A DNA stretch of 64,000 nucleotides, from the IMG/VR virus record IMGVR_UViG_3300047548_001236, positions 124,001-188,000 of that record, one strand, 5' to 3'. The translations under genes were made by a program, and so were the position numbers. The notes beneath the pieces were generated by a model. The model made no database searches. It was given only the letters and a program-made list of their open reading frames with translations, and was not told the DNA's origin. Numbering within the stretch: the first letter of the stretch is position 1; each line of letters opens with the position of its first letter. Of this stretch, positions 1-64,000 are shown piece by piece.

Positions 1-2
1 CT

Positions 3-1859
3 CTGACATACAGAGCTTACAACTTCTCGATTCAATCCACAGACCTAACGATATCAACGAGAACGCAAGAATACTCTATAGCAACCACTAGCACTGAAAG
101 AACAGTAACAGACCGTGTAGTGATTCCTCCACGCAACGACGGTAACGATGGTGGTGGTGGCAATGACCCACTTGCTCAGACGTTCTTCATCAAGAGCAAT
201 ATGGCACCAAAGTCAAACTGCATCTATGTATCGAAGATAGACCTATACTTTAAACGTAAGAGCACTGTCAACGGTGTTACAGTTATGATCCGTGAGGTCG
301 TTAACGGATATCCAGCACCACAAGTGCTGCCTTTCTCTAAGGTTCATTTGAAGCCTTCTCAAGTGAATGTTTCGGAAAATGGAAGTGTTCCAACAACAGT
401 CGTGTTCAAGAGCCCTGTACGTCTTGATGCAGAAAAGGAATACTCATTCGTTATTCAACCAGACGCATTGGATCCAGACTATCTCGTATTCACGTCTAAA
501 GTTGGCGGAAACGATCTCGTCTCAAACATAGCTGTAACTCAAGACGCGTTCGACGGTGTTCTGTTCACGTCGACGAACGATAGAGCGTGGACATCGTACC
601 AGGATGAAGATGTTAAGTTTACCCTGTACCGCTATGCGTTCAACACAGGACAAGGGACGATCACTCTACAAACAGATGCTCCTGAATTCCTGACGTTGAA
701 TGACTGGTCAGGAAATTTCAGAAAAGGTGAACTGATTTACGCACTGAAATCTAACACGATCAGTGTAACTATTACCCGAGGTTCCAATATCGTGTCTGCA
801 ACTGACATCGGAACTGTGTTCCAAGTGGGTGACTACATCTACGTCCAAAATAATGCAGGTGTGAAAGACCTGCTAAGAGTAGCTTCGGTTGCTGGTAACA
901 ACGATTCTCTGACCACAGAAGACGTTGCTAAGTTTAGTGGAACGTTTAATGCAAGATCTGCTGTTGCTGGTAAGGTCGTATACTACAACAGATCTCGCCC
1001 TCAAACCATCTACCTCGAAAACTCGTCCGCACGTTCTGGAAGAGTATTTGCTGCGAATGATAATATATTTGGCCTGCGTTCTAACGCAACTGGTACGATT
1101 GGAACAATTGATAATGTTGAGTTGAGTTTCATACGTCCATCGATTGAACGAATCACTGGCAGAGGCAATGACATTAAAATGGCTGTCAAGGCTGTCAATC
1201 CTGACGCTCCAGAGGATACGCCATACACTAGAAATATACCGTTCAACGATAAAACAGTGTTCAACCAGAAGGGCAGCATTGTTTACAGTAAGTCGAATGA
1301 TGTCGGTGAAGCTAAGGGTCTTCAACTGGTGCTAACGCTCAATAACGATGCTGATACCGCTACACCAGTTGTTGACGTTGAAAACGCTCTTGTTCATATC
1401 AATAGATACCGTATCAACAATACGAGTGGTGATAACGCATCAGCTGTTTATATATCAAAGGTTGTTACTCTTGCAGAAGGATTTGATGCCGAGGATTTCA
1501 GACTATATGTGACTGGCTACCGTCCAAATGATACGAACATTAAAACATACATCCGTATTCAGAACTCGTCTGACCCTCAATCCATTGAAGATAACCCCTG
1601 GATTCCAATGTCGATGGTTGAAGGCAATGGTGTATTTTGCTCGACGACCAACATCAACGATTTCCGTGAATATGTGTATGAAATCACGAAGACGAACGGT
1701 TCGAACTACGGAAGAACCGCCGATGGTGTTGTGTACTACACGAACGCAACAGGTAAATATGTCGGATACAAAACCTTCCAAATCAAGATTGAAATGACAT
1801 CGTCTAACATAGGAGTCGTTCCAAGACTTCTTGATTATAGAGGAGTTGCTCTTGAATGA
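3..1859 (+). CDS. Large virion structural/baseplate protein, C-terminal part (VrlC/DUF4815-like), 5'-truncated by the window
   Basis: Frame is open from position 3 (LTYRAYNFS...). The PLAQTFFI...KIDLYFK...IREVVNGYP block resembles VrlC-like structural proteins of T4-like phages. Confidence 0.65.
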   Translation: MTYRAYNFSIQSTDLTISTRTQEYSIATTSTERTVTDRVVIPPRNDGNDGGGGNDPLAQTFFIKSNMAPKSNCIYVSKIDLYFKRKSTVNGVTVMIREVVNGYPAPQVLPFSKVHLKPSQVNVSENGSVPTTVVFKSPVRLDAEKEYSFVIQPDALDPDYLVFTSKVGGNDLVSNIAVTQDAFDGVLFTSTNDRAWTSYQDEDVKFTLYRYAFNTGQGTITLQTDAPEFLTLNDWSGNFRKGELIYALKSNTISVTITRGSNIVSATDIGTVFQVGDYIYVQNNAGVKDLLRVASVAGNNDSLTTEDVAKFSGTFNARSAVAGKVVYYNRSRPQTIYLENSSARSGRVFAANDNIFGLRSNATGTIGTIDNVELSFIRPSIERITGRGNDIKMAVKAVNPDAPEDTPYTRNIPFNDKTVFNQKGSIVYSKSNDVGEAKGLQLVLTLNNDADTATPVVDVENALVHINRYRINNTSGDNASAVYISKVVTLAEGFDAEDFRLYVTGYRPNDTNIKTYIRIQNSSDPQSIEDNPWIPMSMVEGNGVFCSTTNINDFREYVYEITKTNGSNYGRTADGVVYYTNATGKYVGYKTFQIKIEMTSSNIGVVPRLLDYRGVALE

Positions 1860-2035
1860 TAAGAGATACGAATTCAAAAGCTGTCCTATCCACGGATAGG
1901 GCAGCCCTTGATAAATACCGCATGGAGAAGCAGCGTGTTCGTCAGATCGAACAACTGCGGAAAGATGTGGCAGATCTGCAGCAAACAGTCCTGAACATCT
2001 GCAAAATCATTGACAAAATCACGGAAGAGAAGTAA
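1856..2035 (+). CDS. Small coiled-coil protein (59 aa, MIRDTNSKAVLSTDRAALDKYR...), missed by the ORF track
   Basis: ATG overlaps the upstream TGA (ATGA). It fills the gap exactly. The RDxxSxAVLxTD motif resembles the small gene that follows VrlC-like genes in T4-like phages. Confidence 0.75.
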   Translation: MIRDTNSKAVLSTDRAALDKYRMEKQRVRQIEQLRKDVADLQQTVLNICKIIDKITEEK

Positions 2036-2038
2036 CAT

Positions 2039-3520
2039 ATGTCCAGGAACCTTAACCAGATCAACACGACAGATACCTTCCAGGTGTGGCTGCAAAGAAC
2101 CAATGAGTTGGTATCCGAACTAGGAACGACTGTTGTGACTGCATCGGCGCTAGGCGATACGACAGCCGGTAATGCAACTCTGATTGGATCGTTCACGGCA
2201 AACACAGTAACAGCTATAACTCAAGTGAGAACTAACCTGATCGATACGAAGGTTGGCAACACCAACCCTATCGAATTTCGAGGTATGGTGGACTTCACGT
2301 CGGTAGCAAGCCAGCTTCCGGTTACCATTAGAAACTCGCTGGGTCCTCGCATAAGAATTCAAAACAACAACATTGCTTGGCAAATGGGTCTGAGAGGTTC
2401 GTCTGGTACTGGGACGAACGCCCAGTTCGTCATAGGTGTCGAAGGTTCTGACTTTGCTCTGCGCATTGGCTCCGATGGTATTGTTAGAGCGAACACAATA
2501 TATGTTGACAGCGATTCCTCCAACGCATCTAGCGTTTTGAGAGCTGGTCGAACAATTACTACCAACAATGGCATCACTGGTGGTGGAGCTCTAACCAACG
2601 ATCTGACAATCGGGTTAACGGGTAACGCACTTGCTCTGCATCAACTGACCGATAACGGATTCGTGGCTCGAGTAGGTACAGGTTCAGTTGAAGCAAGAAC
2701 ACTTCAACCTGGTACTGGTATTTCCATATCAAACGGTAGCGGTGTTTCTGGAAATCCGTCTATTGCGGTTGATAGTACTGTTGTCAGAACAACGGGTAAC
2801 CAGGAGATCGGAGGAATAAAAACTTTCTCGTCTGATATCCTCGTAGGTAATACAGCCGGCTCGCAAGTCCTATATGGTGAAATTGAGATAGCATGTTCTC
2901 CTTATCACGAATCAAACGAGAGCATGAGAATCAATTACACGAGTCCTAGCAACCAGTATTTCAGATCGCTTAATATATTCAACGGAAAAACAGAGCTGAT
3001 TGCTGAATTCGATGGTCCAACGTCTTCTATTCTTGTTGGTCCAGGCGTACTTAAAACACAGATCAAGTCCAACCAAATAAACGCATCTCCAAGTGATGGT
3101 AGCGTCAGAGCTCTTGCCCTCAACTTCACTACATCTACAAACGCATTTAGAAACGTTGACATCTATGATGGTAAGGAATTCCTGTTTGCTAGATTTGTCG
3201 GCTCGTCACGAACTCTCGAAGTGATTGGTGATATTACTGCATTTAGTACTGCTATCGCATCAGATATACGCTTGAAAAGCAACGTGCGTACGATTGACAA
3301 CGCTCTTAATAAAGTGTTGAATCTAAGAGGCGTCCACTTTGAGATGGAAGGCAAATCGCAAATAGGTGTAATTGCACAAGAAGTCGAAACTGTAATTCCA
3401 GAAGTCGTAAGCAATAGCGGCGACTACAAGACCGTAGCGTATGCCAACCTAGTCGGTCTGCTTATTGAAGCTGTCAAGGAGCTTAGCAAGCAAGTTGAAG
3501 AACTCAAAGCTAAAAGCTGA
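2039..3520 (+). CDS. Tail fibre/whisker protein with C-terminal intramolecular chaperone (peptidase S74-like)
   Basis: N-terminal TDTFQVWLQRTNEL anchor, G/T-rich shaft, and C-terminal SDIRLKSNV...GVIAQEVE...VAYANLVGLLIEAVKEL. Confidence 0.8.
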   Translation: MSRNLNQINTTDTFQVWLQRTNELVSELGTTVVTASALGDTTAGNATLIGSFTANTVTAITQVRTNLIDTKVGNTNPIEFRGMVDFTSVASQLPVTIRNSLGPRIRIQNNNIAWQMGLRGSSGTGTNAQFVIGVEGSDFALRIGSDGIVRANTIYVDSDSSNASSVLRAGRTITTNNGITGGGALTNDLTIGLTGNALALHQLTDNGFVARVGTGSVEARTLQPGTGISISNGSGVSGNPSIAVDSTVVRTTGNQEIGGIKTFSSDILVGNTAGSQVLYGEIEIACSPYHESNESMRINYTSPSNQYFRSLNIFNGKTELIAEFDGPTSSILVGPGVLKTQIKSNQINASPSDGSVRALALNFTTSTNAFRNVDIYDGKEFLFARFVGSSRTLEVIGDITAFSTAIASDIRLKSNVRTIDNALNKVLNLRGVHFEMEGKSQIGVIAQEVETVIPEVVSNSGDYKTVAYANLVGLLIEAVKELSKQVEELKAKS

Positions 3521-3551
3521 CATAAATACAACAAAACAGAAGGCACGTTAA

Positions 3552-6395
3552 ATGACCATTTGGACACTGATAACCTCCAATACAAACGCTGCATCGGGTG
3601 ACGATCTTCTTGTCAACGCTTCAAATCAGGCGATATACATTACGTTACCTACATCTCCCGTTGCTGGAGATCAAGTTCAGCTTGCTGATGGTTCAGCGAA
3701 TACAAGCTACCTTGTAAGTGTTTCAGCAGGAAGCTCGACAATTGAAGGGAGTGGAAATACACTCGCTCTCACACAAAACGGATATCAAATTAGCCTGATA
3801 TACAACGGCTCGTTGTGGAAGCGGTATAATCTCGCTTTACCACAGGTTAAGGTTTCTGAGCTCAGTGAGATTCTGTCACCATCAGTGTCAAACAACGATC
3901 TTATGTTGTTTGTCGATGCGGAGACACAAGAATCAAATAAAATCAAGCTATCGACACTAAAAGGCAACTTCAACGCTGGTCTTTATAGCAATACAAACGT
4001 CACGGCATTAATAAACGATCTTAATGCATATACGACTGCAAATACTCTTCCACGTTTGAATACTCGATCATTCGACGGTAGATTGTCGTCGTTCTACTTG
4101 AATTATACGAACCTTACGAACAAACCGACAATACCAACAAAAACAAGCCAGCTTACCAACGACGGTAACGTTGCTAATGGCGCTCCATATATAACAGGTT
4201 TGAGCACTTTCACTACCGATCAGTTGGCTGAGGGTATCAACAATTTCTACTTCACAGACACTAGATTTGATGCGAGGCTGGATGCTAGGTTCCCCGAGCT
4301 TTACAGACTGTATTCCAATGAATTTGAAGAAGCGCAGGTTATCGACTCGGAAGTAGCAATAAGTGCTGAGCCGACGACTGTGTTCACAGCAACAAACGCT
4401 ATTCAAGTAAGTTTGTCGGATATCACCAAGTTTGCTGTCGGACAACAGTATAGAATTTTTGGCGCAAACGTTGAAAATACGCCAATCACAGCAACACCCA
4501 CAATCGTCGGAACAACAAAGAGTGGTTTAACTGGTTCGTCTGGTAACACTGTTGCTTACAAACTGGCTCAGTTTGATACAACAACAGGAAAGATATCTCC
4601 CGCATCAGCCACATCTACAACAATTCTTATCGGCACTAACACACTCGACAGCTTTAACAACACTAACAACATTGAGTTGACGTTCAACAAATCGTCGGGC
4701 AACTACGGTATTCTTGTCTATAGAAGCTACAACGGCGGTGCTTACAGCTTGATTGATGTACTTGGACCTAAAGATCTTGGCCCATCGACAACGACAAATA
4801 TCAAATACAAAGACTTCGGTAATTTCAACAACAACCCGTGGACCCGCAAAAACGCCAACGGTGAATACGTCGCTGGTACAGGAATTATCCACATGCCTTT
4901 GACAGCACCTAACTCCGCCTCGAAGGGATGGGTTGACGCTGTCGTATCATCAGTACAGGATACAGTTGATCCGCCAAAGGTGATTTTCACAAGCTCCTAC
5001 AATATGAGCTCACAGGTCACATTGTGTCAAAACGATACCGCTGCTATTCAAGCTGCAATTAACGAAAGAATATCGGCTGGCGTGAACTCGCTGGTTCTTA
5101 ACGACAGACGTTACGTGGTATCTGCTGTGGAGCTGCCAAGCACAGGCAAATTTACATTGTCTGGTAAGGGCAGACAGACAACACTATACAAACTTCCATG
5201 GTCTACAGAAAGCCACAACAGAATGATTTACGCTCCTGGTGTGACCGCCGAGAACGTTTCAATTACAAACATGAACATTGACGGCAACATGCAGAATCAA
5301 TGGCTAAAGTATGACAGCGGCAACGACTCAGATGCGAATTACACAGTATCATTAATGGGAACGGGAATCAACCTGGATAAACTGTTTGTCAACAATATTA
5401 TTGGTGGTGGACTGTTCTCGTTCCAGCCATCGACACTAACAATCAACCTGTGTCGTTTTGAAAATTCTGGAATGTCGGACTATCATGCATTCTCGCCACT
5501 GTATGCTCCAGAAGGCGATGATTTGATTATCACCAACAACGTGTTCCGTAATTTCAGCGATTCGATAGACCTCAACACGACTGATAATGGAGTGTTTGCC
5601 GGTAACTTCGTTGAAAATACTGGCTCTGGTGTGCTGGTATTCGGTTCGAGGTTCTTTATATCGTCTCCAAACATCTTGAAAGGTCCTGCTGGCGAATTCA
5701 TTCCAACACCGGATGTGTTCAATTCTGAATATGACAGCGTCAATATCACGCTCGAAGCCAACACCACATTTACAAGCCCGATGTTCACATACCAAGAAAA
5801 TGGACAGACATTCGACCTGCTCGCAAATAGCGGTTCGTTAACTTACAAGATCGACAAACTCGGTAAGTTTGACAACCAAGAGGTTCTGTATGGAACTCTT
5901 CCAAATAATCTGATTGCAGATCAGGTTGGCCCCGACAAATCTCAGGGACAATTCAGATTCAACATTACCAAGGCAAATGTCGAGACGTTGATGACTACAT
6001 ACTCGTATCCAACATTGAAGGCTGCTAATACGGCACACGTTGGTCTCGTGTATCGTGCAATTCAAACAGAAATTGTGCCATCAGCGACAGTTATTGGAGC
6101 TGGTGAGGCAAACACTGGTGGAATTGGTAGCGATAAATACAGAGTAACAGTAGAAAACTACAGCAACCTGTCTGTTGGAAGAACCGTTTTGTTTGAAAAT
6201 CACGGCGGTGATATTGGAGCAGGTACGCTAAATAATACCGAGGGTGTGATTTTCAGTGTATCTGAAAACACAGGATCGAATCCTCCTCAAGCGTTTGTCA
6301 CCATCGACTATTCGGCTGCTGTAACGTCACCGGGAAGTGGTGGAACACTGCGAGTCAAAAACGAATTTATTCTTGTTAAGGGAAGAATACAGTAA
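3552..6395 (+). CDS. Tailspike-like structural protein with a right-handed beta-helix (pectin-lyase-like) region
   Basis: NDTAAIQAAIN motif followed by N/G-rich beta-helix-like repeats (ITNMNIDGN, ITNNVFRN). Also a TDQLAEGINNFYFTD fibre motif. Confidence 0.55.
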   Translation: MTIWTLITSNTNAASGDDLLVNASNQAIYITLPTSPVAGDQVQLADGSANTSYLVSVSAGSSTIEGSGNTLALTQNGYQISLIYNGSLWKRYNLALPQVKVSELSEILSPSVSNNDLMLFVDAETQESNKIKLSTLKGNFNAGLYSNTNVTALINDLNAYTTANTLPRLNTRSFDGRLSSFYLNYTNLTNKPTIPTKTSQLTNDGNVANGAPYITGLSTFTTDQLAEGINNFYFTDTRFDARLDARFPELYRLYSNEFEEAQVIDSEVAISAEPTTVFTATNAIQVSLSDITKFAVGQQYRIFGANVENTPITATPTIVGTTKSGLTGSSGNTVAYKLAQFDTTTGKISPASATSTTILIGTNTLDSFNNTNNIELTFNKSSGNYGILVYRSYNGGAYSLIDVLGPKDLGPSTTTNIKYKDFGNFNNNPWTRKNANGEYVAGTGIIHMPLTAPNSASKGWVDAVVSSVQDTVDPPKVIFTSSYNMSSQVTLCQNDTAAIQAAINERISAGVNSLVLNDRRYVVSAVELPSTGKFTLSGKGRQTTLYKLPWSTESHNRMIYAPGVTAENVSITNMNIDGNMQNQWLKYDSGNDSDANYTVSLMGTGINLDKLFVNNIIGGGLFSFQPSTLTINLCRFENSGMSDYHAFSPLYAPEGDDLIITNNVFRNFSDSIDLNTTDNGVFAGNFVENTGSGVLVFGSRFFISSPNILKGPAGEFIPTPDVFNSEYDSVNITLEANTTFTSPMFTYQENGQTFDLLANSGSLTYKIDKLGKFDNQEVLYGTLPNNLIADQVGPDKSQGQFRFNITKANVETLMTTYSYPTLKAANTAHVGLVYRAIQTEIVPSATVIGAGEANTGGIGSDKYRVTVENYSNLSVGRTVLFENHGGDIGAGTLNNTEGVIFSVSENTGSNPPQAFVTIDYSAAVTSPGSGGTLRVKNEFILVKGRIQ

Positions 6396-9300
6396 TGTCA
6401 AGTTTAACGAACATAAACAACAATGCATCTGTGGTGAACGTTGGTAGAACAACGCCAGTTACCCCAGGTGTCAAACCAGCTTCGCAATCTATCCCTGTCG
6501 TGATCGCAACTGACCAACCTGCAATACCTGTTATCGAACAACAGAAAATTCAGTCAGAAGTCGCTCTTTCGCTGCTTGGCATTCCTCGCGGTGAAGTTGC
6601 ACTTGGTATCTTTTCTGATGTTAACACGTACGATGTCAACCCTACAGAATGGTCTTCTTCGCCAGCAGAATACACTATCGGTCATGGCATTCAGCATAGA
6701 CCATCAGAGGCTGGCGCGCTTGTCCAAGCTGGTAAAGATAAAATGGCTGTGTTGTCGTCGAAGAGATTCTTCCGCTATCAGCCAGGTCGTGTTTCTGCTG
6801 CTACGTTTGGTGTCAAGAGTTCTGTTAGCCCTACACCTGTCGATCCCGAAGACACGGTAATTGAAGGTGAAAAGTTCGATAGAAACCCTGCAATTCGCAA
6901 GTATGGTATCTTTGATAACTTTGACGGATATTATTGGGAATCTAGAGGGGATGGTAAGGGTGATAACTTTGCAACCATCAGAAGAACACAGTCGCTTAAC
7001 CGTTACAACCCTCTTCCGTTTACAAGTGATATCGGCGGACAGATCAAAGACTATCGTATTGTCGGAAAGCAAGCTGACGACCCTTCGGACGAGCCGAACG
7101 CGGAACCAAACGCAATTCAGGTAATCCAAGACAGCCGCTTTGCTATCATCGATAGTGCATACAATGCTGCTGTCGCAGTATATAGCGCAAACACAAGTAG
7201 CACTGAATATATTCACCTAACAACCAACGCAGACAAGTGTAAACGAGATGCGTCGTTTGCTATCGACGCGTATGTTCTCGATATTCAATATGGTGGAACG
7301 GGTCACACAGTGACTAACGCAACCACGTACAGAACGGCTTTGTTGGGTTCAGGAGACGCGTTGAAGCAGGCTGCTGAACAGCAACTACATACTCAGTTGA
7401 GAGCAACTCTCAAGACATATTTGTCTGGCTTCTCCACCTTGAACACCGTAGCAAGAAATACCCGTATTGACACTCTAACGCAATACATCATCAACGCTGT
7501 AGGTGGAACTCAACCGACTAGCGAATTGACAAGCACAAGCACATCGATATGGGCTCGTAACAAAATCCTGACCATATTTGCTATCTACAAAAGATACCTT
7601 GGCTACCTGGTTTCTGAGAGCTTTGTGCAAACGAACTACACGACACCTATAAAATACAAGTGCTACAGAGACATCGGTTACATTGTCGATGGGTATGCTC
7701 GTGACCTTGCTTACGGTGGTAACTCTGCCACTGTCTACAACATGAAGAACTTCTACTTCAACGATGTTCGTCAAGTTACCACAAACTTTGGTACGGGCAA
7801 CGGCGTTGTTGCGTTCCACCAAAGAGCACACACGCTTCTCAAGCAACTGATCTCAAAATCGACTAACGTGACGACGGCTGACGATCCAGATGCTGGTAGC
7901 TCGCCATGGGACCTGACGAGAGCAATCTTGAAAGGAGCTTCTGCTTCTGGCTTCACCTCTGTGTTCACTCTGTTTGGTCTTGCCAACGTCACAGCTGTCA
8001 AGTCAACGAAGACGATTAAAGACAAATTTGATCAAGATCTGTTTACACCTCTCTATGATAACTTCACAACAGAATATAATGGATTGATGGAGTTTGGTTC
8101 GGGTCCTCAGTTTGGGGATCTGATCACACTACGTGATGGCTTGATTCACATTCATGCTGGTGTGTACGACCCGTCTCTTTTGAAAAAGGTCGCGCCAATT
8201 CGTGTCAATGTCGATCCCACTGCAAACACGATCGAAGCATCTACAGGTGAATTCGTCGTCAACCAGTTCATCACATTTAAAGGCGATGCTGGTGGTCTAG
8301 TAGACGGAAAGATATATGGTGTTGCGTCTGTTTCTGGTCCACGTAATAACGTGATTACACTATACGATCCAGCTGTCAACAACGAAATGTATCAAACAAA
8401 AACCGTTATTGATATTACCTCTGTCGGATCGGCTAACAACTATATTGAGATCGGCACTCCGTTTGTATTCCCCCGTCACTACTTTGTAGGACCACAGCCC
8501 GGAACCAACAACAACTACACACGCTATGACGGTATGTTCCCATACATGTATGCAAAACCAGAAGGAAATGCTGTTGATGGTTCTCTAGGTGATCTTCCTG
8601 CTGCAAACCCAGATCCAAACACGGGTTCGGAATACACGACAAACTTCATTAACAGAGTTGGTTACATCAACACTAGCTACGATCTTTCTGGCGGTACAGA
8701 CAATCTAAAGCGAGAAATCGACTATATCAACTATCTGTATAACAACTGGATCAAGCAGAACGTCGATCCTAAGTACTACGCCGTTTATGAGTATCGTGTA
8801 CCAAGATCTCGTTTCAGTGCTGACAAACTCGATGCTATTCCTGACCGCAATGTCGTGTATAGTGACGTAGCATTTGGAGAGTTGGAAGATGGAAACATCG
8901 CAACAGTGCGTCCTGGTCTGAACGTATACTCCGATGGTAACCAGACACTATCGACAAGCGTTTGGAGCCTCGATCCAGAAAACGTAGCCATGTTGAAGAT
9001 AGAATTCTCGTGGTACGGTGCTGTGGGTGCGCTATTCCTTGCATACGTTCCAGTTGGAAATGGTGAAGCCCGTTGGGTTCGTGTTCACCACATGAGAGCA
9101 TCTAACCAGTTGAAGGTTGCATCTCTTGGTAACGCAACGCTACCAATCACTTACCTGACATATGGCGGTGGTTCAGAAAACAAGCTGGGTATCATCGACA
9201 CGATCTCAAAAGGATACGATTCGACATCCGATCACATCGTGAAGTACGGTGCTTCGTACTACATCGATGGTGGCGACCGAGGAACAGTCAGACTGTACAG

Positions 9301-10330
9301 CCATACAAATAACACCAATACAAAGACGTATGGTAAGATATACGATGTGGGCACAGTTACAACAACAGTCAACACGTCGTTTGAAACAGCGTTTATAACG
9401 ATTCCATCAAACGTTGGACCGGCTGATAAAACGTTCTTTATGAAGTCTCAGGTAGTCACAGGTTCTGTACAGGATCAAAACGTCAGAGTTGAATGGGTTG
9501 ATGGTAACAAGTTGTACATCAACAAAAACGCGCTTGTTTCGACAAACAACGTGAAGATAATTTCCGAGCGTCCTTCTGTCGCGTTCGGTCTGAAAGCCAA
9601 GCAAAACATTTTGAACTCGGTTGGATTTGGTGTTCGCAACAGAGTTCAGGTGTATCCAACAAAACTTTCGACTGCAAACTTCGGATCTATTCCTGTCAAG
9701 ATGGATGTCGTGAAGACTCCTCTGTTCCAACCCAACGTTACGACAAACGGTTCATTCGTTCTGACTGCACAGTACTCAATAACTAGCGATAACCTACCTC
9801 TTCCAACATCATCAACAAGCTACATGTCGAAAGATGAAGACTTTGTGTATGGTTGGTTCAGAGCTCGCATTGGAACAGTGCAGGGAACAGTGTTCGGAAG
9901 ACTATACAGAGACAACGGCGGGTTGTACTACTTCGAAATGAAGGATGTATTCTCTGCCCCTGTAACACTATTCTCTGGCGCTGATTATCCGTTCCTAAAA
10001 GACGGAAGATTTGATTTCCAAGGAAATACCATACCAAATGGCACGCTAACCGATTCGTCTGTCGAAAAGGAAAGACTGAGCTCTGTGTTCATAAATAACA
10101 CTATTCAGTCGCCAGTTCCTCAGACAGGAATTGTGAATGCTTCGTTCTTCTTGAAACCAGGATCAGACCAATTTGATCTGTTGTCGTATTTCGACTACAA
10201 TAAAGATTATCTGTCGTATCCTTTGACTGATGAGGTGTCGAGCATCTATTTGATGTCTTCAAGTATAAGTGAAGCAAATTCAACACCAGCTGCTGAAATA
10301 AACGTGGGTATGACTTGGGAAGAACAGTAA
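6395..10330 (+). CDS. Large virion structural protein, paralogue A
   Basis: 1311 aa, coupled to neighbours. Shares FRYQPG, KIEFSWYGA and YGASYYIDG motifs with the next ORF. Confidence 0.6.
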   Translation: MSSLTNINNNASVVNVGRTTPVTPGVKPASQSIPVVIATDQPAIPVIEQQKIQSEVALSLLGIPRGEVALGIFSDVNTYDVNPTEWSSSPAEYTIGHGIQHRPSEAGALVQAGKDKMAVLSSKRFFRYQPGRVSAATFGVKSSVSPTPVDPEDTVIEGEKFDRNPAIRKYGIFDNFDGYYWESRGDGKGDNFATIRRTQSLNRYNPLPFTSDIGGQIKDYRIVGKQADDPSDEPNAEPNAIQVIQDSRFAIIDSAYNAAVAVYSANTSSTEYIHLTTNADKCKRDASFAIDAYVLDIQYGGTGHTVTNATTYRTALLGSGDALKQAAEQQLHTQLRATLKTYLSGFSTLNTVARNTRIDTLTQYIINAVGGTQPTSELTSTSTSIWARNKILTIFAIYKRYLGYLVSESFVQTNYTTPIKYKCYRDIGYIVDGYARDLAYGGNSATVYNMKNFYFNDVRQVTTNFGTGNGVVAFHQRAHTLLKQLISKSTNVTTADDPDAGSSPWDLTRAILKGASASGFTSVFTLFGLANVTAVKSTKTIKDKFDQDLFTPLYDNFTTEYNGLMEFGSGPQFGDLITLRDGLIHIHAGVYDPSLLKKVAPIRVNVDPTANTIEASTGEFVVNQFITFKGDAGGLVDGKIYGVASVSGPRNNVITLYDPAVNNEMYQTKTVIDITSVGSANNYIEIGTPFVFPRHYFVGPQPGTNNNYTRYDGMFPYMYAKPEGNAVDGSLGDLPAANPDPNTGSEYTTNFINRVGYINTSYDLSGGTDNLKREIDYINYLYNNWIKQNVDPKYYAVYEYRVPRSRFSADKLDAIPDRNVVYSDVAFGELEDGNIATVRPGLNVYSDGNQTLSTSVWSLDPENVAMLKIEFSWYGAVGALFLAYVPVGNGEARWVRVHHMRASNQLKVASLGNATLPITYLTYGGGSENKLGIIDTISKGYDSTSDHIVKYGASYYIDGGDRGTVRLYSHTNNTNTKTYGKIYDVGTVTTTVNTSFETAFITIPSNVGPADKTFFMKSQVVTGSVQDQNVRVEWVDGNKLYINKNALVSTNNVKIISERPSVAFGLKAKQNILNSVGFGVRNRVQVYPTKLSTANFGSIPVKMDVVKTPLFQPNVTTNGSFVLTAQYSITSDNLPLPTSSTSYMSKDEDFVYGWFRARIGTVQGTVFGRLYRDNGGLYYFEMKDVFSAPVTLFSGADYPFLKDGRFDFQGNTIPNGTLTDSSVEKERLSSVFINNTIQSPVPQTGIVNASFFLKPGSDQFDLLSYFDYNKDYLSYPLTDEVSSIYLMSSSISEANSTPAAEINVGMTWEEQ

Positions 10331-10333
10331 ACT

Positions 10334-13300
10334 ATGCCAAAACAGATAAAGTTAGGATTCGACAAGGGAGCGACCAGATCCATTGAAACAGATCAGGTTC
10401 TCGTGGATATTCGCGGGAACCTGCTAAGAGACGATGCTGGTAATTTCCTGTACACGAAGACCAATGTTCAGCTTCCTGGATTCTTGTATGCTAGGAAAGC
10501 CACGTCGATCGTTGTCAACAACAAGGGTGGCGTGACAGTTTCTCCTGGCGGTTCAATCTCTGTTGAAGAACAGTTCCCAGAGATTTCGCAGGTGTCCACA
10601 TCGCTACTTGGTATTCCTCGTAAAAACGTGCAGCAGTCTCTTCTTGCTGATGTTTCTGTATACGGCATCGACACTAATACATGGGAATTCTATCGCAATC
10701 CCGTTCCATACAATCCACCGGAATGGACAACCAGATTCAATAGTGTATATGGAAACAGGTATTACCCTAGGATAGCCGAAAAACCCGATCAACAAGCTCT
10801 TGCAATTGAAGCTTTTCCGGTTCCTTGGACCTTCCCCTTTGGACCTTTGTTTGGTGATCAAGGAAACAGATATAACCCAACTATCTTCCCCTTCTACGTT
10901 AACTTTATCCAGATGGGTAACGACCTTTACCAATATTACATGGGGTTGGGTCTCACTGACTTCGCGCAGCGGTATTTCCTTCCACGAGCGATTGACGGCG
11001 GTGCAAACGTCCTTGTAGGTCCACCCGACGATGTCGAATATAACGAATCTTTCGAAGTCTCAATGGCAAATATCGAAAGATGGACGCTAACGTGGATGGA
11101 TATCAGAGATGGGAAGCTTCGGGATCCTCGCAACATCGACGAAGGTCTACGTGTTCTTACATTCTCGCGTATACAGGCTAACCTAGGTGTCAACTATGAT
11201 CAGTCGAATACAAGACCAGGAATCCAGTCCTCAGTCTACACATACGCACAACTACAAAGTAGAGAGGCGTTTAGATATCAACCTGGTGCGATAAGTGGAT
11301 TTACGTTTGGTGTCAAGATCCAGTTTGATGAAACAAGTTTGAACAACAAGATTGAATGGGGCTGTGCTAACGACACAGACCAATATATGTTCCAGGTTGC
11401 TGGTTCACAGTTTAACATTGTCAGAAGAAGTACTGTACCGTTTACTGCAGAGGCCCAGGTTGAAAACAACATACCCGTTTCTCCTCAGACGCCAACACTG
11501 TCGCCTAATCCTTTTGAACGTCCTGGATCGGAACAACTTGGTGGACCATCTAATCCTGTAAACCAACTACCTCGTTATGAAACAGTGATTCGACAAGATC
11601 AGTTCAACGGCGATAGTCTCGACGGATCAGGTCCATCGGGATACACTATATCGTTTGAAGAAGTGACAATGTACAAGATTGAGTACTCCTGGTATGGGGC
11701 CATTGGTGCTAAATTCTATGCATACATTCCTGTTGGACACGGTGAATGCCGTTGGGTGCTATTGCATACGTTGATCATTGAAAACACGCTGCCTTATCCA
11801 TCGCTTAGAAATCCGTATATGCATTTCCGTTACACGATGGTAATACAAGACACAAGTGGTCTTCGAGCTCCGATATACATCTACAAATATGGTGCATCGT
11901 ATTACATCGACGGTGCAGATGAGGGTTCATATGTGTACAACACATTCGGCGTTGAATCCAAACCTGTTTCATCTACCCAAAGCGTTCCTATCATTGGCTT
12001 CCAAACAAAAGACGCAATTTTGAACAGCGAGGGTGTTGCAACTCCAAACCAGAAAAACGTATACGTAGAAAAAATCACAGCATCATCTAACAGAAACGTT
12101 AGAGTGGACTTCGTCGAGTGTGAGGGATGTCAAGGTGGTTTTGGACATTTTTACAGTACGAGCCTGGTGAACGGTAGTTCAGCTCAACCTGCTGAATTCC
12201 GTCTGAGGGATGGTTCGACGATTGAATATGCCAACAACGAGATTATGTTCACAGAAGCAGATGTCGGGAAGAAGGTAATAGCACCGGGTATTTTTAGCAC
12301 CTATATATTCCCTAACGATCCTGAGGATATGTCTAAAGCTGCTATTAAGAGACGTGTAGGCGTTTCAACTGACAATAACGAACCGATTACACAAAATTAT
12401 GCAGTAACAGCAACAGCAATTGTTAACGGTCAGACAATTGGTCTATACAACACTTCCGAAGACGGTTTAGTGTTCACAGGTAAGTTGTATGGGTTCGATG
12501 ACGTCGCAGCTTGCGTAACTCCTTTCACAAAAGCAAACATCGATTTCCGATTCCTGAATCCCGTATCAAGAGAAACGACTTCGCACTTCCGTGAATTTCG
12601 TATTGGCGTGACTTCTAAACAGCCTTCGCTTGATGTAGAAGGTAACCTCGTCTTCGATGATGCGCCTCTTGATCAATCGTCTGAATTGTTCCTCGAATTT
12701 TCACAACTCCAAGCGTCGAAAAACCCTGCTGGAGCGGAAATTGGAGAGCACGAAACACGTGTTGGTTATGTTATGGAAGATGATTACCGTCTTCCACGAC
12801 CAAAAGGAGCAAACTCAGGCGAGTGCTCAACTGTATCAATTACTGTATCAAACAATGAAGTTCCTGCTTCATACAGTGCTATCAATCCTTCAAACGGAGC
12901 GCCTGGTAATTTCATCATATTTACACAAGGCGACCCAGGTATATCTGTTCTGGGAGGAGAGATTGGTGTGCTTGATGTAAATGGCAACATTTACTCTGCA
13001 GCAAAGTACAACAACGTGAATGTAGTGTTTACCTCCAACCCTATAACATACTCAGACCCCGAGGGCGTTGTCACTGTATATGCAGAAATTTCCGATCCAA
13101 TCACAAGCATACCACAGTCGAAGATATCGTTTAAAATTGTCAGTATGAAAGCACGACACGTTCAAAAGAGCGTCGTGCGTGAGTTTGACGTGTTCCCATT
13201 GTACGTATTCGTATCAATGCACGATAATGCTCGTATCAACAACATTGTGATAAAAGAGTATGACGTCAACAGTTCCTTATCATACTCACCCACGTGGTTG

Positions 13301-13714
13301 ATTGGTGCTGAGTCCAACATCACCATGCAAGAGATTGGAAATGCAAATCCACCGTCAAGTATCACAGATGTAGTTGGCACAAACGAATACCTTGGTACCG
13401 ATGGTCTGTTTTATATGGGTGGTCAGAGCACAGCTGGAAATCCTCCTGCAAACTTTGCTGAAAAATTCTACCTAAACGCTGCAGTCGCTGACCCTCAACT
13501 ATCTCAACCGCTGAGACCAGGATCCATCAAATACACTTTCTTTGTTGGTGCAAACGAAACTGTTGATGTCAATACTAACCACGTGTTTGGAATCGATAGA
13601 TATAAGATCACCAAAGGTGCGCTTAATAATCGTAGTGTGTACATAAATAGTAGAGTACTGGATGCGCAACAGACAGGAACATTAAGTGTGAATGTTCTCA
13701 CTAAGGAGCAGTAA
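10334..13714 (+). CDS. Large virion structural protein, paralogue B
   Basis: 1126 aa. Shares SLLGIPR, FRYQPG, KIEYSWYGAIGA and YGASYYIDG motifs with the preceding ORF. Confidence 0.6.
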   Translation: MPKQIKLGFDKGATRSIETDQVLVDIRGNLLRDDAGNFLYTKTNVQLPGFLYARKATSIVVNNKGGVTVSPGGSISVEEQFPEISQVSTSLLGIPRKNVQQSLLADVSVYGIDTNTWEFYRNPVPYNPPEWTTRFNSVYGNRYYPRIAEKPDQQALAIEAFPVPWTFPFGPLFGDQGNRYNPTIFPFYVNFIQMGNDLYQYYMGLGLTDFAQRYFLPRAIDGGANVLVGPPDDVEYNESFEVSMANIERWTLTWMDIRDGKLRDPRNIDEGLRVLTFSRIQANLGVNYDQSNTRPGIQSSVYTYAQLQSREAFRYQPGAISGFTFGVKIQFDETSLNNKIEWGCANDTDQYMFQVAGSQFNIVRRSTVPFTAEAQVENNIPVSPQTPTLSPNPFERPGSEQLGGPSNPVNQLPRYETVIRQDQFNGDSLDGSGPSGYTISFEEVTMYKIEYSWYGAIGAKFYAYIPVGHGECRWVLLHTLIIENTLPYPSLRNPYMHFRYTMVIQDTSGLRAPIYIYKYGASYYIDGADEGSYVYNTFGVESKPVSSTQSVPIIGFQTKDAILNSEGVATPNQKNVYVEKITASSNRNVRVDFVECEGCQGGFGHFYSTSLVNGSSAQPAEFRLRDGSTIEYANNEIMFTEADVGKKVIAPGIFSTYIFPNDPEDMSKAAIKRRVGVSTDNNEPITQNYAVTATAIVNGQTIGLYNTSEDGLVFTGKLYGFDDVAACVTPFTKANIDFRFLNPVSRETTSHFREFRIGVTSKQPSLDVEGNLVFDDAPLDQSSELFLEFSQLQASKNPAGAEIGEHETRVGYVMEDDYRLPRPKGANSGECSTVSITVSNNEVPASYSAINPSNGAPGNFIIFTQGDPGISVLGGEIGVLDVNGNIYSAAKYNNVNVVFTSNPITYSDPEGVVTVYAEISDPITSIPQSKISFKIVSMKARHVQKSVVREFDVFPLYVFVSMHDNARINNIVIKEYDVNSSLSYSPTWLIGAESNITMQEIGNANPPSSITDVVGTNEYLGTDGLFYMGGQSTAGNPPANFAEKFYLNAAVADPQLSQPLRPGSIKYTFFVGANETVDVNTNHVFGIDRYKITKGALNNRSVYINSRVLDAQQTGTLSVNVLTKEQ

Positions 13715-16059
13715 TGGTTACCCCTATACAAGGCCTCAGGGTCACCCTAAGAGCTGCAGATATAGCCGATTCTGTCGAAGCTCTCAAGAACCTCAACATC
13801 AATATTCTCGACCTGGATAGGATCCGTGGAATTGCGGAGGCAGGTGTTCTACCCGAAGATATACGTACGATCAGTGGTCTGACAAGCGACCTTGAAAAAG
13901 AACTGATAGGTATATACGATGAAATTCGGAATTATCCGAACTTTCTCTCTGCCGTCAACGACGGCCGTGTTGCTATTAATGGTAACATGACCGCTAACGC
14001 TTCTGTGATCGCTTCGTCGTTCAAGTTTAACGCTCTTGCTGCTAATAACACTGTTGTCAGCTCAGAACTTTCAACGTCGAGAGTTTCAGCTTGGTCAACG
14101 ATTGGTGATTCTCTCTACTATGGGTCAAAAGTTACTGTTGGAGGTAGCGTCGAGCTTTCCAAGTTGACTATCGACCGTCCTATTAGACAGAGACGCTTTG
14201 AATCAGAAATACCAACACACAAAATCCGTATGCGTATTGACGGTTCAGATTATGACGTATACGCGATGAAGAACATACCTGCATCCTTTACGGGTTATTT
14301 TTCAACAGCTCGCAACTTGTTCATGACGGTGACGAATGCAGGGACGACGACGTGGATACGTCCATCGTGGGTCGTTACAGACCTCGATACAGGCGGTTCC
14401 ATCACATTCCAAAATAGAATTTCGGGAGCGGCAACTAACCCAACGAGAAGTTCCTTTGTTACGATCCTTGGGTCAAGAGCTAAGGAGAGAAGGATTGATT
14501 TCTACTATCCGGTTGCGAATATAACGGCAATGTCTTTGCCTAACATCAAACTGTACGATATACCTGAGGTTGTATTTCCATCGCTAACGACAGCAACGCT
14601 GTTCAATTCCGATTTCAAGGAAATGCCAAACTTCAGAAAATACATGCCAAATCTGACGACGCTTGATGTCTCGTCAACTAACTTGATGAGGTCGGACAAT
14701 CCTGATTTGAGACTGTTTAACGACTCAGTTGTTGCAAGACTCCCTACTACTCTAACAAGACTGACGATGACTAACTGCTTTGCAGGTGTTTCGTCAGCAA
14801 ACCTTGCTGTGTTGGATGATCTTACATACTTTGTTGCATCAGGAAGCACGGTAACAAATCGTAGGATGACAGGCGTATCTCCTGCTGTTAACCCCGCAAA
14901 AATTGACACGTATATAATTAACGCCAATCTGTTTGACAGTATTCATCCATCTGTAAGAGAATCTGACACACTTCGAATATTGAACATATCATACAATAGT
15001 CTTCCTGCAACAGCAAATACGGAACTGTCACCAACTAACCAAGTAATAGAAGAGATCTATAACAACGCTAACAGGAGTCCGTTTATAAACGTAAACGGAA
15101 AGACCTCTTTGAAAGTCTACCACAGAGTAGATTCACCAGCTACTGGAATCATCACAACGCTGTTTACTGGTTGTACTAACCTTACCGACATTCGTGTAAA
15201 TGCTACAAGCATTACAGGAGCCTTACCGTCTTTTGATACGAACAGATCACTTGCAATATTTAACGCTGCATCAACCAGAATACAGCCCGCAGATAGCACA
15301 TATGCTATCAACAATGCAACCTTTGGCGCAATCAACGGTGGTTGCAGAAGCACTCTTCGCGAGTTTACTCTATCGTCTCCTTTACTTACAGGTCAGATTG
15401 AGACAAATGCAATGGATGGGTTGACTGCTTTGGTCACTGTTGTGATAAACTCAACATCGAATGGCATTTCAGGTCCCATTCCTGAGTTTAGACAATCTCC
15501 TGCATTGAGGTCTGTTAATTTGAGGTTGAACAACTTCACGGGATCGCTTCATCAATTCAACGCCAATCCAAACCTCTTGACAATGAACATCAGCGCTAAC
15601 AAGTTGTCAGGAGCGGTTCCTGGACTAAGACTTCCGTCATTGGTTTCGTTGATATTAAACAACAATCAGTTTACCTCTGTTGGTGTTCTCCAATGCCAGT
15701 CTCTGCGTGATTTGGATCTATCCGTCAACTCGATAACGACTATTCCCGATTTCAGTGGTTGTCAGGCTCTTCAAGCTATTATTATGAACTCTAACCCAAT
15801 GACGGGTACAACTCCGTATACTGCGGGCACTTTTGTTAATCTTACAGCGTTAAGAAACCTAAACCTATCAAATTGTGGTTTAAATAGAGCAGCTGTTGAT
15901 CAGATTCTCATCGACCTCGGAAAAAACTACGATTTAAGCCCAAGATCGAGGGTAGAAATAAATCTCGTAGGTAACGCGTCACCTTCACCAGGCGATGAAA
16001 TCCAAACCTTTGTTATTGCACGACTGCGTAGTGCAGGATGGACCATAAGGGTATCGTAA
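13714..16059 (+). CDS. Leucine-rich-repeat protein in the structural gene block
   Basis: Many LxxLxLxxNxL repeats, e.g. LTTLDVSSTNL, LRSVNLRLNNFTGSL, LLTMNISANKLSGAVP, LRDLDLSVNSITTIP, LRNLNLSNCGL. Confidence 0.85.
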   Translation: MVTPIQGLRVTLRAADIADSVEALKNLNINILDLDRIRGIAEAGVLPEDIRTISGLTSDLEKELIGIYDEIRNYPNFLSAVNDGRVAINGNMTANASVIASSFKFNALAANNTVVSSELSTSRVSAWSTIGDSLYYGSKVTVGGSVELSKLTIDRPIRQRRFESEIPTHKIRMRIDGSDYDVYAMKNIPASFTGYFSTARNLFMTVTNAGTTTWIRPSWVVTDLDTGGSITFQNRISGAATNPTRSSFVTILGSRAKERRIDFYYPVANITAMSLPNIKLYDIPEVVFPSLTTATLFNSDFKEMPNFRKYMPNLTTLDVSSTNLMRSDNPDLRLFNDSVVARLPTTLTRLTMTNCFAGVSSANLAVLDDLTYFVASGSTVTNRRMTGVSPAVNPAKIDTYIINANLFDSIHPSVRESDTLRILNISYNSLPATANTELSPTNQVIEEIYNNANRSPFINVNGKTSLKVYHRVDSPATGIITTLFTGCTNLTDIRVNATSITGALPSFDTNRSLAIFNAASTRIQPADSTYAINNATFGAINGGCRSTLREFTLSSPLLTGQIETNAMDGLTALVTVVINSTSNGISGPIPEFRQSPALRSVNLRLNNFTGSLHQFNANPNLLTMNISANKLSGAVPGLRLPSLVSLILNNNQFTSVGVLQCQSLRDLDLSVNSITTIPDFSGCQALQAIIMNSNPMTGTTPYTAGTFVNLTALRNLNLSNCGLNRAAVDQILIDLGKNYDLSPRSRVEINLVGNASPSPGDEIQTFVIARLRSAGWTIRVS

Positions 16060-16060
16060 A

Positions 16061-17059
16061 ATGGCTTCACAGTTTCAAGGATTCAATATTGTTCTCAACC
16101 TATCTGAATCAGATCAACCTGATTCAGATAGGAATATCATCAACAACCTTGGTGGTGGAACTATCGCAGATGATTTACTGACGCTTTACAACAACCTTCG
16201 CAACTTCTCGGTAATAACCGTAGAGTCGACAGACATTTCTGGCAGTCAGATAACAAAAGAAGATGCGCAGTTTGTATACACAAATGGCACGAAGGTGACA
16301 GTTGGTAGCACTGTTTACTACGTAAAAGACTCAGACGGCAAAACACATTTTAAACTGTCGACGTTACCCAACCTTTCAACAACGGTCGCAAGTCCTCCAA
16401 CAGGTGATTACATTCGTTCTGATGCAATTGCACTAGAAAACTTCGACAATCTCGTTGTTCAACGACCACGAACGATCGAAGACTTCTCAAGATCGAGGTT
16501 GTATGATAACTACTCAAGTCTGTCTAACGACGAATTGTATCAGCTTTCCACATCACTAGTAGCCATGGTTGCTGCTGCTGACGTCGGCGATTTTCCTTCC
16601 AGAACCTCAGGATATCTTACAAGCGTCAATACGCTAGTCGACAATTACGAACTCGTATCAGATAAAGCAATTGTTAGAAATGAAGATTTCTTCATTTCGA
16701 CTCCTATCACGTTGAATGGTTCGCTGGAAGTTGTCGATACTGCAAATACAAACGCGACGATCCTACCCCCATCAAGCAATCCAGGTTTGTTCATCCTCAA
16801 TCCTAAAACGGGCGCGTTCGCCAGAGCGTTTTCTTCGAGTGAGAATGTATGGGAACAGGTAGGATCTGATCTCGTCGTCGATTCGCCAAATATTATTATG
16901 GGCGATCTATCGTTCACGGGTCCAAATGGTATAAACCTAATCTCGAAAGACTCGGCAATTCTTGTAGAGCCTGTAGTCCCCTCAGCAAACCTAGCCTTCA
17001 CACACACCGTTGATGTGTCCATCAACGGTGAGACATATTCATTGTGTCTATTTACGTGA
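16061..17059 (+). CDS. Hypothetical structural protein
   Basis: 332 aa, coupled to the LRR gene. N-terminal NLSE...INNL anchor-like motif. Confidence 0.6.
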   Translation: MASQFQGFNIVLNLSESDQPDSDRNIINNLGGGTIADDLLTLYNNLRNFSVITVESTDISGSQITKEDAQFVYTNGTKVTVGSTVYYVKDSDGKTHFKLSTLPNLSTTVASPPTGDYIRSDAIALENFDNLVVQRPRTIEDFSRSRLYDNYSSLSNDELYQLSTSLVAMVAAADVGDFPSRTSGYLTSVNTLVDNYELVSDKAIVRNEDFFISTPITLNGSLEVVDTANTNATILPPSSNPGLFILNPKTGAFARAFSSSENVWEQVGSDLVVDSPNIIMGDLSFTGPNGINLISKDSAILVEPVVPSANLAFTHTVDVSINGETYSLCLFT

Positions 17060-19241
17060 TCGCTCTTGCTTTGATCTTGTAGGTGCCATTAATAATCACG
17101 TATGAGTTAAACACGTCTGATGTGTTGGCTGTGGTAACAACGGTTGTATTCGAGCTCAAAGTCAGTACACTCACGTCGAGGTTTGCACTCGGCACACCTT
17201 TTATAGAACGACCTCCTGTGTCAAGACCATAATCCTTTCCGATAAAAGGCGGAGATAGGTCTAGAGGAATGACACACTGTTGCTTATCACCAGTAGATGA
17301 ACCAGGAGCAAAGGTGATCGTAGCACCTGGCTCAATAGTCGTTGATAGTTGGACGTTTATGGTGACCTGATTTCCGGATATGTTCGTGATTTCAGCTTCT
17401 GACACGGGTTCGATGCTTCCACTATATTGGACGCGCATTCCATTGGTCAAACCCACTGTCGAGTTCAATGTCAATGTTGTCGATCCTGCAGCAGCTTGTG
17501 CTGTGAGCAATCTTCCTACAACACCTTGACAGAATAGCAATTTGCTCGAATCGACTAATCCTGAATCGGAATATACAAACAGATAGTTGTTGGACGAAAG
17601 ACCAACAGATCCATCAACGAAGAAGGTTGTAGTGTTTGCAACGCCTGTTATTCTTCTGTATGTCGGTCCTGTGAAGTTTGTGATACACACCATTCCCGTC
17701 TTCAACTTCGATGTGTTATTTACAACAATCATTGTGTTTGATGTTGAGGTGACAAAATAATCAACCAGCCCGTTATGATCGACTACTTTGATAGAAACGT
17801 TAGCGGAGCTGTTGAGAGGAGCTGTCAACACGCGAGTGTTTGAAAACACATTGTCGCTAGGTATTCGTTTGATTCTCGTGTTTTTTGGAATCACATTAAA
17901 CGACGGAGTCGAGTGAATAATAATGTTACCTATAGAGGTCTGAGCCATCAACGTTGGTGATGTGGCAGTTATGAAAGATCTTCCTTGAAGGATTGAAACC
18001 GTTGTGGCTGTGTTGCTACCAAATTTGTTAATTGCTGAGAACGTTGATGGAGGAGTGTATGTACTTCTCAATACACCATTCGTTTGAAAAGTTCTGTACG
18101 ACCCTCGGTCTCCATACACTGGCTGATAGCTGGTGACAGCTTTATCAAGCAGCGCTGTAATCTCATATGGGCCTGTTGTATAGCTTTCCGTCGTTGAGAA
18201 TTGAGAGAACAACACATATTGATCTGCTCTAGTCAGCAACATATATCTATCCTCAGGATCTCCGACACTGTCGGGATACCACCAGGCTATTCTCATCTTG
18301 AGACGTTCGCCAATGTCAAAAGTCGATTCGAGGTCGAATGTATCGGTTATCGTATCACTTCCAACGTTAAACTCAAAGGTTAAGGGTTGATCTTTAACAG
18401 CTGTGATCGGGGCAGATAGGGTTAATGCTTCACGAGTCACACTTATGATTGTGATCTCGTTGTTCGTTGTCAACTTGTCGCCGATTGCTACATACTTGTA
18501 TTCGTTTCCAGCAATTTCTACAGTTGCACTTGTGTTATTGTTAGCGGCAACGATTATAGTTCTTTCTGGTGTATATATCGATTTGTACGATTCCCAGCTT
18601 CCTGTATTGAATCTATCAACCTCAACGTGGAACATCCCTGTCGTTACAAACCTCATCTGGTTTGATGAGGTCGAGTAGTCTGGAATGTAGAACCCTTCCC
18701 ACACTATACCACCCTTCCCATCGACGAACGTCGGATGAAAGTTGTTGTTGAGGTAGAATTCACCTATCGCCCAAAAATCTGTTCGCTCTTGAAATGCTGC
18801 TTTATTGGTGGAAAAATTAGGAATGAGACTGTCTATCAAATCGCCTTTAGATGGGGTTGCATCAAAAGATGCAACCGGAATAGCCCAGGCATTTGGACCA
18901 TAACCAGAACCCTGCTTACCTGCATTACCCGTAATGGCACGATACGTGTTGACTCGGTCTTGTAGCCTTACAAACGGTCTGACGAAATCCTCCTGTGGAC
19001 CCAAAGTGTTAGCAAACGAGAAAGTAGGAGCTGCAGAAGCAAACTCCACGAGAGTTGAAGGGAATACTTCCGTATTACGAATCCCTCTAATAGCGTCCAA
19101 GTCTGCAGATATGAACGACTCGCTCGGTCTGATTTGCAGATCGTTCAAAAGGTTTGTCAACGCCTGATCAGGGTCAGCAACGTCCGAAAAGTTGTTCAGT
19201 CTTCGGATACCGTAGCTTCTATATTTTCTGGAAATGGTCAT
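17052..19241 (-). CDS. Structural-type protein on the opposite strand (true start MTISRKYRSY, 729 aa)
   Basis: GAGAG RBS precedes the ATG at 19241, and a minus-strand TATAAATA lies at 19276-19283. The N-terminus resembles that of the LRR protein. The ORF-track extension to 19559 overlaps the next plus-strand gene. Confidence 0.75.
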   Translation of the reverse strand: MTISRKYRSYGIRRLNNFSDVADPDQALTNLLNDLQIRPSESFISADLDAIRGIRNTEVFPSTLVEFASAAPTFSFANTLGPQEDFVRPFVRLQDRVNTYRAITGNAGKQGSGYGPNAWAIPVASFDATPSKGDLIDSLIPNFSTNKAAFQERTDFWAIGEFYLNNNFHPTFVDGKGGIVWEGFYIPDYSTSSNQMRFVTTGMFHVEVDRFNTGSWESYKSIYTPERTIIVAANNNTSATVEIAGNEYKYVAIGDKLTTNNEITIISVTREALTLSAPITAVKDQPLTFEFNVGSDTITDTFDLESTFDIGERLKMRIAWWYPDSVGDPEDRYMLLTRADQYVLFSQFSTTESYTTGPYEITALLDKAVTSYQPVYGDRGSYRTFQTNGVLRSTYTPPSTFSAINKFGSNTATTVSILQGRSFITATSPTLMAQTSIGNIIIHSTPSFNVIPKNTRIKRIPSDNVFSNTRVLTAPLNSSANVSIKVVDHNGLVDYFVTSTSNTMIVVNNTSKLKTGMVCITNFTGPTYRRITGVANTTTFFVDGSVGLSSNNYLFVYSDSGLVDSSKLLFCQGVVGRLLTAQAAAGSTTLTLNSTVGLTNGMRVQYSGSIEPVSEAEITNISGNQVTINVQLSTTIEPGATITFAPGSSTGDKQQCVIPLDLSPPFIGKDYGLDTGGRSIKGVPSANLDVSVLTLSSNTTVVTTANTSDVFNSYVIINGTYKIKARAIT

Positions 19242-19273
19242 ATGTCTCTCATCCAATGGAATGTAATGCTGAC

Positions 19274-19289
19274 GGTATTTATAAATACC
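19274..19289. promoter_or_regulatory. Palindromic back-to-back T4-type late promoters (GGTATTTATAAATACC)
   Basis: Perfect 16-bp palindrome between divergent genes. It contains TATAAATA on + (19280-19287) and on - (19283-19276). Confidence 0.75.
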
Positions 19290-19402
19290 ACAGAAGAATT
19301 CTATCATATTTTGTGAGAGGTATCTCATCATACATCCAGTTATGGTGACGGACAACGGAAATCTCAACGCATGATAAATAACAATAAACAAGAAGAGTGG
19401 AC

Positions 19403-19747
19403 ATGACAGCAAGAGCCAACCTCTACATAGATCAAGGAACAGACTTTTCCGTCGACTTGGATATCTTCTCAGACGACGGTGAAGACTTGCCAATCTCGAA
19501 TTACACGTTTCAGGGAGATGTGAAGAAGGTATTCTCCACATCTGGACCTGTATTTTCATTCGATGTTGTATACGTTCCTAACTCGGTAAACAAAGTCGAA
19601 ATCTCACTAGGGGCTAATACATCCGCCGACATCGATCCTGGTAAGTACCAGTATGACATTGTCATGACGTCTCCATCCAACGTCAGGACAAAGATACTAG
19701 AGGGGCTTGTGTTTATCGTAGCCACGATGACAGATACAGGTGCGTAA
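19403..19747 (+). CDS. Small structural protein (BppU N-terminal-like, MTARANLYIDQGTDF)
   Basis: ANLxIDQGxDF...GKYQYDIV...ILEG pattern common in T4-like fibre clusters. GATAAATA at 19373-19380 and an RBS lie upstream. Confidence 0.6.
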   Translation: MTARANLYIDQGTDFSVDLDIFSDDGEDLPISNYTFQGDVKKVFSTSGPVFSFDVVYVPNSVNKVEISLGANTSADIDPGKYQYDIVMTSPSNVRTKILEGLVFIVATMTDTGA

Positions 19748-19975
19748 ATGAAAGTTGTCGTTAATCCCAAGAACAACTTGACGGCTACTGTACAGGGTAA
19801 GAATTCTGTACTCGTCAACCAGTCGGGTCAGGTGATCCGTAGGTTGAGCGATTTGGCTGACGTTGATTTGACGGGTCTAGAAGATGGTTCTCTGTTGATA
19901 TATAGCACAACATCAGAAAAATTTGAAGCATCAAGATTACTAGAAAAACAAAACATTAACGGAGGACATTTCTGA
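19748..19975 (+). CDS. Small structural protein
   Basis: RLSDLADVD...DGSLLIY...INGGHF, a fibre-associated motif. Tightly coupled to neighbours. Confidence 0.6.
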   Translation: MKVVVNPKNNLTATVQGKNSVLVNQSGQVIRRLSDLADVDLTGLEDGSLLIYSTTSEKFEASRLLEKQNINGGHF

Positions 19976-22854
19976 TGGCATCAACAATCAGAATTAAAAG
20001 GTCGGGAAGTACAGTTTCGCCAACGACTCTCGCGTCGGGCGAACTTGCATACTCCTGGGCAGCAGGAGCCGGGGGTAAACTATACCTAGGTACTGGAAGT
20101 GAAATCATTGCAGGTCAGGCACCTAACATCGATGTCATCGGTGGTAAGTTCTTCACTGACATGCTGGACCATACGGCTGGTACGCTAACAGCAAGCTCGG
20201 CAATTATTGTCGATGCAAATAGCAAAATTAATCAGCTGTTCGTCGATAACATCTCTGTCGACGGTAACACAATCACGACAACAGACCTGAACGGTAACTT
20301 GGTATTCAATACCAACGGAACGGGTGTATTTGACTTCTCGGGAAAGAGACTGACAAATCTCGCCGCTCCAGTTAATAGTGGTGACGCCGTCACACTAGGA
20401 TATCTGACGACTTCCTTTTCTAGCGCTCTCAACATAACGGGCGATACTGGCTCTGATTCAATATCGCTATTGTCTGAAACGCTAGACTTTAACGGTGGTA
20501 CAGGAATCTCTACTGCTGTCACGGCAAACACGGTAACGTTCAATCTGACCAATACCGGTGTAGCGGCTGGATCGTATGGATCTGCGACAGCAATTCCAAC
20601 ATTCACCGTCAACGCTCAAGGCCGTCTGACTGCAGCCGCTAACGTCAGCATTGCTATTCCTTCGACGCAGATCACTGATTTCACTGAGGCAGTGCAAGAC
20701 GTTGCTGGCGGAATGGTTAGCGGATCTACCCAAAATGGTATTTCTGTCACCTACGACGACAACACCGGTAAACTGAACTTTGACGTTAATGATCCAGTAA
20801 TTACGCTGTCGGGTGACGTTGCTGGTTCTGCGACAATGACCAATCTTGGTAACGTTACTATCACGACAACAATCCAAGCCAACTCCGTTGCTCTGGGTGT
20901 CGATACAACTGGTAACTATGTTGCCAGCCTGACGCAAGGGACAGGAGTATTCATCACAGGTGGTACTGGCGAAGGTTCTACTCCAACGATTGCAATTGGG
21001 CAAGACGTATCACCAACCGCAAACGTCGTGTTTGCTGGTGTTAACGTAACTGGTTCAATGTTGATTGACGGAAACCTGACTGTTTCAGGTAACACGTTCG
21101 TTGTCTCAACACAAACACTCGCTGTCCAAGACAACTTGATTTATTTGAACGAGGCGTCCACTGAAACTATCATCAACGCTGTAGGTGATGGGGATGATGT
21201 CGTTTATACCGTTTCAGGTGTCAATACGTTCAAAACTGGACAAAGTGTCACTGTCACGGGCGTTTCACCTTCGCAATATAACGTCAACAATGCTATCATC
21301 GCATTTTCTAACACCACAGCTTTCTCGGTTGCAAGTACAGCGACGGGAACATACGTGTCTGGTGGTACTGCATTCGCAAGAACAGCAGCAAACCCTGATC
21401 TTGGTTTTGTAGGTGGTTACGATGATGGAACCTACGCACATGCCGGTTTCTTTAGAGATGCGACCGACAACCGTTTCAAGGTGTTCACTGGTTATACTCT
21501 CGAACCAGAAGTTTTCATTGATACAGCAGATCCGTCGTTCAAACTTGCAGATATGCAAGCAAACACGTTCTACGGCGCTCTGTCTGGTAATGCATCTAGC
21601 GCATCGAAGCTGGAAACAGCTAGAACCATTTCACTCGGAGGAGATCTCAGCGGATCGACCTCGTTTGACGGTTCGACCAACGTTACGATCACAGCGTCCA
21701 TAAACGCCAACACGATCACCAACGCTGACATTGCTTCCAACGCTGCGATTGCGATCACGAAGCTGGCCGCTTCAACGATTTCGGGAATCTCCCTTGGCAA
21801 CAACCTGAACTCTGTAACGTTTAACAACAGCGGAACGGGAGCTGCTTCCGGTTCTACGTATAACGGTAGCACAGCCGTAACAATTTCACACAACACCATT
21901 GGCGCATCGCCTTTGGCAGGTTCGTCTTCGATAACAACAGTCGGTACGATCACTTCTGGTACATGGAACGGTTCGATTATCAGTCCGACGTATGGTGGCA
22001 CTGGTGTAAACAACGGTTCCAACACTCTTACCATCAACACTGCAAACGTCGCATTTACTGCTGCGGCTGGTGGCTCCTCATTAACACTGCCTGCAACTGG
22101 CACACTTGCTACGCTTGAAGGTAACGAAACGTTTACCGGGCAGAAGGCATTCAGCAGCGCCATAACCATGTCGACCACGACAGGAACCTTGTCGCTTGGT
22201 ACAAGCCAAACGACCGGCGTGTTCACCATGGGTGGCGTTTCTCAGACAGGTACGATCACGCTTGGACGTTCCACGGTTACTCAGACTGTTGACATCGCAG
22301 TTGGTGCAACGTCTACGGGCAACACCAAGACTGTCAACATCGGTACAAATGGAACTGCTGGATCCACGACCAACATCAACATCGGTTCGACCGCTGGCGG
22401 TACGACCGCAATCAGCAGCCCAACACTGACTGCAAACAACATTACTGCATCTGGAACCATAACAGGGACTCTTAGTGGCAACGCTACAACAGCATCTCGT
22501 CTGCAAACTGCACGTACGATTGCTCTGGCCGGAGATGTTGCAGGTTCTGTGTCGTTTGATGGATCGGCCAACGTTTCGATCACAACAACGATTCAGCCAA
22601 ACTCAGTTGCTCTGGGCACAGATACCACAGGCGACTATGTAGCGTTTGTTGCCAACACAGCTGGTTCGGGTGTTCTGGTTACAGGAACGGCTGGTGAAGG
22701 TGCAACCTTCACTGTATCTGGTATCAACGCAACGTTGACTGTCAAGGGTGTGGCATCGTTTGGCGGTTATGCTGACGACGCAAATACAGTGCGACAGTTC
22801 GCTGTGACAGGCGGAGACGTTTCGATAATTAACCTTGACGGCGGTTCGTTCTAA
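19975..22854 (+). CDS. Long tail fibre-like protein
   Basis: N-terminal IRIKRS...LASGELAYS. T/G/S/N-rich, with internal repeats (ITLSGDVAGS, ISLGGDLSGS, IALAGDVAGS). Ends DGGSF. Confidence 0.75.
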   Translation: MASTIRIKRSGSTVSPTTLASGELAYSWAAGAGGKLYLGTGSEIIAGQAPNIDVIGGKFFTDMLDHTAGTLTASSAIIVDANSKINQLFVDNISVDGNTITTTDLNGNLVFNTNGTGVFDFSGKRLTNLAAPVNSGDAVTLGYLTTSFSSALNITGDTGSDSISLLSETLDFNGGTGISTAVTANTVTFNLTNTGVAAGSYGSATAIPTFTVNAQGRLTAAANVSIAIPSTQITDFTEAVQDVAGGMVSGSTQNGISVTYDDNTGKLNFDVNDPVITLSGDVAGSATMTNLGNVTITTTIQANSVALGVDTTGNYVASLTQGTGVFITGGTGEGSTPTIAIGQDVSPTANVVFAGVNVTGSMLIDGNLTVSGNTFVVSTQTLAVQDNLIYLNEASTETIINAVGDGDDVVYTVSGVNTFKTGQSVTVTGVSPSQYNVNNAIIAFSNTTAFSVASTATGTYVSGGTAFARTAANPDLGFVGGYDDGTYAHAGFFRDATDNRFKVFTGYTLEPEVFIDTADPSFKLADMQANTFYGALSGNASSASKLETARTISLGGDLSGSTSFDGSTNVTITASINANTITNADIASNAAIAITKLAASTISGISLGNNLNSVTFNNSGTGAASGSTYNGSTAVTISHNTIGASPLAGSSSITTVGTITSGTWNGSIISPTYGGTGVNNGSNTLTINTANVAFTAAAGGSSLTLPATGTLATLEGNETFTGQKAFSSAITMSTTTGTLSLGTSQTTGVFTMGGVSQTGTITLGRSTVTQTVDIAVGATSTGNTKTVNIGTNGTAGSTTNINIGSTAGGTTAISSPTLTANNITASGTITGTLSGNATTASRLQTARTIALAGDVAGSVSFDGSANVSITTTIQPNSVALGTDTTGDYVAFVANTAGSGVLVTGTAGEGATFTVSGINATLTVKGVASFGGYADDANTVRQFAVTGGDVSIINLDGGSF

Positions 22855-22865
22855 GGAGCAAGCAA

Positions 22866-23177
22866 ATGGCGATAGTATACACCTGGAAGATACTTCAAAT
22901 GGATAGAAACGTAGCTGACGACGGTGTTGTCGTTGCCCATTGGAGCTGCTTAGGTAAAGACGAAGTAACGGAAAATACAGACAGGGTGTACGGTTCTGTA
23001 TCGTTCACCCCAAATCCTGAAAGTCCCGATTTCATCCCATACGAAAACCTCACAGAAGAAATTGTTCTAGGATGGTTGTGGAACGGTAAAATCGACAAGC
23101 AGGAATATGAAAATGTTGTTGCTGCAACAATCCAAACGCTGAACAACCCTCCAACCGTATCAGGGCTCCCCTGGTAA
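22866..23177 (+). CDS. Putative tail fibre assembly/accessory protein
   Basis: 103 aa, YTWKI...FIPYENLTEEIVLGWL...GLPW. AAGGAG RBS. Lies directly after a fibre gene. Confidence 0.55.
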   Translation: MAIVYTWKILQMDRNVADDGVVVAHWSCLGKDEVTENTDRVYGSVSFTPNPESPDFIPYENLTEEIVLGWLWNGKIDKQEYENVVAATIQTLNNPPTVSGLPW

Positions 23178-23239
23178 GTCCTACATAATCACAAAAGCGT
23201 ATATACGCTTTTCAAGTTATATAACAAACGTGAGGTCAC

Positions 23240-24511
23240 ATGACGGATACACTTATCAAACTGCGTAGAAGCGCAGTTCCTGGAAAAATACCATCAGATG
23301 CACAACTGCAGCTGGGTGAGGTCGCCATCAACACATATGATGGTAAGATGTTCTTCAAGCAATCGTCGACGTCGAACACAATCCTCCAAGTCGCAACAAC
23401 GTCTCTAAATTTAAGCGATTTTGCAAGCACCACCTCTGCACAGCTTGCTAGTATCATCAGCGATGAGATCGGTACTGGATCTCTCGTTTTTTCAAATGCA
23501 CCCACGCTAGTAACACCTGTCATTAACGGTAACACAACATTCGACAGTGGAACGCTGTTTATTGATTCGGTCAATAATAGAGTCGGTGTTGGAACTATAT
23601 CTCCCACACAACAATTTGAAGCGACTACCGGTAAATTTTCCAACGTCATCCTTGGTACAGACAGCGCTGATGCAAGCAAACGGTTGTCGATATTTTATGA
23701 TCCTGGTGTTCCCGGTGCAGTAATAGACGCTCCCAGCAACAGATTATTGATTCGTACGTTCGGTTCTGAAAGAATGAGAGTCGAGCAGACCGGATTCGTT
23801 GGAATAGGTAACACGGCACCGTCTGAAAGACTTCATGTTGACGGTAATATCAGACTTTCGGGAGCTGTTGTTGATTATGTCGGTTCTAAAGGAACGCTAG
23901 GACAGGTCCTCACATCTGACGGTTCAAAATCATACTGGGCTGACCCAACTGGCGGTGGTAGCGGTGGTATTGCTACAGCTTCACAATCAATTGTTCGCGA
24001 TATATTTACTGGCAACTCTGCTGCTTCGAGCTACACTCTTTCTACTACACCAATAGCAGAACGTTTTGTTATAGTTACCATAAACGGTATTGTTCAGCAA
24101 GATGCTGCATATAGTGTTGCAGGGACTTCGCTTGTTTTCGATGAGCCGCTTGCAAACACAGACGTGGTCGAGGCAAGAACGTTTGTTCCATACAACCCAT
24201 TTATGACGGATGCGTCTGCGACATTTGCCAACACATCGCCTAGTCAAGTTTTAGATACCTTTGACTCAACTTTGTATAGAACAGCTAAGTACCTGGTACA
24301 AATCGCCAACACGTCTTCCTATCAAGCGGCTGAGGTGTTGTTGATTCACGATGGTTCACAGGTATTCATTACTGAATATGCTCAACTGGCAACAGGAACG
24401 TCTCTTGGTGTAATCGACGCCGACATATCAGGTGGAAATGTCAGACTGCTTGTCAACCCATCATTTCCAAACGTCACGGCAAAATCAATCCGTTATAGCA
24501 TAGGTGTATGA
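23240..24511 (+). CDS. Tail fibre-like protein
   Basis: IKLRRSAVPGKIP...GEVAINTYDGK N-terminus, VGIGNTAPSERLHV repeats, and a YRTAKYLVQ...EVLLIHDG C-terminal domain. Confidence 0.75.
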   Translation: MTDTLIKLRRSAVPGKIPSDAQLQLGEVAINTYDGKMFFKQSSTSNTILQVATTSLNLSDFASTTSAQLASIISDEIGTGSLVFSNAPTLVTPVINGNTTFDSGTLFIDSVNNRVGVGTISPTQQFEATTGKFSNVILGTDSADASKRLSIFYDPGVPGAVIDAPSNRLLIRTFGSERMRVEQTGFVGIGNTAPSERLHVDGNIRLSGAVVDYVGSKGTLGQVLTSDGSKSYWADPTGGGSGGIATASQSIVRDIFTGNSAASSYTLSTTPIAERFVIVTINGIVQQDAAYSVAGTSLVFDEPLANTDVVEARTFVPYNPFMTDASATFANTSPSQVLDTFDSTLYRTAKYLVQIANTSSYQAAEVLLIHDGSQVFITEYAQLATGTSLGVIDADISGGNVRLLVNPSFPNVTAKSIRYSIGV

Positions 24512-24512
24512 C

Positions 24513-25484
24513 ATGACTACAAAAGTTAAACTAAGCAACTTGTCTCAAGAAGTGCTCGCAGGAGTTGGAGGTGGATCTGGCGGAAACGGAACATCTTCTG
24601 TAGACTTCCATAATATCGGCGGTGGCGTTGAAGTTACACACCGCTACATCGGAGCATATGACGCTTGTTTTTGGGATGCTACAGACGGGCTTTATAAAAG
24701 CGGGTTAAACTTAGATAATGCTACTAGTTTATTCAATACTGCTGAAGATCGACTAGCAAGCGTAAGTGGTATTTACCCTATTGTTGGCTTAACAAGAAAC
24801 GAAGCAAGGTTGATGGCAGCAAATAACGGGACAGGATGGAGACAGTTAGATTTTACACTAGCATCTGCCATTCAGCTACTTTATCTCGTAGAGTATCAAA
24901 CATTCTTTAGTCAAAATGTGTTAGGAGCAGGTAACACTAATGGAAGTTATATAGCAAGCAGTAGCAACCAAACAGACAGTCCACACACTATAGCAGGCGC
25001 TGGAAATGTGTTGGGTAACAGCAGTACCAATATTACAACAGGCGCAGGTGTAAATGCTAAACCTGGTACAAGTTTTATGAAGTATCGTGGAATCGAGAAC
25101 TTTTACGGTAATTGTTGGAATTGGGTTGACGGTCTAAACATTAATATAGGGACAGCCGGTACAGCATTCTATACCAACAATAGAGCAGATTTTATTGATG
25201 ACGTTTCAACAAATATGATTCTGTTAGCAAACAATATTGCAACCTCTTCTGGATTTATTCGCAATATTAATACAGGCAATCTGGGATTCTTACCGACTGA
25301 CACTGTGGGTGCGTCAAGTACAACTTATATAACTGATCAAGCATTTTTGACAACTTCATTAAACCGTGTCGCCCATCTCGGTGGTCTTGCGAATTCTGGT
25401 GTGGATGCTGGGGTTTTCTGCTGGGATCTGTCTAATGATTCGTCGCTTCGGCTTCGGTGTTTCGGTGCACGCGCCTGCTTCTAA
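24513..25484 (+). CDS. DGR target protein 1 (C-type lectin/FGE-like adhesin domain, Mtd-like)
   Basis: GIENFYGNCWNWVDG motif and a C-terminal VR (LGG...AGVF.W.L....R.R.FGARACF). Start at 24513 preferred because of the AGGTG RBS. Confidence 0.9.
   Translation: MTTKVKLSNLSQEVLAGVGGGSGGNGTSSVDFHNIGGGVEVTHRYIGAYDACFWDATDGLYKSGLNLDNATSLFNTAEDRLASVSGIYPIVGLTRNEARLMAANNGTGWRQLDFTLASAIQLLYLVEYQTFFSQNVLGAGNTNGSYIASSSNQTDSPHTIAGAGNVLGNSSTNITTGAGVNAKPGTSFMKYRGIENFYGNCWNWVDGLNINIGTAGTAFYTNNRADFIDDVSTNMILLANNIATSSGFIRNINTGNLGFLPTDTVGASSTTYITDQAFLTTSLNRVAHLGGLANSGVDAGVFCWDLSNDSSLRLRCFGARACF
25369..25475 (+). repeat. Variable repeat VR1
   Basis: Aligns ungapped to 27111-27217 over 107 bp with 19 mismatches, 18 of them at TR adenines (the exception is GTC to GTT). 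Confidence 0.95.
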
Positions 25485-25533
25485 ACAGATGCAGACAACG
25501 ATCTGAAAGATCGTTGTCCGTGTATAGAAGCAG
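25475..25533 (+). other. IMH region plus nested hairpin after VR1
   Basis: Inner stem GACAACGATCT-GAA-AGATCGTTGTC (25494-25518). Outer stem CTGCTTCTA (25475-25483) pairs with TAGAAGCAG (25525-25533). Confidence 0.85.
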
Positions 25534-25552
25534 ATAAATAAAAGGAAAACAA

Positions 25553-25804
25553 ATGAAAAGCTACAGTCTACATCAACAACCAACATACAGCCCAAGTGGC
25601 AAGGAACTTAGGATTAATTTCAACCATCAATTAGTTGAAACAAGTAATGAATGGGAAGAAACATCGAGTATGCGGGTTTGTGATCAGATTCTGTTGTCTG
25701 TTACTGCTACTAGAGAACAGATTATAGACGCAATCAACCTAATCGATCCATCACAAGCCGAAACATTAGCAGACGGTTGGTTTAGACAAGAGGAAAAATT
25801 ATGA
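25553..25804 (+). CDS. Small protein between the DGR targets, homologous to 28374-28610
   Basis: GATAAATA (25533-25540) and AAGGA RBS upstream. LRINFNHQLVE resembles IRVHWNHEQVE. Confidence 0.75.
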   Translation: MKSYSLHQQPTYSPSGKELRINFNHQLVETSNEWEETSSMRVCDQILLSVTATREQIIDAINLIDPSQAETLADGWFRQEEKL

Positions 25805-26991
25805 ATGTAAGAATAGGCCCAGAAAATCGAACCCTTCTTAATCTAGGTTGGAATCAAGTAAACGATACCTATACACCAACAACAACTAGAAATACAGTGA
25901 GTGCAGTTCATCTCAGAATGCGCCGTTGTTTGCTCAATTTGAATGGTACAGTCAACTACTATCTTGATCCAAATGATAGTACCAAGAAAGCTGACGGGAC
26001 ACCTTCTGTTCTCACGGGTGCTGATGGATATGTGATGGTGGAAATACCCAAGTTTTCATTCAAATACACATACGCCGCAGGGCAGTATTTCTGGGAAGTA
26101 GTGATCGGTAAACGAGATGGCTACACACTTCACCCGGCATTCATAAAGGATGGGGTTGAAGTAGAGAACCGTTATATCGGTGCCTATGATGCCTGCGTAT
26201 GGGATGCGACTACCGATACATATATCAGCGGTCTAAACTTAGATAACTCAGATACATTGATTGACATTGCTGTTGATAGATTGGCAAGTGTATCCGGTGT
26301 TTATCCAATGGTTGGTCAGACTCGAGCAAGATTTAGATCACTTGCTGATAACAATGGTACGGGTTGGAGGCAGTTAGATTTTTGGCTAGCGAGCGCTGTT
26401 CAGCTCCTCTATCTGATTGAGTATGATACTTTTAAAAGCCAGCAAGTGTTAGGATTGGGTAATGTCAGTTCATCATATTTGACGTCTAGCAGCAATCAGT
26501 CGGATAGCCCTCACACTATCGCTGGTGCATCAAATGCGTTAGGTAATCGATCTACCAACGGAACGCAACCAAGCGCTGGTGCAAGACCTGGGATTGCTTA
26601 TATGAGTTATCGTGGAATCGAGAACTTTTACGGTAATTGTTGGAATTGGGTTGACGGGTTTAACCTGATTAATTTTGTAGCTTGGGTCACTAACAATAGA
26701 ACAAACTTTGTCGATGATGTAACAACAAATATGACTAATATCGGTACACTCGCAAGCACATCTGGATTTGCAACAGATATTGTCAATTATGGTGGTACAT
26801 TTTTACCGAGTACCGTGGGTGGGTCATCTACTACACGATTGACAGACCAACTATTTGTATCTTCTGGTAACCGTGTCGCCCGTCTCGGTGGTAGTGCGAA
26901 TCTTGGTGTGGATGCTGGGGTCTTCTGCTGGGCTCTGAATGATGATTCGTCGTATCGGAATCGGCCGATCGGTGCGCGCGCCTGCTTCTAA
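25801..26991 (+). CDS. DGR target protein 2 (C-type lectin/FGE-like adhesin domain)
   Basis: VMVEIPKF, LHPAF, YIGAYDA and GIENFYGNCWNWVDG motifs, with a C-terminal VR. Confidence 0.9.
   Translation: MNVRIGPENRTLLNLGWNQVNDTYTPTTTRNTVSAVHLRMRRCLLNLNGTVNYYLDPNDSTKKADGTPSVLTGADGYVMVEIPKFSFKYTYAAGQYFWEVVIGKRDGYTLHPAFIKDGVEVENRYIGAYDACVWDATTDTYISGLNLDNSDTLIDIAVDRLASVSGVYPMVGQTRARFRSLADNNGTGWRQLDFWLASAVQLLYLIEYDTFKSQQVLGLGNVSSSYLTSSSNQSDSPHTIAGASNALGNRSTNGTQPSAGARPGIAYMSYRGIENFYGNCWNWVDGFNLINFVAWVTNNRTNFVDDVTTNMTNIGTLASTSGFATDIVNYGGTFLPSTVGGSSTTRLTDQLFVSSGNRVARLGGSANLGVDAGVFCWALNDDSSYRNRPIGARACF
26876..26982 (+). repeat. Variable repeat VR2
   Basis: Aligns ungapped to the TR over 107 bp with 16 mismatches, 15 at TR adenines (the exception is the T of AAT to CCG). 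Confidence 0.95.
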
Positions 26992-27040
26992 ACAGATGCA
27001 GTCAACGATCTGAAAGATCGTTGTCCGTGTATAGAAGCAG
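26982..27040 (+). other. IMH region plus nested hairpin after VR2
   Basis: Same element as after VR1 with a single substitution. Inner stem CAACGATCT-GAA-AGATCGTTG (27003-27023). Confidence 0.85.
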
Positions 27041-27048
27041 TATAAATA
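27041..27048 (+). promoter_or_regulatory. T4-type late promoter upstream of TR/RT
   Basis: Exact TATAAATA in the intergenic gap. Confidence 0.8.
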
Positions 27049-27073
27049 AAACATGTGAAAGGAGAATACACTA

Positions 27074-27331
27074 ATGATTAGAATAGGGGTGCAGTATCAA
27101 TGCCCAGTATTCACCCATCTCGGTGGTAATGCGAATAATGGTGTGAATGCTGGGGTCTTCTACTGGAATCTGAATAATGATTCGTCGAATCGGAATCGGA
27201 ATATCGGTGCACACGCCAATCCCCAAAGCAATGCTGTAAAGATACTGACTCCTCACCTCTTGGTGAAATCTGTCGCCACAAAAAGTTTGGTAGGGAAACC
27301 GAAGAACTTGGCTGGGGGATGCAGGAAATGA
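27074..27331 (+). CDS. TR-containing ORF (85 aa), possibly translated and coupled to the RT
   Basis: AAGGAG RBS about 9 nt upstream. The TR is in frame. Its TGA (27329-27331) overlaps the RT ATG (27328-27330). Confidence 0.5.
   Translation: MIRIGVQYQCPVFTHLGGNANNGVNAGVFYWNLNNDSSNRNRNIGAHANPQSNAVKILTPHLLVKSVATKSLVGKPKNLAGGCRK
27111..27217 (+). repeat. DGR template repeat (TR)
   Basis: Contains 27 adenines, including 10 in-frame AAT codons. It is the adenine-retaining copy of VR1 and VR2, and diverges after ...CACGCC (IMH*). Confidence 0.95.
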
Positions 27332-28377
27332 AACGATACGGGAATCTATTTGAAAAAATCTGCGACTTAGATAATCTTCTACTTGCACATCAGAACGCTA
27401 GATTAGGAAAATCTAGCTATAAAGAAGTTCAAATGGTAGACAAAAATCCACGTTATTATGCTGAAAAACTAAGACATCTTTTACAATCTAAGACGTTTAC
27501 AACAAGTAAGTATCAAATATTCTGGAAAGATTGTGGAACTAAACAGAGATACATCTACAAGTTACCTTACTGGCCAGATAGAATAGTTCAACATGCTCTG
27601 ATGCAAATTGTAGAACCGATATTCACAAGGACTTTAATCCGTGATACTTTCCAGTCGATAAAAGAGAGAGGTACACACGATTGTAGAAAACGGCTTCAAA
27701 AAGCAATAGAAAATATCAAAGAAGACTCATATGTTTTAAACTTTGACATTAAGCAGTTTTACCCATCTGTCGACAATCAACTACTAAAAGTGTTAGTGAG
27801 ACGTAAAATCAAATGTAAAGATACACTTTGGTTGCTTGATGATATTATTGACTCAACAAAAGGTCTCCCTGTAGGAAACTACAGTAGCCAGATTTTAGGT
27901 AATTTATACTTATCTGCTATGGATCACTATGCAAAAGAAACTCTAGGAATCAAACACTATTTTAGATATTGCGATGATATAGTTATTCTCGCTGACACAA
28001 AAGAGCAATGTAATTTATATAAGAAAAAACTATTTAATATAGTCGATCGGTTAAAGTTAACTGTGAAAAGCAACTGGCAGGTTTTCCCGTTTTCAACAAG
28101 AGCGGTAGATTTTATTGGTTGGGTATTTTCGAAAAGCCGGGTGCGGCTTAGAAAGAGAACTGCGCGTAGATTCACAAATAAAGTTATGATGATAAAGAAG
28201 AATCACAGGCGAATATCACCGGCTCATGCTGTATGCTCTATTATGTCCTACTGGGGTCAGTTTAAACACATTAATTCAAAAAGACTCTGGAAACAGCACA
28301 TAGATAAAGAATTTATGAATAAGACAGATAAATTTTTCGATAAACAAAATCTATTTAGAGAGGTGATCTGCAAATGA
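27328..28377 (+). CDS. DGR reverse transcriptase
   Basis: MKRYGNLFEKI start, DRIVQHAL, FDIKQFYPSVD, the DGR-type GLPVGNYSSQ motif, catalytic RYCDD and DFIGW. No maturase or endonuclease domain. Confidence 0.95.
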   Translation: MKRYGNLFEKICDLDNLLLAHQNARLGKSSYKEVQMVDKNPRYYAEKLRHLLQSKTFTTSKYQIFWKDCGTKQRYIYKLPYWPDRIVQHALMQIVEPIFTRTLIRDTFQSIKERGTHDCRKRLQKAIENIKEDSYVLNFDIKQFYPSVDNQLLKVLVRRKIKCKDTLWLLDDIIDSTKGLPVGNYSSQILGNLYLSAMDHYAKETLGIKHYFRYCDDIVILADTKEQCNLYKKKLFNIVDRLKLTVKSNWQVFPFSTRAVDFIGWVFSKSRVRLRKRTARRFTNKVMMIKKNHRRISPAHAVCSIMSYWGQFKHINSKRLWKQHIDKEFMNKTDKFFDKQNLFREVICK

Positions 28378-28610
28378 TTAAAGTTCATTCAGACAACAAG
28401 CTAGAAACATTTCAAATACTAGGACCAATCATCCGAGTTCATTGGAACCACGAACAAGTTGAACAAGAAGAAATGGATAATGGTAAAAGAGTGACTTGGA
28501 TTGCCGATGAGATAGTTGTACCGTCAGATATCTCTACAGAAGAGTTGATAAAAACACTCGAGCAATACAATGCTCCTGTGAATGAAATAATGCAAGAGTG
28601 GAATAAATAA
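28374..28610 (+). CDS. Small protein coupled to the RT, homologous to 25553-25804
   Basis: ATGA overlap with the RT stop. IRVHWNHEQVE...ADEIVV...STEELIKTL...W pattern. Confidence 0.75.
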   Translation: MIKVHSDNKLETFQILGPIIRVHWNHEQVEQEEMDNGKRVTWIADEIVVPSDISTEELIKTLEQYNAPVNEIMQEWNK

Positions 28611-28639
28611 ACAAAAGGCGCCATTAGGGAGAGTGATCT

Positions 28640-31600
28640 ATGGCAAACGATAAAAGATTTGTAGCCAAGAATGGTCTAACTACTCAAAATATTTTGTTTG
28701 TAGATAATATCCAGTCTGCAAATAACACCGTTTTGATAGAAATGAAACCAACGAACGAGTTAGTCGTCGCTACAGATGAGCAAGCACTGGTTGTGTCAAA
28801 TACACCAGGTTCTATCCTCACAGTCAACGATTCTACTGGCATACCTACTATTCAGGTAACCGATTACGGTAATATTCTTGTTGGTGATCTTGTAGATAAC
28901 GGTGTAGATAAAATCCAAGCTAGTGGGAGTTTGTTTTCTGAAACCATAAAAACTTCCAAACTATCATTCAAGACTCAGCAAGGTTCAGATGTAATATCAT
29001 CTGAACTAACTAGTAACACTGAAGTTACGTTTATTGGTGATAGCAACGATATACTGTCAATGGGATTAGACCCTAATAGTTCACTTTTTACAGTCAACGA
29101 TATTTCTGGTGTGCCTTCGATTGAAGTTGTTGACGATGGTACTGTAAGATTAGCAGAAATTATCGGGAATGTCGGCGTTGGATTAGCGTCGCCGTCAGAA
29201 AAATTGCATGTGCAAGGAAATGTAAGAGCAACGTCGTTGATGGCTGCTAACGGTTCTGCTGCTTCCCCAGCCTTTGATTTTGCTGCTGACCCTAACACTG
29301 GTATGTTTTCTGCTGGAGCTGATACGATTGGGTTCTCTACGAACGGCACGATAGCGGCAGCTATTACATCGACAGGTAACCTGCGTCTGTTCAACACTGC
29401 CGGAACCTTCTACACGGAAATCTCCAACCAACCGACAGCTAATAACACTCTGACACTACCGGCCACAGGCAACGTGACCCTTGTGTCGGGAACGATGGTT
29501 CCAACTACTGGTACTGGCGCGACTGGAACGTGGGGTATCTCAGTAACTGGTAATGCGGCAACTGCAACCACATTACAAACCTCAAGAAATATCAATGGTA
29601 CACTTTTCAACGGTTCTGCTGATATTACGATACCGCGTGTAAGAGCAGCTGACGATCGTACTGTCGCACCGTCGGATTTCTTAACAGCGTATACTACTTT
29701 TGGATTTGGTTCATGGAATAACAATAATACCTCCCCCTATAGCGATTATTTAGTACTTCGCAACTATACAGACTCTACTGGCGGAAATGATAATATGCTA
29801 TCGTTCCGTAAAGATACGTTAGGCATAAGACTGTGGCAAGCACCATATGGCAATAACTCACCTTTCTCAACTTTTAAAGATGTAGCTTGGACAGACGGTA
29901 CTAATGCAACAGGCACTTGGAACATTAGCGTTTCTACGGCAAACAATGCTACCAATCTCAACGGGCAATCAGCTTCATATTATCTTGATTGGACCAATGT
30001 AACCAATAAGCCAGATCCTGTAATAACCCTGGCGGGCGATCTTACTGGTTCTGTTACTTTGACTGATTTAGGATCAGGCACACTCACTGCAACAATTGCC
30101 GCTAATTCAGTTGCTCTTGGCGCAGATACTACAGGTAATTATGTTGCTTCCCTTATACAGGGAACTGGTGTAACTATTACAAATAATACGGGTGAATCAG
30201 CTACACCGACGATTGCTATTGGACAAGACGTAAGTATATCTGCAAATGTCCAATTTGCAAATATGATTGTTTCTGGTGATCTAACAGTTAACGGTACGAC
30301 TACAACAATCAACACCACAAATCTTACCACAAAAGATACACTGATTGAACTTAACAGTGGAGCAAATACTAGTATCAATGATTCTGGTATTCTAATCAAT
30401 CGAGGATCCACTGGGGCTAATGCTTTTATTGGTTGGAATGAAACAACAGATAAATTTGTTGTAGGTACGACAACCGCAACTGGGAATACAACAGGTAACC
30501 TAGCTGTAACAGCTGGAACCTTAGTAGCTGCGTCATTTGAAGGTTCTTTGAGTGGTAATGCAACCACCTCAACTACCGCCAATAATATCGCTGGTGGAGT
30601 CGCTGGAGGGGTCCCTTATCAAAGTGGAGTTGGAACAACCGCTATAACAGCCGCAGGTACTGCCGGCCAGGTTTTTGTTTCTGCGGGTTCAAGTGCCCCA
30701 TCATGGCAGACGTTGACTCTTGAGAATATTCCTGATGCGTGGGTTAAACGTAGTGTCAAAGCAGCCACGACTGCAAATATTACTTTATCGGGTGCACAAA
30801 CTATCGACGGTGTTTCGGTAGTCGCAGGGGATAGAGTTCTTGTAAAGAACCAAACTGCTGCCGCTGAAAATGGTATCTATGTCGTAGCAGCGGGTGCTTG
30901 GACAAGAGCAGCTGATGCTAATATTTCATCAGAATTAGCAGCAGCAACTGTAGGTATTGACCAAGGTACTACAAACGGCGGTAAAACTTATGATACCGAT
31001 TTTAAGGGCACTGATACTCTTGGTACAACTGCAATGTCTTGGTACAGAGTATTAGATGCTGCTTCTATAGGTTCCGAAGTTCAAGCATATGATGCCGGTC
31101 TGCAATCCATTGCAGGTCTAACCACCGCGGCAGATCGTATGATATATACAACTGCAGCAGATACATATGCTGTTACTACATTAACAGCTGCTGGTAGAGC
31201 AATTCTAGACGATGCTGATGCTGCAGCCCAGCGCACTACACTTGGACTTGGAACGGCCAATAACGTCACCTTTGCAACTGTAACAGCTACAACATCTTTG
31301 ACTTCTCCATTACTGACTAATGCTGGTACTCTATCACTTTCAGCTACTGGTTCAAACGTCATTGCTGCATCAACAAATGGTTCAGAACGTTTACGTATTA
31401 CAGACACCGGTAGAGTAGGTATTGGCACTACAATTCCTACAACATCACTTCATGTAACTGCGACTCCCCCAGCAAGCATCCCTACTGCTGGGGCTGCTTC
31501 TTCACACGTAGCCATCGGAACAAATTCTTATGGGACGTCGATTGGTACCCTATCAAGCGGCAGAGGTTATATCCAGCAACAAAGATTTGATGGTAATACG

Positions 31601-31999
31601 GCTGTTTATGATCTTTTGCTCAATCCGAACGGCGGTAACGTAGGTATTGGCACAACAAATCCTTCGACAATTCTTCACGCAAATGGCGAAATAACTGCTA
31701 CGGACTTTAATACAACATCAGACCTAAATGTCAAAGAAAATATTGAAATTATACCAGATGCTGTTGTAAAAGTTTCTCAAATAAATGGTGTGACATTTAA
31801 TTTTAAAGCCGATAATACCAAGCAGAGACACGCAGGTGTTATTGCACAGGATGTAGAAAAGGTACTTCCTGAAGCCGTTAAAGAAATGTCGGATGGAATT
31901 AAACACGTTGCTTACGGAAACTTGATAGGTCTGCTTGTAGAAGCCATAAAAGATCAACAAAAACAAATAGATGAGCTAAAAGCTCTTATCAATAAATAA
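28640..31999 (+). CDS. Long tail fibre with C-terminal S74-like chaperone
   Basis: MANDKRFVAKNGL N-terminus, a TITLSGAQTIDGV...GDRVLVKNQ module, and C-terminal SDLNVKENI...GVIAQDVE...VAYGNL. Confidence 0.85.
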   Translation: MANDKRFVAKNGLTTQNILFVDNIQSANNTVLIEMKPTNELVVATDEQALVVSNTPGSILTVNDSTGIPTIQVTDYGNILVGDLVDNGVDKIQASGSLFSETIKTSKLSFKTQQGSDVISSELTSNTEVTFIGDSNDILSMGLDPNSSLFTVNDISGVPSIEVVDDGTVRLAEIIGNVGVGLASPSEKLHVQGNVRATSLMAANGSAASPAFDFAADPNTGMFSAGADTIGFSTNGTIAAAITSTGNLRLFNTAGTFYTEISNQPTANNTLTLPATGNVTLVSGTMVPTTGTGATGTWGISVTGNAATATTLQTSRNINGTLFNGSADITIPRVRAADDRTVAPSDFLTAYTTFGFGSWNNNNTSPYSDYLVLRNYTDSTGGNDNMLSFRKDTLGIRLWQAPYGNNSPFSTFKDVAWTDGTNATGTWNISVSTANNATNLNGQSASYYLDWTNVTNKPDPVITLAGDLTGSVTLTDLGSGTLTATIAANSVALGADTTGNYVASLIQGTGVTITNNTGESATPTIAIGQDVSISANVQFANMIVSGDLTVNGTTTTINTTNLTTKDTLIELNSGANTSINDSGILINRGSTGANAFIGWNETTDKFVVGTTTATGNTTGNLAVTAGTLVAASFEGSLSGNATTSTTANNIAGGVAGGVPYQSGVGTTAITAAGTAGQVFVSAGSSAPSWQTLTLENIPDAWVKRSVKAATTANITLSGAQTIDGVSVVAGDRVLVKNQTAAAENGIYVVAAGAWTRAADANISSELAAATVGIDQGTTNGGKTYDTDFKGTDTLGTTAMSWYRVLDAASIGSEVQAYDAGLQSIAGLTTAADRMIYTTAADTYAVTTLTAAGRAILDDADAAAQRTTLGLGTANNVTFATVTATTSLTSPLLTNAGTLSLSATGSNVIAASTNGSERLRITDTGRVGIGTTIPTTSLHVTATPPASIPTAGAASSHVAIGTNSYGTSIGTLSSGRGYIQQQRFDGNTAVYDLLLNPNGGNVGIGTTNPSTILHANGEITATDFNTTSDLNVKENIEIIPDAVVKVSQINGVTFNFKADNTKQRHAGVIAQDVEKVLPEAVKEMSDGIKHVAYGNLIGLLVEAIKDQQKQIDELKALINK

Positions 32000-32033
32000 T
32001 AGAAAAGCCGAGTACTCAAAGGAGAGCGCGAAG

Positions 32034-35000
32034 ATGGCAATTAAGATTCAAGGCACAACAATACTTGACGATAACAGGAATTTGTTGTCGGGAAACACAA
32101 TCACAGCAACCTCGTTTGTGGGGCCGCTGGCCGGTAATGCTAACACTGTCACCAATGGCGTGTACACCATTGGTGACCAATCAATTGGCGGCGTAAAGAC
32201 ATTCACGGGTATTCCAGCTTTTAATGGTGGTGTTAGTGGTACAAGTGCCCCATTCACAGTTGATAGTACAACAGTTGTCACAAACCTGAATGCGGATTTA
32301 CTTGATGGACAAAATCTTGTGAGCACAGCTTCAACAGTAAATACTGTAGCTGGGCGCGATGGCGCAGGTGATATATATGCAAGGTTGATCAGAACAACGT
32401 ATACGGAAGATGGTGGCATTACATCGACGGCAGGCGTGCATATGCGAGTCAACGCGAATACTGACAACTATTCGCGCATAGTTACAGGCACGGGATTTGT
32501 AAACTGGCTTGAAAATTATGATGGCGCAGGATCAGGGCTTGACGCAGACTTACTTGATGGTGTACAGGGTGCAAGCTACCTCAGAAGCGATGCAGATGAC
32601 ACAGCATCGGGTCTAATAGCATTTGATAGAGGTGCTGCAAACTATACAGACGCTTTTGTAATACGAAGCGGAGCAGTAGCATCTGGGAATCCCGGACTAT
32701 TCTTCAAAAAGGCAGACTCAAATACGGTCCACATCACAATGTGGAACGGTTCTACAACGCAAGGGTCTTTGAGAGTAACTTCTACGACGACTGAAATAGA
32801 CTCATCAACTGCCATTTTCGGCGATGATGGTACTAACGGATACCTACAGCTAAACAGAGGAAATACAACAAATCCCGGTTACATTTCATTCCATACACCA
32901 AATAATGTAAGACGTTCATACATTGGATGGAACACTTCCAATAGAACCTCATTTGTTGCGGAAAATGGATGGGCCTGGAGCTTTACCGGTAATGTTAGTT
33001 TTGATAGCACTACTTTACATGTAGACTCCACTAACAACAGAGTTGGTATAGGGACACTAACACCAGCAGTATCATTAGATGTGTCTGGTAATATACGAGG
33101 CAGATCAACATTTGAGCTTGTCCCTGTTGGATCTGAAGATGCAGCAGTAGCAATTGGACAAGGTCGTAGTGCTAACGGATATGCGTATATCGATATGATA
33201 GGAGACACAACGTACACAGACTACGGGGTCCGTATAATACGAGGCAACACTGGTGCAAATGCATCTACTCAACTGATCCACAGAGGTACAGGGGGTTTCA
33301 GCTTCGAGGCTCTGGATGCGGGTCACCTGACATTCAAAACAACTAATATAGAGCGTGTGCGCATTAATAGCGCGGGCAATGTAGGTGTAGGTATTGATTC
33401 ACCGTCCGAAAGACTTCACGTTGAAGGTACTGCTCGTGCACTATCATTCGCATCAGCAAACGGCTCTGCCTCTACTCCTTCTTTCGATTTTGTCGCTGAT
33501 CCTAATACCGGTATGTATCTCGCTGCTGCTGACACAATTGGATTCGCTACAAATGGCACAACAGCTGCCCAATTTACGTCCACAGGCAATTTGAGACTTT
33601 TCAATTCCGCAGGCACTTTCTACACAGAACTAAGCAACTCTCCAACATCAAACACAACAGTGACGATCCCCGATATCAACGGGACAATGTCTATCATTAG
33701 ATCGGCAGCAACTGCTGGATATTTTGATACAAGCACGACAACGCCGACCGGCACGACACGTCTTAACTATGGTGGATATTTCTACCCAACGTTTATTAAC
33801 TTAGCCGGATCTGGTGATACTACTACTGCTGCCACACACTACTTTGTTGAAACCGGTACCGATGGATTCGTCAGACCAAAGACGCTTGCAAACGTTAGAA
33901 CTGAAATTGTGACAGGTGCTGCAATCAATGCCGGGCTTGGGACTGCATCGCCAGCAGCTATACTACACCCAACTCTCATCGACGCGGGTTCGAGCACAGC
34001 ACCAGCTGTACTTAGAATTGATCACCAAACAACTGGTACACCAACATCTGGTATTGGTGTTAGCATGCAATTCGGGGTAGAAACTGCAAGTACTCCAAAT
34101 CTGGAAGTGATAGGCGAAATCGCTGCAAGAACAACATCGGTATCTCCTGGCTTAGAAGACTCAGAATTGATATTCTACGGTATGCAAGGAGGTGTTCAAG
34201 ATGAGCGCTTTAGATCTAGATCAACTGGATTTACCATTGGTGGTATAGCACAGCCGCAAGCAACTTTGCATGTCCGTAATGCCATTGGTGGTGAATTTCA
34301 AGCTCCGACGCCACAACTCCGTCTTGAACAGAAATACATATCAGGCCGTGAGATTGGCGAAGGCCCCGCAATTGAATTTGCTGTGGAAGTGTCGGCGGGC
34401 AACATAAAACCAAGTGGACAAATTGCATCAGTAGCAAACGACCTTACACCTGGATCCGAAGTTTTCGATATGACATTCAGTACTCCGGGTACTGGTGCTC
34501 TACCATCCGAGAGTATGAGGATTACTGGAGGTGGTCGTGTACTCATAAATTCGACAGAAGCATATGGCAACATAGGTAGAGTACCTCGGCTTCAAGTTCA
34601 CACCGCAGGATTCATACGTGATTCACGTATTGGATCATTCAACTGGATTGACAACAACACAGGCGCAGGCATTGAATTTTATAAATCAAGATCAGGTACT
34701 AGAGGTACATTCGGAGTACTAACTTCTGGTGATATAATTGGCGAGTTACAATTTTATGGTGTTGATAGTGGGAATACATCCTTTTCAGAGGCGACGCGTA
34801 TTGTAACTCATGTCGATGCTGCACCAACGACAACAGGGGTACCAAGCCGTCTTTCATTCTTCACATCAGATACCACAGGTACACTTGCAGAGCGTATGAG
34901 AATTACATCTGGTGCAGAAGTCTGGATTGCTGGTACTACTGACCGCGGAGCATACAACCTTCAATGTAACGGCACCGGTGTTTGGGGTGCTGGTGCTTAT

Positions 35001-35321
35001 GTCAATGGTTCTGATGCTCGTATAAAAGACAACATTGAACCCATAGGATCATGTAAGGATGTTGTCAATGCGCTAAACCCAATAACCTTCCGTTATAAAC
35101 CAGACTTTTCTAACGATCAATCATTACAACCAGGTTTCATCGCGCAAGAATTGCAGGAAGCATTGAGCGATCAACCGTATCTCGAAGGGGTCGTTCAGGG
35201 TGGTCCAGAATATCTCAATGTGGCATATCAGACACTAATTCCAATTCTAACAAAAGCACTTCAAGAAGCAATGCAAGAAATTGCTGATCTCAAAGCACGA
35301 CTTGATGCTGCTAATCTTTGA
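32034..35321 (+). CDS. Long tail fibre with C-terminal S74-like chaperone
   Basis: LNADLLDG and GSGLDADLLDG motifs, VGIGT repeats, and C-terminal SDARIKDNI...GFIAQEL. Confidence 0.85.
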   Translation: MAIKIQGTTILDDNRNLLSGNTITATSFVGPLAGNANTVTNGVYTIGDQSIGGVKTFTGIPAFNGGVSGTSAPFTVDSTTVVTNLNADLLDGQNLVSTASTVNTVAGRDGAGDIYARLIRTTYTEDGGITSTAGVHMRVNANTDNYSRIVTGTGFVNWLENYDGAGSGLDADLLDGVQGASYLRSDADDTASGLIAFDRGAANYTDAFVIRSGAVASGNPGLFFKKADSNTVHITMWNGSTTQGSLRVTSTTTEIDSSTAIFGDDGTNGYLQLNRGNTTNPGYISFHTPNNVRRSYIGWNTSNRTSFVAENGWAWSFTGNVSFDSTTLHVDSTNNRVGIGTLTPAVSLDVSGNIRGRSTFELVPVGSEDAAVAIGQGRSANGYAYIDMIGDTTYTDYGVRIIRGNTGANASTQLIHRGTGGFSFEALDAGHLTFKTTNIERVRINSAGNVGVGIDSPSERLHVEGTARALSFASANGSASTPSFDFVADPNTGMYLAAADTIGFATNGTTAAQFTSTGNLRLFNSAGTFYTELSNSPTSNTTVTIPDINGTMSIIRSAATAGYFDTSTTTPTGTTRLNYGGYFYPTFINLAGSGDTTTAATHYFVETGTDGFVRPKTLANVRTEIVTGAAINAGLGTASPAAILHPTLIDAGSSTAPAVLRIDHQTTGTPTSGIGVSMQFGVETASTPNLEVIGEIAARTTSVSPGLEDSELIFYGMQGGVQDERFRSRSTGFTIGGIAQPQATLHVRNAIGGEFQAPTPQLRLEQKYISGREIGEGPAIEFAVEVSAGNIKPSGQIASVANDLTPGSEVFDMTFSTPGTGALPSESMRITGGGRVLINSTEAYGNIGRVPRLQVHTAGFIRDSRIGSFNWIDNNTGAGIEFYKSRSGTRGTFGVLTSGDIIGELQFYGVDSGNTSFSEATRIVTHVDAAPTTTGVPSRLSFFTSDTTGTLAERMRITSGAEVWIAGTTDRGAYNLQCNGTGVWGAGAYVNGSDARIKDNIEPIGSCKDVVNALNPITFRYKPDFSNDQSLQPGFIAQELQEALSDQPYLEGVVQGGPEYLNVAYQTLIPILTKALQEAMQEIADLKARLDAANL

Positions 35322-35337
35322 AATAAGGAACGAACAC

Positions 35338-35754
35338 ATGCAAATAGATGAAGCACTTCAAACCCTCAATGCTAAATTCAAATACAAGAATGATACTTTT
35401 CGTTGGCTAGATTACTGGCGAATAATGGCAAATGACGGAGATAAGTGGGAAGGTGATTGTGAAGATTATTCTTTGACCTTAGCATGGCTAGTATCAGATA
35501 AGGATATTCTCAAATTTTTATGGAATTTGATTTCTTTCAGATTTTTGATTTGGTACGTAAAGTCTCCGAATGGCGAAGGTCATGCTATTATAAAAATAGA
35601 TGGTCTTTATTATGATAATATCCAGAAAAAAGGTGTTGAAAAAAGCATACTAAAAGAGAAGGGATACAAATTTGTATATCCCTTTGTATTACCTCTCTTT
35701 TTGATAAAGATGATCTTAGCCTCTATATTCGGAGTTTTTATTAAGAGGCAGTAA
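35338..35754 (+). CDS. Transglutaminase-like cysteine protease (BTLCP/C93-like)
   Basis: GDCEDY, GEGHAI and YYDN give a Cys-His-Asp triad. AAGGA RBS precedes the ATG at 35338. Confidence 0.7.
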   Translation: MQIDEALQTLNAKFKYKNDTFRWLDYWRIMANDGDKWEGDCEDYSLTLAWLVSDKDILKFLWNLISFRFLIWYVKSPNGEGHAIIKIDGLYYDNIQKKGVEKSILKEKGYKFVYPFVLPLFLIKMILASIFGVFIKRQ

Positions 35755-35775
35755 CATTTTTATGAATGTAATTCA

Positions 35776-35803
35776 ATTATACCATACGAGCCACGATTGT
35801 CAA
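35776..35803 (-). promoter_or_regulatory. Consensus sigma70-type promoter pointing antisense into the fibre block
   Basis: The minus strand reads TTGACA-N16-TATAAT, with an extended -10 TG. Confidence 0.6.
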
Positions 35804-35822
35804 CTCAAAAGTTCGTGTGGTA

Positions 35823-35830
35823 TATAAATA
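35823..35830 (+). promoter_or_regulatory. T4-type late promoter for the neck operon
   Basis: TATAAATA 27 nt before the gp13 ATG. Confidence 0.85.
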
Positions 35831-35857
35831 AAACAGATTTAATCAACAGGTGGCAGA

Positions 35858-36601
35858 ATGGCAAAACCTACAAATAGACAAGAATTTAAAGAATACTGCC
35901 TTCGTAAACTAGGGCATCCTGTTATCCAGATTAACGTATCTGATGAACAGATTGAAGATCGTATAGACGAAGCGTTTAGCTTTTTCAGTGATTATCACTA
36001 TAACGGCTCGGAGCATGTTTATTTAAAGCATGTCATAACACAGCAAGATATTGATCGTGGTTATATCGAGGCTCCGCCAAGATTACTAGGTGTTACTCGT
36101 ATCTTTGATCTCAGTTCGTCCATTTCTTCGGGCACTGGCATGTTCAACGTCACCTATCAATTCGTACTGAACAACCTCCAAGACCTGACCGGATATTCTA
36201 TCCAGAACTATTATATGACAATGCAGAGCCTGAGGTTCATTCAGGAGTGGCTTGTTGGCTGGCCCATGATTCGATATAACCGCCTAGTCAACAAGGTATA
36301 TTTGGATATGAACGTATCCAAACTGACGCCAGGCAACTACATTATTATCGAAGCATATGACATCATCGATCCCCAGCTTTACACAGATCTGTGGGCTGAT
36401 AGGTTCTTTCAGAACTACGCAACAGCTCTGATTCAGGAACAATGGGGACGCAACCTGACCAAGTTCGTCGGCATGCAATTGGTAGGTGGTGTTCAGTTTA
36501 ATGGTGAGCAGATCCTTTCAGATGCTATGAATACAAGACAATCAATGGAACAAGAAGCAAAGAGTTCGTTGCAGCCACTTATATACAACTTTACAGGATA
36601 A
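35858..36601 (+). CDS. 13: Neck protein gp13
   Basis: KPTNRQEFKEYCLRKLGHPVIQINV and QWGRNLTKF. Synteny with 14 and 15. Confidence 0.9.
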   Translation: MAKPTNRQEFKEYCLRKLGHPVIQINVSDEQIEDRIDEAFSFFSDYHYNGSEHVYLKHVITQQDIDRGYIEAPPRLLGVTRIFDLSSSISSGTGMFNVTYQFVLNNLQDLTGYSIQNYYMTMQSLRFIQEWLVGWPMIRYNRLVNKVYLDMNVSKLTPGNYIIIEAYDIIDPQLYTDLWADRFFQNYATALIQEQWGRNLTKFVGMQLVGGVQFNGEQILSDAMNTRQSMEQEAKSSLQPLIYNFTG

Positions 36602-36603
36602 TC

Positions 36604-37344
36604 ATGGCTACCAACGTATTCTTTCGTAACTACGATTTCTTCAACGAACAACAGTTGATCGACGATCTGGTGATCGAATCGATCCAGATTTACGGTGTCG
36701 ATACGTACTACATCACCAAGAACTCATCTCCAATAGATGAGCTACAGAACGAAGTTCCGTTGGCAATATTTGATGCTGCCTACCACATCGACATGTATGT
36801 GAAGTCTGTAGATGGATTCCAGGGCGAGGGAGATTTCCTGTCGAAATTTGGTTTGCAGATTCGAGACCAGGTGACGTTCACTGTTGCAAATAGAACGTTC
36901 GAAAGATTCGTTACTCGCAACAAGCCTGCATGGGTTCGTCCAAAAGAAGGCGATCTAATTTACATGCCGATGAACCAGAAGTTCTTCAAAGTGACGTTCG
37001 TCGAACACGAATCCGTGTTCTATCAAACAGGAGCACTGCAAGTTTTTGATCTGAAATGCGAGTTGTACGAATACTCCAATGAGCGCTTTGAGACTGGCGT
37101 GGCTTTGGTCGATACAGCGTTCAATGCATACAAGACCACAAATGTCAGCAACCTAACCGAACTTCAAAATGTCGATCCAATCGCCAAGAACATCGTCTAC
37201 GAAACGGAAGGGGATGTGTTCATTGACTTTAGCGAGATTGACCCGTTCAGCGAAAACATCACGCGTCCTACCAATTATTCTGTCACATCGGATCAGACGG
37301 TATACACCGCAGATTCGACCGATTACACAGCGGATACCATATAA
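36604..37344 (+). CDS. 14: Neck protein gp14
   Basis: IESIQIYGVD, GDFLSKFGL, RPKEGDLIY and FYQTG motifs. Confidence 0.9.
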   Translation: MATNVFFRNYDFFNEQQLIDDLVIESIQIYGVDTYYITKNSSPIDELQNEVPLAIFDAAYHIDMYVKSVDGFQGEGDFLSKFGLQIRDQVTFTVANRTFERFVTRNKPAWVRPKEGDLIYMPMNQKFFKVTFVEHESVFYQTGALQVFDLKCELYEYSNERFETGVALVDTAFNAYKTTNVSNLTELQNVDPIAKNIVYETEGDVFIDFSEIDPFSENITRPTNYSVTSDQTVYTADSTDYTADTI

Positions 37345-37356
37345 GGGCTAACAGAC

Positions 37357-38253
37357 ATGACCAGACAAGCAATCAACGTAGGTGCAGCAGCAAACGACAG
37401 AACAGGCGACGCTCTGCGGACAGCCTTTCAGAAGACCAACTCAAACTTTGTTGAATTGTATGATCGTGTTGGCACACTCGAGACTTCTGGAGGAAACGGA
37501 GACAGGTCGTGGGAAGATGTATCCACAAACCAAACGTATAACGTCGTTGAGTGGAACAGCGGTAAGACTGTCACAGTAACAAGCACACCAACTGAAACCT
37601 ATACCCTAACAACATACGATGCAAGATCAAATTCGCCATATATTTACTTTGTGTGGGACCAACAATTCATCACTAACGTTTGGGAAGGCTACAACCACCC
37701 GTTCGGAGGCGGTGAAGCATATGAGCTTTCGCTTGACGGCGGTCAGACGTGGTTTGCTGTTGAACAAAGTGGATACAATGGTGGCACGTTCCTTTATTTT
37801 TCTGTCGCTTACGCATACGAGGGACAATACACATTCACGTATCTTCAAGGTGTAAACGTTCAGCTTAGATTCAATCGAGGTAGTCTACCTACGCCTTGGT
37901 TTGATTTGGCAGATGCTCCAGTAAACGCCAACTCAATCATAACCGTCAGCATGGATGTTGTTGCCAACCCAAGAATGGTCGGAGCTGGTAACACTGTTTT
38001 CCAAGCAACGTCGTTCAAGTCAAACCTTGTATTCTCTAATGTGTTGTATAACGACAACACAAGCGAAGGATCGGTATCAACAGGGTCAACGACCTACTCT
38101 GGAAACAATTCCATAAACAGCGATATGAATATGGAAATTCGTTTGAGCAGCAACACGGCTGTTGACGCTGGAAGACTTTACTGCGACTTTGACAATGGAA
38201 GAGTCGGAACAATTTCTTTCTACTGGAACGCTAAGTTGTTCACGAGGTCTTAA
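37357..38253 (+). CDS. Structural protein with a gp9/gp10-like N-terminal segment and unknown C-terminus
   Basis: QAINVGAAANDRTGDALRTAFQKTNSNFVELY matches the T4 gp9/gp10 N-terminal motif. Confidence 0.6.
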   Translation: MTRQAINVGAAANDRTGDALRTAFQKTNSNFVELYDRVGTLETSGGNGDRSWEDVSTNQTYNVVEWNSGKTVTVTSTPTETYTLTTYDARSNSPYIYFVWDQQFITNVWEGYNHPFGGGEAYELSLDGGQTWFAVEQSGYNGGTFLYFSVAYAYEGQYTFTYLQGVNVQLRFNRGSLPTPWFDLADAPVNANSIITVSMDVVANPRMVGAGNTVFQATSFKSNLVFSNVLYNDNTSEGSVSTGSTTYSGNNSINSDMNMEIRLSSNTAVDAGRLYCDFDNGRVGTISFYWNAKLFTRS

Positions 38254-39059
38254 TGTCAATAGCAAACTACTTCTACAATCAGACAACGCGAAAGTATATA
38301 GCTTTATTTGGAACTCTTTTCAACAAGATTTCCATTGCAAGATATGACCACACTACCAATACGGAAGTGCAGCGTATGATTGTTCCTATATCATACGGTC
38401 CTTATCAGAAGTATTTGGCGCGTATCCTACAAGATCCCAACATCGATCGCAAGACTGCAATTACACTGCCGAGAATGGCGTTTGAGATTGACAACTTGCA
38501 ATACGATGGAAGCCGTAAAATCAACTCAATTAAAAAGCTGAGAAACGACAACGGTGAAACGGACTTCCTATATGCCCCAGCGCCGTACAATATAAATTTC
38601 ACGCTATACATAATGGTCAAATATGCAGAAGACGGTGTGCAGATCTTCGAGCAAATAGCGCCGTTTTTTAAGCCGGAATGGACAACGACGGTTTCGCTTA
38701 TAGATGGCATCGAGCCTTTGGATATTCCATTGGTTTTGAACAATGTGACAACAGAAGATATATATGAGGGAGACTTCACCACAAGACGTAGCATCTTGTG
38801 GACGTTAAACTTCACGATGAAGGCTTGGTATTTCGGTCCTGTGAGACAGAAGGGCATTATCAAGTTCGTTGACGTGAGAATGTTTGACAACACGACAGCA
38901 AACACAGTGTTTATGAGCCAGGTAAATGTTCACCCTGGATTGACAGCAAACGGACAACCAACATCATATGCCAACAACTCTATCCCATGGGAGCAAATTG
39001 AGATTGATGATGATTGGGGTGTCGTGACTATTATTAGAGATGAGTTAATAGAGCCATGA
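38253..39059 (+). CDS. 15: Tail sheath stabiliser/terminator gp15
   Basis: YIALFGTLFN, VPISYGP, TLPRMAFE and EQIAPFF motifs. Confidence 0.9.
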   Translation: MSIANYFYNQTTRKYIALFGTLFNKISIARYDHTTNTEVQRMIVPISYGPYQKYLARILQDPNIDRKTAITLPRMAFEIDNLQYDGSRKINSIKKLRNDNGETDFLYAPAPYNINFTLYIMVKYAEDGVQIFEQIAPFFKPEWTTTVSLIDGIEPLDIPLVLNNVTTEDIYEGDFTTRRSILWTLNFTMKAWYFGPVRQKGIIKFVDVRMFDNTTANTVFMSQVNVHPGLTANGQPTSYANNSIPWEQIEIDDDWGVVTIIRDELIEP

Positions 39060-39493
39060 ATGAAAAGAAAATAGCAGAGGTATTGGGACTGAGACCTCTT
39101 GATGAAGTGCCTCAAGAAGAAGCCAGTGTTCCCACTGTGGTTGAAATAATTGACGCCCCGCCCACTCCACTGGCCACGGCCCAGGAAGAGGTGATTGATG
39201 ATATTGAACTGGCGAAGCAGAACATATCAGAGCTGATGACTAAAGGGGTTGAATCGCTGGATGAACTCATGGCTGTTGCCAAGCAATCCCAGAATCCTCG
39301 TGCGTATGAAGTTGTATCAACTTTGATGAAAACTCTAATTGATGCCAATAAAGAATTTGTGGGCATGTCTGAGAAGAAGAAATATGCGAAAGAGGACCAT
39401 CCGGCAGGTCAGGCCACAACTAATGTGACAAATAACAACTTGATTCTGTCCACGACAGACATGTTGAAAATGATAAAGGGAGATATGGAGTGA
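39056..39493 (+). CDS. 16: Terminase small subunit gp16
   Basis: AKQSQNPRAYEVVSTLMK and TNNNLILSTTDML motifs. Position. Confidence 0.85.
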   Translation: MNEKKIAEVLGLRPLDEVPQEEASVPTVVEIIDAPPTPLATAQEEVIDDIELAKQNISELMTKGVESLDELMAVAKQSQNPRAYEVVSTLMKTLIDANKEFVGMSEKKKYAKEDHPAGQATTNVTNNNLILSTTDMLKMIKGDME

Positions 39494-40098
39494 ATTACAG
39501 TATAGAGCAGATAGCTGAAGTGATGAAGTGCAGTGAAGACGTCGAATACTTTGCCGACAACTACATCAAATTCTCAAACCCCAACGGCGTTGTCCTGGCC
39601 AAATTGAATGATTTTCAACGCAGTGTGATCAGTAATTATAGAGACAACAAGGTCTTTTTCATGCCTGCAGGGCGGCAAGAAGGCAAGTCGACTGTTGCTG
39701 CTATTATACTACTACACCAAGCTCTTTTCACAGAGCAGAGAGTCAGTCTAGTCTTTGCACGCACCAAGTCTCAGAGCAGTTCAATTATTGAGATCGTCAC
39801 CGAAATGTATGAACGTCTGCCCGAGTTTTTCTCAATGTGTTCCAAAATGACCGCCCGCAGCAAGTCAAAGGTGGAATTTGGCAACGGGTGCTCCATCATC
39901 AGTGCAGGGTCAGACATTAATTACGGTAGAGGTAGAGCCATCTCGACCATCTATATTGACGAGTCAGAATGGTTTGATAAACTCGAGGATGTGTTGACCT
40001 CGTTATATCCTTGTATGGCCGCAATACCCTATTCTAAACTGTTTGCCCTATCGTCAACGTTTACAGGTGATTCATTTAGAAGACTGAGGGTGACCTAA
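39490..40098 (+). CDS. Stand-alone paralogue of the terminase ATPase domain
   Basis: GRQEGKST (Walker A), TIYIDE (Walker B) and LSST. Colinear with the N-half of gp17 and has no nuclease domain. Confidence 0.7.
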   Translation: MNYSIEQIAEVMKCSEDVEYFADNYIKFSNPNGVVLAKLNDFQRSVISNYRDNKVFFMPAGRQEGKSTVAAIILLHQALFTEQRVSLVFARTKSQSSSIIEIVTEMYERLPEFFSMCSKMTARSKSKVEFGNGCSIISAGSDINYGRGRAISTIYIDESEWFDKLEDVLTSLYPCMAAIPYSKLFALSSTFTGDSFRRLRVT

Positions 40099-40979
40099 TG
40101 ACTGAAGGCTATCTTGGTAACCAGCACCTCAAGAAGACCGGTGTCCCAATTGAGTGGACGCCAGAACTCATTCGAGAGTATGCAAAATGCGCTGCGGATC
40201 CTGTTTATTTTGCTAAGAAGTATATCAAGATTGTCCATGTGGATAGAGGACTTGTACCCTTTGAGATGTACCCCTATCAGGAAAAGATTGCACGTGAGAT
40301 AACAGACAACAGACGTGTTGCTGTTCTTACTGCTCGTCAGAGCGGAAAGACCACAACTGCAATGGCAATCATCCTGCATTATATCCTTTTCAATGAATTT
40401 AAGACGGTGGCCATACTTGCCAACAAGGGTGACTCAGCTCGAGAAGTTCTATCCAGAGTCCAATTGGCCTATGAATCACTCCCCAAGTGGTTGCAGCAGG
40501 GTATCCTGGAATGGAACAAGGGTTCAATTGAGCTTGAGAATGGATGCAAGATATACGCAGGAACTACTTCATCGTCTGCAATTCGTGGTAAATCTATTTC
40601 ATTCCTCTATTTGGATGAGGTGGCCTTTATTGAAGGTTATGATGATTTCTTTGCGTCGGTCTACCCCACAATTTCATCGGGTGAAAGCACTAAACTGTTG
40701 ATGACATCAACACCAAATGGACTGAATCACTTTTACAAGACGTGTGTTGGCGCGGAAGAGGGAACAAATGGATATAGATTCGTCAAAGTCATGTGGTACG
40801 ATGTCCCTGGTCGTGATGAGCGGTGGAGACAAGAAACCCTTGCAGCTCTTGATCATGACCTTGAGAAGTTCAAACAAGAATACGAATGTGTCGCGGGAGA
40901 AACAACCGTTACTATACGTGATAAAGTCACCGGACAAATAATGACTATGGCAATTTCCGAGCTATATGATATAGTGTGA
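40098..40979 (+). CDS. 17: Terminase large subunit gp17, N-terminal part fused to a 30-aa N-intein
   Basis: RQSGKTT, LYLDE and TSTPNG motifs. Ends KQEYE|CVAGETTV...ELYDIV*. Confidence 0.92.
   Translation: MTEGYLGNQHLKKTGVPIEWTPELIREYAKCAADPVYFAKKYIKIVHVDRGLVPFEMYPYQEKIAREITDNRRVAVLTARQSGKTTTAMAIILHYILFNEFKTVAILANKGDSAREVLSRVQLAYESLPKWLQQGILEWNKGSIELENGCKIYAGTTSSSAIRGKSISFLYLDEVAFIEGYDDFFASVYPTISSGESTKLLMTSTPNGLNHFYKTCVGAEEGTNGYRFVKVMWYDVPGRDERWRQETLAALDHDLEKFKQEYECVAGETTVTIRDKVTGQIMTMAISELYDIV
40887..40976 (+). other. Split intein N-fragment (30 aa)
   Basis: CVAGETTVTIRD matches intein block A, and ISELY is typical of short N-inteins. Confidence 0.85.
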
Positions 40980-40991
40980 ATTCCTTGGATT

Positions 40992-41029
40992 TATAAATAC
41001 CTCCGCTAGTATATACCGAGGAGGGGTAT
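40992..41029 (+). promoter_or_regulatory. Late promoter and RBS-sequestering hairpin of the endonuclease gene
   Basis: TATAAATA at 40992-40999. ATACCTC (40997-41003) can pair with the GAGGGGTAT RBS region (41021-41029). Confidence 0.6.
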
Positions 41030-41030
41030 C

Positions 41031-41750
41031 ATGACGACTTATGTTTACTTGTTAACTCGTAAAGATGGGTTAAAGTATGTGGGAATCACCGTAAATTTGA
41101 AGAGAAGAGTTAAAGAACACACAAAGACAAAACGATTTGAGCAAGGAATAACAAGTGTCGAAGTGTTGGCTGAATGCAACACATATGCTGAGGCAGAAGC
41201 ACTCGAAGAGATTTTCATACGACGTTATGATACGTTTACCTCGGGTTTGAATGTAACGCGCACAGGCAAAGGTAAAAACGATACAGATAAGTTCAACACC
41301 TATGGTTACATATATTCGGACACGTCTAAGCAGAAAATGCGAGACAGTCATTGGTCAAAACGGGGTGGAAAACCGTGGAACCGAGGAAGACAAAACGTGT
41401 ATAGCGAGCAAACAAAACTTCAGTGGTCGGGGAAGAGGTCAGGGAAATGTTGGGGAAAAAGAATAATCGATCCTGACACAGCAAAAGATATCCTCAATGC
41501 CTACAACCAGAACACAATTGTTTTTAACTGTGAATTTTTGAAGACTCTCGTAAAGAAAACACAGGTTCCTATTATACATGAACTCACTCTCGATGATCTA
41601 ATAGGATCGAATGGAAAACCGCTCAGTAAAATCGTATTGTATAGCCATTATTTTTCGAAAAAATATGGTGTAACTCCTACGACTATAAGAAATATCATAA
41701 CGGGTAAAACCAAGCTAGCGATGGGACACGATGAACAAATTTCAAACTAA
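41031..41750 (+). CDS. Free-standing GIY-YIG homing endonuclease (Seg-like) between the terminase halves
   Basis: YVYLL...KYVGIT...RRVKEH...E...GLN motifs. Confidence 0.85.
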   Translation: MTTYVYLLTRKDGLKYVGITVNLKRRVKEHTKTKRFEQGITSVEVLAECNTYAEAEALEEIFIRRYDTFTSGLNVTRTGKGKNDTDKFNTYGYIYSDTSKQKMRDSHWSKRGGKPWNRGRQNVYSEQTKLQWSGKRSGKCWGKRIIDPDTAKDILNAYNQNTIVFNCEFLKTLVKKTQVPIIHELTLDDLIGSNGKPLSKIVLYSHYFSKKYGVTPTTIRNIITGKTKLAMGHDEQISN

Positions 41751-42057
41751 ATACGAGGTTCTTACCCCTAGCGGGTGGGTGGATTTTGATGGAATCAAAA
41801 AAACGACCTCGTCGAACATTATACGGTTGGTTACTGATAGTGGAAAAGAACTATCGTGCACTGATGGGCATCGAATATCTTGTGACGCTGGTTTTGTGTT
41901 TGCTCGAGATATGAAGACAGGCGATTTTATCCACACAGAGGACGGTCTCGAACGAGTCGTGCACATAGAAAACGCATATGAAAAAACGGACGTGTACGAC
42001 CTTCTTGATGTTAAGAATGGAAATGTGTATTTCACCAACGGTGTTGTGAGCCACAAT
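41731..42057 (+). other. Split intein C-fragment (109 aa)
   Basis: Ends in His-Asn followed by Cys+1 at 42058. Confidence 0.9.
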
Positions 42058-42879
42058 TGCGAATTCCTCGGATCGTCGGGCACACTTATCTCTGGTGAAA
42101 GACTAAAGACTCTCAAGGATCTCAAGCCTACTGTTCAATCAGGATCTGTCAAACAATACGTTCCTCCTATTGAAGGTCACGTGTACGCATTGATTGCAGA
42201 CGTATCAAGAGGAAAAGGGCTCGACTACTCAACGTTTTCGATAATTGATGTGACAGAAATGCCCTACAAACAAGTGTGTGTATATCGAGACAATGCGATC
42301 GGACCCGGTGATTATGCGAGCATAATATATCGTTTAGGTAAGATGTATAATGAAGCTCACACACTAATCGAAATAAACGATAGTGGCGGTCAGGTTGCTG
42401 ACACTCTTTTCTTCGAGTTTGGATATGAGAACATGCTGTTTACAGAGCATGGCGGAAGATCTGGAAAGAGGATTTCCGGTGGATTTGGCAAAGGAGTCGA
42501 CAGAGGCATACGTACTTCAAAGAGTGTCAAATCAATCGGTTGCTCTATCCTCAAACTGCTCATTGAACAACAGCAGCTAATCGTCAATGATTTTGATACA
42601 ATCGAAGAGCTCAAGCACTTTTCCCGTAAAGGTGCTTCATATGAAGCTGAATCGGGATGGCATGATGATATGGTTATGACGTTGGTGCTATTTGCATGGC
42701 TAACTGATCAGAACTACTTTAAGGACGTGACCGATATAAATACGCTGATGACGTTGAGACAACTATCCGACGATCAGATTGAGGAGGATTTGCTTCCTTT
42801 TGGTTTCATTATGAGTGGCAATGAAGAAAAACCCGTGAAGTTTGTGGATGCCCAAGGGGATGTGTGGATGGAAGTGTGA
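41731..42879 (+). CDS. 17: C-intein (109 aa) fused to the terminase large subunit C-terminal nuclease part
   Basis: CTDGH (block B), VYDL...VVSHN|CEFLGS. Then ADVSRGKGLDYS and HDDMVM, the gp17 nuclease motifs. Confidence 0.92.
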   Translation: MNKFQTKYEVLTPSGWVDFDGIKKTTSSNIIRLVTDSGKELSCTDGHRISCDAGFVFARDMKTGDFIHTEDGLERVVHIENAYEKTDVYDLLDVKNGNVYFTNGVVSHNCEFLGSSGTLISGERLKTLKDLKPTVQSGSVKQYVPPIEGHVYALIADVSRGKGLDYSTFSIIDVTEMPYKQVCVYRDNAIGPGDYASIIYRLGKMYNEAHTLIEINDSGGQVADTLFFEFGYENMLFTEHGGRSGKRISGGFGKGVDRGIRTSKSVKSIGCSILKLLIEQQQLIVNDFDTIEELKHFSRKGASYEAESGWHDDMVMTLVLFAWLTDQNYFKDVTDINTLMTLRQLSDDQIEEDLLPFGFIMSGNEEKPVKFVDAQGDVWMEV

Positions 42880-42891
42880 GAGTGGGTTTGA

Positions 42892-42899
42892 TATAAATA
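42892..42899 (+). promoter_or_regulatory. T4-type late promoter (sheath/tube)
   Basis: TATAAATA in the intergenic gap. Confidence 0.85.
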
Positions 42900-42955
42900 G
42901 AAAGAACATATACTCCAACTCTTTCAATACGGCATAACACAAAGGAGAAAAAAAC

Positions 42956-44812
42956 ATGGTTTTTTCTGTAAGCCCATCAGTTACAGTTCGTGAGGTTGAC
43001 CTTACCTCGAACATTCCTGCAATTGCTTCCAACCAAGGCGCGATAGCGGGTGTTTTCAATTGGGGTCCCGTTGGTGAAGTAACGTTTATCACGTCAGAGA
43101 CAGAACTCGTCGAAGTTTTTGGTAAGCCAAACGACAACAACTACGAGACGTTTTTCACAGCAGCCGATTTCCTTGCATACTCAAACCAGCTGTTTGTTGT
43201 ACGTGCAGATAACGGTGCCGTTAAGTCGGAAGCTACGCTTGTAGCATCTAACGTTGCCTCGTATGACTTTGAAGCCAAGTACCCTGGTTCGATCGGCGAC
43301 TCGATTCGTGTAGCATACGTAACCGGTTCTACTGAGTATTCACAAGACTTGTTCGCTGTGGGTCAGCTTGATGACGCATCCAACAACGACATCTTCAACG
43401 AAAGCACAATCACCTTCATCGCAGACGTCAACTATGACGACGTGATTAACGAAGGTGACATCATTGTCCTTGGAAACGACTCTGTAGGCTACCAAAATCT
43501 TGTTCTCGCTTCTAAGAATATTCAACCTTCTTCCAACGCAACGTATGAGTATACGCTGACATTCAACAGCAAGTACACGCTGGCCGAATCGTCCATCGCC
43601 AATCTCAAGCTGTCTCGTCGCTGGGCATATAGCTACATCGTCGAAAAAGCTCCAACGGCTGGTGCAATGCACCTGGTCGTCGTTGACGGCGACGGTGCAA
43701 TATCTGGAGTCGCTGGTACGATTCTGGAAAGATACACCGACATTTCGCTTTCACCAACCGGCACGACAATTGACGGTGTTCCCAACTACTACAGAACTAT
43801 CATCAACGATAGCTCTAACTGGATTGCAATTCCTGATACTTCGGCCGATATTGTTGCAAACCAAATTGGTTACCTATCGTTCTCTGGTGGTAGCGACGGA
43901 TCATCCGAGTCGACTGTCAACTTTGGTAGCATGGCTCTTGCATATGACTTGTTCAAGGATACAGAACAGTTTGACATTGCGTTCATCATGCAGGGTAAGG
44001 CAATCAACGATACCAACCTTGCAAACTACATCATCAGCAACGTGATCGAAGCTCGTAAAGACTCTGTCTTGTTCATCTCGCCAGACAAGAGCTTGATTCT
44101 GTCCGGTAACAATATTCGCGCAAGCAGAAATGAAATCGTCACGGACATCATTAATTTTAGAGGCAGGCTGCAGTCTTCGTCCTACTGGTTCATGGACACG
44201 GGCTATAAGTACCGCTTCGATAAGTACAACAACACGTTCCGTTGGGTCCCTCTCAACGGCGATATGGCAGGTCTTGCTGCTAGAATCGATCCGTGGGAGT
44301 CGCCAGCTGGATACAAGCGTGGCATTATCAAAAATGTTACCAAACTGGCTTTCAATCCTAACAAGGCTGAAAGAGATCGTCTGTACGGTCGTGACATCAA
44401 CTCTGTGATAAGCCAGGCTGGACAGGGAACGCTGCTGTTTGGAGACAAGACAGGTCTGGGTCGTTCTAGTGCATTTGATAGAATCAACGTACGTCGTCTG
44501 TTCATCGTGATTGAAAAGGCCATCGCGACTGTTTCAGCTTCGCTGCTGTTCGACTTTAACGATGAGTTCACGCAGACCGAATTCAACAACCTTGTTGATC
44601 CTCTCCTGAGGGATATCAAGGGCAGAAGAGGTATCACTGATTTCCGCGTGATTAGTGATGGAAGAGTCAACACTCCTGACATCATCGACCGCAATATTTT
44701 CAGAGCTAACATCTTCATCAAGCCTGCAAGAACCATCAACTACATTGAGCTGACCTTCATCGCTACCAGAACCGGTATCTCGTTCGAAGAGCTCATTGGA
44801 CAACAGTTCTAA
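42956..44812 (+). CDS. 18: Tail sheath protein gp18
   Basis: SPSVTVREVD, FNWGP, WESPAG and RINVRRLF motifs. Confidence 0.95.
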   Translation: MVFSVSPSVTVREVDLTSNIPAIASNQGAIAGVFNWGPVGEVTFITSETELVEVFGKPNDNNYETFFTAADFLAYSNQLFVVRADNGAVKSEATLVASNVASYDFEAKYPGSIGDSIRVAYVTGSTEYSQDLFAVGQLDDASNNDIFNESTITFIADVNYDDVINEGDIIVLGNDSVGYQNLVLASKNIQPSSNATYEYTLTFNSKYTLAESSIANLKLSRRWAYSYIVEKAPTAGAMHLVVVDGDGAISGVAGTILERYTDISLSPTGTTIDGVPNYYRTIINDSSNWIAIPDTSADIVANQIGYLSFSGGSDGSSESTVNFGSMALAYDLFKDTEQFDIAFIMQGKAINDTNLANYIISNVIEARKDSVLFISPDKSLILSGNNIRASRNEIVTDIINFRGRLQSSSYWFMDTGYKYRFDKYNNTFRWVPLNGDMAGLAARIDPWESPAGYKRGIIKNVTKLAFNPNKAERDRLYGRDINSVISQAGQGTLLFGDKTGLGRSSAFDRINVRRLFIVIEKAIATVSASLLFDFNDEFTQTEFNNLVDPLLRDIKGRRGITDFRVISDGRVNTPDIIDRNIFRANIFIKPARTINYIELTFIATRTGISFEELIGQQF

Positions 44813-44832
44813 TCTTACGGGAGTAACAGAAA

Positions 44833-45414
44833 ATGGCATTTAGCATAGATCAATTCAAATCAGCTCTGGCGCTTGGTGGCGCCAGACCATCCCTCTTTGA
44901 GGTACAATTCACATTCAACCCAGGAAACGACATAATTACAGAGGGTCTTGCAAAAGCTCCATTCATGGTTCGCTCAGCAAACATCCCTGCTTCGAACCTC
45001 GGTTCGTTCCCTGTACCATACTTTGGACGTCAAATCAAGCTGGCAGGCGATAGAACATTCGATGACTGGCAGGTCGTTGTGATCAACGATGAAGACTTTG
45101 CCGTAAGAGCTGCTTTCGAAGAGTGGTCCAAACTGATCAACTCGCACGAACCAAACCTGGCTTCGCTGAGACCAGGACGTGGCGTTGTTGGTGGTCCAAC
45201 TGGGTACAAAGCGAACGCTGTTGTAAGACAGTATTCTAAGCTCGGTGGCGCTCCAATCAGAACATATCAATTCATTGGTATGTATCCAACTGTCATCTCC
45301 GATATTCCACTGGGATGGGGTGAAGTTGACCAGATTGAAGAGTTTGCTGTTCAGTTTGCATATGACTATTGGGAATTGGTTGATTCGACAGCACCCATCG
45401 CAATAACAGAATAA
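44833..45414 (+). CDS. 19: Tail tube protein gp19
   Basis: GARPSLF, KLAGDRTFDDW and IEEFAVQFAYDYW motifs. Confidence 0.95.
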   Translation: MAFSIDQFKSALALGGARPSLFEVQFTFNPGNDIITEGLAKAPFMVRSANIPASNLGSFPVPYFGRQIKLAGDRTFDDWQVVVINDEDFAVRAAFEEWSKLINSHEPNLASLRPGRGVVGGPTGYKANAVVRQYSKLGGAPIRTYQFIGMYPTVISDIPLGWGEVDQIEEFAVQFAYDYWELVDSTAPIAITE

Positions 45415-45432
45415 TATTTAAAGGATTTGCAA

Positions 45433-47106
45433 GTGAGATTATTTGGTTTTGAAATCAAGAGGCTCGAGGACGGCGTTACTAACCAGTTGCCGTCGTTCGC
45501 CGAGCCTCAAAATGACGATGGAGCTCTTAACTTAGGATCTGTTGTAGGCGGATCCTATGGTATGCTGTGGGATATTGAAGGAACAGCAAAATCAGAAGCC
45601 GAGCTTGTTACAAGATATCGCGGCATGATGCTGAACCCTGAAATCCAACAAGCAGTCGATGAAATAGTCAACGAGGCAATCAACGTCGATTCACATGATG
45701 AAGTAATTAAAATCGTGCTCGATGATACTGGATTGCCTGACAGAGTCAAGGACCGTGTAACAGAAGAGTTTCAAAACGTACTTGAGCTTCTCGATTTTTC
45801 AAACCAAGCATATGATATATTCTCTAAATTCTACGTTGATGGGCGACTCAACTATCATGTGATTATCGATGAGAAGGATCTTCGTCGAGGTATTCTCGAA
45901 CTGAGATACCTCGACCCTCGTAAGATTCGTCTTGTCCGTGAAATGGATGATAAGCCTATTCCTGGACAAGGTAGTCAAGCTGCGACTCTAAAACAGATTC
46001 GCAAAGAGTATTACATCTACTCAGAAAGTGGCTTTGGCACGTCTTCTGTGACCAACTACACAACATCGATAAGCGGTCTCAAGATTGCAAGAGATTCTAT
46101 TGTCAGAGTGACATCAGGCATCGTCAACGAATCAAACACGGTCGTTCTCTCACACCTTCACAGAGCTATCAAGTCGCTCAACCAATTGAGGATGCTAGAG
46201 GACGCAACTGTGATTTATACGATCACAAGAGCTCCTGAACGTCGCATCTTTTACGTTGACGTAGGCAACTTGCCTAAAGCGAAGGCTGAGCAGTATCTTC
46301 ATGATATGATGGCACGGCACAAGAACCGCGTTACATACGACCCTGCTACAGGTGAAATTCGTGACGACCGTAAGATGATGACAATGACCGAAGACTATTG
46401 GTTCCCACGCCGTGAAGGAAACCGCTCGACGGAAGTGGAACAGCTTCAAGCTGGTGGCGGTCTTGGAGAAGATCGCAACCTACCGTACTTCCAAAACAAA
46501 CTGTATAAATCGTTGAACGTTCCAGTCGCTCGTTTGCAACCTGAAACAATGTATTCTTTTGGTAGAGGATCGGAAATCACTCGCGAAGAACTGAAGTTCA
46601 GTAAGTTCATCAAGAGACTACGTGCGAGATTCTCCATTCTATTCGATAGATGCCTTGAGCGCCAACTCGTGTTGAAAGGTGTTATGTCACCAGAGGACTG
46701 GGCTTCCATACAGAACAAAATTCGATACGATTTCGTCAAAGACAACTTCTTTGAAGAGCTCAAGGAAACAGAAATTCTTCGTGAAAAGCTCAACACACTG
46801 AATGAAGTAGAGCCGCTAGTGGGCAAATACTTCTCGAGAGAGTGGGTCGTTAAACGCGTTCTGTTTATGTCTGATGATGAAATGCGTCAGATGCAAAAAG
46901 AAATGGACGCTGAGCGAATGGCTGGATACTACGGCGACTTTGTTCCTCAGGGACAAGGTGATTACGAGCAGATTCCTGCCGATCAAGTCCCACAACAGAT
47001 GCCTCCTGAGCAGCAGCTTCGACAGTCTGTATCCGATCCAGTAGACGGTTTGACAATTATAAATACAAATAGGTTCAAATCTCAGCAAAGGACAACAAGA
47101 AGATGA
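45433..47106 (+). CDS. 20: Portal protein gp20
   Basis: LFGFEI, RAPERRIFYVDVGNLPK and EDYWFPRREG motifs. GTG at 45433 has better RBS spacing than TTG at 45427. Confidence 0.95.
   Translation: MRLFGFEIKRLEDGVTNQLPSFAEPQNDDGALNLGSVVGGSYGMLWDIEGTAKSEAELVTRYRGMMLNPEIQQAVDEIVNEAINVDSHDEVIKIVLDDTGLPDRVKDRVTEEFQNVLELLDFSNQAYDIFSKFYVDGRLNYHVIIDEKDLRRGILELRYLDPRKIRLVREMDDKPIPGQGSQAATLKQIRKEYYIYSESGFGTSSVTNYTTSISGLKIARDSIVRVTSGIVNESNTVVLSHLHRAIKSLNQLRMLEDATVIYTITRAPERRIFYVDVGNLPKAKAEQYLHDMMARHKNRVTYDPATGEIRDDRKMMTMTEDYWFPRREGNRSTEVEQLQAGGGLGEDRNLPYFQNKLYKSLNVPVARLQPETMYSFGRGSEITREELKFSKFIKRLRARFSILFDRCLERQLVLKGVMSPEDWASIQNKIRYDFVKDNFFEELKETEILREKLNTLNEVEPLVGKYFSREWVVKRVLFMSDDEMRQMQKEMDAERMAGYYGDFVPQGQGDYEQIPADQVPQQMPPEQQLRQSVSDPVDGLTIINTNRFKSQQRTTRR
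47058..47065 (+). promoter_or_regulatory. Late promoter inside the 3' end of gene 20
   Basis: TATAAATA 37 nt before the next ATG. Confidence 0.7.
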
Positions 47107-48611
47107 AAAAATTTCGCCAGATAATCTCCGAGGTTGCACAACCCACAGCAGGAGACGAGATTAACTTCAAAGAGAAGCACATTATCGATCATATTTTGGA
47201 CCCAAACTCCGAAGAAGACCAGTTTACTGCTGACAAGATCAAGAAATTCGCAAACCGCGCCGACTACAAGAAAGGCGAGGACATGGCCGTGTATGAAGGT
47301 GTGACACTGTCACGTAGAGATGTTCCAGGCCAGGAAGATGAAGACATTGATAACGACGGTCAAAGAACCAAAGCAGACGCCCAGCTGAGATACCGTAGAC
47401 ATGCTCAGATTAAGAGCAAGATCATTGACGAAGCTGCCGACAAACTGAAAGCAGCCAATCGCAGACTGGATAAGACAATCGTCAAAGATGAAAAGGGCGA
47501 CGCTGATTCGTTCCTGTTTGATGGCAGCCGCAAAGGCAACGTCAAAGGAAAGCAGCTTGCCAATATGGACGAAGCAAAGATGTCTGCCGCTGAGATGAAA
47601 AAGCGCGAAGAGATCGTCATGTCCATGAAGAAAAACGCTGCTGATTTGAAAAAGCGTTATGGTAAGGATTGGGAAAGCGTCATGTACGCCATTGCTACCA
47701 AGCAAGCGATGAATGAATCCAACCATGAGTGGGAAACAGATTCTGCGAAAGTCAAAAAGTCCAACGATCCAAAGTTCATCTCGAAGATGATAGAAAAGTG
47801 GGGATCGAGAGGCGGTGCGTGGTTGAATCATCCAGCGCTAACCGAAGCTCTAGACCCTGTTGGTAAAGAAGATGAAGACGTCGACAACGATGGAAAAATC
47901 ACCAAGTCGGACGCATATCTACGCGCCCGTCGTAAGGCTATTGCTAAAAAACTACAGCAGGAAGGTCTACTCCAGCAAGAAAGTCTAATGGACGTTTTGC
48001 AACCAGTTGGCGGTGAGTATGGCGACGAAGAAAAATCCCATGTTGCCTACAAGAAGAAGAATCAGACCAATCCCGAGCATCACGGTGAACCTGTCGAGGT
48101 CAAGGAAGAATCTGATCTACACGAAGTCTCCAAGAAGACTCTTGGAAGATACATCAAGTCTGCTGGACCAGACAGAGAGCGTTTGATGAAGCGTGCGCAA
48201 CAAACCTCCCAGTTGGGTCACGACTTCAAGTCTACGGGTGATACAAAGAAAGCACAAGAATTGTTCTACAAGGCAGGCGGTGATGTTCTTAAAGCAGCAA
48301 ACCGAAAGGCTGGCATTAACAAGGCTGTCGACAAGCTGACGAAAGAAGATGTGTCGCTTGCAAAACCTAAAACTGGAATGCGTGTATACTCAGGTAAGAC
48401 AAAACAGGCTCAAATTTCTGAAATGGTTGAGCACAAGGTAATCGATTTTGCTGACGGCTCGTCTATGAGACTGACCGCTGAACAGGCTGAGACAATCGAC
48501 AGCCTCTTATTTGCTCTTGATGAAAGCAATGCTCACAGAATGGCTGTGATCATGACTTCGGGTAAAGAAGGTTTTAATGAGATTATGAAGTTTGCCAAGG
48601 AGGTATTGTAA
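47103..48611 (+). CDS. Putative prohead core protein (gp67/gp68 position)
   Basis: Charged K/E/D-rich 502-aa protein between genes 20 and 21, with E-ending segments resembling gp21 cleavage sites and an EVSKKTLGRYIK motif. Confidence 0.6.
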   Translation: MKKFRQIISEVAQPTAGDEINFKEKHIIDHILDPNSEEDQFTADKIKKFANRADYKKGEDMAVYEGVTLSRRDVPGQEDEDIDNDGQRTKADAQLRYRRHAQIKSKIIDEAADKLKAANRRLDKTIVKDEKGDADSFLFDGSRKGNVKGKQLANMDEAKMSAAEMKKREEIVMSMKKNAADLKKRYGKDWESVMYAIATKQAMNESNHEWETDSAKVKKSNDPKFISKMIEKWGSRGGAWLNHPALTEALDPVGKEDEDVDNDGKITKSDAYLRARRKAIAKKLQQEGLLQQESLMDVLQPVGGEYGDEEKSHVAYKKKNQTNPEHHGEPVEVKEESDLHEVSKKTLGRYIKSAGPDRERLMKRAQQTSQLGHDFKSTGDTKKAQELFYKAGGDVLKAANRKAGINKAVDKLTKEDVSLAKPKTGMRVYSGKTKQAQISEMVEHKVIDFADGSSMRLTAEQAETIDSLLFALDESNAHRMAVIMTSGKEGFNEIMKFAKEVL

Positions 48612-48868
48612 TGGTTGATATAGTCATTAAGTTGACAAAGCCAGAGATATCTGTCACCACAGCCAACACTGTATACGACAGCGCTCTGTTCAGAGTCTAC
48701 ACACCCTCTGGAGGATCTGATGCTTTAATCACTGTTAGAAGCGCTAACGGTGCCGTGATCGGATCGATGACTCAACCTGCTGGTTTCGTGGAGGTTATGA
48801 ACAAAAATCCGTCGGACACTGTTGAATCGAATACTGCTGTGTTGTGTTCCCCGGTCGCATGGAAGTGA
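48611..48868 (+). CDS. Hypothetical protein in the head operon
   Basis: 85 aa, coupled to the upstream gene. Confidence 0.65.
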   Translation: MVDIVIKLTKPEISVTTANTVYDSALFRVYTPSGGSDALITVRSANGAVIGSMTQPAGFVEVMNKNPSDTVESNTAVLCSPVAWK

Positions 48869-48882
48869 CAGATTGTCATTTG

Positions 48883-48890
48883 TATAAATA
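48883..48890 (+). promoter_or_regulatory. Late promoter for gene 21
   Basis: TATAAATA. Confidence 0.85.
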
Positions 48891-48908
48891 GAAAGAAAGG
48901 GACAAAAC

Positions 48909-49583
48909 ATGAAACTAATCACAGAAGTAACAGAAGAGTGCTCAGTCGTAACCGAGTCGACAGAGAGCGGCAAGAAAGGATACTTCATCGAAGGTATCTT
49001 CATGCAGGGTGATGTTAAGAATCGCAATGGACGAATATACCCTTCTCCAATCTTGGAGAAGGAGATGCAGCGGTATAACAAAGATTTCATCAAGACAAAA
49101 AGAGCTCTTGGTGAACTCGGACATCCTAACGGCCCTCAGATCAACGGCGATCGCGTTTCGCACCTAATTACTGAGATGACAAGGGACGATTCTAACTTCG
49201 TTGGTAAGGCAAAGATCCTTTCTACTCCAATGGGTGAAATCGTCAAGACGTTTATTGACGAAGGCGTAAAGATTGGCGTTTCTACTCGCGGTCTTGGTTC
49301 TGTGAAGCCCACGAACGAAGGGATCATGGAAGTGCAGGACGATTTCCATCTTGCTACCGTTGACATTGTTACTGATCCTTCGGGGCCAAACTGCTTTGTG
49401 AAGGGCATCATGGAAAACACAGAATACTACTATGATATCGCTTCGGGCAACTGGAGAGTGATGGAAAAACTTGAAGAAACAGTCAAAGAGTTGAAGAAAG
49501 AGTACAAGCCTGCAACAATCCGTAAGATCGATGAAGCCAAAGCCCTGAGAATTTTCGAGAATTTCATATCATCTCTCAAGTGA
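48909..49583 (+). CDS. 21: Prohead protease gp21
   Basis: MKLITE, KNRNGRIYP, ALGELGHP and GVSTRGLGS motifs. Confidence 0.95.
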   Translation: MKLITEVTEECSVVTESTESGKKGYFIEGIFMQGDVKNRNGRIYPSPILEKEMQRYNKDFIKTKRALGELGHPNGPQINGDRVSHLITEMTRDDSNFVGKAKILSTPMGEIVKTFIDEGVKIGVSTRGLGSVKPTNEGIMEVQDDFHLATVDIVTDPSGPNCFVKGIMENTEYYYDIASGNWRVMEKLEETVKELKKEYKPATIRKIDEAKALRIFENFISSLK

Positions 49584-49598
49584 CAAAATCTCGGTTTA

Positions 49599-49606
49599 TA
49601 TAAATA
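49599..49606 (+). promoter_or_regulatory. Late promoter for gene 22
   Basis: TATAAATA. Confidence 0.85.
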
Positions 49607-49645
49607 AAATGATGACAAACGAATCCCATTAAAAAGGAGAGTAAA

Positions 49646-50626
49646 ATGGTAAAGAGAAATCTACAGGAGTTCAAGGCTGACCACGAGGGCGGTGACGTCG
49701 TTCAGGGTGGAGAAGTCATGGAACCAACAGATGCAGTAGGTGGCCCTATCCAGAAGCGCCTTGCAGACATTATGGCTCCAGTCGATCCCGAAGCTGACGA
49801 AGTCGAAGTTGTAGCTCCAGGTAACGCTGCCGTCAAGGTAGTGAAAGAAGACCAGGATGCTGACGCTGCTTTCACATCGCTGTTTGAAGGTATGGACGTT
49901 TCTGCTGACTTCAAAGGCAAGGTAAAGCTTGTTTTTGAGGCTGCTGTTAACGAAGCTGCTGAGACTAAGATCGCAGAAGCTGTCGAAGAAATGGAAGCCA
50001 AGACGGCTGCCCTAACCGAGGAGCTTGAAGTCAAGTTCCAAGGCCAGCTCGACGAAGCTGTTAATGAAGCTGTCAACGGTATTGTCGAAAACCTCGACGC
50101 ATATCTTGACTATGTCGTTGCAGAATGGATGGAAGAGAACAAGGTCGCTATCGAAGCTGGCATTAAGGTTGAAATGGCCGAATCGCTTCTGAACAGCCTC
50201 AAGACCGTGTTCTACGAGCACAACGTTCAGATCGACGAAGAAACAATCGACGTCGTTGCAGACCTCGAAGAGCAAATTGCTGAGCTGGAAGCCAAGGCTA
50301 ACCAGGCTATCAATGAGAGCATCGAGCTTGCAGAAGAAGTCAAGGCTCTTCGCGCTGAAACTATCTTCAACGAAGTAGCAGAAGGTTTGACTACAACTCA
50401 GGCTGAGCGTCTTCGCGTTCTGTCTGAAAAGCTGAACTTCGATGACTCCGACAACTACAAGCAAGACCTGATGACTTTGAAAGAGTCGTTCTTCAAGGCT
50501 AAGGCTGTAGTCAAAGAAGAAGTCGAAGAGATGCTGACCGAAGAGACAGCTCCTAAGAAGACTGTTTCCCAATATGATTCTGTAAATGCACTCGCCGCAG
50601 CTATCAGCTCGATTAAGATTAAGTGA
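49646..50626 (+). CDS. 22: Prohead scaffold protein gp22
   Basis: Acidic coiled coil with FEAAV, YLDYVVAEWMEEN and ESLLNSLK motifs. Confidence 0.9.
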   Translation: MVKRNLQEFKADHEGGDVVQGGEVMEPTDAVGGPIQKRLADIMAPVDPEADEVEVVAPGNAAVKVVKEDQDADAAFTSLFEGMDVSADFKGKVKLVFEAAVNEAAETKIAEAVEEMEAKTAALTEELEVKFQGQLDEAVNEAVNGIVENLDAYLDYVVAEWMEENKVAIEAGIKVEMAESLLNSLKTVFYEHNVQIDEETIDVVADLEEQIAELEAKANQAINESIELAEEVKALRAETIFNEVAEGLTTTQAERLRVLSEKLNFDDSDNYKQDLMTLKESFFKAKAVVKEEVEEMLTEETAPKKTVSQYDSVNALAAAISSIKIK

Positions 50627-50683
50627 AATTCAGAAATTGATAAATAATCTCATAGAACAACAACCAAACAAGGAGAGATACAA

Positions 50684-52006
50684 ATGAGTCAATCTACTCG
50701 TGATCTAGTAGCAAAGTGGGGCCCAATTCTGGAGCATGCCAATTTTGCTCCCATCAAGGACGAACAGAAGAGAGCCATCACTGCTCAGATCCTGGAGAAC
50801 ACAGAGCGTAACCTGAGAGAAGACAGCACCGCTGTTTCGCTTTCCTCGCTTCTGATGGAAACCCCAACAAACGCAGCCGGTACTCTTGGCTTCACTTCAT
50901 CTGCATCCGCAGCTGGTCCTGTCGCTGGTTACGACCCTGTTCTGATCAGCCTGGTTCGTCGTGCAATGCCTAACCTGATCGCATACGACATCGCTGGCGT
51001 TCAGCCAATGACTGGCCCAACCGGCCTGATCTTCGCTATGCGTTCGAAGTACAACGCAATGTCGGGCAACACCTCGGTTGAAGCCTTCTACGGCGAAGCC
51101 GACACCGACTTCTCCGGTACCGGTACTCACGCTGGTGGCCTGAATGGTGACACCGCTGGTGTAACCTACGGTACAGGTCTGCAGACCGCTGCTGCCGAAG
51201 CTCTCGGCTCGACTGGCAACGCTTTTGCTGAAATGGCCTTCTCAATCGAGAAAGTTGCTGTGGAAGCTAAGAGCCGCGCTCTGAAAGCTGAATACACCAC
51301 TGAACTCGCACAGGACCTGAAAGCTGTTCACGGTCTTGATGCTGAGACGGAACTCGCCAACATCCTCCAATCGGAGATCCTGGCCGAGATCAACCGTGAA
51401 GTGGTTCGTACAATCTATCTGACTGCAACCGCTGGTGCTAACAACACTTCGGTTCAGGGAACCTTCGACCTCGACGTCGATGCAAACGGCCGTTGGTCGG
51501 TTGAAAAGTTCAAGGGTCTGATGTTCCAGATCGAACGCGAAGCTAACCAGATCGCAAAAGACACCCGTAGAGGCAAGGGTAACATCGTTATCTGCTCTTC
51601 GGACGTTGCTTCCGCTCTGCAGATGGCTGGTGTTCTGGACTACACCCCTGCTCTTAACTCCAACGCTCTGAACGTTGACGACACCGGCAACACCTTCGCT
51701 GGTGTTCTGAATGGTCGCTTCCGCGTGTACATCGACCCATATGCTACCGGCAACTACCTGGTTGTAGGCTATAAGGGTGCTTCGTCCTTCGACGCTGGCC
51801 TCTTCTACTGCCCATACGTTCCGCTGCAAATGGTCCGTGCTATCGGTCAAGACAGCTTCCAACCGAAGATCGGCTTCAAAACCCGTTACGGTATGGTTGC
51901 TAACCCATTCGCCAAGGGTGCAACTGCATTCGCTGGTTCGGGTTCGGGTCTTGATGCAAACAGCAACAAGTACTACCGCAGAATCAAGGTTACGAACCTC
52001 CTGTAA
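50684..52006 (+). CDS. 23: Major capsid protein gp23
   Basis: GVQPMTGPTGLIFAMR, KSRALKAEYT and FQPKIGFKTRYG motifs. GATAAATA at 50639-50646. Confidence 0.97.
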   Translation: MSQSTRDLVAKWGPILEHANFAPIKDEQKRAITAQILENTERNLREDSTAVSLSSLLMETPTNAAGTLGFTSSASAAGPVAGYDPVLISLVRRAMPNLIAYDIAGVQPMTGPTGLIFAMRSKYNAMSGNTSVEAFYGEADTDFSGTGTHAGGLNGDTAGVTYGTGLQTAAAEALGSTGNAFAEMAFSIEKVAVEAKSRALKAEYTTELAQDLKAVHGLDAETELANILQSEILAEINREVVRTIYLTATAGANNTSVQGTFDLDVDANGRWSVEKFKGLMFQIEREANQIAKDTRRGKGNIVICSSDVASALQMAGVLDYTPALNSNALNVDDTGNTFAGVLNGRFRVYIDPYATGNYLVVGYKGASSFDAGLFYCPYVPLQMVRAIGQDSFQPKIGFKTRYGMVANPFAKGATAFAGSGSGLDANSNKYYRRIKVTNLL

Positions 52007-52042
52007 TCTATATAAAAGAGCCTGGAACCAACCAGGCCAACT

Positions 52043-52069
52043 AGGAGGACCGAAAGGTCCTCCTTTTTT
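52043..52069 (+). terminator. Rho-independent terminator after gene 23
   Basis: AGGAGGACC-GAAA-GGTCCTCCT followed by a T-tract. Confidence 0.9.
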
Positions 52070-52123
52070 GTTGTCTGTTTGTTCGTTAGTCTATATACTA
52101 CATCCATTTGGTGAGAGCGACAC

Positions 52124-53509
52124 ATGTCAAACAAAATTCCCATACCACCCAGAGAAGAATTAGTAGAGTTGTATCAGCAGCCAGCGATTTCAATTTCTGA
52201 AATTGCTCGGAGATATAATACAAGCCAACCGACTGTACGCAAGTGGCTTATCGACTATCAAATTTCTAGGAAAACACAACGAGATGCTTCTCGTGAAGTC
52301 AATGCAGCTAAGCGGCCCAACCTACCTGATTTTGAGACGTTTGAAACAGATTTCTATACACTATCCATCGACGAATTAGAAAAGAAGTATGTCACGGGAC
52401 AATCAACACTATATCAATGGTGCGATGTTTTTGGGATGGAACCAAAAAACCACAGTCAAAGCTGTATTTTAGGTAAAGCGAAACAGTTTCAGCACATAAG
52501 GTATTCCACAGAAGTAGTAGAGACGACTTACAACGAATCGGGCAATCTATCTATTGCTGCTGAAAAGTTGGGCGTCTCATACGGATATATGAGGTTTCTT
52601 TGTAAACAGCATGGGATTGAAGTATTAAACCCTAAACGGTCCAAGCGAGAAAACGACCTTTATGAAAAGTGCGTCAGCATCGCTCCAAAAGACCAGTGGA
52701 AAATCGGCGATCGATCTGCAATAGCCCCTTTCGAGCTCGATATATATAATATCGATAAAGGACTCGCCGTTGAATATTGTGGGAGTTACTGGCACTCCGA
52801 AACGTATGGAAAGAAAGACCGCAACTACCACGCACGTAAACTACAAATGTGTAGAGAAAAAGGGGTCAAACTCATCACCGTGTTCGAGTTCGATGATATG
52901 GAGAAAATAACCGACCTCCTCCGTACCTTGCTTGGTGTCTCTTTGCCGCTTAATGCACGAGAAGCTAGAGTTGTCGACGTTGAACCGTCAGCCGCTGCAG
53001 CTTTCTATCAACGCCACCATCTATCGGGTTCCGTCGGAGCTTCCACACATTTAGGATTGGTTTACGACAAAACAAACGAGATTGTAATGATGGCGTCGTT
53101 TGGCAAAGCCAGAAACGGAAAACACACGTACGAGTGTATGAGAATGGCATCGGACGGTCGTTATAGGGTGAGGGGCGGAGCTTCCAAATTGTTCCACCAC
53201 TTTGATCGACGTATGAACGTTGGCGATACGTTGATCACATACGCAGACCTTCGCTTTGGAGAGGGTAATACATATCTGCACTGCGGATTTGAACGAGCTG
53301 CAGATACGAAGCCAAACTACTGGTATTTCCACAAGAATGCACCGCACATCAAACACTCGCGTGTGGCGTTTCAGAAGCATAAATTACCAAACGTGCTTAG
53401 TCGGTATGACGACAACCTTAGCGAGTACGATAATATGCTACTGAACGGGTATGATCGCATATGGGACTGTGGCAATGCAGTCTACATAAAACAAAAGGGG
53501 AGCATTTAG
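52124..53509 (+). CDS. Hef-like putative homing endonuclease (HTH repeats, DUF559/Vsr-like nuclease, GNAT/Mom-like C-terminus)
   Basis: ELDIY...AVEYCGSYWHS...KLQMCREKGVKLITVFE, then HHLSG, GGASKL, TYADLRF, PNYWY and IWDCG motifs. Confidence 0.7.
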   Translation: MSNKIPIPPREELVELYQQPAISISEIARRYNTSQPTVRKWLIDYQISRKTQRDASREVNAAKRPNLPDFETFETDFYTLSIDELEKKYVTGQSTLYQWCDVFGMEPKNHSQSCILGKAKQFQHIRYSTEVVETTYNESGNLSIAAEKLGVSYGYMRFLCKQHGIEVLNPKRSKRENDLYEKCVSIAPKDQWKIGDRSAIAPFELDIYNIDKGLAVEYCGSYWHSETYGKKDRNYHARKLQMCREKGVKLITVFEFDDMEKITDLLRTLLGVSLPLNAREARVVDVEPSAAAAFYQRHHLSGSVGASTHLGLVYDKTNEIVMMASFGKARNGKHTYECMRMASDGRYRVRGGASKLFHHFDRRMNVGDTLITYADLRFGEGNTYLHCGFERAADTKPNYWYFHKNAPHIKHSRVAFQKHKLPNVLSRYDDNLSEYDNMLLNGYDRIWDCGNAVYIKQKGSI

Positions 53510-53520
53510 CTCCCCTTTTT
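53493..53520. terminator. Bidirectional terminator between the late and early blocks
   Basis: AAAAGGGGAGC-ATTTA-GCTCCCCTTTT. Confidence 0.85.
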
Positions 53521-53737
53521 ATTTGATGATACAACCACGCTTCATTGCATCGTTCTTAGCTTCTTCACCGTACCGAATTTCAATAAAATCCAGTACGGTA
53601 GTCAATGTGCTCTCAAGCACGCCCACCATATACGATTGTTGCAACATACGTGAATACGCACTCGTGTCATCGTATTCCATACTGATTTGTTGTTGTTTTC
53701 GGGCGATAAATGTTTGGACTGCAGTTGCGGTATTCAT
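53519..53737 (-). CDS. Hypothetical protein
   Basis: AGGAG RBS. Lies in the minus-strand operon. Confidence 0.65.
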   Translation of the reverse strand: MNTATAVQTFIARKQQQISMEYDDTSAYSRMLQQSYMVGVLESTLTTVLDFIEIRYGEEAKNDAMKRGCIIK

Positions 53738-53748
53738 TGTTGTTCTCC

Positions 53749-54360
53749 TTACACCAGCTTCGGACGTTCGATGATCGTCTGCTTGACGCCTTCACGATCA
53801 CCATGCGATTTAATCTTGGCAGAGACGTTGATCTGCTCGCCCTTGTTGGCCAGACGCTTCGTGCCTTTATACACGATCACGTTGCCGACCAGATCTTTGA
53901 TCACGTGAATCCATGTGGTACCATAGAGCCCATCAAACCCCTTAACCATCTCGACCACACCTGCGAACGTGATCTTATCACCGACGTTACCAATGTGCTG
54001 CGACTTGACAGCATCGTGTGCACGAGTCTGAGCAATCAGCTCAGCGAAGACTGCAGCCCGCTGAGCACGAGTGCATTCCCAGGTGTGGACATTGCCTTCC
54101 AGATCGACGGCCGAAGGATTCATCGGCGAGCTACCCATCACACGGTAGTTGTCCTCGGGTTCGGTCATCGGCAGGAATTCACCAGCCTTGAACGTACGGC
54201 CAGTCAGTTCGCACTCATATCCATCGTACGGAGCATGAGCACGGCCGTTGGCATCGATCGTCGCTTCCGGATACACTTCCAGAACAACATCCTTCCACGG
54301 ACGCGGAGCTTTCGAGTTGTACACTTGGTTGACAGCGGCCAGGTTGGTGACGATCAGCAT
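53749..54360 (-). CDS. Hypothetical protein with an OB-fold-like C-terminus
   Basis: SQHIGNVGDKITF...YGTTWIH...KQTIIERP. Has its own promoter and RBS. Confidence 0.7.
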   Translation of the reverse strand: MLIVTNLAAVNQVYNSKAPRPWKDVVLEVYPEATIDANGRAHAPYDGYECELTGRTFKAGEFLPMTEPEDNYRVMGSSPMNPSAVDLEGNVHTWECTRAQRAAVFAELIAQTRAHDAVKSQHIGNVGDKITFAGVVEMVKGFDGLYGTTWIHVIKDLVGNVIVYKGTKRLANKGEQINVSAKIKSHGDREGVKQTIIERPKLV

Positions 54361-54394
54361 CTCAAGAGCTCCTATCAGCGTTCCGATAACAGAT

Positions 54395-54422
54395 ATATAG
54401 GGAAAGCTGAGGAGTATGTCAA
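54395..54422 (-). promoter_or_regulatory. Early promoter TTGAC-N17-CTATAT
   Basis: The same spaced motif occurs at 59257-59284, 61712-61739 and 62286-62313. Confidence 0.75.
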
Positions 54423-54426
54423 CTCC

Positions 54427-54660
54427 TCAGCCCTGCGTATCATCCGTTTTTCCTAATAATTTTGCCTGCATCTGTTCCCGAACATCCAACACACGTTCCT
54501 GCTCAATGATCTGAATGCACAGGTTAGTAACCTCAATGTCCTTCTTGAGAAAAAACATCTTCTGTTGAAGCTTTTCAAGCTCGCGCTGGTAGAACTCCAG
54601 CTCCTTCTCTTTTCTCAGCTTGGTTTCGATGATGTTAGTAAGAAGAATTACTTTCGTCAT
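54427..54660 (-). CDS. Coiled-coil hypothetical protein
   Basis: GAGG RBS and operon packing. Confidence 0.7.
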   Translation of the reverse strand: MTKVILLTNIIETKLRKEKELEFYQRELEKLQQKMFFLKKDIEVTNLCIQIIEQERVLDVREQMQAKLLGKTDDTQG

Positions 54661-54669
54661 TGTACAACC

Positions 54670-54993
54670 TCACATGTGGTTGACTGCTTTGATAAACGCT
54701 TCTGCATAAGCAAATGCCTGCTGCACCGTCATCTTGCCGTGCAGGTTGAGCGTGCAAATTACGTTGCCTTCACGATCGACTAGTGTGCCACCAGCACCGT
54801 GAGAAAGATCGCTAATCACAGGCTTTACCTGCTCGGAAGCTGGTGTCATTTGAAGGATCTTTCTCGCGATCTCACTTGCTGTTTTAATGCGAATTTCATC
54901 ATCGCCCATAGCAGGGTGACCGTGCGGTTCTAAGCCGCTGATCATGTCGTCAATCATCCCAAGGATTGCTTTACGTGACACATTGTCGCTCAT
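54670..54993 (-). CDS. Hypothetical protein
   Basis: GGAG RBS before MSDNVSRK. Confidence 0.6.
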   Translation of the reverse strand: MSDNVSRKAILGMIDDMISGLEPHGHPAMGDDEIRIKTASEIARKILQMTPASEQVKPVISDLSHGAGGTLVDREGNVICTLNLHGKMTVQQAFAYAEAFIKAVNHM

Positions 54994-54995
54994 CG

Positions 54996-55508
54996 TTATC
55001 TCCATGCGTTAGATGTGGTGATATACTGCCCTAGCAGATTCAGATCGTTGGGGCGTTTAAGATTGAATACTGGAATGTTCAAAGATTCTGCAATACGAAT
55101 AGCTTGGCCCGTTCCACCCGATGCTTTTCCATCCTTCGTCCAACACACGACAAAATCTACAGGCGATTTCAAGTCTGGACCCAGCACCTGATATGAGTTA
55201 CGACTCATCAGTTTCAAAGCACCTGGTTTAAGACGATCTCCTGCTGGATGGTAGAGCTTGACAAGATCCTCACGATATGGAGGAACGACGTACTGATCGC
55301 CATCAGCCTTCCTATTATTGAAGCCATCCCAAGGTAGGAAGATCCTCTTATTGGGGGATCCTATTTCAAACGCGTTGTCAGCGCCATCAGCTCCACCTGA
55401 GTAAAGAGTGTAGCTGAGGTTGCTTAGTTTTCTAGCAACCTCGGTCATGGTAGAGCATATCTCCGGAGGCGTCTCTCTCGAACCGATCCCAGCGTATGTG
55501 AAACGCAT
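54996..55508 (-). CDS. SLOG-superfamily (DprA/Smf/YspA-like) nucleotide-binding protein
   Basis: YAGIGSRETP, SGGADGAD and GGTGQA motifs. Confidence 0.75.
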   Translation of the reverse strand: MRFTYAGIGSRETPPEICSTMTEVARKLSNLSYTLYSGGADGADNAFEIGSPNKRIFLPWDGFNNRKADGDQYVVPPYREDLVKLYHPAGDRLKPGALKLMSRNSYQVLGPDLKSPVDFVVCWTKDGKASGGTGQAIRIAESLNIPVFNLKRPNDLNLLGQYITTSNAWR

Positions 55509-55526
55509 GTTATATCACAACCTTTC

Positions 55527-55955
55527 TCAGACCCCGTAGAGCTCTGTGGCGATTGCACCAACTTGTTTCATGTCTGCCAGCGCACCCCAATGAGACTTCG
55601 CCCACTTCATGATCTCACCCTTGTTTTGCACTTGCTTGCCATTAAAGGCAAATACAAGAGCCGAACGGATGTCATCCTCGGAAGCCATCTGAGGCAGAAC
55701 CGATTGCAGGATCTGCTTTTCGAAGTTGAAAGCAACCTTGCGACCGTCGTCTGTCGCAACTTTCAGGTTTTCGTCGATCGTCGCAATCAGCTTTTGAACG
55801 ACCTTGATCGCTTCATCGTCAGTGGTTGCACGGTTGCCGTTGTTCTTACCGATCTTCTCAATCTCGCTAAGAGCAAACGTGATCGAAGCTGCAACAGGAT
55901 TTCGCTCTTTACGTAGCCGGAGCGACTCGGCTTTTAGTTTCTCAATCACACTCAT
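55527..55955 (-). CDS. GatB/YqeY-domain protein
   Basis: EIEKIGK...TDDEAIKVVQK...E...L...LPQM...GEIM...ADMKQV pattern. Confidence 0.75.
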   Translation of the reverse strand: MSVIEKLKAESLRLRKERNPVAASITFALSEIEKIGKNNGNRATTDDEAIKVVQKLIATIDENLKVATDDGRKVAFNFEKQILQSVLPQMASEDDIRSALVFAFNGKQVQNKGEIMKWAKSHWGALADMKQVGAIATELYGV

Positions 55956-55967
55956 GTTGTATTTCCT

Positions 55968-56354
55968 TTATTTGATTTGAATCCGGTCAAACAATCGTCG
56001 AAAGACGTCGTGACATGTATGCCTATACTCATGCAGACTCATAGGTTTAGCAGGACCTAGATTTAGCCTGGTTTTATTGTAGCGTTCCCACGCTTCGCTC
56101 GTTTCATAAACGTAGTCTGCGTGCTGGAAGCGATTCAGGTTTTCTTGAGCTACGACATCCCAATCCACATCTTCTATTGGTATGTTGTTGTACTGACCAT
56201 CTGCGTATTGTTTGGGTTTAGTGCGCAACTGCTCAAAATTTGAGACGCCTCGAAGCCTCTCAATCATTCTTATTGCAGCCTCAGCTTCGGCTTCTGATGC
56301 ACCGTTTTGGACGGTCTTCAATGATAAAGCCCGGATTTTCTGCTCTATGCTCAT
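55968..56354 (-). CDS. Hypothetical protein with a DUF2786-like N-terminus
   Basis: KIRAL...GASEAEAEAA motif. Confidence 0.5.
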   Translation of the reverse strand: MSIEQKIRALSLKTVQNGASEAEAEAAIRMIERLRGVSNFEQLRTKPKQYADGQYNNIPIEDVDWDVVAQENLNRFQHADYVYETSEAWERYNKTRLNLGPAKPMSLHEYRHTCHDVFRRLFDRIQIK

Positions 56355-56360
56355 AATACC

Positions 56361-56582
56361 TCACATTGTGTGAGCAGCACCGCGTTGTGCTAACTCGCGC
56401 CAAACCTCATGACCGACGACCATCATAGCCAACGCATTGTCATCCATATACTTAGATGCGATTAGTCGAAGTTGGTCGACTGGACCCACAGTACCTGTTT
56501 TCTCGAACAGCTCCATTTCATCAAAAATGTCCCAGAGCTCTTTGTTGGATAGGTTTCCGATGTGTTTTCTCACTTTGCTCAT
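56361..56582 (-). CDS. Hypothetical protein
   Basis: Coupled to neighbours. Confidence 0.6.
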   Translation of the reverse strand: MSKVRKHIGNLSNKELWDIFDEMELFEKTGTVGPVDQLRLIASKYMDDNALAMMVVGHEVWRELAQRGAAHTM

Positions 56583-56773
56583 ACTTCTTCTCCCATATCA
56601 CAACCAGGCTTTCCTTCAATCACAGTGGGAATGCCTCCAAACTTCACGCAGATCTCAGGATCACGTTTGTCGTAGAGTGCGGTATATAGAATGAGAACCA
56701 CGATCCCCATAACCATTACCGCACTCATGGCAGTCCCTAGAATTCGAGTCAGTCTCTCTGCATTGTACATCAT
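56579..56773 (-). CDS. Small membrane protein
   Basis: Hydrophobic helix. GGAG RBS at 56781-56784. Confidence 0.6.
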   Translation of the reverse strand: MMYNAERLTRILGTAMSAVMVMGIVVLILYTALYDKRDPEICVKFGGIPTVIEGKPGCDMGEEV

Positions 56774-56774
56774 A

Positions 56775-56867
56775 TTACAACTCCACATCTACAAAATCAA
56801 GCTCTCCGATGCATTGAAAGATGGTCCGACCATACTTGTACTACATCGTATGATGCCAATGCCCAAA
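56775..56867 (-). pseudogene. Decayed duplicate of the metallophosphoesterase 3' end
   Basis: Translates FGHWHHTM*YKYGRTIFQCIGELDFVDVEL*, compared with FGHWHHSMAYQFGRTVFVCLGELDYIDVDL in 57763-58449. Confidence 0.85.
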
Positions 56868-56868
56868 G

Positions 56869-56876
56869 TATAAATA
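56869..56876 (+). promoter_or_regulatory. Late promoter of the inserted endonuclease gene
   Basis: TATAAATA at the insertion junction, with AGGAGG RBS at 56895-56900. Confidence 0.8.
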
Positions 56877-56907
56877 CATTATACTAAACGCTCAAGGAGG
56901 GCAACTG

Positions 56908-57762
56908 TTGTTTTATCTATATGTAAAAACTCACAACATCACTGGTCTTAAATATTTGGGGCAAACATCGTCGACCAATCCTCACGCCTATAAGGGTTCG
57001 GGTGTGTTTTGGAGAAGGCATCTCCAAAAGTATGGGTCAGACTTTTCAACTCAAATTTTATTAGCAACAGATGACAAAGACGAATTAAAAGCAACAGGAG
57101 AGTTTTTCAGTAGACTGTGGGGAGTGGTTCGAAATAGACAGTGGGCTAACCTTAAAGAGGAATCAGGCGACGGTGGTTGGGATCACATTAACAACTTCCC
57201 AGATCTTTACAGAGAACAGCGCAAGAAAAATATGTCTGCTGTCGGTTCGCAAAACAAAGACACAGTTGCTATTGTTGATCAGTGTGGGTCGAAAAGACGT
57301 GTACCAGTAGATGTGTTCAGAGCAAATGTAGGGGACTTGAAAGGCCACACGACAGGTATGTTTGCAGCATATGATGAAAACGGCAATATGCATTACGTGT
57401 CGTCGTCCGATCCACTATTTTCCTCAGGTGTCTTAAAAAGTAACAATAAGGGAAAGATTTATATAACAGACGGGAATACCTACAAACTTGTCCATCCAAA
57501 CGATGGCATACCAGAGGGTTGGCACCTCGGTGAAAACAGAACACGTCCCAACAATAACAAGGTATGGGTAACTAACGCTCTAGGCGAATCAAAGATGGTG
57601 TTCCGGGATAAGATTGAAGACGGTTGGGTATTAGGCAGAAAGTATACACAAAAACACCCTCGTGCGAAAACAAAGTGGGTTAACGACGGAATACGCAATT
57701 ATCGGATACCCGCAGACCAAAAATTATATAACGGATGGTCTGCGGGTAAAATAAAGGGTTGA
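56908..57762 (+). CDS. Free-standing GIY-YIG (Seg-like) homing endonuclease, opposite to the surrounding operon
   Basis: FYLYVKTH...KYLGQT...YKGSG...W motifs, and three C-terminal (W/Y)xxDG...GW repeats. Confidence 0.85.
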   Translation: MFYLYVKTHNITGLKYLGQTSSTNPHAYKGSGVFWRRHLQKYGSDFSTQILLATDDKDELKATGEFFSRLWGVVRNRQWANLKEESGDGGWDHINNFPDLYREQRKKNMSAVGSQNKDTVAIVDQCGSKRRVPVDVFRANVGDLKGHTTGMFAAYDENGNMHYVSSSDPLFSSGVLKSNNKGKIYITDGNTYKLVHPNDGIPEGWHLGENRTRPNNNKVWVTNALGESKMVFRDKIEDGWVLGRKYTQKHPRAKTKWVNDGIRNYRIPADQKLYNGWSAGKIKG

Positions 57763-58449
57763 TCAACCAAACTTACGTGTAATCGCGTCGTGGATCTGTT
57801 CAGAATCGCTTAAATCCACATCGATGTAGTCAAGTTCTCCGAGACACACAAACACAGTACGACCGAACTGATAAGCCATGCTGTGATGCCAATGACCAAA
57901 AAAATGAAAGTCGGGCTGGTGTGCATCAAACATAGCCTGAAACGCTTGACCAGTCCGCGTATTGATCTTCTTGGCGTTTGGACCACCGATTGCCAAACCT
58001 GTCTGCACGAACATTTCATACGTTACGTCTGTGGGACCGTCGTGTGTAATCATGACACGAGGTTGAACGGTAACATAGACGTCGTAAAGACGATTAAGCT
58101 GCTCAATAGACAGCTCTTCATCTCGCCACCAGTCGAACCCCTCACGGCGATAAGCCCAATCGATAGACCACGCACCACCAATGAACATTACGTCGTTTTC
58201 GATCGTACCGTCGTTGATAAACCCAGGCATCTGTTTGCATCGAGCTGGATTGTCGTGATTACCACGGATAAACCGATGCTGTGGATTTACCGTTTGCCAA
58301 TCTGTGACACTCTCGTGCCAGTAGTCGCCAGCAAAGCCAATTCCAAAGTCCCCTACCTGAATCGTGGGACCTTTGAAATCAGCAATACTGTAGGCCTGAT
58401 AATCATAAATCTTGCCGTGAATGTCGCCGATTAGTCTTGTCAGTTTCAT
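57763..58449 (-). CDS. Calcineurin-like metallophosphoesterase
   Basis: GDIHG, VGDFG, GNHD, TH and GHWH motifs. Confidence 0.9.
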   Translation of the reverse strand: MKLTRLIGDIHGKIYDYQAYSIADFKGPTIQVGDFGIGFAGDYWHESVTDWQTVNPQHRFIRGNHDNPARCKQMPGFINDGTIENDVMFIGGAWSIDWAYRREGFDWWRDEELSIEQLNRLYDVYVTVQPRVMITHDGPTDVTYEMFVQTGLAIGGPNAKKINTRTGQAFQAMFDAHQPDFHFFGHWHHSMAYQFGRTVFVCLGELDYIDVDLSDSEQIHDAITRKFG

Positions 58450-58664
58450 TTGTTTTTACTCAAACTCACGTTGACGACAAGACAGAATTCTGCCTTGTCA
58501 GATAGATTGTAGTAGTACTGGACATGATTGACCCAGCCACCTGCTTTATCTGAGTCGATGAATTCACCGACTCGTGGGATGTGTAGAGGGTCGTCGACAC
58601 AGAATTTGTTATTGGTCATCCCATATTGATCATTCTCGAAAATCCACATGCGTGTACGGGGCAT
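58446..58664 (-). CDS. Hypothetical protein
   Basis: Coupled on both sides. Confidence 0.6.
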   Translation of the reverse strand: MPRTRMWIFENDQYGMTNNKFCVDDPLHIPRVGEFIDSDKAGGWVNHVQYYYNLSDKAEFCLVVNVSLSKNK

Positions 58665-59030
58665 TCAATTCCCCGTATGCTTGAGATAGTTGATCAGCAA
58701 GCCCTCAATGTTGCGCTTGCCAATCGGGTTCTTGCTGTGAACGGTGAACTGGAAATTCTCGGGAATCTTCCACTTTCCGTCCATATCACCTTCGACGATC
58801 TTCTGAACGATTTCGTAACCATTCAGAGTGACTTCCTCGGGGCCCAGATCATGATCGAAGCTGATGAACTCAGGCATACCGTAGGTTTCGATCAGGTTCA
58901 TGACCTCGGGCCAGTCACGAGCGACGAACCAATCGTCGCGGACGCCATACCAATCAGCCCACGTGGCATCCGACGGCCAGCGCTCATCATCGATAAACAG
59001 ATTGTACGACATTTCAGTTGTCTCCCTCAC
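58665..59030 (-). CDS. Cyclic-phosphate-processing receiver-like domain protein
   Basis: LFIDDER, ISFDHDLG, GYE and VHSKNPIG motifs. Confidence 0.7.
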   Translation of the reverse strand: MRETTEMSYNLFIDDERWPSDATWADWYGVRDDWFVARDWPEVMNLIETYGMPEFISFDHDLGPEEVTLNGYEIVQKIVEGDMDGKWKIPENFQFTVHSKNPIGKRNIEGLLINYLKHTGN

Positions 59031-59233
59031 TTGCGCTTCTTGAGATCTTCGAACGTGAAGATCTTACCGTTGATCGTATGCTCACCACGGATCAACGTGG
59101 CGAACGCCATCGGCCACTGACCGATCGATTTGCAAGCACGCTCAGCAAAGTCTGCTGCGTGCTCAGCATTGTTGCCTTCAGCAACCTTGTACGAACCTTC
59201 TTTGAACATGGCGTAGACGTCGTAGGTCATCAT
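59027..59233 (-). CDS. Hypothetical protein
   Basis: AGGAG RBS. First gene after an early promoter. Confidence 0.6.
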   Translation of the reverse strand: MMTYDVYAMFKEGSYKVAEGNNAEHAADFAERACKSIGQWPMAFATLIRGEHTINGKIFTFEDLKKRK

Positions 59234-59256
59234 GATCTCCTGTTTCCGTGAACAAG

Positions 59257-59284
59257 ATATAGTGCCTACGACGTCTACTGTCAA
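59257..59284 (-). promoter_or_regulatory. Early promoter TTGAC-N17-CTATAT
   Basis: Exact match to the repeated motif. Confidence 0.75.
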
Positions 59285-59299
59285 CCAGCTTTGTTGGGA

Positions 59300-59554
59300 T
59301 TATTCCATCCCAAGAGCAGCCATGTACATGGTAAGGACCGCCTCTTCTTCTTGACGTGCTTCGCGGCTCTTCTTACGCAGAGCGACAATCTTACGCATCA
59401 CCTTGGTATCGTATCCACGACCTTTGGCTTCGGCCATCAGATCTTTTTGCTGCTCAGCAATGTCTGCTTTTTCCATGGCAAGCTGTTCATAGCGTTCGAT
59501 AAACTGAGCCAGCTCTTCGGCAGTCACATTATAGGCATCGGTAGAATCACTCAT
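59300..59554 (-). CDS. gapR: GapR/DUF2312 nucleoid-associated protein homologue
   Basis: VTAEELAQFIERYEQL...AEAKGRGYDTKVMRKIVALRK...EEEAVL..Y..ALGM matches the DUF2312 pattern throughout. Confidence 0.9.
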   Translation of the reverse strand: MSDSTDAYNVTAEELAQFIERYEQLAMEKADIAEQQKDLMAEAKGRGYDTKVMRKIVALRKKSREARQEEEAVLTMYMAALGME

Positions 59555-59876
59555 TCTCATCTCCTTTAGTTATGTCATTGAGTTCGATCGTAGCAGAAAC
59601 AGCCGCATCTAGCTGTTCCCTAGTTTCAGAAAGCGCTACACAGCTCCACAGTTGTTCAAACGTCAAACCGCTAAAAAACGCATTGCCAATTGAACTGCCA
59701 ATGTAGTTGTAGTCTGTGATTTCATGTTCCATTGTGGTAGTTTTTTCCTTTGAGAAACACATTCCAATGATGCCTTGCTAGCGCATCACACTCCCTTGCA
59801 TCTGATTGATTCTCACAATATCCAGACGCGTGTAACCACACAAACGCCCGAAATAGATGAGGAATACGGAATAACA

Positions 59877-60320
59877 TCATTTGTGAAGCGAGAACTTGCG
59901 TAGAAGAGCGTTGGCGTAGACGTCTTGTTCTTTGTTTGGCACAAAGATGTATGCACACGTGTCGAGAGGAATGTGATGAACGACTTCACCATCAACGATC
60001 GGATATGTCGGATCGTGAACAACAGAAGCAATATATCCCATTGCTTTGAAGATGTCGACGACAGGATAGAATTCCGTCATCCGACCTTCCAGCGTGAGAA
60101 CGGTTCCGAACCCTTGTGAGGTTTCACGTTCCCATTCGTTGAATGCGTTGATGGTCGTTACAGACTCTCCCATGTTGACAGGATTGCCGTTAACCTCCTG
60201 GCAAAACACGTTGTAGTGTTTGACGAATGCATTTGATGCATGAGATCCCTGTGCGATAGCTTTTCCAGCATTCATAGAAGCTAGATCGTTACGCATCAGG
60301 ATGTAAAGTACGTGAGTCAT
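59877..60320 (-). CDS. Peptidyl-tRNA hydrolase type II-like protein
   Basis: ILMRNDL..MNAGKAIAQGSHA, the PTH2 signature. Confidence 0.7.
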   Translation of the reverse strand: MTHVLYILMRNDLASMNAGKAIAQGSHASNAFVKHYNVFCQEVNGNPVNMGESVTTINAFNEWERETSQGFGTVLTLEGRMTEFYPVVDIFKAMGYIASVVHDPTYPIVDGEVVHHIPLDTCAYIFVPNKEQDVYANALLRKFSLHK

Positions 60321-60691
60321 GGTTGTTCCTTTTTGTTAGCAAGAGCTGTCATGATATTCGACCAAATGCTGACCATCAACATGAATGAGAAGAATCCAGC
60401 AAGAAAAACATATCCGTCCATGTAGATCTTGAACAAGAAAACGCCTGTAATAGCGTTAACAAGCGCTTGAAGCATGTGGTTGCGGTATGCTTCGGTATCC
60501 CTTTTGGTGCCATGGAACTTGTCTGGATTCAGTAAGACTCCTGCGGCCGCGATCATCATCAAAGCATTGAACCACAGGTAGGCGAAAGAAATGTAGACTA
60601 ACCACCAAAACCAAGCACTGCTAGCCGGGGCAAAGCCAATGGCCAAAGCAACGGCTGCAATCACATAACGCAAGTCTCTATTATCCAACAA
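60317..60691 (-). CDS. Membrane protein
   Basis: Several hydrophobic segments. AGGAG RBS. Confidence 0.65.
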   Translation of the reverse strand: MLDNRDLRYVIAAVALAIGFAPASSAWFWWLVYISFAYLWFNALMMIAAAGVLLNPDKFHGTKRDTEAYRNHMLQALVNAITGVFLFKIYMDGYVFLAGFFSFMLMVSIWSNIMTALANKKEQP

Positions 60692-60717
60692 CTATCTCCT
60701 TAGGTATGGGAGGCTGC

Positions 60718-61674
60718 TTACGCAGCCTCCGCCATTTCCACTGCCAGATTCAGAGCGTCCAGCTTCTTCTTTGCGCCTTGACCAAACCACGCGCTGGTCA
60801 TACGCGAGTCGTTCGAGCGACCCAGTTCGTGATCGACCGCATACGTGACAGCGTTGAACGCTTGCCACCAGCTGCCCTTCTGGAAGTCTGCACCAGGCTG
60901 AGTCTCAATCAGCTCCAGCATTTTCTCGCCCGTACGAGTCAGCTTCTTGTCTTCCTTCTTCGACTCACCAAACAGGTTGCCGTAGTAGGTTTCCAGATCA
61001 GGCTTGGTGAACTGCTTCGAGCCGAGGAATTCAGCAGCTTCCTTGAACGACTCCAGCTTGTTGTGCGACAGACCGAGCACCTTCTTGACCTGATTGGCGT
61101 CAAACTTGGTGCGGTGGTTAATCTTGACCGAAGGCTGACCCTTTTCGTTCAGCGCCACAGCGATCGTGTTGTTGCAGACCACACGAGTCAGTACGAACTT
61201 GACGTCGATCGAACGACCGTACTGGTGCGGGTTGGAGAACAGCAGATAGCCTTTCACTTCATCGCCGTTGAACAGGCTGAACCCATCCCGAACGTCTGCC
61301 AGCGCCCAAACGATCTGACCGTCTTTCAGCGATCCGGCGGTGTCCATGATCATGTCACCAGCCTTGACGAAATCGGTGAAGAAGTCGAACGCTTCGCTGT
61401 TCTGCACCGGATTCCAGCCAGGACCGACTTCGGTCAGAACCTTGCCGTCGGTTTCGCGAACCAGAGCCTGACGACCGGTTTCGACCATCTTACCGTTCCA
61501 TTCCAGGAACGTGTCGACTTTGACGACGTCCCAGTCAAGCCCAGCAGCTTTCATCATCTGTTCGGGAGTCATGTCGTCGCCGACCGGAGTGCCGAGACCG
61601 TGCCACGGCTTGCCCTTCGAAACGCGATAAGCCATCTGAGCTTGACCGTTGATGATTTCCAGTTCGTGTGCCAT
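60718..61674 (-). CDS. DUF932-family phage/plasmid protein
   Basis: MAHEL...PWHGLG, PVQNSEAFDFF, TAGSL, RVVCNNT and WWQAFNAVT motifs. Confidence 0.85.
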   Translation of the reverse strand: MAHELEIINGQAQMAYRVSKGKPWHGLGTPVGDDMTPEQMMKAAGLDWDVVKVDTFLEWNGKMVETGRQALVRETDGKVLTEVGPGWNPVQNSEAFDFFTDFVKAGDMIMDTAGSLKDGQIVWALADVRDGFSLFNGDEVKGYLLFSNPHQYGRSIDVKFVLTRVVCNNTIAVALNEKGQPSVKINHRTKFDANQVKKVLGLSHNKLESFKEAAEFLGSKQFTKPDLETYYGNLFGESKKEDKKLTRTGEKMLELIETQPGADFQKGSWWQAFNAVTYAVDHELGRSNDSRMTSAWFGQGAKKKLDALNLAVEMAEAA

Positions 61675-61711
61675 TTGTGTGTTCCTCTGTGTTTGATTTC
61701 TGATATGACTG

Positions 61712-61739
61712 ATATAGCTGCTCACAAGCAGCAGGTCAA
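61712..61739 (-). promoter_or_regulatory. Early promoter TTGAC-N17-CTATAT
   Basis: Exact match to the repeated motif. Confidence 0.75.
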
Positions 61740-62260
61740 CTCCTATTCACAACATTTTTTGCAGCTTCGCGGAAGCTCATACCGTTTTTGTACAGAGCTT
61801 CGACTTGTGCAATCATCTTCTTCGCAACTGCAAGCGCAGGCGAAGGTTTGCCACACACTTTCAGAGCTTCGACGAGAGCTTCACGAGCGTTGTCGACGCG
61901 GTTCTTCGTATAGCCGTTTTCACCTGTGATGTCGTCCCAGTCGAGACCTTCGGCAGGATACTGCCACACGGGCATGTCCAGGTTCGCGACGAAGTCTTTG
62001 GCGACGTCGTCAAACGTCTTATCGATCACCATCTGATACACCTGATCGATAGTGAATGCTTTTGCGAACTCTTGCCCAACGAAAGCTGCATCACGTGCAT
62101 CATCGAAGCGAGCGATTGTCACCATCGAATAGATCCCCTTGCCACGAGTCGCCTGAGCATAGGCCGAGTAAGCCCGGATCTTCGGGTTGACAGCAGTGAA
62201 TTTATATGCATTCAGCGAGTCTTGGATCGGGGAAAGTTCGAGGCCATTACGGTCATACAT
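61736..62260 (-). CDS. Hypothetical protein
   Basis: AGGAG RBS and its own promoter. Confidence 0.7.
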   Translation of the reverse strand: MYDRNGLELSPIQDSLNAYKFTAVNPKIRAYSAYAQATRGKGIYSMVTIARFDDARDAAFVGQEFAKAFTIDQVYQMVIDKTFDDVAKDFVANLDMPVWQYPAEGLDWDDITGENGYTKNRVDNAREALVEALKVCGKPSPALAVAKKMIAQVEALYKNGMSFREAAKNVVNRS

Positions 62261-62285
62261 GTTAGATCTCCTTCTTGTGAGGAAG

Positions 62286-62313
62286 ATATAGTACAGAGAG
62301 CACGTTTTGACAA
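62286..62313 (-). promoter_or_regulatory. Early promoter TTGTC-N17-CTATAT
   Basis: One mismatch to the repeated motif. Confidence 0.7.
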
Positions 62314-62490
62314 CTAGTCTTTTGATAAAATCAGACCAGATTCTGTTAGTTGAACACGAATGGTATCACCTTCTTGTAGACCGAGATACTGGACGATCTC
62401 GTCGGGAATAACCATGTTAACGTTATCGGGATCTCCAGGGATCTCCTGGAAGATCTCTTCGACCTTCCAGGATTTATTTTTCACGCTCAT
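62314..62490 (-). CDS. Small AbrB/MazE-like DNA-binding protein
   Basis: MVIPDEIVQYLGLQEGDTIRV, a swapped-hairpin pattern. Starts MSVKNK and follows the upstream stop. Confidence 0.55.
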   Translation of the reverse strand: MSVKNKSWKVEEIFQEIPGDPDNVNMVIPDEIVQYLGLQEGDTIRVQLTESGLILSKD

Positions 62491-62491
62491 A

Positions 62492-63049
62492 TCAGTTACC
62501 TGCCGGACGGAGTTGCATGGGTTGTTCGATGCCGGTTTCAAACGCTTCATCAGCGCGGGCAGTCGACACGATTTGGTATTCATCAAGATCGATTCGCGGA
62601 TACCCAGCAACGCTCATCCATGTACCTTGCCAGAACGAACCGAGGGAGGTTTCGTAGATACGCTTCTGGTCAACCAGCTTGGTTTGAGCAGCAGCAAACT
62701 CAATGCGACCAGCTTCAATCATACGTTGCAGTTGAACGTAAACAGTCGAATCAATCTGAGGGTTTTGCTCTTGGATGAATTGGAACACAGCTCGCGATCC
62801 ATCTTTCCCATAGCGACCTTCCAAAGCAGCGGTGACAACAGCGGTCAGGTCATCACGTTGCATTGCTGGAACCTGAGCAGCTTCTGCTACACGATTACCA
62901 TATTGAGCAAGAATGTTGCGGTTGTTTTCATCCGTGGCAACGATCGACCGTTCCATGCGGTTTGCGGTATTGTAGGCTGAGATGTAGCTGACCGCACCAG
63001 TACCCACGAAGGCTCCGAGAACGATAGCAGCAATAAGACCAGTCTTCAT
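62492..63049 (-). CDS. Exported, LemA-like membrane-anchored protein
   Basis: N-terminal hydrophobic helix followed by a helical domain. AGGAG RBS. Confidence 0.55.
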   Translation of the reverse strand: MKTGLIAAIVLGAFVGTGAVSYISAYNTANRMERSIVATDENNRNILAQYGNRVAEAAQVPAMQRDDLTAVVTAALEGRYGKDGSRAVFQFIQEQNPQIDSTVYVQLQRMIEAGRIEFAAAQTKLVDQKRIYETSLGSFWQGTWMSVAGYPRIDLDEYQIVSTARADEAFETGIEQPMQLRPAGN

Positions 63050-63067
63050 TTTGTTTCTCCTTGATGA

Positions 63068-64000
63068 TCAATAACGGTTGTATCGGTTAAACGGCATCTT
63101 GCCGTCTCTGATGTCATTTCTGGTCAGAAAGATAGTAGTGACAGGAGTGATGATCAACAGAATAATACCAGCAATCACATACAGCCACGTCGGAGGAGGA
63201 ATATCATCAGCCAGGTATTCGAAGTCACTCATGTCTTGCATGACGAAGTGTTGAGTAACTGCGCTCTTAATTACATCGTTGATGCGAACGGGATCGATTG
63301 TACCGATCGCGAGAATCTCGTCGCGAATAACAATGTCGACCATCTCGTTCTCGCTCCAGCTACGAACATCGACCCATTGAATACGATTTTGTTCAACACC
63401 GATGGAAACGACCACATCGTTGATGTTGTGAGCGTCCCACGCCTGGGCGAGACCTTCTGCCCAGTTCTGATCCCCACTAACAACGTTAATGATCACATTT
63501 GCGCGGGTGTTGCGGATCTCTGAGTTCAGCACGGACAGATCTTCATTCCATTGTTCCACCGTTTCCGAGTCGGCTTGTACACCGAAGTAGATCACACGGC
63601 GAGACTTATAGTAGTCGTACGTGCTAGGATATGCAATCGGTGGGACGTCTTCCAGCTTTTGGTTGAACAGGGTATCTGCTGCACCTTTAATGTAGTTGGA
63701 ATACGACACTTCCATCGTAACAGGATCACCGAGTTCAATCTCTGCAAAGCGAGGAGGAGTGATTGTGCCCTGAGCATCGACTCGGCGAATCTCATATGAC
63801 GAAGGAATATCAGACGAAACGAAGTAGCGAATCTCCCACGGATAGACTGAACGATATTGAGTCTTATACCGCGGCGTGCACGTCCTTTTCCCTTTTGAAT
63901 CTGTTGTACATGTTTGACCATCCCGTACTTGACGGGTTTGTTGATTTGTACAGAAACTATCAGGCCAGTCACGCCAAAACTGGTTGCACGATTCCCGTTG
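63068..64000 (-). CDS. Membrane protein with a Cys-rich periplasmic part, 5'-truncated by the window
   Basis: Frame is open to 64000 (QRESCNQF...). C-terminal TM helix WLYVIAGIILLII. Confidence 0.65.
   Translation of the reverse strand, partial: QRESCNQFWRDWPDSFCTNQQTRQVRDGQTCTTDSKGKRTCTPRYKTQYRSVYPWEIRYFVSSDIPSSYEIRRVDAQGTITPPRFAEIELGDPVTMEVSYSNYIKGAADTLFNQKLEDVPPIAYPSTYDYYKSRRVIYFGVQADSETVEQWNEDLSVLNSEIRNTRANVIINVVSGDQNWAEGLAQAWDAHNINDVVVSIGVEQNRIQWVDVRSWSENEMVDIVIRDEILAIGTIDPVRINDVIKSAVTQHFVMQDMSDFEYLADDIPPPTWLYVIAGIILLIITPVTTIFLTRNDIRDGKMPFNRYNRY

What the first reader, a model, noticed from the sequence alone, without database searches (positions are those of the whole stretch)
27041..27331. 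TR and RT wired into the T4 late programme, with the TR inside an ORF translationally coupled to the RT
The order is TATAAATA (27041), AAGGAG RBS, ATG 27074, in-frame TR, then a TGA overlapping the RT ATG (ATGA, 27328-27331). This implies the template RNA and RT are made only during late, replication-coupled transcription, when many genome copies are available as targets. Ribosome passage over the TR may control RT synthesis or RNA folding. It would be a regulatory domestication of a DGR by a lytic phage.
Basis: partly seen in the sequence, partly recalled or inferred. Interest (0 to 1): 0.7.

Follow-up and report, generated by a model that had tools for sequence, protein, structure and literature searches.

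The report
DGR template repeat inside late-gene ORF
A T4-like jumbo phage carries an ordinary diversity-generating retroelement (DGR), but its template RNA is laid out like a normal late gene (late promoter, ribosome-binding site, ATG, open frame ending on the reverse-transcriptase start codon); related retroelements often share this layout, which suggests that ribosomes read across a template RNA usually assumed to be untranslated.

Summary
The window comes from a 283-kb T4-like phage that encodes gp55 and gp45 homologues, and TATAAATA is enriched upstream of its structural genes. The locus is a canonical DGR with two tail-protein targets, adenine-specific TR/VR mismatches, a post-VR hairpin and an RT.

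Three points are new. (1) The 3' half of the "TR-ORF" overlies a known structured RNA, Rfam RT-17, and a long-range helix brackets the TR. (2) The peptide is not conserved (4 synonymous / 8 non-synonymous changes, against 16/1 in the RT), so any selection acts on RNA and on openness, not on a protein. (3) The layout is not a T4 invention. In 153 related DGRs from phages, bacteria and archaea the TR frame runs open to the RT start in 41%, against about 13% for the control frames. In the window's own clade 11 of 16 loci have an SD and start codon in front of the TR. The trait is labile, and a phylogenetically controlled test found no frame preservation.

Only the late promoter and a new AAGGAG-ATG are phage-specific, and that promoter belongs to a module duplicated after both target genes.

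Verdict: observation confirmed, interpretation partly supported. This is a new variant of a known kind; translation is inferred, not shown.

The parts
24504..25484 (+). DGR target gene 1 (326 aa tail protein); VR1 is at its 3' end (about 25369-25475)
   Evidence: phrog_5302 tail protein, E 5e-50; VR1 differs from the TR almost only at TR adenines
25496..25516 (+). Post-VR1 hairpin CAACGATCT-GAA-AGATCGTTG (9-bp stem)
   Evidence: Read; lies within the exact 34-nt repeat 25500-25533 = 27007-27040; relatives have covarying hairpins right after the target stop codon
25533..25540 (+). GATAAATA, a late-promoter variant upstream of orf83, homologous to the promoter at 27041
   Evidence: position -13 variants are the commonest deviation in T4 (PMC2988020)
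25553..25804 (+). orf83, a small ORF joined by ATGA to target 2; paralogue of orf78
   Evidence: BLASTP E 2e-4; both match the post-RT ORF of L019
25801..26991 (+). DGR target gene 2 (396 aa tail protein); VR2 is at its 3' end (26876-26982) with a GC-rich IMH
   Evidence: phrog_5302, E 4e-84; repeat D1; alignment
27003..27023 (+). Post-VR2 hairpin, identical to the one after VR1
27041..27048 (+). TATAAATA, a T4-type late promoter box followed by AT-rich AAAACA; predicted start site near 27054-27056
   Evidence: gp55 and gp45 homologues; the start site is inferred from the T4 rule of about one helical turn (PMC2988020)
27059..27064 (+). Shine-Dalgarno AAGGAG, 9 nt before ATG 27074
   Evidence: this signal's predictive value in the genome is given
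27074..27331 (+). TR-ORF: an 85-codon open frame covering the TR and the RT-17 RNA; its TGA overlaps the RT ATG
27085..27098 (+). 5' strand of the long-range helix bracketing the TR (AGGGGUGCAGUAUC); lies in codons 4-9 of the TR-ORF
   Evidence: MFE fold; clade consensus pairs GGGG with CCCC/UCCU; flank-to-flank duplex z = -2.95
27111..27217 (+). Template repeat (TR), read in the same frame as the VRs; IMH*-like tail extends to about 27240
27241..27254 (+). 3' strand of the TR-bracketing helix (GAUACUGACUCCUC)
   Evidence: the A27248G change in relatives keeps the pairing (U-A becomes U-G)
27249..27328 (+). Divergent RT-17 RNA (Rfam RF03020): P1 hairpin CACC-UCUU-GGUG, UGGUAG core, short P2; ends at the RT start codon
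   Evidence: cmscan 22.4 bits, full model, below the gathering score of 40.4; 13 of 20 relatives exceed the gathering score at the same position; covariation in P1 and P2
27328..28377 (+). DGR reverse transcriptase (349 aa) with its own SD-like GGGGGA at 27314-27319
   Evidence: PF00078, E 2.5e-15; conserved N-terminus; SD
28374..28610 (+). orf78, a small ORF joined by ATGA to the RT stop; no Avd domain

Best explanation
This is a canonical DGR sitting in the late tail-fibre operon of a T4-like jumbo phage. It has two tail-protein targets, a TR, an RT-17-type structured RNA and an RT. A gp55-type late promoter (27041) starts a transcript about 20 nt before ATG 27074. That RNA has two uses. As mRNA, ribosomes load at AAGGAG/ATG, read through the TR and the RT-17 RNA in the VR frame, make an 85-aa peptide with no function of its own, and terminate on the RT start (ATGA). 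There they can reinitiate, or they can clear structure from the RT's own SD. As template, the RNA folds: a helix brackets the TR and RT-17 forms P1 and P2, and the RT then copies the TR into adenine-mutagenised cDNA that homes to VR1 and VR2. Translation and folding use the same nucleotides, so they exclude each other. The TR-ORF therefore acts as a ribosome-delivery leader. It links RT synthesis to the template transcript and keeps a 330-nt stretch inside a polycistronic late mRNA translated. Shown: the sequence anatomy, DGR identity, promoter-motif statistics, RT-17 homology and covariation, no constraint on the peptide, and enrichment of the open frame among relatives. Inferred: the transcription start and its timing, actual translation, reinitiation, and the mRNA/template competition.
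For: DGR. Late programme. Gene-like start signals: AAGGAG-N6-10-ATG precedes an ORF of at least 60 aa at 81% of 62 sites, against 20% for random ATGs. TATAAATA..RGGAG..ATG occurs 8 times, always before an ORF. ATGA or TAATG overlaps make up 12 of 36 junctions. Comparative: the TR frame is open to the RT start in 63 of 153 loci, against 20 and 22 for the control frames and 19.9 from shuffles; an in-frame ATG lies upstream of the TR in 42/63 open against 27/90 closed loci. The RT-17 core is read as GGT-AGx in 45 of 77 loci, and as the TAG-creating register in 14. In the window's clade 11 of 16 loci have an SD and start codon; 8 run to the RT start and 3 end at the UAG of the RT-17 core. Close relatives keep the promoter, SD, ATG, frame and ATGA. 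RNA constraint, not peptide constraint. A metatranscriptome contig spans 27094-27373. The native BPP-1 operon lacks a clear RBS before brt (PMC12875486), so RT translation downstream of the template RNA is a real problem for DGRs.
Against: There is no direct evidence of translation or of a transcription start. For this window alone the spacer's openness is not significant (p = 0.18, two of three frames open). The trait is labile, with 18-35 changes on the RT tree, and the window's clade is split 8 open / 8 closed. Among independent neighbour pairs whose linker lengths differ, only 5 of 20 differ by a multiple of 3. The RT has its own SD in both open and closed loci, so coupling is not required. 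In relatives the conserved GGGG 'SD' is also one strand of the TR-bracketing helix, so its conservation may be structural. The window reads the RT-17 core in a different register from most open loci. The RNA contig could be DNA carry-over.
Confidence: 0.55

Rival explanations
1. The TR-ORF is an untranslated by-product. The TR part is open because it copies the coding VR. The spacer is open by chance plus RNA sequence constraint, since RT-17 has stop-free registers. The purine-rich element upstream of the TR is an RNA-structure strand, not a working SD. The RT is translated from its own SD.
For: Window spacer p = 0.18 and two frames open. Trait is labile. No 3n preference in independent pairs. 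RT has its own SD. GGGG pairs with CCCC/UCCU. Peptide is unconstrained. Wu et al. state that 'the TR is not translated in vivo' (PMC5758913).
Against: The control frames of the same sequences are open three times less often. The register bias is 45/18/14. In this window the SD (AAGGAG 27059-64) is separate from the helix strand (27085-98) and matches the genome's gene-start grammar. ATG starts are enriched in open loci. The whole signal set survives in 93-95% relatives, even though a 1-nt deletion occurred in the leader.
Confidence: 0.3
2. The promoter is not a DGR-specific acquisition. It is one of the regularly spaced late promoters of the tail-fibre operon. It belongs to the 3' flank duplicated after both target genes, and its main job is to drive orf78 and the downstream fibre genes. 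The TR-RT unit simply lies behind it.
For: The repeated module (34 nt plus (T)ATAAATAAAA) follows both VRs. NATAAATAAA precedes every unit at 25533, 27041, 28602, 31991 and 35823. orf83, behind copy 1, is a paralogue of orf78, behind the RT. Related DGRs in other phages lack the motif.
Against: It is the only perfect-consensus box among the four units from 25533 to 31991 (the next perfect box, at 35823, heads the unit after the fibre genes), and it sits 25 nt from the TR-ORF ATG. Relative to clade members, about 60 nt carrying promoter, SD and ATG have been added between the hairpin and the GGGG element. This rival is compatible with the best explanation and contradicts only the 'domestication' wording.
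Confidence: 0.5
3. The TR-ORF encodes a functional small protein, for example a basic accessory factor that replaces the missing Avd.
For: No Avd domain was found in this or related loci. The C-terminal tail is Lys/Arg-rich. The ORF recurs.
Against: There are 8 non-synonymous and 4 synonymous changes against a 93% relative, compared with 1/16 in the RT. pN/pS is 0.5-1.3 with low pS. The register through the RT-17 core differs between lineages, so the C-terminal peptides are unrelated. The end point varies.
Confidence: 0.05

Closest known systems
Bordetella phage BPP-1 DGR (mtd-VR / avd / TR / spacer RNA / brt)
   Same: Adenine-specific TR-to-VR transfer; IMH and hairpin downstream of the VR; a structured RNA between TR and RT (RT-10 in BPP-1, PMC5737381); upstream and downstream RNA flanks around the TR; a tail-fibre target.
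   Different: No Avd gene was detected. The RNA motif is RT-17, not RT-10. There are two targets. The TR and spacer lie inside an ORF with its own SD and ATG that ends on the RT start, whereas BPP-1 has no clear RBS before brt (PMC12875486). The host is a lytic-type T4-like jumbo phage with a gp55-type promoter.
Rfam RF03020 RT-17 RNA motif (Weinberg et al. 2017, PMC5737381)
   Same: Same position immediately 5' of an RT gene; same P1 hairpin, UGGUAG..CGAA core and A-rich tail; relatives score 41-76 bits.
   Different: The window's copy scores only 22.4 bits, because the apical part of P2 is reduced to 5 nt. The discoverers did not assign RT-17 to DGRs; here it lies between the TR and a DGR RT in every locus examined. 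In many loci it is overlapped by an open reading frame.
T4 late gene expression (gp55 / gp33 / gp45, TATAAATA)
   Same: Exact 8-bp box, AT-rich downstream segment, typical distance to SD and ATG, gp55 and gp45 homologues, ATGA gene junctions.
   Different: No gp33 homologue was detected with T4 gp33. The phage is only distantly T4-like (major head protein 66% identical to the phiM12 / Pelagibacter-phage type). The 'gene' behind the promoter is a retroelement template.
Leader-ORF or uORF translational coupling in bacteria (reviewed in PMC12548453), and RT autoregulation at its own RBS in group II introns (LtrA-DIVa; recalled from memory)
   Same: A short upstream ORF with an unconserved product ends at or overlaps the downstream start. 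An RNA element bound by the RT lies over the RT's translation-initiation region.
   Different: Here the leader ORF contains the element's own template and priming RNA. No binding or coupling has been measured.

Membership tests
Diversity-generating retroelement | Reverse transcriptase of the DGR clade adjacent to the TR | tested here: met
   PF00078, E 2.5e-15; 40-52% identical to RTs that all sit next to TR/VR pairs
Diversity-generating retroelement | TR/VR repeat pair whose mismatches fall at TR adenines, with the VR at the 3' end of a target gene | tested here: met
   VR1: 18 of 19 mismatches are at TR adenines. VR2: 19 of 27 over a 130-nt stretch that includes the diverged IMH tail; alignment
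Diversity-generating retroelement | IMH / GC-rich 3' boundary and hairpin downstream of the VR (Guo et al., PMC3240598) | tested here: met
   GCGCGCC against ACACGCC at the boundary; identical 9-bp hairpins after both VRs; function not tested
Diversity-generating retroelement | Accessory protein Avd (frequent, not universal) | tested here: not met
   No Avd-type Pfam hit in orf78, orf83 or nine post-RT ORFs of relatives
Diversity-generating retroelement | Ongoing diversification in the population | tested here: inconclusive
   The source-run contigs break at both VRs, which fits hypervariability, but contigs drop variants and holes prove nothing
Rfam RF03020 RT-17 RNA | Score at or above the family gathering threshold (40.4 bits) | tested here: not met
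   22.4 bits, E 0.05-0.66
Rfam RF03020 RT-17 RNA | Homologous position and conserved stems with covariation | tested here: met
   13 of 20 relatives exceed the gathering score at the same place; P1 and P2 covary in the window's clade alignment, which includes the window
T4-type late promoter | TATAAATA box with AT-rich downstream segment at gene-proximal distance; motif enriched in the genome | tested here: met
T4-type late promoter | Phage encodes gp55 sigma, gp45 clamp and gp33 co-activator | tested here: inconclusive
   gp55 E 5e-18 and gp45 E 1e-25 were found. gp33 was not found with T4 gp33, which is a small and divergent protein
T4-type late promoter | Late, replication-dependent 5' end at the predicted position | not testable with these tools
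   Only metagenomic contigs are available; X13 RNA contigs cover 27094-27373 but give no 5' end
Translationally coupled gene pair | Upstream ORF with SD and start codon whose stop overlaps or abuts the downstream start | tested here: met
   AAGGAG-N9-ATG; ATGA at 27328-31
Translationally coupled gene pair | Downstream gene depends on upstream translation (no independent RBS, or an RBS masked by structure) | tested here: not met
   The RT has GGGGGA 8 nt upstream (dG -8.4). Single-sequence folds pair it weakly but are not significant (z = -0.65)
Translationally coupled gene pair | Upstream ORF is actually translated | not testable with these tools
   No ribosome profiling or proteomics is available

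The most novel reading that the evidence does not exclude
In a large part of the RT-17 class of DGRs the template RNA is a translated leader ORF. Ribosome transit across the TR and RT-17 and folding of the same RNA into the reverse-transcription substrate exclude each other. This forms a switch that sets how much RT is made per template, and it lets RT binding at RT-17 feed back on RT synthesis. The T4-like phage has placed this switch behind a replication-coupled late promoter.
Probability: 0.25. Interest if true: 0.75.

Novelty: new variant of a known kind. Interest (0 to 1): 0.55.

Why it matters
DGR template repeats are treated as non-coding; Wu et al. write that "the TR is not translated in vivo" (PMC5758913). 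How the RT is translated downstream of a long structured RNA is unresolved even in BPP-1, where adding an RBS raised activity 100-fold (PMC12875486). A recurrent ORF, equipped with a start codon, that runs across the TR and its priming RNA to the RT start gives a concrete and testable answer for one DGR class. It also matters for engineering DGRs as targeted mutagenesis tools, because expression context, RT dosage and template folding all affect performance. The analysis assigns the orphan Rfam motif RT-17 to DGRs. It documents a DGR with C-type-lectin-like tail targets in a T4-like jumbo phage; a 2021 jumbo-phage survey reported no such diversified lectin domains (PMC7824862).

Tried and rejected
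(1) An RT tree of 23 loci gave a clean open/closed split, which I first read as a clade-wide conserved trait. A tree of 149 loci showed this was a sampling artefact, because the trait is patchy.
(2) The 3-nt periodicity of the TR-to-RT-17 linker looked strong in raw counts. It failed in phylogenetically independent pairs, where only 5 of 20 differences were multiples of 3. I do not claim general frame preservation.
(3) I asked whether open loci lack an RT SD. They do not; both groups have one.
(4) Single-sequence folds of the leader and spacer are not better than shuffles (z = -1.36 and -0.65). Only the alignment-based structure is used.
(5) Megablast of the cassette against GenBank phages found nothing. 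The best RT in that collection is 44% identical.
(6) Pfam found no Avd in post-RT ORFs.
(7) T4 gp33 found no homologue.
(8) The idea that the TR-RT unit was inserted just behind an orf78-type start rests only on a shared AATGATTA, which is too weak to use.
(9) I considered Rho-polarity protection as the main driver. I ranked it below coupling because open loci also occur in archaeal MAGs, and archaea lack Rho as far as I know (the Rho point is from memory).
(10) Literature searches pairing DGRs with translational coupling or uORFs, or with T4-like or jumbo phages, returned no relevant paper. The library is incomplete, so this is not proof of absence.

Full report
OBSERVATION. The ORF listing starts the RT ORF at an in-frame ATG at 27319. 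However, every relative begins MKR[YF]G.L[YF], so 27328 is the real start. The TR (27111-27217) lies 235 nt from VR2. Because 235 = 1 mod 3, the TR-ORF reads the TR in the same frame in which the target gene reads its VR. That part of the ORF is therefore open for a trivial reason.

THE PHAGE AND THE PROMOTER. The window is bases 124001-188000 of a 282,855-bp, 45% GC virus record. Its sheath, tube, portal, prohead protease and gp23-type major head protein are T4-like. The head protein is 66% identical to those of phiM12-, Melnitz- and Pelagibacter-phage-type myoviruses. The genome encodes homologues of the late sigma factor gp55 (E 5e-18) and the sliding clamp gp45 (E 1e-25). T4 gp33 found nothing, which is uninformative for so small a protein.

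TATAAATA occurs 11 times in the window against 1.75 expected and 46 times in the genome. It typically lies 18-56 nt upstream of structural-gene starts that have good SDs. Relaxed NATAAATAAA boxes precede each unit of the tail-fibre cluster, at 25533, 27041, 28602, 31991 and 35823. This matches the A(-13)-type variants known in T4 (PMC2988020). Sigma-70-like matches are not enriched. A late promoter at 27041 is therefore a well-founded prediction, but no 5' end has been mapped.

THE DGR. Two tail-protein genes (phrog_5302) end in VRs that differ from the TR almost only at TR adenines. Homology stops at a GC-rich IMH. Each VR is followed by the stop codon, an identical 9-bp hairpin and then (T)ATAAATAAAA. 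This module is 34 nt identical plus the promoter box. The RT carries PF00078. No Avd was found here or in relatives. orf78, behind the RT, and orf83, in front of target 2, are paralogues, and a similar ORF follows the RT of L019.

PEPTIDE OR RNA? Relatives 93-95% identical occur in wastewater, soil and freshwater metagenomes and in one metatranscriptome, which has a contig spanning 27094-27373. They keep the box, SD, ATG, frame and ATGA. The only indel is a 1-nt deletion in the leader. Against that relative the TR-ORF has 4 synonymous and 8 non-synonymous changes (1 and 6 downstream of the TR), while the first 49 RT codons have 16 and 1. Among more distant loci the spacer part of the ORF has pN/pS of 0.5-1.3 with pS of only 0.09-0.42, where the RT has pN/pS of 0.1-0.3 and pS of 0.54-0.81. 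The stretch is therefore conserved as nucleic acid, not as protein.

Rfam explains why. Positions 27249-27328 are a weak, full-length match to RT-17 (22.4 bits against a gathering score of 40.4). Thirteen of 20 relatives exceed the gathering score at exactly this position. Weinberg et al. found the RT-n motifs next to RT genes, placed RT-10 between the TR and brt of BPP-1, and guessed that others serve other DGRs (PMC5737381). RT-17 is evidently one of them.

RNAalifold on the window's 16-member clade supports P1 and P2 with 6-7 double compensatory changes per pair. It adds a long-range helix in which a GGGG upstream of the TR pairs with CCCC/UCCU just 5' of P1. Flank-to-flank duplexes beat shuffles in all 16 loci, with mean z = -2.26. 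In the window the helix is 27085-98 with 27241-54. The changes in the close relative fall in loops, linkers or wobble-compatible positions.

IS THE OPEN FRAME MORE THAN CHANCE? For the window alone it is not: the shuffle p is 0.18 and two of three frames are open. Across relatives it is. In 25 distinct loci the TR frame reaches the RT start in 12, against 0 and 1 for the other frames. In 153 distinct loci from IMG/VR and from bacterial and archaeal genomes the figures are 63, against 20 and 22, with 19.9 expected from shuffles. An in-frame ATG lies upstream of the TR in 42/63 open loci against 27/90 closed loci. The RT-17 core is read as GGT-AGx in 45 of 77 loci, as the TAG-creating register in 14, and in the window's register in 18.

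Two cautions apply. On a 149-tip RT tree the trait needs 18-35 changes, and the window's clade is 8 open to 8 closed; my earlier clean split was a sampling artefact. In addition, among independent neighbour pairs with different linker lengths only 5 of 20 differ by a multiple of 3. The trait is therefore favoured but often lost, mostly through frameshifts.

Within the window's clade, 11 of 16 loci have an SD (TAAGGGGG-like) and a start codon 20-45 nt upstream of the TR. Eight of the 16 loci keep the TR frame open to the RT start, and three end at the UAG of the UGGUAG core 33 nt earlier. In those relatives the SD is also the 5' strand of the bracketing helix. The window instead has a separate, stronger AAGGAG and ATG about 12 nt upstream of that strand, directly behind the late promoter.

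GENOME GRAMMAR. In this genome 81% of AAGGAG-N6-10-ATG sites open an ORF of at least 60 aa, against 20% for random ATGs. TATAAATA..RGGAG..ATG occurs 8 times: before this ORF and before seven ORFs of 205-618 aa. ATGA or TAATG overlaps account for 12 of 36 junctions. To the expression machinery the TR-ORF looks like a late gene.

MECHANISM (inferred). A late transcript starting near 27054 either is translated from 27074 across the TR and RT-17 to the RT start, delivering ribosomes for reinitiation or for unmasking the RT's own SD, or folds into the bracketed-TR/RT-17 substrate for cDNA synthesis. The two states use the same nucleotides. The peptide itself is a by-product. Coupling is not obligatory, and the benefit is probably modest, which fits the trait's lability.

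COMPARISON AND NOVELTY. The DGR, the RT-17 RNA and the late promoter are each known kinds. What I did not find described in the searchable literature is threefold: a start-equipped ORF over the TR and priming RNA that ends on the RT start, as a recurrent feature of a DGR class; the assignment of RT-17 to DGRs; and such a cassette wired to a T4-type late promoter in a jumbo phage. That promoter is shared with the other target gene's flank and probably also drives orf78 and the fibre genes.

Noticed in passing
window 25500-25543 and 27007-27051: An exact 34-nt repeat plus (T)ATAAATAAAA follows both VRs. The IMH, stop codon, hairpin and late promoter therefore form one duplicated module, identical within the genome but diverged at 3 of 20 positions in a 93% relative. 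This suggests concerted evolution or selection on the VR 3' flank.
   Followed up: partly
window 25553-25804 and 28374-28610; L019:1289-1940: orf83 and orf78 are paralogous small proteins, one in front of target 2 and one behind the RT. L019 has the same RT, orf78-like, DUF7936-like order, and DUF7936 (22866-23177) also lies upstream of the window's targets. This may be an accessory or fibre-assembly gene set travelling with this DGR clade.
   Followed up: partly
L028 and 12 other loci among L038-L197: In 13 of 153 related DGRs the TR frame runs into the RT frame with no stop, giving a potential TR-RT fusion reading frame.
   Followed up: no
window 24400-27000 (run X1): Contigs of the probable source sample break at 25112/25496 and at 26657, at or just upstream of the two VRs. 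This is as expected if the VRs are hypervariable in the population, but gaps in contig data prove nothing.
   Followed up: no
window 27250-27308 (run X18): A 6,884-nt contig from a hydrocarbon metagenome shares only the RT-17 stretch, with 4 substitutions and 3 single-base indels (net -1). High-depth matches to the TR core (27117-27181) come from many unrelated organisms, reflecting the conserved lectin-fold VR scaffold.
   Followed up: no
window 52124-53509: A 461-aa HNH/homing-endonuclease-like ORF (phrog_3339, E 3.5e-82) sits directly after the major head protein gene in the structural module.
   Followed up: no
window 19276-19287: Two TATAAATA boxes overlap on opposite strands (TATTTATATAAATA), apparently forming a divergent late-promoter pair between the minus-strand 835-aa ORF and the plus-strand tail-fibre cluster.
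   Followed up: no
L092:1206-1506: In this clade member an AAGGAG-N5-ATG upstream of the TR opens only a two-codon mini-ORF (ATG ACT TAA), yet the TR frame is open into the RT frame. This is a different solution at the same position.
   Followed up: no
L012 / L033 (258,509-bp contig): A second jumbo-sized viral contig carries a related DGR (RT 41% identical). Its VR is on the opposite strand downstream of the RT, and its TR frame is closed.
   Followed up: no

Follow-up and report, generated by a model that had tools for sequence, protein, structure and literature searches.

How can a phage make its large terminase (TerL) when the gene is broken into two ORFs and a third gene occupies the gap? 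The question is raised by a T4-like freshwater phage (282,855-bp IMG/VR record, rated 100% complete by CheckV). Its TerL locus lies between gp15/TerS and gp18 and falls in the window, i.e., the whole stretch of 64,000 nucleotides analyzed here. From its sequence we infer that the fractured gene encodes two TerL halves which are, with high probability, rejoined by protein trans-splicing of an atypically split intein. The preliminary description had presented the locus as a natural member of its class in full genomic context, and all three genes are indeed complete and part of a complete genome. The features discussed in the following are:

39490-40098, immediately upstream of the TerL N-fragment gene: TerL-ATPase-like paralogue, 202 aa, Terminase_6N
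40098-40979, plus strand: TerL N-fragment ORF, 293 aa, comprising a 263-aa N-extein and a 30-aa IntN
40098-40886, plus strand: TerL N-extein (ATPase domain, 263 aa, ending in KFKQEYE), recognized by Terminase_6N and gp17 structure
40887-40979, plus strand: IntN, 30 aa from Cys1 (CVAGETT...), with motif A only; stop codon TGA at 40977-40979
40992-40999, plus strand: T4-late-promoter-like motif TATAAATA upstream of the endonuclease gene
41018-41026, plus strand: Shine-Dalgarno sequence GAGGAGGGG of the endonuclease gene
41031-41750, plus strand: free-standing GIY-YIG endonuclease gene, 239 aa, recognized by Pfam GIY-YIG
41731-42879, plus strand: TerL C-fragment ORF, 382 aa, comprising a 109-aa IntC and a 273-aa C-extein
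41731-42057, plus strand: IntC, 109 aa, with motif B (TDGH), motif F (VYDLLDV) and motif G (VVSHN)
42058-42879, plus strand: TerL C-extein (nuclease domain, 273 aa and stop, starting with CEFLGS), recognized by Terminase_6C

This three-gene anatomy is confirmed. A single contig with a word depth of 163 and zero indels spans the whole region, pieces identical to the region are also found in a second, independent freshwater-sediment run, and two independent Logan contigs (L005 and L006) have the same three-gene layout. An assembly error is thus excluded. Megablast of 39000-43000 against GenBank phages gave zero matches, hence the phage has no close cultured relative there; by protein (tblastn), the nearest TerL sequences are those of the Sinorhizobium phages phiN3 and phiM12, at about 56%. 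The public gene call on the phage's own contig (P0009, 322 aa) starts 60 codons late, which removes more than half of IntC.

That the host gene is the large terminase gp17, as proposed beforehand, is borne out by Pfam and structure matches on both sides of the break. The N-extein matches Terminase_6N (E 4e-25) and the T4 gp17 structure 3ezk_A (E 5e-62), Walker A (RQSGKTT) and Walker B (LYLDE) are readable in its sequence, and the N-fragment ORF is 56% identical to phiN3 TerL in a protein alignment. The C-extein matches Terminase_6C (E 1e-9) and the gp17 nuclease-domain structures of RB49 (E 8e-42) and T4 (E 1e-36). It is 55.9% identical to phiN3/phiM12-type TerL in tblastn and has 3726 homologues at E <= 1e-40. 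Both halves have kept TerL catalytic motifs and strong gp17 similarity; the phage therefore depends on this gene.

The intein boundaries were likewise found where the preliminary description had placed them. The N-fragment ends in KQEYE, followed by CVAGETT..., i.e., 30 residues from the Cys1 codon at 40887-40889 up to the TGA at 40977. The second ORF opens with the 109-aa C-intein, and its TDGH, its VVSHN and the CEFLGS that follows, with the Cys+1 codon at 42058-42060, agree base for base. All HINT features are present, namely motifs A, B, F and G and Cys+1. The split falls between motif A and motif B, and the two halves are encoded on separate ORFs in different frames. The alignment to the AceL-TerL class that had been suggested was run against CatC of the consensus AceL/GOS-TerL intein (6dsl_B). 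It gave E 4e-17 and 65.6 bits over 112 residues, with two gaps of 2 and 4 residues; IntC is hence an intein fragment and not a chance resemblance. Residue 3 of IntC aligns to residue 11 of 6dsl_B, so that its N-terminus matches the CatC start, and the two are co-linear up to and including Cys+1 and Glu+2, in agreement with the proposed AceL-TerL class with its short IntN and long IntC. An insertion site in common with this class, before C-E-F-L at the end of the ATPase domain, is possible: CatC has C-E at +1/+2 with non-native residues behind it, and AceL-like IMG/VR relatives (L021-L036, P0036) have CEFLGS. Weaker PDB matches of IntC were to the gp41-1 and VidaL inteins, and its residues 72-109 match Pfam Intein_splicing. 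IntN alone gave no meaningful match in the PDB because 30 residues are too short. A C-V-x-G-(D/E)-T ... ELY pattern also ends the N-fragments of related loci, within a subset of relatives, as many loci with a diverged motif A were missed by pattern extraction. IntC has 436 relatives in IMG/VR alone. A PF14890 search of the phage genome found no further inteins beyond that of TerL.

The exteins abut without a residue lost or gained when aligned to phiN3 TerL (QEYN-NEFLGSSGTL). The QEYE-CEFLGS junction that had been predicted thus aligns residue for residue with an intact TerL. Moreover, intein-less relatives have KFKQEYE-CEFLGS without interruption: the exact junction KFKQEYECEFLGS is found literally in P0047 and P0048, at 78% identity.

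Do the halves still splice? They could have lost this ability and serve just as a tight, non-covalent dimerization module, by which the ATPase half and the nuclease half stay in contact. Unligated fractured phage genes are on record, as for Aeh1 nrdA (PMC2677866, PMC3045599), and the TerL domains fold independently, as seen from their separate crystal structures. Docking of IntN and IntC was indeed predicted, with a complex score of 0.66 compared with 0.02 for the best of three controls, although this score may partly mirror memory of the solved Cat complex (6DSL). Of 78 solved complexes 51 scored this high, as did 2 of 108 mismatched pairs. The predicted interface comprises Cys1, the motif B stretch 41-48 and SHNC 107-110. 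It is docking, however, that is predicted here, and not chemistry. Against a mere binding module speaks the conservation of catalytic residues. In 25 IntC homologues S107, H108, N109 and C110 are invariant and H47 is nearly so, and IntC shares 37-50% identity with its more distant homologues (alignment A2). Cys1, the motif B His, the His-Asn pair and Cys+1 are thus invariant or nearly so across diverged sequences, a constraint that binding would not need. Furthermore, AceL-TerL and GOS-TerL splice in vitro, and the consensus Cat-TerL does so fast (PMC11766414). We hence regard loss of splicing as improbable.

A far less probable explanation still is that the halves are joined by group I intron splicing, by read-through or by frameshifting instead of protein splicing, an outcome that the preliminary description had named as contrary to its own reading. 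GIY-YIG genes of T4-like phages classically sit in group I introns, and the N-fragment and the endonuclease ORF share a frame (40098 and 41031 are both 0 mod 3). However, no Rfam match was found in 40700-42300 at E <= 1, two in-frame stops (TGA at 40977 and TAG at 41007) lie between the N-fragment and the endonuclease ORF, IntC is in another frame, and the break is flanked by bona fide intein motifs under selection. A group I intron housing the GIY-YIG ORF was rejected on the same grounds, i.e., the missing Rfam match and flanks that encode intein motifs. The only contig that skips the cassette, from wastewater, has flanks about 92% identical to those of the phage and joins 40883 to 42058 with one codon in between. 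It is about 8% diverged, its -1 codon is replaced and its run is flagged as probably DNA; it is hence the empty allele of another phage, excised exactly at the intein boundaries.

Scarcely credible, finally, is a broken and non-functional TerL in a defective phage or in one that packages with another terminase. The second TerL-ATPase-like ORF at 39490-40098 might suggest this, but it has no nuclease domain, is just 29% identical and has a counterpart in phiN3 that adjoins an intact TerL; a Terminase_6N search of the whole genome matched it and the split TerL and found no second complete TerL, the extein halves are strongly conserved (56% for the N-fragment ORF, 55.9% for the C-extein), the split layout persists in diverged contigs, and the contig is abundant (depth 163) in a genome rated complete.

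Protein trans-splicing being the preferred reading, we may outline how it would proceed. The TerL ATPase half would be made with a tail of 30 N-intein residues and the nuclease half with a head of 109 C-intein residues. IntN would dock into the nearly complete HINT domain of IntC and thereby complete an active site of Cys1, motif B Thr/His, motif F Asp, motif G His-Asn and Cys+1. Class 1 protein trans-splicing would then join ...QEYE to CEFLGS... and free the intein pieces. The product would be a normal TerL of 536 residues, with its ligation point just a few positions ahead of the ATPase-nuclease hinge, near gp17 residue 353/354 (3ezk_A chain index).

The gene between the halves had been described as a free-standing endonuclease in a fractured-gene arrangement, and Pfam and PHROG agree. 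Its product matches PF01541 GIY-YIG (E 8e-9; 36.1 bits at a cut-off of 22.6) and PHROG 314, a homing endonuclease family (E 1e-10). In the PDB there was a weak match to the GIY-YIG fold protein 1zg2 (E 0.003) and none to I-TevI. Residues 208-228 weakly match HTH_3, indicative of an HTH-like C-terminal DNA-binding tail, which is kept among the gap endonucleases of relatives. The phage genome contains a second GIY-YIG gene, distant from the TerL locus.

The endonuclease gene may have expression signals of its own. TATAAATA is found 11 times in the window compared with 1.75 expected, 10 of these on the plus strand, and its ATAAATA core upstream of the endonuclease gene is invariant in four related loci (L005, L006, L011, L014). 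By analogy to T4 biology, we assume that this motif is the promoter of the endonuclease gene. In the minimum free energy fold GAGGAGGGG pairs with CCTCC at 41000-41004; as this fold is no better than shuffles (z = 0.14), sequestration of the ribosome-binding site in a hairpin is just a suggestion. A late-promoter-like TATAAATA and a ribosome-binding site that could pair with an upstream complement recall the regulation of I-TevI. The start of IntC overlaps the end of the endonuclease gene by 20 nt; its ATG is conserved in L005 and L006, and no clear Shine-Dalgarno sequence was found for this IntC-TerL-C gene. A scan for sigma-70 promoters and terminators in 38900-43100 stayed near shuffle expectation and was uninformative.

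With its late-promoter-like motif and strong ribosome-binding site, the GIY-YIG gene may be considered a selfish homing endonuclease gene. Its product probably cuts TerL alleles without the intein or without the endonuclease during co-infection, and repair would then copy the whole IntN-endonuclease-IntC cassette. Indirect evidence for such putative homing comes from close relatives, of which some have the cassette and others lack it. The intein accompanies each of the six closest C-exteins (82-90% identity), the next-closest (78%) are without it, and further down the list both states are mixed, as expected of a mobile element. Most likely, insertion of the endonuclease gene between motifs A and B split a once-contiguous mini-intein at this atypical point.

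What occupies this gap in other phages was surveyed in the fetched loci of relatives, duplicates included. A GIY-YIG gene homologous to the endonuclease fills it in 27 loci, several of them near-identical. Elsewhere the same break point has HNH_3 genes (e.g., L019, L045), DUF559/Vsr-like genes (L050, L060, L066) or a 307-aa ORF without assigned family (L063-L065). In 15 fetched loci the gap has no gene and the N and C ORFs overlap. One locus (L007/L008) shows a remnant of the endonuclease DNA-binding tail fused in frame to IntN. Three fetched loci have contiguous intein alleles; among the contiguous cis-inteins, L030 keeps the IntC initiator Met-Ser-Lys and L036 keeps UTR-derived linker residues. 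In L058, L061 and L084 an intein of this type is split at another position in TerL, namely at Walker B. We may thus speculate, with slightly more doubt than belief, that selfish nucleases have landed in this gap again and again, and that the family still displays, in full, the natural steps by which split inteins arise and revert. If so, insertion and replacement of endonuclease genes, rather than folding constraints, would determine the atypical split site, and inteins would pass in nature from the split to the contiguous state and back.

With this locus, the class gains a complete mesophilic Cys1/Cys+1 member that has its native exteins and an IntN of 30 residues, and hundreds of diverged natural variants, contiguous versions included, are available for mining among the IMG/VR relatives. 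The locus also illustrates cleanly, within a genome, how an essential late gene in a large phage would rely on protein trans-splicing, and likewise how a putative homing-endonuclease life cycle acts on an intein.

Nothing is overturned by this locus. The class had been acknowledged as known from the outset; publications of 2009-2018 already cover it, together with the fractured-terminase arrangement and the mechanism, and its members are abundant. AceL-TerL, GOS-TerL and the consensus Cat-TerL (6DSL) are known from Thiel 2014, Bachmann & Mootz 2015 and Stevens 2018, as cited in a review that describes two natural TerL members, AceL and GOS, and one consensus design (PMC11766414). Like these two, the phage intein sits in the TerL of a T4-like myovirus and is split after motif A, with IntN of 25-37 and IntC of about 104-122 residues there compared with 30 and 109 here. 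Its IntC is a co-linear homologue and has the ...SHN/C-E junction in common, and the phage intein shares the nucleophile pair Cys1/Cys+1 with AceL-TerL. In contrast to both, its IntC is a diverged member and its IntN differs in sequence and length. It comes from a mesophilic freshwater phage of a phiM12/phiN3-like lineage, not from Ace Lake or GOS, and with complete genome context.

The arrangement corresponds to the fractured genes of Dassa 2009 (PMC2677866), where an N-extein with IntN, a free-standing endonuclease and an IntC with C-extein follow each other on one strand in overlapping or tightly spaced frames. The co-oriented ORFs 40098-40979, 41031-41750 and 41731-42879 show this very order, and GIY-YIG is one of the two endonuclease families reported there (PMC2677866). 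The Lake Gatun terminase of that study has the same unusual break, with just motif N1 in IntN; however, it was an incomplete metagenomic assembly (PMC2677866), whereas three complete genes are present here. Also different from that study (PMC2677866), among the relatives the endonuclease may be present, replaced by another gene, decayed or missing, and contiguous inteins occur as well.

Contiguous HINT inteins are likewise found in TerL of mycobacteriophages and Ackermannviridae (PMC5050341; Klebsiella phage Magnus). These splice in cis, sit at the P-loop, Walker B or the C-motif, and have their endonuclease, if any, as a nested domain (PMC5050341), whereas the phage intein is located where the ATPase domain ends and has a free-standing gene between its two parts. 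The IntC-type sequence also matches the Magnus intein (L001); the Magnus TerL intein was considered as an allele and rejected, as it occupies a different site near the P-loop. Finally, the endonuclease resembles I-TevI and the Seg proteins of T4 in having a GIY-YIG catalytic domain with a C-terminal DNA-binding tail. Unlike in T4 I-TevI and 'collaborative homing', however, the element that would travel here is a split intein and not an intron.

The source record of the window is 282,855 bp long and rated 100% complete by CheckV (IMG/VR), and a freshwater metagenome gives a 100% word match to the window. The gene order around the split TerL is T4-like:

38253-39059, gp15 tail-sheath stabiliser
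39056-39493, small terminase
39490-40098 (+), TerL-ATPase-like paralogue, 202 aa, directly upstream of TerL
40098-40979 (+), first TerL piece, 293 aa (Terminase_6N, E 4e-25; T4 gp17, E 5e-62)
40887 (Cys) to the TGA at 40977 (+), IntN, 30 aa
41031-41750 (+), GIY-YIG ORF between the TerL pieces, 239 aa
41731-42879 (+), second TerL piece, 382 aa, its first 109 residues being IntC, which ends VVSHN and is followed by CEFLGS
from 42956, gp18 tail sheath

The last 273 residues of the second piece match the nuclease domain (gp17, E 1e-36; RB49, E 8e-42). The preliminary description of the fractured gene was correct to the base for both ORFs, IntN, IntC and the gap ORF, and the free-standing endonuclease that it placed between the halves indeed scores above the Pfam threshold for GIY-YIG and has a PHROG homing-endonuclease match. 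A single contig covers 39400-43000 at a word depth of 163 with zero differences and zero indels. Furthermore, fragments identical to the locus occur in an independent freshwater-sediment run, and the three-gene layout is repeated in two independent Logan assemblies (L005 and L006), with exteins 82-90% identical.

The paralogue, whose stop codon overlaps the TerL start, shares 29% identity with the true N-extein and retains motifs resembling Walker A (GRQEGKST) and Walker B (IYIDE). The same extra gene adjoins the intact TerL of Sinorhizobium phage phiN3 (gp94) and is present in L005 and L006 and absent from the related locus L007. The phage genome has a second GIY-YIG domain gene, outside the window (G000:C1:53917-54159, minus strand); it was not retrieved with the TerL-gap endonuclease as query, the similarity being too low. 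On the contig of the window itself, the public gene call for the second TerL piece, P0009, starts at Met61 and is 322 rather than 382 aa long; its annotation would miss the intein because the conserved first 60 IntC residues (41731-41910), motif B included, are left out.

IntC with its flank matched the consensus engineered intein CatC (PDB 6DSL chain B) with E 4e-17 over 112 residues, co-linear from the first IntC residues through SH(N/A)-C-E; gp41-1 and VidaL inteins were weaker PDB matches. IntN, like the N-fragment tails of relatives, opens with the motif A pattern C-V-x-G-(D/E)-T, and the break hence falls between motifs A and B. Both results bear out the earlier assignment to the AceL-TerL class. 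Across 25 aligned diverged IntC homologues, no variation occurs at S107, H108, N109 or Cys+1, and almost none at the motif B His. Complex prediction for IntC and IntN, each with five extein residues, gave a score of 0.66, the highest of three controls being 0.02. Of 78 solved complexes 51 attained this level, as did 2 of 108 mismatched pairs; the score may be inflated by the solved look-alike 6DSL, as the tool itself warns. The predicted interface comprises Cys1, motif B and SHNC. In support of the original interpretation, we consider it very likely, and the best reading of the locus, that the TerL halves are joined by protein trans-splicing (class 1), through an atypically split intein whose halves flank a free-standing GIY-YIG homing endonuclease gene. 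The intein halves might also assemble TerL non-covalently, without splicing, which we regard as improbable.

In an alignment with the uninterrupted TerL of phiN3, the N-extein end and the C-extein start fall on adjacent residues (QEYN-NEFLGSSGTL in phiN3 versus QEYE / CEFLGSSGTL here), in line with the QEYE-CEFLGS junction anticipated beforehand. The exact predicted junction, KFKQEYECEFLGS, is present in the intein-less homologues P0047 and P0048 (78% identity), whose length of 536 aa equals 263 + 273, and Cys is common at this position among intein-less TerL members. The insertion site corresponds to about gp17 residue 353/354 (chain index of 3ezk_A), which we take, from the gp17 structure papers, to lie just ahead of the ATPase-nuclease hinge.

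In a wastewater contig (run X5) with flanks about 92% identical, a lone TGC codon links 40883 to 42058. It reads QEY-C-CEFLGS and lacks the whole IntN-endonuclease-IntC cassette, and its empty-site boundaries are exactly those of the intein. This contig is an empty, intein-less allele of a related phage. Among the closest C-exteins, the top six all carry IntC and the next closest ones do not, and both states alternate lower in the list. Together with the empty site, this pattern provides evidence for a putatively mobile cassette.

Joining of the TerL halves at the RNA or translational level, the route that had been named as a possible refutation, is most improbable. Read-through is excluded because TGA at 40977 and TAG at 41007 stand in the N-fragment frame and IntC lies in a different one, and an Rfam search of 40700-42300 returned no family at E <= 1, group I introns included. 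The wastewater contig was ruled out as spliced RNA of this phage, being too diverged and from a run flagged as probably DNA. Walker A, Walker B and the nuclease region are kept in the split TerL, and a dead gene is scarcely to be expected.

The window contains 11 copies of TATAAATA versus 1.75 expected (a roughly six-fold excess), with 10 of 11 copies on the plus strand; sites include 27041, 35823, 40992, 42735, 42892, 47058, 48883, 49599 and 56869. Excess and strand bias are consistent with T4-type late promoters for the structural gene block. The copy at 42892 precedes gp18. The copy at 40992-40999, 32 nt ahead of the endonuclease start codon, has an ATAAATA core invariant in four relatives and looks like a putative late promoter. 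In the MFE fold, the strong SD of the endonuclease (41018-41026) forms base pairs with CCTCC (41000-41004), but this fold was no better than folds of shuffled sequences. The IntC gene starts at a conserved ATG and shares its first 20 nt with the endonuclease gene; no clear SD was found at this start.

An IMG/VR scan with the IntC alignment yielded 436 tblastn-confirmed relatives, 80 of which were fetched for tabulation.

Gap contents and allele states at the same TerL site (80 fetched loci, not de-duplicated)
GIY-YIG homologue: 27 loci
HNH_3 gene: 4 loci
DUF559/Vsr-like gene: 4 loci
307-aa ORF without Pfam match: 3 loci
Gap <= 210 bp, no endonuclease gene, N and C ORFs often overlapping: 15 loci
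Contiguous cis-intein: 3 loci (L021, L030, L036)

Occupants from the unrelated endonuclease families, or the 307-aa ORF, are found in other phages at L019:3409-4005, L045:3406-4002, L050:2301-3446, L060:1971-2831, L066:2445-3611 and L063:3079-4002. DUF559/Vsr-like is the second endonuclease family of Dassa et al. 2009 (PMC2677866). In L007 (3772-4011) and L008, which have no endonuclease gene and N and C ORFs overlapping by about 14 nt, the N-fragment tail is 81 aa long; IntN is extended in frame by about 50 residues, which align with the DNA-binding C-terminus of the gap endonucleases. This extension is a deletion remnant of the endonuclease's C-terminal HTH region. The contiguous alleles (L021:172-2220, L030:188-2227, L036:3010-5115) belong to the AceL-like branch of this intein. 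At the former IntC start, L030 still has the initiator Met-Ser-Lys, and the linker of L036 is longer by about 10 residues, which resemble the region upstream of IntC. These features hint at re-fusion of a split intein, but the contiguous state may equally well be ancestral.

A second TerL site, at or near Walker B, holds the same intein type, also atypically split (L058, L061, L084; P0017, P0021, P0030). IntC there ends SHN before C-A-F-I or C-D-E-F, P0035 and P0044 also belong to this group, and TnsA-like nuclease ORFs occupy the gap at some of these loci. Beside its split intein, L006 (1383-3272) has another intein, contiguous and about 336 aa long, which interrupts the Walker A P-loop (RQSGK / ALALD...THN / TTTAM), with Ala as first residue and two LAGLIDADG-like motifs.

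In practice, the split intein described here is moderately useful, both as a part for protein ligation and as an example that is complete within its genome; the turnover of endonucleases across the family, together with its contiguous alleles, is a more interesting lead than the single locus. An atypically split TerL intein with a gap endonuclease is an already known kind, to which this locus adds a member. A break at the atypical position between motifs A and B was described for a GOS terminase locus (Dassa et al. 2009, PMC2677866) and later exploited in AceL-TerL and GOS-TerL (PMC11766414). The locus shares this split position, whereas its IntN has 30 aa, compared with 25 aa in AceL-TerL and 37 aa in GOS-TerL.

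What the first reader, a model, noticed from the sequence alone, without database searches (positions are those of the whole stretch)
56771..58449. Fossil of a homing-endonuclease invasion: displaced original gene end kept for its RBS
The endonuclease (plus strand) sits between the intact phosphoesterase gene and a decayed duplicate of its last 30 codons (FGHWHHTM*YKYGRTIFQCIGELDFVDVEL*). The duplicate starts at the catalytic GHWH motif, right at the endonuclease's late promoter. The element apparently inserted into the gene and supplied a replacement, presumably resistant, 3' end. The old end survives because it holds the GGAG RBS (56781-56784) for the next gene. The two stops abut in a GGTTGATCAACC palindrome. 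This predicts the cleavage site lies near the GHWH codons.
Basis: partly seen in the sequence, partly recalled or inferred. Interest (0 to 1): 0.62.

Follow-up and report, generated by a model that had tools for sequence, protein, structure and literature searches.

The report
Homing-endonuclease cassette with spare gene end
A selfish endonuclease gene has inserted into a freshwater T4-like phage's phosphoesterase gene, bringing a replacement gene end and leaving the original end as a dead copy; the same event recurs at the same codon in many phages, an arrangement I found described only for fungal mitochondria.

Summary
The window belongs to a 282,855-bp T4-like freshwater phage. It carries an intact 228-aa metallophosphoesterase (MPE) gene, a convergent 284-aa Seg-like GIY-YIG endonuclease gene whose stop abuts the MPE stop, a TATAAATA late-promoter motif, and a 31-codon dead copy of the MPE end that starts at FGHWH.

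The closest endonuclease-free relatives end 15 codons earlier, and their end matches the dead copy (up to 22 of 24 residues after GHWHH). The current end belongs to a different, long-tailed class.

The same layout recurs in at least 8 lineages, including cultured Ochrobactrum phage vB_OspM_OC. The copy always starts at TTYGGNCAYTGGCA. A near-isogenic pair (L031 against L073) shows 7 nt, TGAATGG, replaced by a 1,014-nt cassette. That places the break at the Trp182 codon, just upstream of GHWH.

- The long tail is a natural allele of other lineages.
- Only the last 15-20 nt (the RBS) look selected. The rest persists because the insertion is recent.
- The palindrome is probably incidental.

The same architecture is known for fungal mitochondrial mobile ORFs. 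I found no phage report of it in the papers searched.

The parts
57763..58449 (-). Intact chimeric metallophosphoesterase gene (228 aa). Residues 1 to about 180 come from the phage's own short-class lineage; the end is imported.
   Evidence: Pfam PF00149 and phrog_1649. The N-terminal part is 84-86% identical to short-class relatives, while residues 189-213 are 79-96% identical to long-class ones.
57901..57910 (-). 10-nt block C TTT CAT TTT (Phe-His-Phe) directly upstream of the repeat. Empty sites have GAR TGG TAY here. Likely immunity difference at the cleavage or recognition site.
   Evidence: All 11 endonuclease-bearing alleles listed have His (Tyr in L162) at position -2. In the tree set, 9 of 9 bearing alleles are non-Trp and 86 of 93 endonuclease-free alleles have Trp. 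L031 differs from L073 starting exactly at this block.
57763..57900 (-). Imported replacement 3' end (Phe184 to stop, 45 codons) of the long-tailed class, including the 15-residue tail SDSEQIHDAITRKFG.
   Evidence: Alignment with the remnant. Identity to other endonuclease-bearing alleles rises to 85-91% here, while identity to the short-class allele falls to 61-64%.
56908..57762 (+). Seg-like GIY-YIG homing endonuclease gene (284 aa, TTG start). N-terminal catalytic domain plus three K.W(I/V)TNG..IP.GW..GR repeats. Convergent with the MPE gene; the two stops abut.
   Evidence: phrog_314 'homing endonuclease' at 7e-7. It retains every column that is invariant in the alignment of 22 homologues. 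The AlphaFold N-domain has pLDDT 88-97, and its best PDB matches are the I-TevI catalytic domain (1mk0, 1ln0; TM 0.66-0.67 by target, probability 1.00, E 0.05-0.2).
56894..56900 (+). Shine-Dalgarno AAGGAGG of the endonuclease gene, 7 nt before the TTG start.
   Evidence: Read from the sequence. Conserved in L005 and L014.
56869..56876 (+). T4-type late-promoter motif TATAAATA at the outer edge of the cassette, abutting the remnant.
   Evidence: Motif enrichment and its position before late structural genes. A (T/G/C)ATAAATA sits at the same cassette edge in all other lineages.
56775..56867 (-). Displaced native 3' end of the MPE gene (31 codons, short class). In-frame TAG at 56841-56843; its own TAA at 56775-56777.
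   Evidence: tblastn E 5e-11. Matches short-class P0011 at 22 of 24 residues after GHWHH.
56854..56867 (-). TTTGGGCATTGGCA, the FGHWH-coding 14-mer that begins every remnant. It is kept even where the rest has decayed. Proposed right-hand homology arm and/or endonuclease binding half-site.
   Evidence: Present directly beyond the endonuclease promoter in the window, L014, L005, L007 (one change), L031, L016, L001, L020, L155 and L162.
56781..56784 (-). GGAG ribosome-binding site of the next gene, formed by the Val-Glu codons of the displaced end.
   Evidence: Seven nt before the ATG at 56773. Empty sites have the same layout (L006, L073). The decayed remnants of L007 and L001 keep this end.
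56579..56773 (-). Next gene (64-aa predicted membrane protein). Its translation start depends on the displaced end.
   Evidence: ORF list, independent gene calls, and a homologue directly after the MPE gene in empty-site L006.
57757..57768 (.). 12-nt palindrome GGTTGATCAACC formed by the two abutting stop codons, each preceded by a Gly codon. Probably incidental.
   Evidence: Read from the sequence. L007 has GGCTGATCAACC; L005 and L014 have AGCTAATCAAGT, which is not a palindrome. No terminator-like site lies here.

Best explanation
This is a mobile cassette of about 1.04 kb, at roughly 56868-57910. It consists of the last 46 codons, stop included, of a foreign long-tailed MPE allele, a convergent Seg-like GIY-YIG homing endonuclease gene, and that gene's T4-type late promoter.

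Inferred mechanism:
1. The endonuclease cuts endonuclease-free MPE genes at or next to the Trp182 codon (GAR TGG TAY), immediately upstream of the conserved FGHWH codons.
2. The break is repaired from a cassette-bearing co-infecting genome.
3. The left crossover falls in the conserved MPE body (HQPD codons).
4. The right crossover uses the short conserved FGHWH-coding stretch that the donor carries beyond the endonuclease promoter.
5. The recipient therefore gains a complete substitute gene end plus the endonuclease, and its own end is pushed downstream as an untranslated copy.

The gene stays intact without any splicing. The filled allele is probably immune because the Trp codon is replaced (TGG to CAT) on one side and by promoter sequence on the other.

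Afterwards the displaced end decays, except for its last 15-20 nt, which carry the next gene's ribosome-binding site, and its first 14 nt.

Shown here: the architecture, the mosaic ancestry, the recurrence at the same nucleotide position, and the filled/empty pair. Inferred: the cleavage position, the immunity determinant and the repair route.
For: - Duplication and allele classes.
- Mosaic: L014 against empty L006 is 81-88% identical up to about nt 510 of the gene and 60-68% after. L014 against L005 goes from 70-83% to 91-96%.
- Loci sharing the window's own junction: L007/L008, L013-L015, and L005, where the endonuclease gene is reduced to a ~27-codon stub.
- Independent lineages with the remnant starting at the same FGHWH codon: L016 (endonuclease 55% identical), L031, L001, L155, L162 and cultured Ochrobactrum phage vB_OspM_OC (L020).
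- Phylogeny: on a tree of the N-terminal MPE core the 9 bearing rows need 9 changes, and well-supported branches force at least 6.
- Near-isogenic pair: L031 and L073 have flanks 96.7% and 98.3% identical. Native TGAATGG is replaced by 1,014 nt, and the remnant is identical to the empty site over its whole length (first difference about 45 nt into the next gene).
- Position -2: non-Trp in 9 of 9 bearing against 7 of 93 free alleles (Fisher 5e-9). In 6 supported independent pairs it goes the same way in about 5.9 and never the opposite way (sign test about 0.03).
- Endonuclease intact, with a GIY-YIG-like fold.
- Late promoter.
- Mechanistic precedent: one-sided, microhomology-mediated break repair in T4 intron homing, as reviewed in PMC2988022.
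Against: - No biochemical evidence exists for cleavage, for the site, or for immunity.
- Seven endonuclease-free alleles in the tree set also carry His at -2 (L035, L042, L046, L049, L057, L062, L166); L150 and L156, outside that set, do too. The Trp-to-His rule is therefore not absolute, and in the L155 lineage His may be native.
- Two unrelated DNA-binding modules (C1 and C2) are found on endonucleases at the same site. That is odd if the binding module alone sets the target.
- No empty-site twin of the window's own genome was found. The nucleotide-level boundaries come from another lineage.
- The structural match to I-TevI is convincing by TM-score and probability but weak by E-value (0.05). 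Pfam does not recognise the protein.
Confidence: 0.8

Rival explanations
1. Reverse polarity. The ancestor was a long-class phage with the endonuclease gene simply sitting in the intergenic space after the MPE gene. The short-class fragment came in later, together with the downstream genes, by illegitimate recombination with another phage.
For: Long-class alleles without endonuclease exist and look native (L010, L074). Downstream gene content differs among bearing loci: a 77-aa gene in L005 and L007, against the membrane-protein gene in the window and L014.
Against: In L031 both flanks (3 kb upstream, 0.8 kb downstream) match the empty-site genome L073 at 97-98%, so only the cassette is foreign. 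The window's MPE body is 84-86% identical to short-class relatives and only 69% to the nearest endonuclease-free long-class one. L014 is sister to empty L006 on the N-terminal tree with 97% support.
Confidence: 0.06
2. An unrelated tandem duplication of the gene end by slippage, into which an endonuclease gene later landed. The two copies then diverged in place.
For: Direct repeats flanking an insert can arise this way. The two copies lie in the same orientation.
Against: The copies differ by about 32% of bases and fall into two allele classes, each of which has close free-living counterparts in other phages. In L031 the downstream copy is identical to the empty-site relative over its whole length while the upstream copy is strongly diverged. 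In-place divergence cannot give that.
Confidence: 0.02
3. The endonuclease gene sits in a self-splicing intron or an intein-like element. The downstream copy would then be the true last exon and the long tail a read-through.
For: Insertion at codons for a catalytic motif is typical of introns and inteins. Remnants in L005, L014, L016, L031, L155 and L162 are open frames.
Against: No Rfam family, group I or II introns included, matches 56300-58700 at E up to 1. The endonuclease gene is antisense to the host gene. The upstream copy is a full homologous end with a conserved natural stop. The window's remnant has an in-frame TAG, and the remnants of L007, L001 and L020 lack their middle.
Confidence: 0.02
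4. The cassette is now a domesticated or dead passenger. The architecture records one or a few old invasions and is spread by ordinary recombination between phages, not by endonuclease-driven homing.
For: L005 shows that the endonuclease gene can be lost while the rest stays. No filled/empty polymorphism was seen in the source sample. Cleavage is untested.
Against: The window's endonuclease gene is full length and keeps all family-invariant residues. The remnants of L031, L014, L005, L155 and L162 are undecayed, which implies recent events in several lineages. The junction lies at the same nucleotide in lineages whose MPE proteins are 46-63% identical to the window's.
Confidence: 0.1

Closest known systems
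Mobile endonuclease ORFs (mORFs) that create 'gene hybrids' in fungal mitochondria: Allomyces macrogynus atp6, and Glomus atp6, atp9, cox2 and nad3 (PMC3630166, which cites Paquin, Laforest and Lang 1994)
   Same: A foreign C-terminal segment arrives in frame with the host gene together with an endonuclease ORF. The native C-terminus is displaced downstream. The native copy is the one closest to relatives that lack the element.
   Different: This case is in a tailed phage, not an organelle. The endonuclease gene is on the opposite strand with its own late promoter, rather than in phase with or co-oriented to the host gene. It recurs in many phage lineages at a single codon. The end of the displaced copy is reused as the next gene's ribosome-binding site.
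Free-standing Seg and Mob homing endonucleases of T4-like phages, with intronless homing and co-conversion of flanking markers (SegE, SegF, SegG; review PMC2988022)
   Same: A GIY-YIG Seg-like enzyme in a T4-like phage. Presence/absence polymorphism between syntenic genomes. Flanking sequence is carried along. Expression signals are tied to the phage programme.
   Different: The T4 elements lie between genes and leave no partial gene duplicate. Here the insertion point is inside the coding sequence, and the gene is kept whole by a carried spare end.
[quoted passage not shown]
   Same: It gives a tested route by which an element with good homology on one side only is acquired, through junctions at microhomologies.
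   Different: That was a laboratory construct. Here the outcome appears fixed as the standard architecture of a natural element.
Endonuclease insertions that split phage genes: mobE in Aeromonas phage Aeh1 nrdA (PMC3045599), and T4 mobA with gene 60 (the latter from my own knowledge)
   Same: A free-standing endonuclease gene lands inside an essential or conserved coding sequence, and the phage keeps the function.
   Different: In those cases function is saved by assembling two polypeptides or by translational bypass. Here it is saved by a duplicated, substituted gene end.
I-TevI acting as autorepressor at an operator that overlaps its own late promoter (mentioned in PMC2988022; details from my own knowledge)
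   Same: A GIY-YIG enzyme, a late promoter, and next to that promoter a piece of sequence resembling part of its homing site.
   Different: Binding of this enzyme to the retained FGHWH 14-mer is pure conjecture.

Membership tests
GIY-YIG (Seg-like) homing endonuclease | GIY-YIG catalytic domain: two short Tyr-containing motifs about 10 residues apart, with a conserved downstream Asn and the alpha/beta fold of I-TevI | tested here: met
   YLY(3-5)...YLG(16-18), Y.GSG and invariant N81. phrog_314 at 7e-7. Model residues 1-80 have pLDDT 88-97, and the best PDB matches are the I-TevI catalytic domain (TM 0.66-0.67 by target, probability 1.00, but E only 0.05-0.2). Pfam GIY-YIG models do not reach threshold on this protein, only on relatives.
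GIY-YIG (Seg-like) homing endonuclease | Present or absent at one site in otherwise syntenic genomes | tested here: met
   L031 against L073 and L093 (97-98% flanks). L014 against L006.
GIY-YIG (Seg-like) homing endonuclease | The same insertion point in independent lineages (site specificity) | tested here: met
   The remnant starts at TTYGGNCAYTGGCA in at least 8 lineages. Supported branches force at least 6 gains or losses.
GIY-YIG (Seg-like) homing endonuclease | Cleaves the endonuclease-free allele and not its own; super-Mendelian inheritance in crosses | not testable with these tools
   Needs an enzyme assay and phage crosses.
Mitochondrial-type mORF gene hybrid | An inserted foreign C-terminal segment in frame, replacing the function of the native one | tested here: met
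Mitochondrial-type mORF gene hybrid | The native C-terminus is retained downstream and is closer to relatives' native ends than the inserted one is | tested here: met
   Up to 22 of 24 against 14-15 of 24 residues. In L031 the remnant is identical to the empty-site end over its whole length.
Mitochondrial-type mORF gene hybrid | Endonuclease ORF co-oriented with, and often in phase with, the host gene; organellar genome | tested here: not met
   The gene is on the opposite strand with its own promoter and RBS, in a phage genome. It works like these elements but is not a member of that set.
Group I/II intron or intein carrying a homing endonuclease | A splicing RNA structure, or an in-frame intein with splicing motifs | tested here: not met
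   No Rfam match at E up to 1. The endonuclease gene is antisense. The remnant carries a stop in the window and is gutted in L007, L001 and L020.

The most novel reading that the evidence does not exclude
The cassette is an intron-like mobile element that replaces splicing with a carried spare 'exon', and each part of its anatomy has a job:
- The 14-nt FGHWH-coding stretch kept beside the endonuclease's late promoter, even in remnants that have lost everything else (L007, L001, L020), would be the element's right-hand recombination arm and/or a binding half-site through which the enzyme represses its own promoter, as I-TevI does.
- The Trp182-to-His codon change would be the immunity switch.
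- Short-tract repair from the nearer FGHWH copy would explain endonuclease-free alleles that carry His.
- The four catalytic/binding module combinations found at this one site would be allelic recombinants of competing endonucleases.
Probability: 0.3. Interest if true: 0.72.

Novelty: new variant of a known kind. Interest (0 to 1): 0.58.

Why it matters
It shows how a homing endonuclease can colonise the inside of a protein-coding gene in a virus without an intron or an intein, by carrying a substitute gene end.

Metagenomes supply a natural series of stages:
- empty site;
- fresh invasion;
- decaying remnant;
- endonuclease reduced to a stub.

The comparison predicts the target site to within about 10 nt and names a single codon as the likely immunity determinant. 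Both predictions can be tested directly. One bearer is a cultured phage, Ochrobactrum phage vB_OspM_OC.

For annotation, short orphan 'GHWH' fragments after such endonuclease genes are displaced gene ends, not genes. They mark the boundaries of horizontally exchanged blocks.

Tried and rejected
- DNA search of the region against 50,697 phage records: no match.
- Sequence and profile searches of the endonuclease against PDB chains: nothing useful. Pfam on the endonuclease: no family even at E 5.
- Rfam on 56300-58700: nothing, so no intron.
- Promoter and terminator scan: counts at or below those of the shuffles. There is no terminator between the convergent genes. A 10-of-12 sigma-70-like site lies inside the endonuclease gene on the MPE strand (57750..57723), but the region has no more such sites than shuffled sequence.
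- Contigs of four runs laid on 55900-59100: no joints and no empty-site variant of this phage. One low-depth contig in run X2 is a relative's uninterrupted short-class end aligning to the remnant.
- Exact look-ups of the two flanking small proteins returned only the window's own genome and a 12.7-kb Logan contig of run SRR35181291 with the same gene order, for which no DNA was returned. No near-isogenic empty site was found for the window itself.
- Matches of GGNCAYTGGCA in L139 and L180 lie inside other genes, far from any endonuclease gene. I treated them as chance.
- Function for the 12-nt palindrome: rejected as unsupported, because it is not conserved in L005 or L014. With two abutting TGA stops, the extension to 12 nt has a chance of about 1 in 64.
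- Weak MPE-like tblastn hits elsewhere in the window (50177-50578 and 28844-29305, E 0.02-0.04): not significant.
- A possible endonuclease trace after the L035 gene: looked at and left unresolved.
- Literature searches for a phage precedent of a partial gene-end duplication around a homing endonuclease found only organellar cases. This covers only the library searched.
Full report
**Context.** The window is bases 124001-188000 of a 282,855-bp virus record that CheckV estimates as complete. The source is a freshwater metagenome. The phage is T4-like: the window encodes a Gp20-type portal (E 3.5e-161), a gp18-type tail sheath and a T4-type scaffold protein. Structural genes lie on the plus strand up to about 54.4 kb. 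A block of small minus-strand genes follows, and the finding lies in that block.

**Check of the observation.**
- The MPE gene at 57763-58449 (-) encodes 228 aa (Pfam Metallophos; phrog_1649 at 7e-34).
- An ORF at 56908-57762 (+) encodes 284 aa, starts with TTG 7 nt after AAGGAGG, and ends with a TGA that abuts the reverse-strand TGA of the MPE gene inside GGTTGATCAACC (57757-57768).
- TATAAATA lies at 56869-56876.
- Directly beside it, the minus strand from 56867 to 56775 reads FGHWHHTM*YKYGRTIFQCIGELDFVDVEL*.
- tblastn of the MPE against the whole window finds this copy at 64.5% identity over 31 residues, E 5e-11. The DNA is about 68% identical over the repeat.
- GGAG (56781-56784) lies 7 nt before the ATG at 56773 of the next gene. 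Independent gene calls also start that gene there.
- The source run covers the stretch with one contig, no differences and no joints. Two runs from other studies hold identical 151-nt pieces of the endonuclease gene.

**The endonuclease.** Pfam does not recognise the protein, but three lines of evidence point the same way.
- phrog_314 'homing endonuclease' matches residues 1-112.
- Among 195 homologues, many carry NUMOD3, SegE_GIY-YIG or GIY-YIG domains. The alignment shows YLY...YLG, Y.GSG and an invariant Asn, and the window's protein retains all of them.
- An AlphaFold model has pLDDT 88-97 over residues 1-80. Its best PDB matches are the I-TevI catalytic domain (1mk0, 1ln0; TM 0.66-0.67 by target, probability 1.00, E 0.05-0.2).

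The C-terminal two thirds hold three K.W(I/V)TNG...IP.GW..GR repeats. I take it as an intact Seg-like GIY-YIG homing endonuclease.

**The late promoter.** TATAAATA occurs 11 times in the window against 1.75 expected, and no shuffle reaches 11. Nine of the ten plus-strand copies sit 18-60 nt before ORF starts, including the sheath and scaffold genes. That fits T4-type late promoters.

**Two classes of gene end.** A word search found 1,250 MPE relatives. Their C-termini fall mainly into two classes, beside some other extended tails.
- Short class: about 213 aa, ending ...FGHWHHTMQYKYGRTIFQCIGELDYVDVEL*.
- Long class: about 228 aa, ending ...FGHWHHSMAYQYGRTVFVCLGELDYIDVDLSDSDQIH.AI..KF.*.

The window's N-terminal 177 residues are most like short-class proteins (84-86% to P0003-P0005). 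Residues 189-213 are only 58-67% identical to short-class proteins but 79-96% identical to long-class ones. The remnant matches short-class ends at up to 22 of 24 positions.

The gene is therefore a chimera. Its body belongs to the short-class lineage, its end is long class, and the phage's own short-class end lies displaced downstream.

**Relatives with and without the endonuclease.**
- *Empty sites.* L006 (short class) has the next gene 3 nt after the MPE stop. L002 is likewise empty.
- *Filled sites with the window's own junction (GTATTTATAC|TTTGG...).* L007/L008 have an endonuclease 69% identical. L013-L015 have one 78% identical. In L005 the endonuclease gene is reduced to an in-frame stub of about 27 codons, while the promoter, the long end and an intact remnant stay.
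- *Sliding identity.* L014 against empty L006 is 81-88% up to about nt 510 of the gene and 60-68% after it. L014 against L005 goes from 70-83% to 91-96%. The window against L007 goes from 66-76% to 85-90%. The last 140-170 nt of the gene thus travels with the endonuclease gene.
- *Long end without endonuclease.* L010 carries the long tail with neither endonuclease nor remnant, and so do many more distant loci. The long end is therefore a natural allele class and is the donor of the cassette's gene end.

**Recurrence.** I surveyed 160 further loci from metagenome and viral contigs and four annotated phages. A convergent Seg-like endonuclease gene abuts or overlaps the MPE stop by up to 38 nt, or lies 9 nt beyond it in L031, in the following loci. 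Each also has a remnant starting at TTYGGNCAYTGGCA just beyond the endonuclease promoter.
- L031: intact remnant.
- L016: MPE end under 40% identical, endonuclease 55% identical, intact remnant.
- L001 (same contig as L029 and L101): remnant reduced to SGHWH + KDIEL*.
- L155 and L162: MPE 46-49% identical, intact remnants.
- L020: cultured Ochrobactrum phage vB_OspM_OC, remnant reduced to FFGHWH*.

L045 also has the convergent endonuclease gene, but its contig ends before the place where a remnant would lie.

No allele ending at the standard short position (29 residues after the Gly of GHWH) has such a neighbour; L020, at 30 residues, is the only near-short allele that does.

On a tree of the N-terminal MPE core, which leaves out the cassette, the 9 bearing rows need 9 changes, and well-supported branches alone force at least 6. 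L014 is sister to empty L006 (97% support). L031 is sister to empty L073 and L093 (99%). L001 nests among empty short-class rows.

The endonucleases themselves are modular. Two catalytic types (N1, N2) and two binding types (C1 repeats; C2 NUMOD3 plus zinc ribbon) occur in all four combinations at this one site.

**Boundaries at nucleotide level.** L031 and L073 are 96.7% identical over 3.0 kb upstream and 98.3% over 0.8 kb downstream. Aligned at the site:
- Empty site: ...CATCAGCCAGA TGAATGG TAC TTTGGACATTGGCAT...
- Filled, left junction: ...CATCAGCCAGA GTTTCATTTC TTCGGGCATTGG..., followed by the long-class end.
- Filled, right junction: ...TTATTTATCATTT TAC TTTGGACATTGGCAT..., which is then identical to the empty site throughout the remnant and about 45 nt into the next gene.

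Seven native bases (TGAATGG, covering the Trp182 codon) are replaced by a 1,014-nt cassette. The conversion tract upstream is at most 10 nt.

In agreement, all 11 bearing alleles in the site table have His (Tyr in L162) at this position. In the tree set, 9 of 9 bearing and 7 of 93 free alleles are non-Trp (Fisher 5e-9). In 6 supported independent pairs the character goes the same way in about 5.9 and never the opposite way (sign test about 0.03). L074 carries a long-class end very like L031's cassette end, but with Trp and no endonuclease. The codon change, rather than the end as such, is therefore what tracks the endonuclease.

**Why the remnant persists.** In empty sites the next gene's Shine-Dalgarno sequence is made by the last Val-Glu codons of the MPE gene (L006, L073). 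After invasion the next gene still needs them.

In decayed remnants the middle is gone:
- L007 reads TTTGACCACTGGCAC...AATGTGGAGCTGTGAATG.
- L001 reads GGACACTGGCAT AAGGACATTGAACTATGA.

The RBS-bearing end is kept in both.

The other ~75 nt in the window (one nonsense codon), and in L005, L014, L031, L016, L155 and L162 (open frames), are best explained by recency.

TTYGGNCAYTGGCA is the most conserved nucleotide stretch near the break. It is the obvious right-hand crossover point between diverged phages, and a cassette that loses it could no longer home. Its position against the late promoter also recalls the I-TevI operator (and my own knowledge). Both ideas are untested.

**Rivals.**
- Import of the short-class fragment into a long-class genome is contradicted by the flanks of L031 and by the ancestry of the window's gene body.
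- In-place divergence of a slippage duplicate is contradicted by the identity of the L031 remnant to the empty site.
- An intron or intein is excluded by the absence of any Rfam match, the antisense orientation, and stops or deletions in the remnants.
- A now inactive, passively recombining cassette cannot be excluded for the window itself, but several undecayed remnants argue for recent, repeated invasions.

**Comparison with what is known.** The architecture (inserted foreign C-terminus, endonuclease ORF, displaced native C-terminus) is that of the fungal mitochondrial mORF 'gene hybrids', first seen in Allomyces atp6 and later in Glomus (PMC3630166). The enzyme and the host biology are those of the T4 Seg endonucleases. 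One-sided repair at microhomologies has been shown for T4 intron homing (PMC2988022).

In four full-text searches and two phage-focused papers I found no description of this arrangement in phages. That is a statement about the library searched, not proof of absence.

I rate it a new variant of a known kind. It is the same principle as the mitochondrial elements in a new host type. It differs in having the endonuclease gene on the opposite strand under its own late promoter, in reusing the displaced end as an RBS, in many independent occurrences at one codon, and in shuffled endonuclease modules.

**Limits.**
- Nothing here shows cleavage, immunity or homing directly.
- The nucleotide-level boundaries come from L031, not from the window's own lineage.
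- Only the best 80 loci of each scan were examined.
- Seven endonuclease-free alleles in the tree set carry His at -2; L150 and L156, outside it, do too.
- The structural match to I-TevI has a weak E-value.

Noticed in passing
window 56908-57762; L001 690-1274; L020 3063-3662; L031, L155 and L162 downstream of the MPE gene: The endonucleases at this one site are modular chimeras. Two catalytic types (N1: xYLYVKTHN..YLGQT; N2: MYYTxY..IYIGAHKT) join at the GGWDH motif to two DNA-binding types (C1: K.WITNG..IP.GW..GR repeats; C2: NUMOD3 plus a CPxC...WHFDNC zinc ribbon). All four combinations occur.
   Followed up: partly
L005 4688-4809: The endonuclease gene is reduced to an in-frame stub of about 27 codons (the first 15 and about the last 12 codons). 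The promoter, the long gene end and an intact remnant are kept, and the remnant frame runs into the next gene's ATG without a stop.
   Followed up: yes
L007 4583-4635: In this decayed remnant the deleted middle is replaced by sequence holding a new TATAAATA on the MPE strand, about 14 nt before the next gene's ATG. It may be a late promoter for the downstream gene.
   Followed up: no
L042 (MPE end and downstream): An endonuclease-free allele inside a short-class clade has His at -2 and a hybrid end: QCIGELDF as in the short class, followed by a long tail. It may be a product of recombination between the two copies, or of endonuclease loss.
   Followed up: partly
L024 550-1149 and beyond: The MPE frame runs on for 285 residues past GHWH into unrelated sequence from residue 200 onward. 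This is either a rearrangement at the same region or a chimeric contig.
   Followed up: no
window 19276-56876 (11 sites): TATAAATA is about six-fold enriched. Nine of the ten plus-strand copies precede ORFs, including the tail sheath (42892) and scaffold (49599) genes. The endonuclease's copy is the only one in the minus-strand gene block.
   Followed up: yes
G000:C1:31798-32511 (outside the window): The same genome holds a second, distant relative of the endonuclease (31% identity) interrupted by a TAA, and a short third match at 99177-99320.
   Followed up: no
L005 303-872, L007 533-1384, L010 475-1062, L006 1260-1787: Relatives carry another reverse-strand Seg-like endonuclease gene between the DUF932 gene and the genes that lead to the PTH2 gene, upstream of the MPE gene. 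This is a second variable endonuclease site in the same gene block.
   Followed up: no
L019 3088-3801 (Rhizobium phage RHph_I1_18, MN988519): A classical GIY-YIG gene of a third type also lies convergent to the MPE gene and overlaps its end by 31 nt. There is no recognisable remnant, and the MPE motif here is FGHYH with His at -2.
   Followed up: partly
window 57723-57750 (-): A sigma-70-like promoter match (TTTACC-16-TATAAT, 10 of 12) lies inside the endonuclease gene on the MPE strand, pointing toward the downstream genes. The region has no more such matches than shuffled sequence.
   Followed up: no
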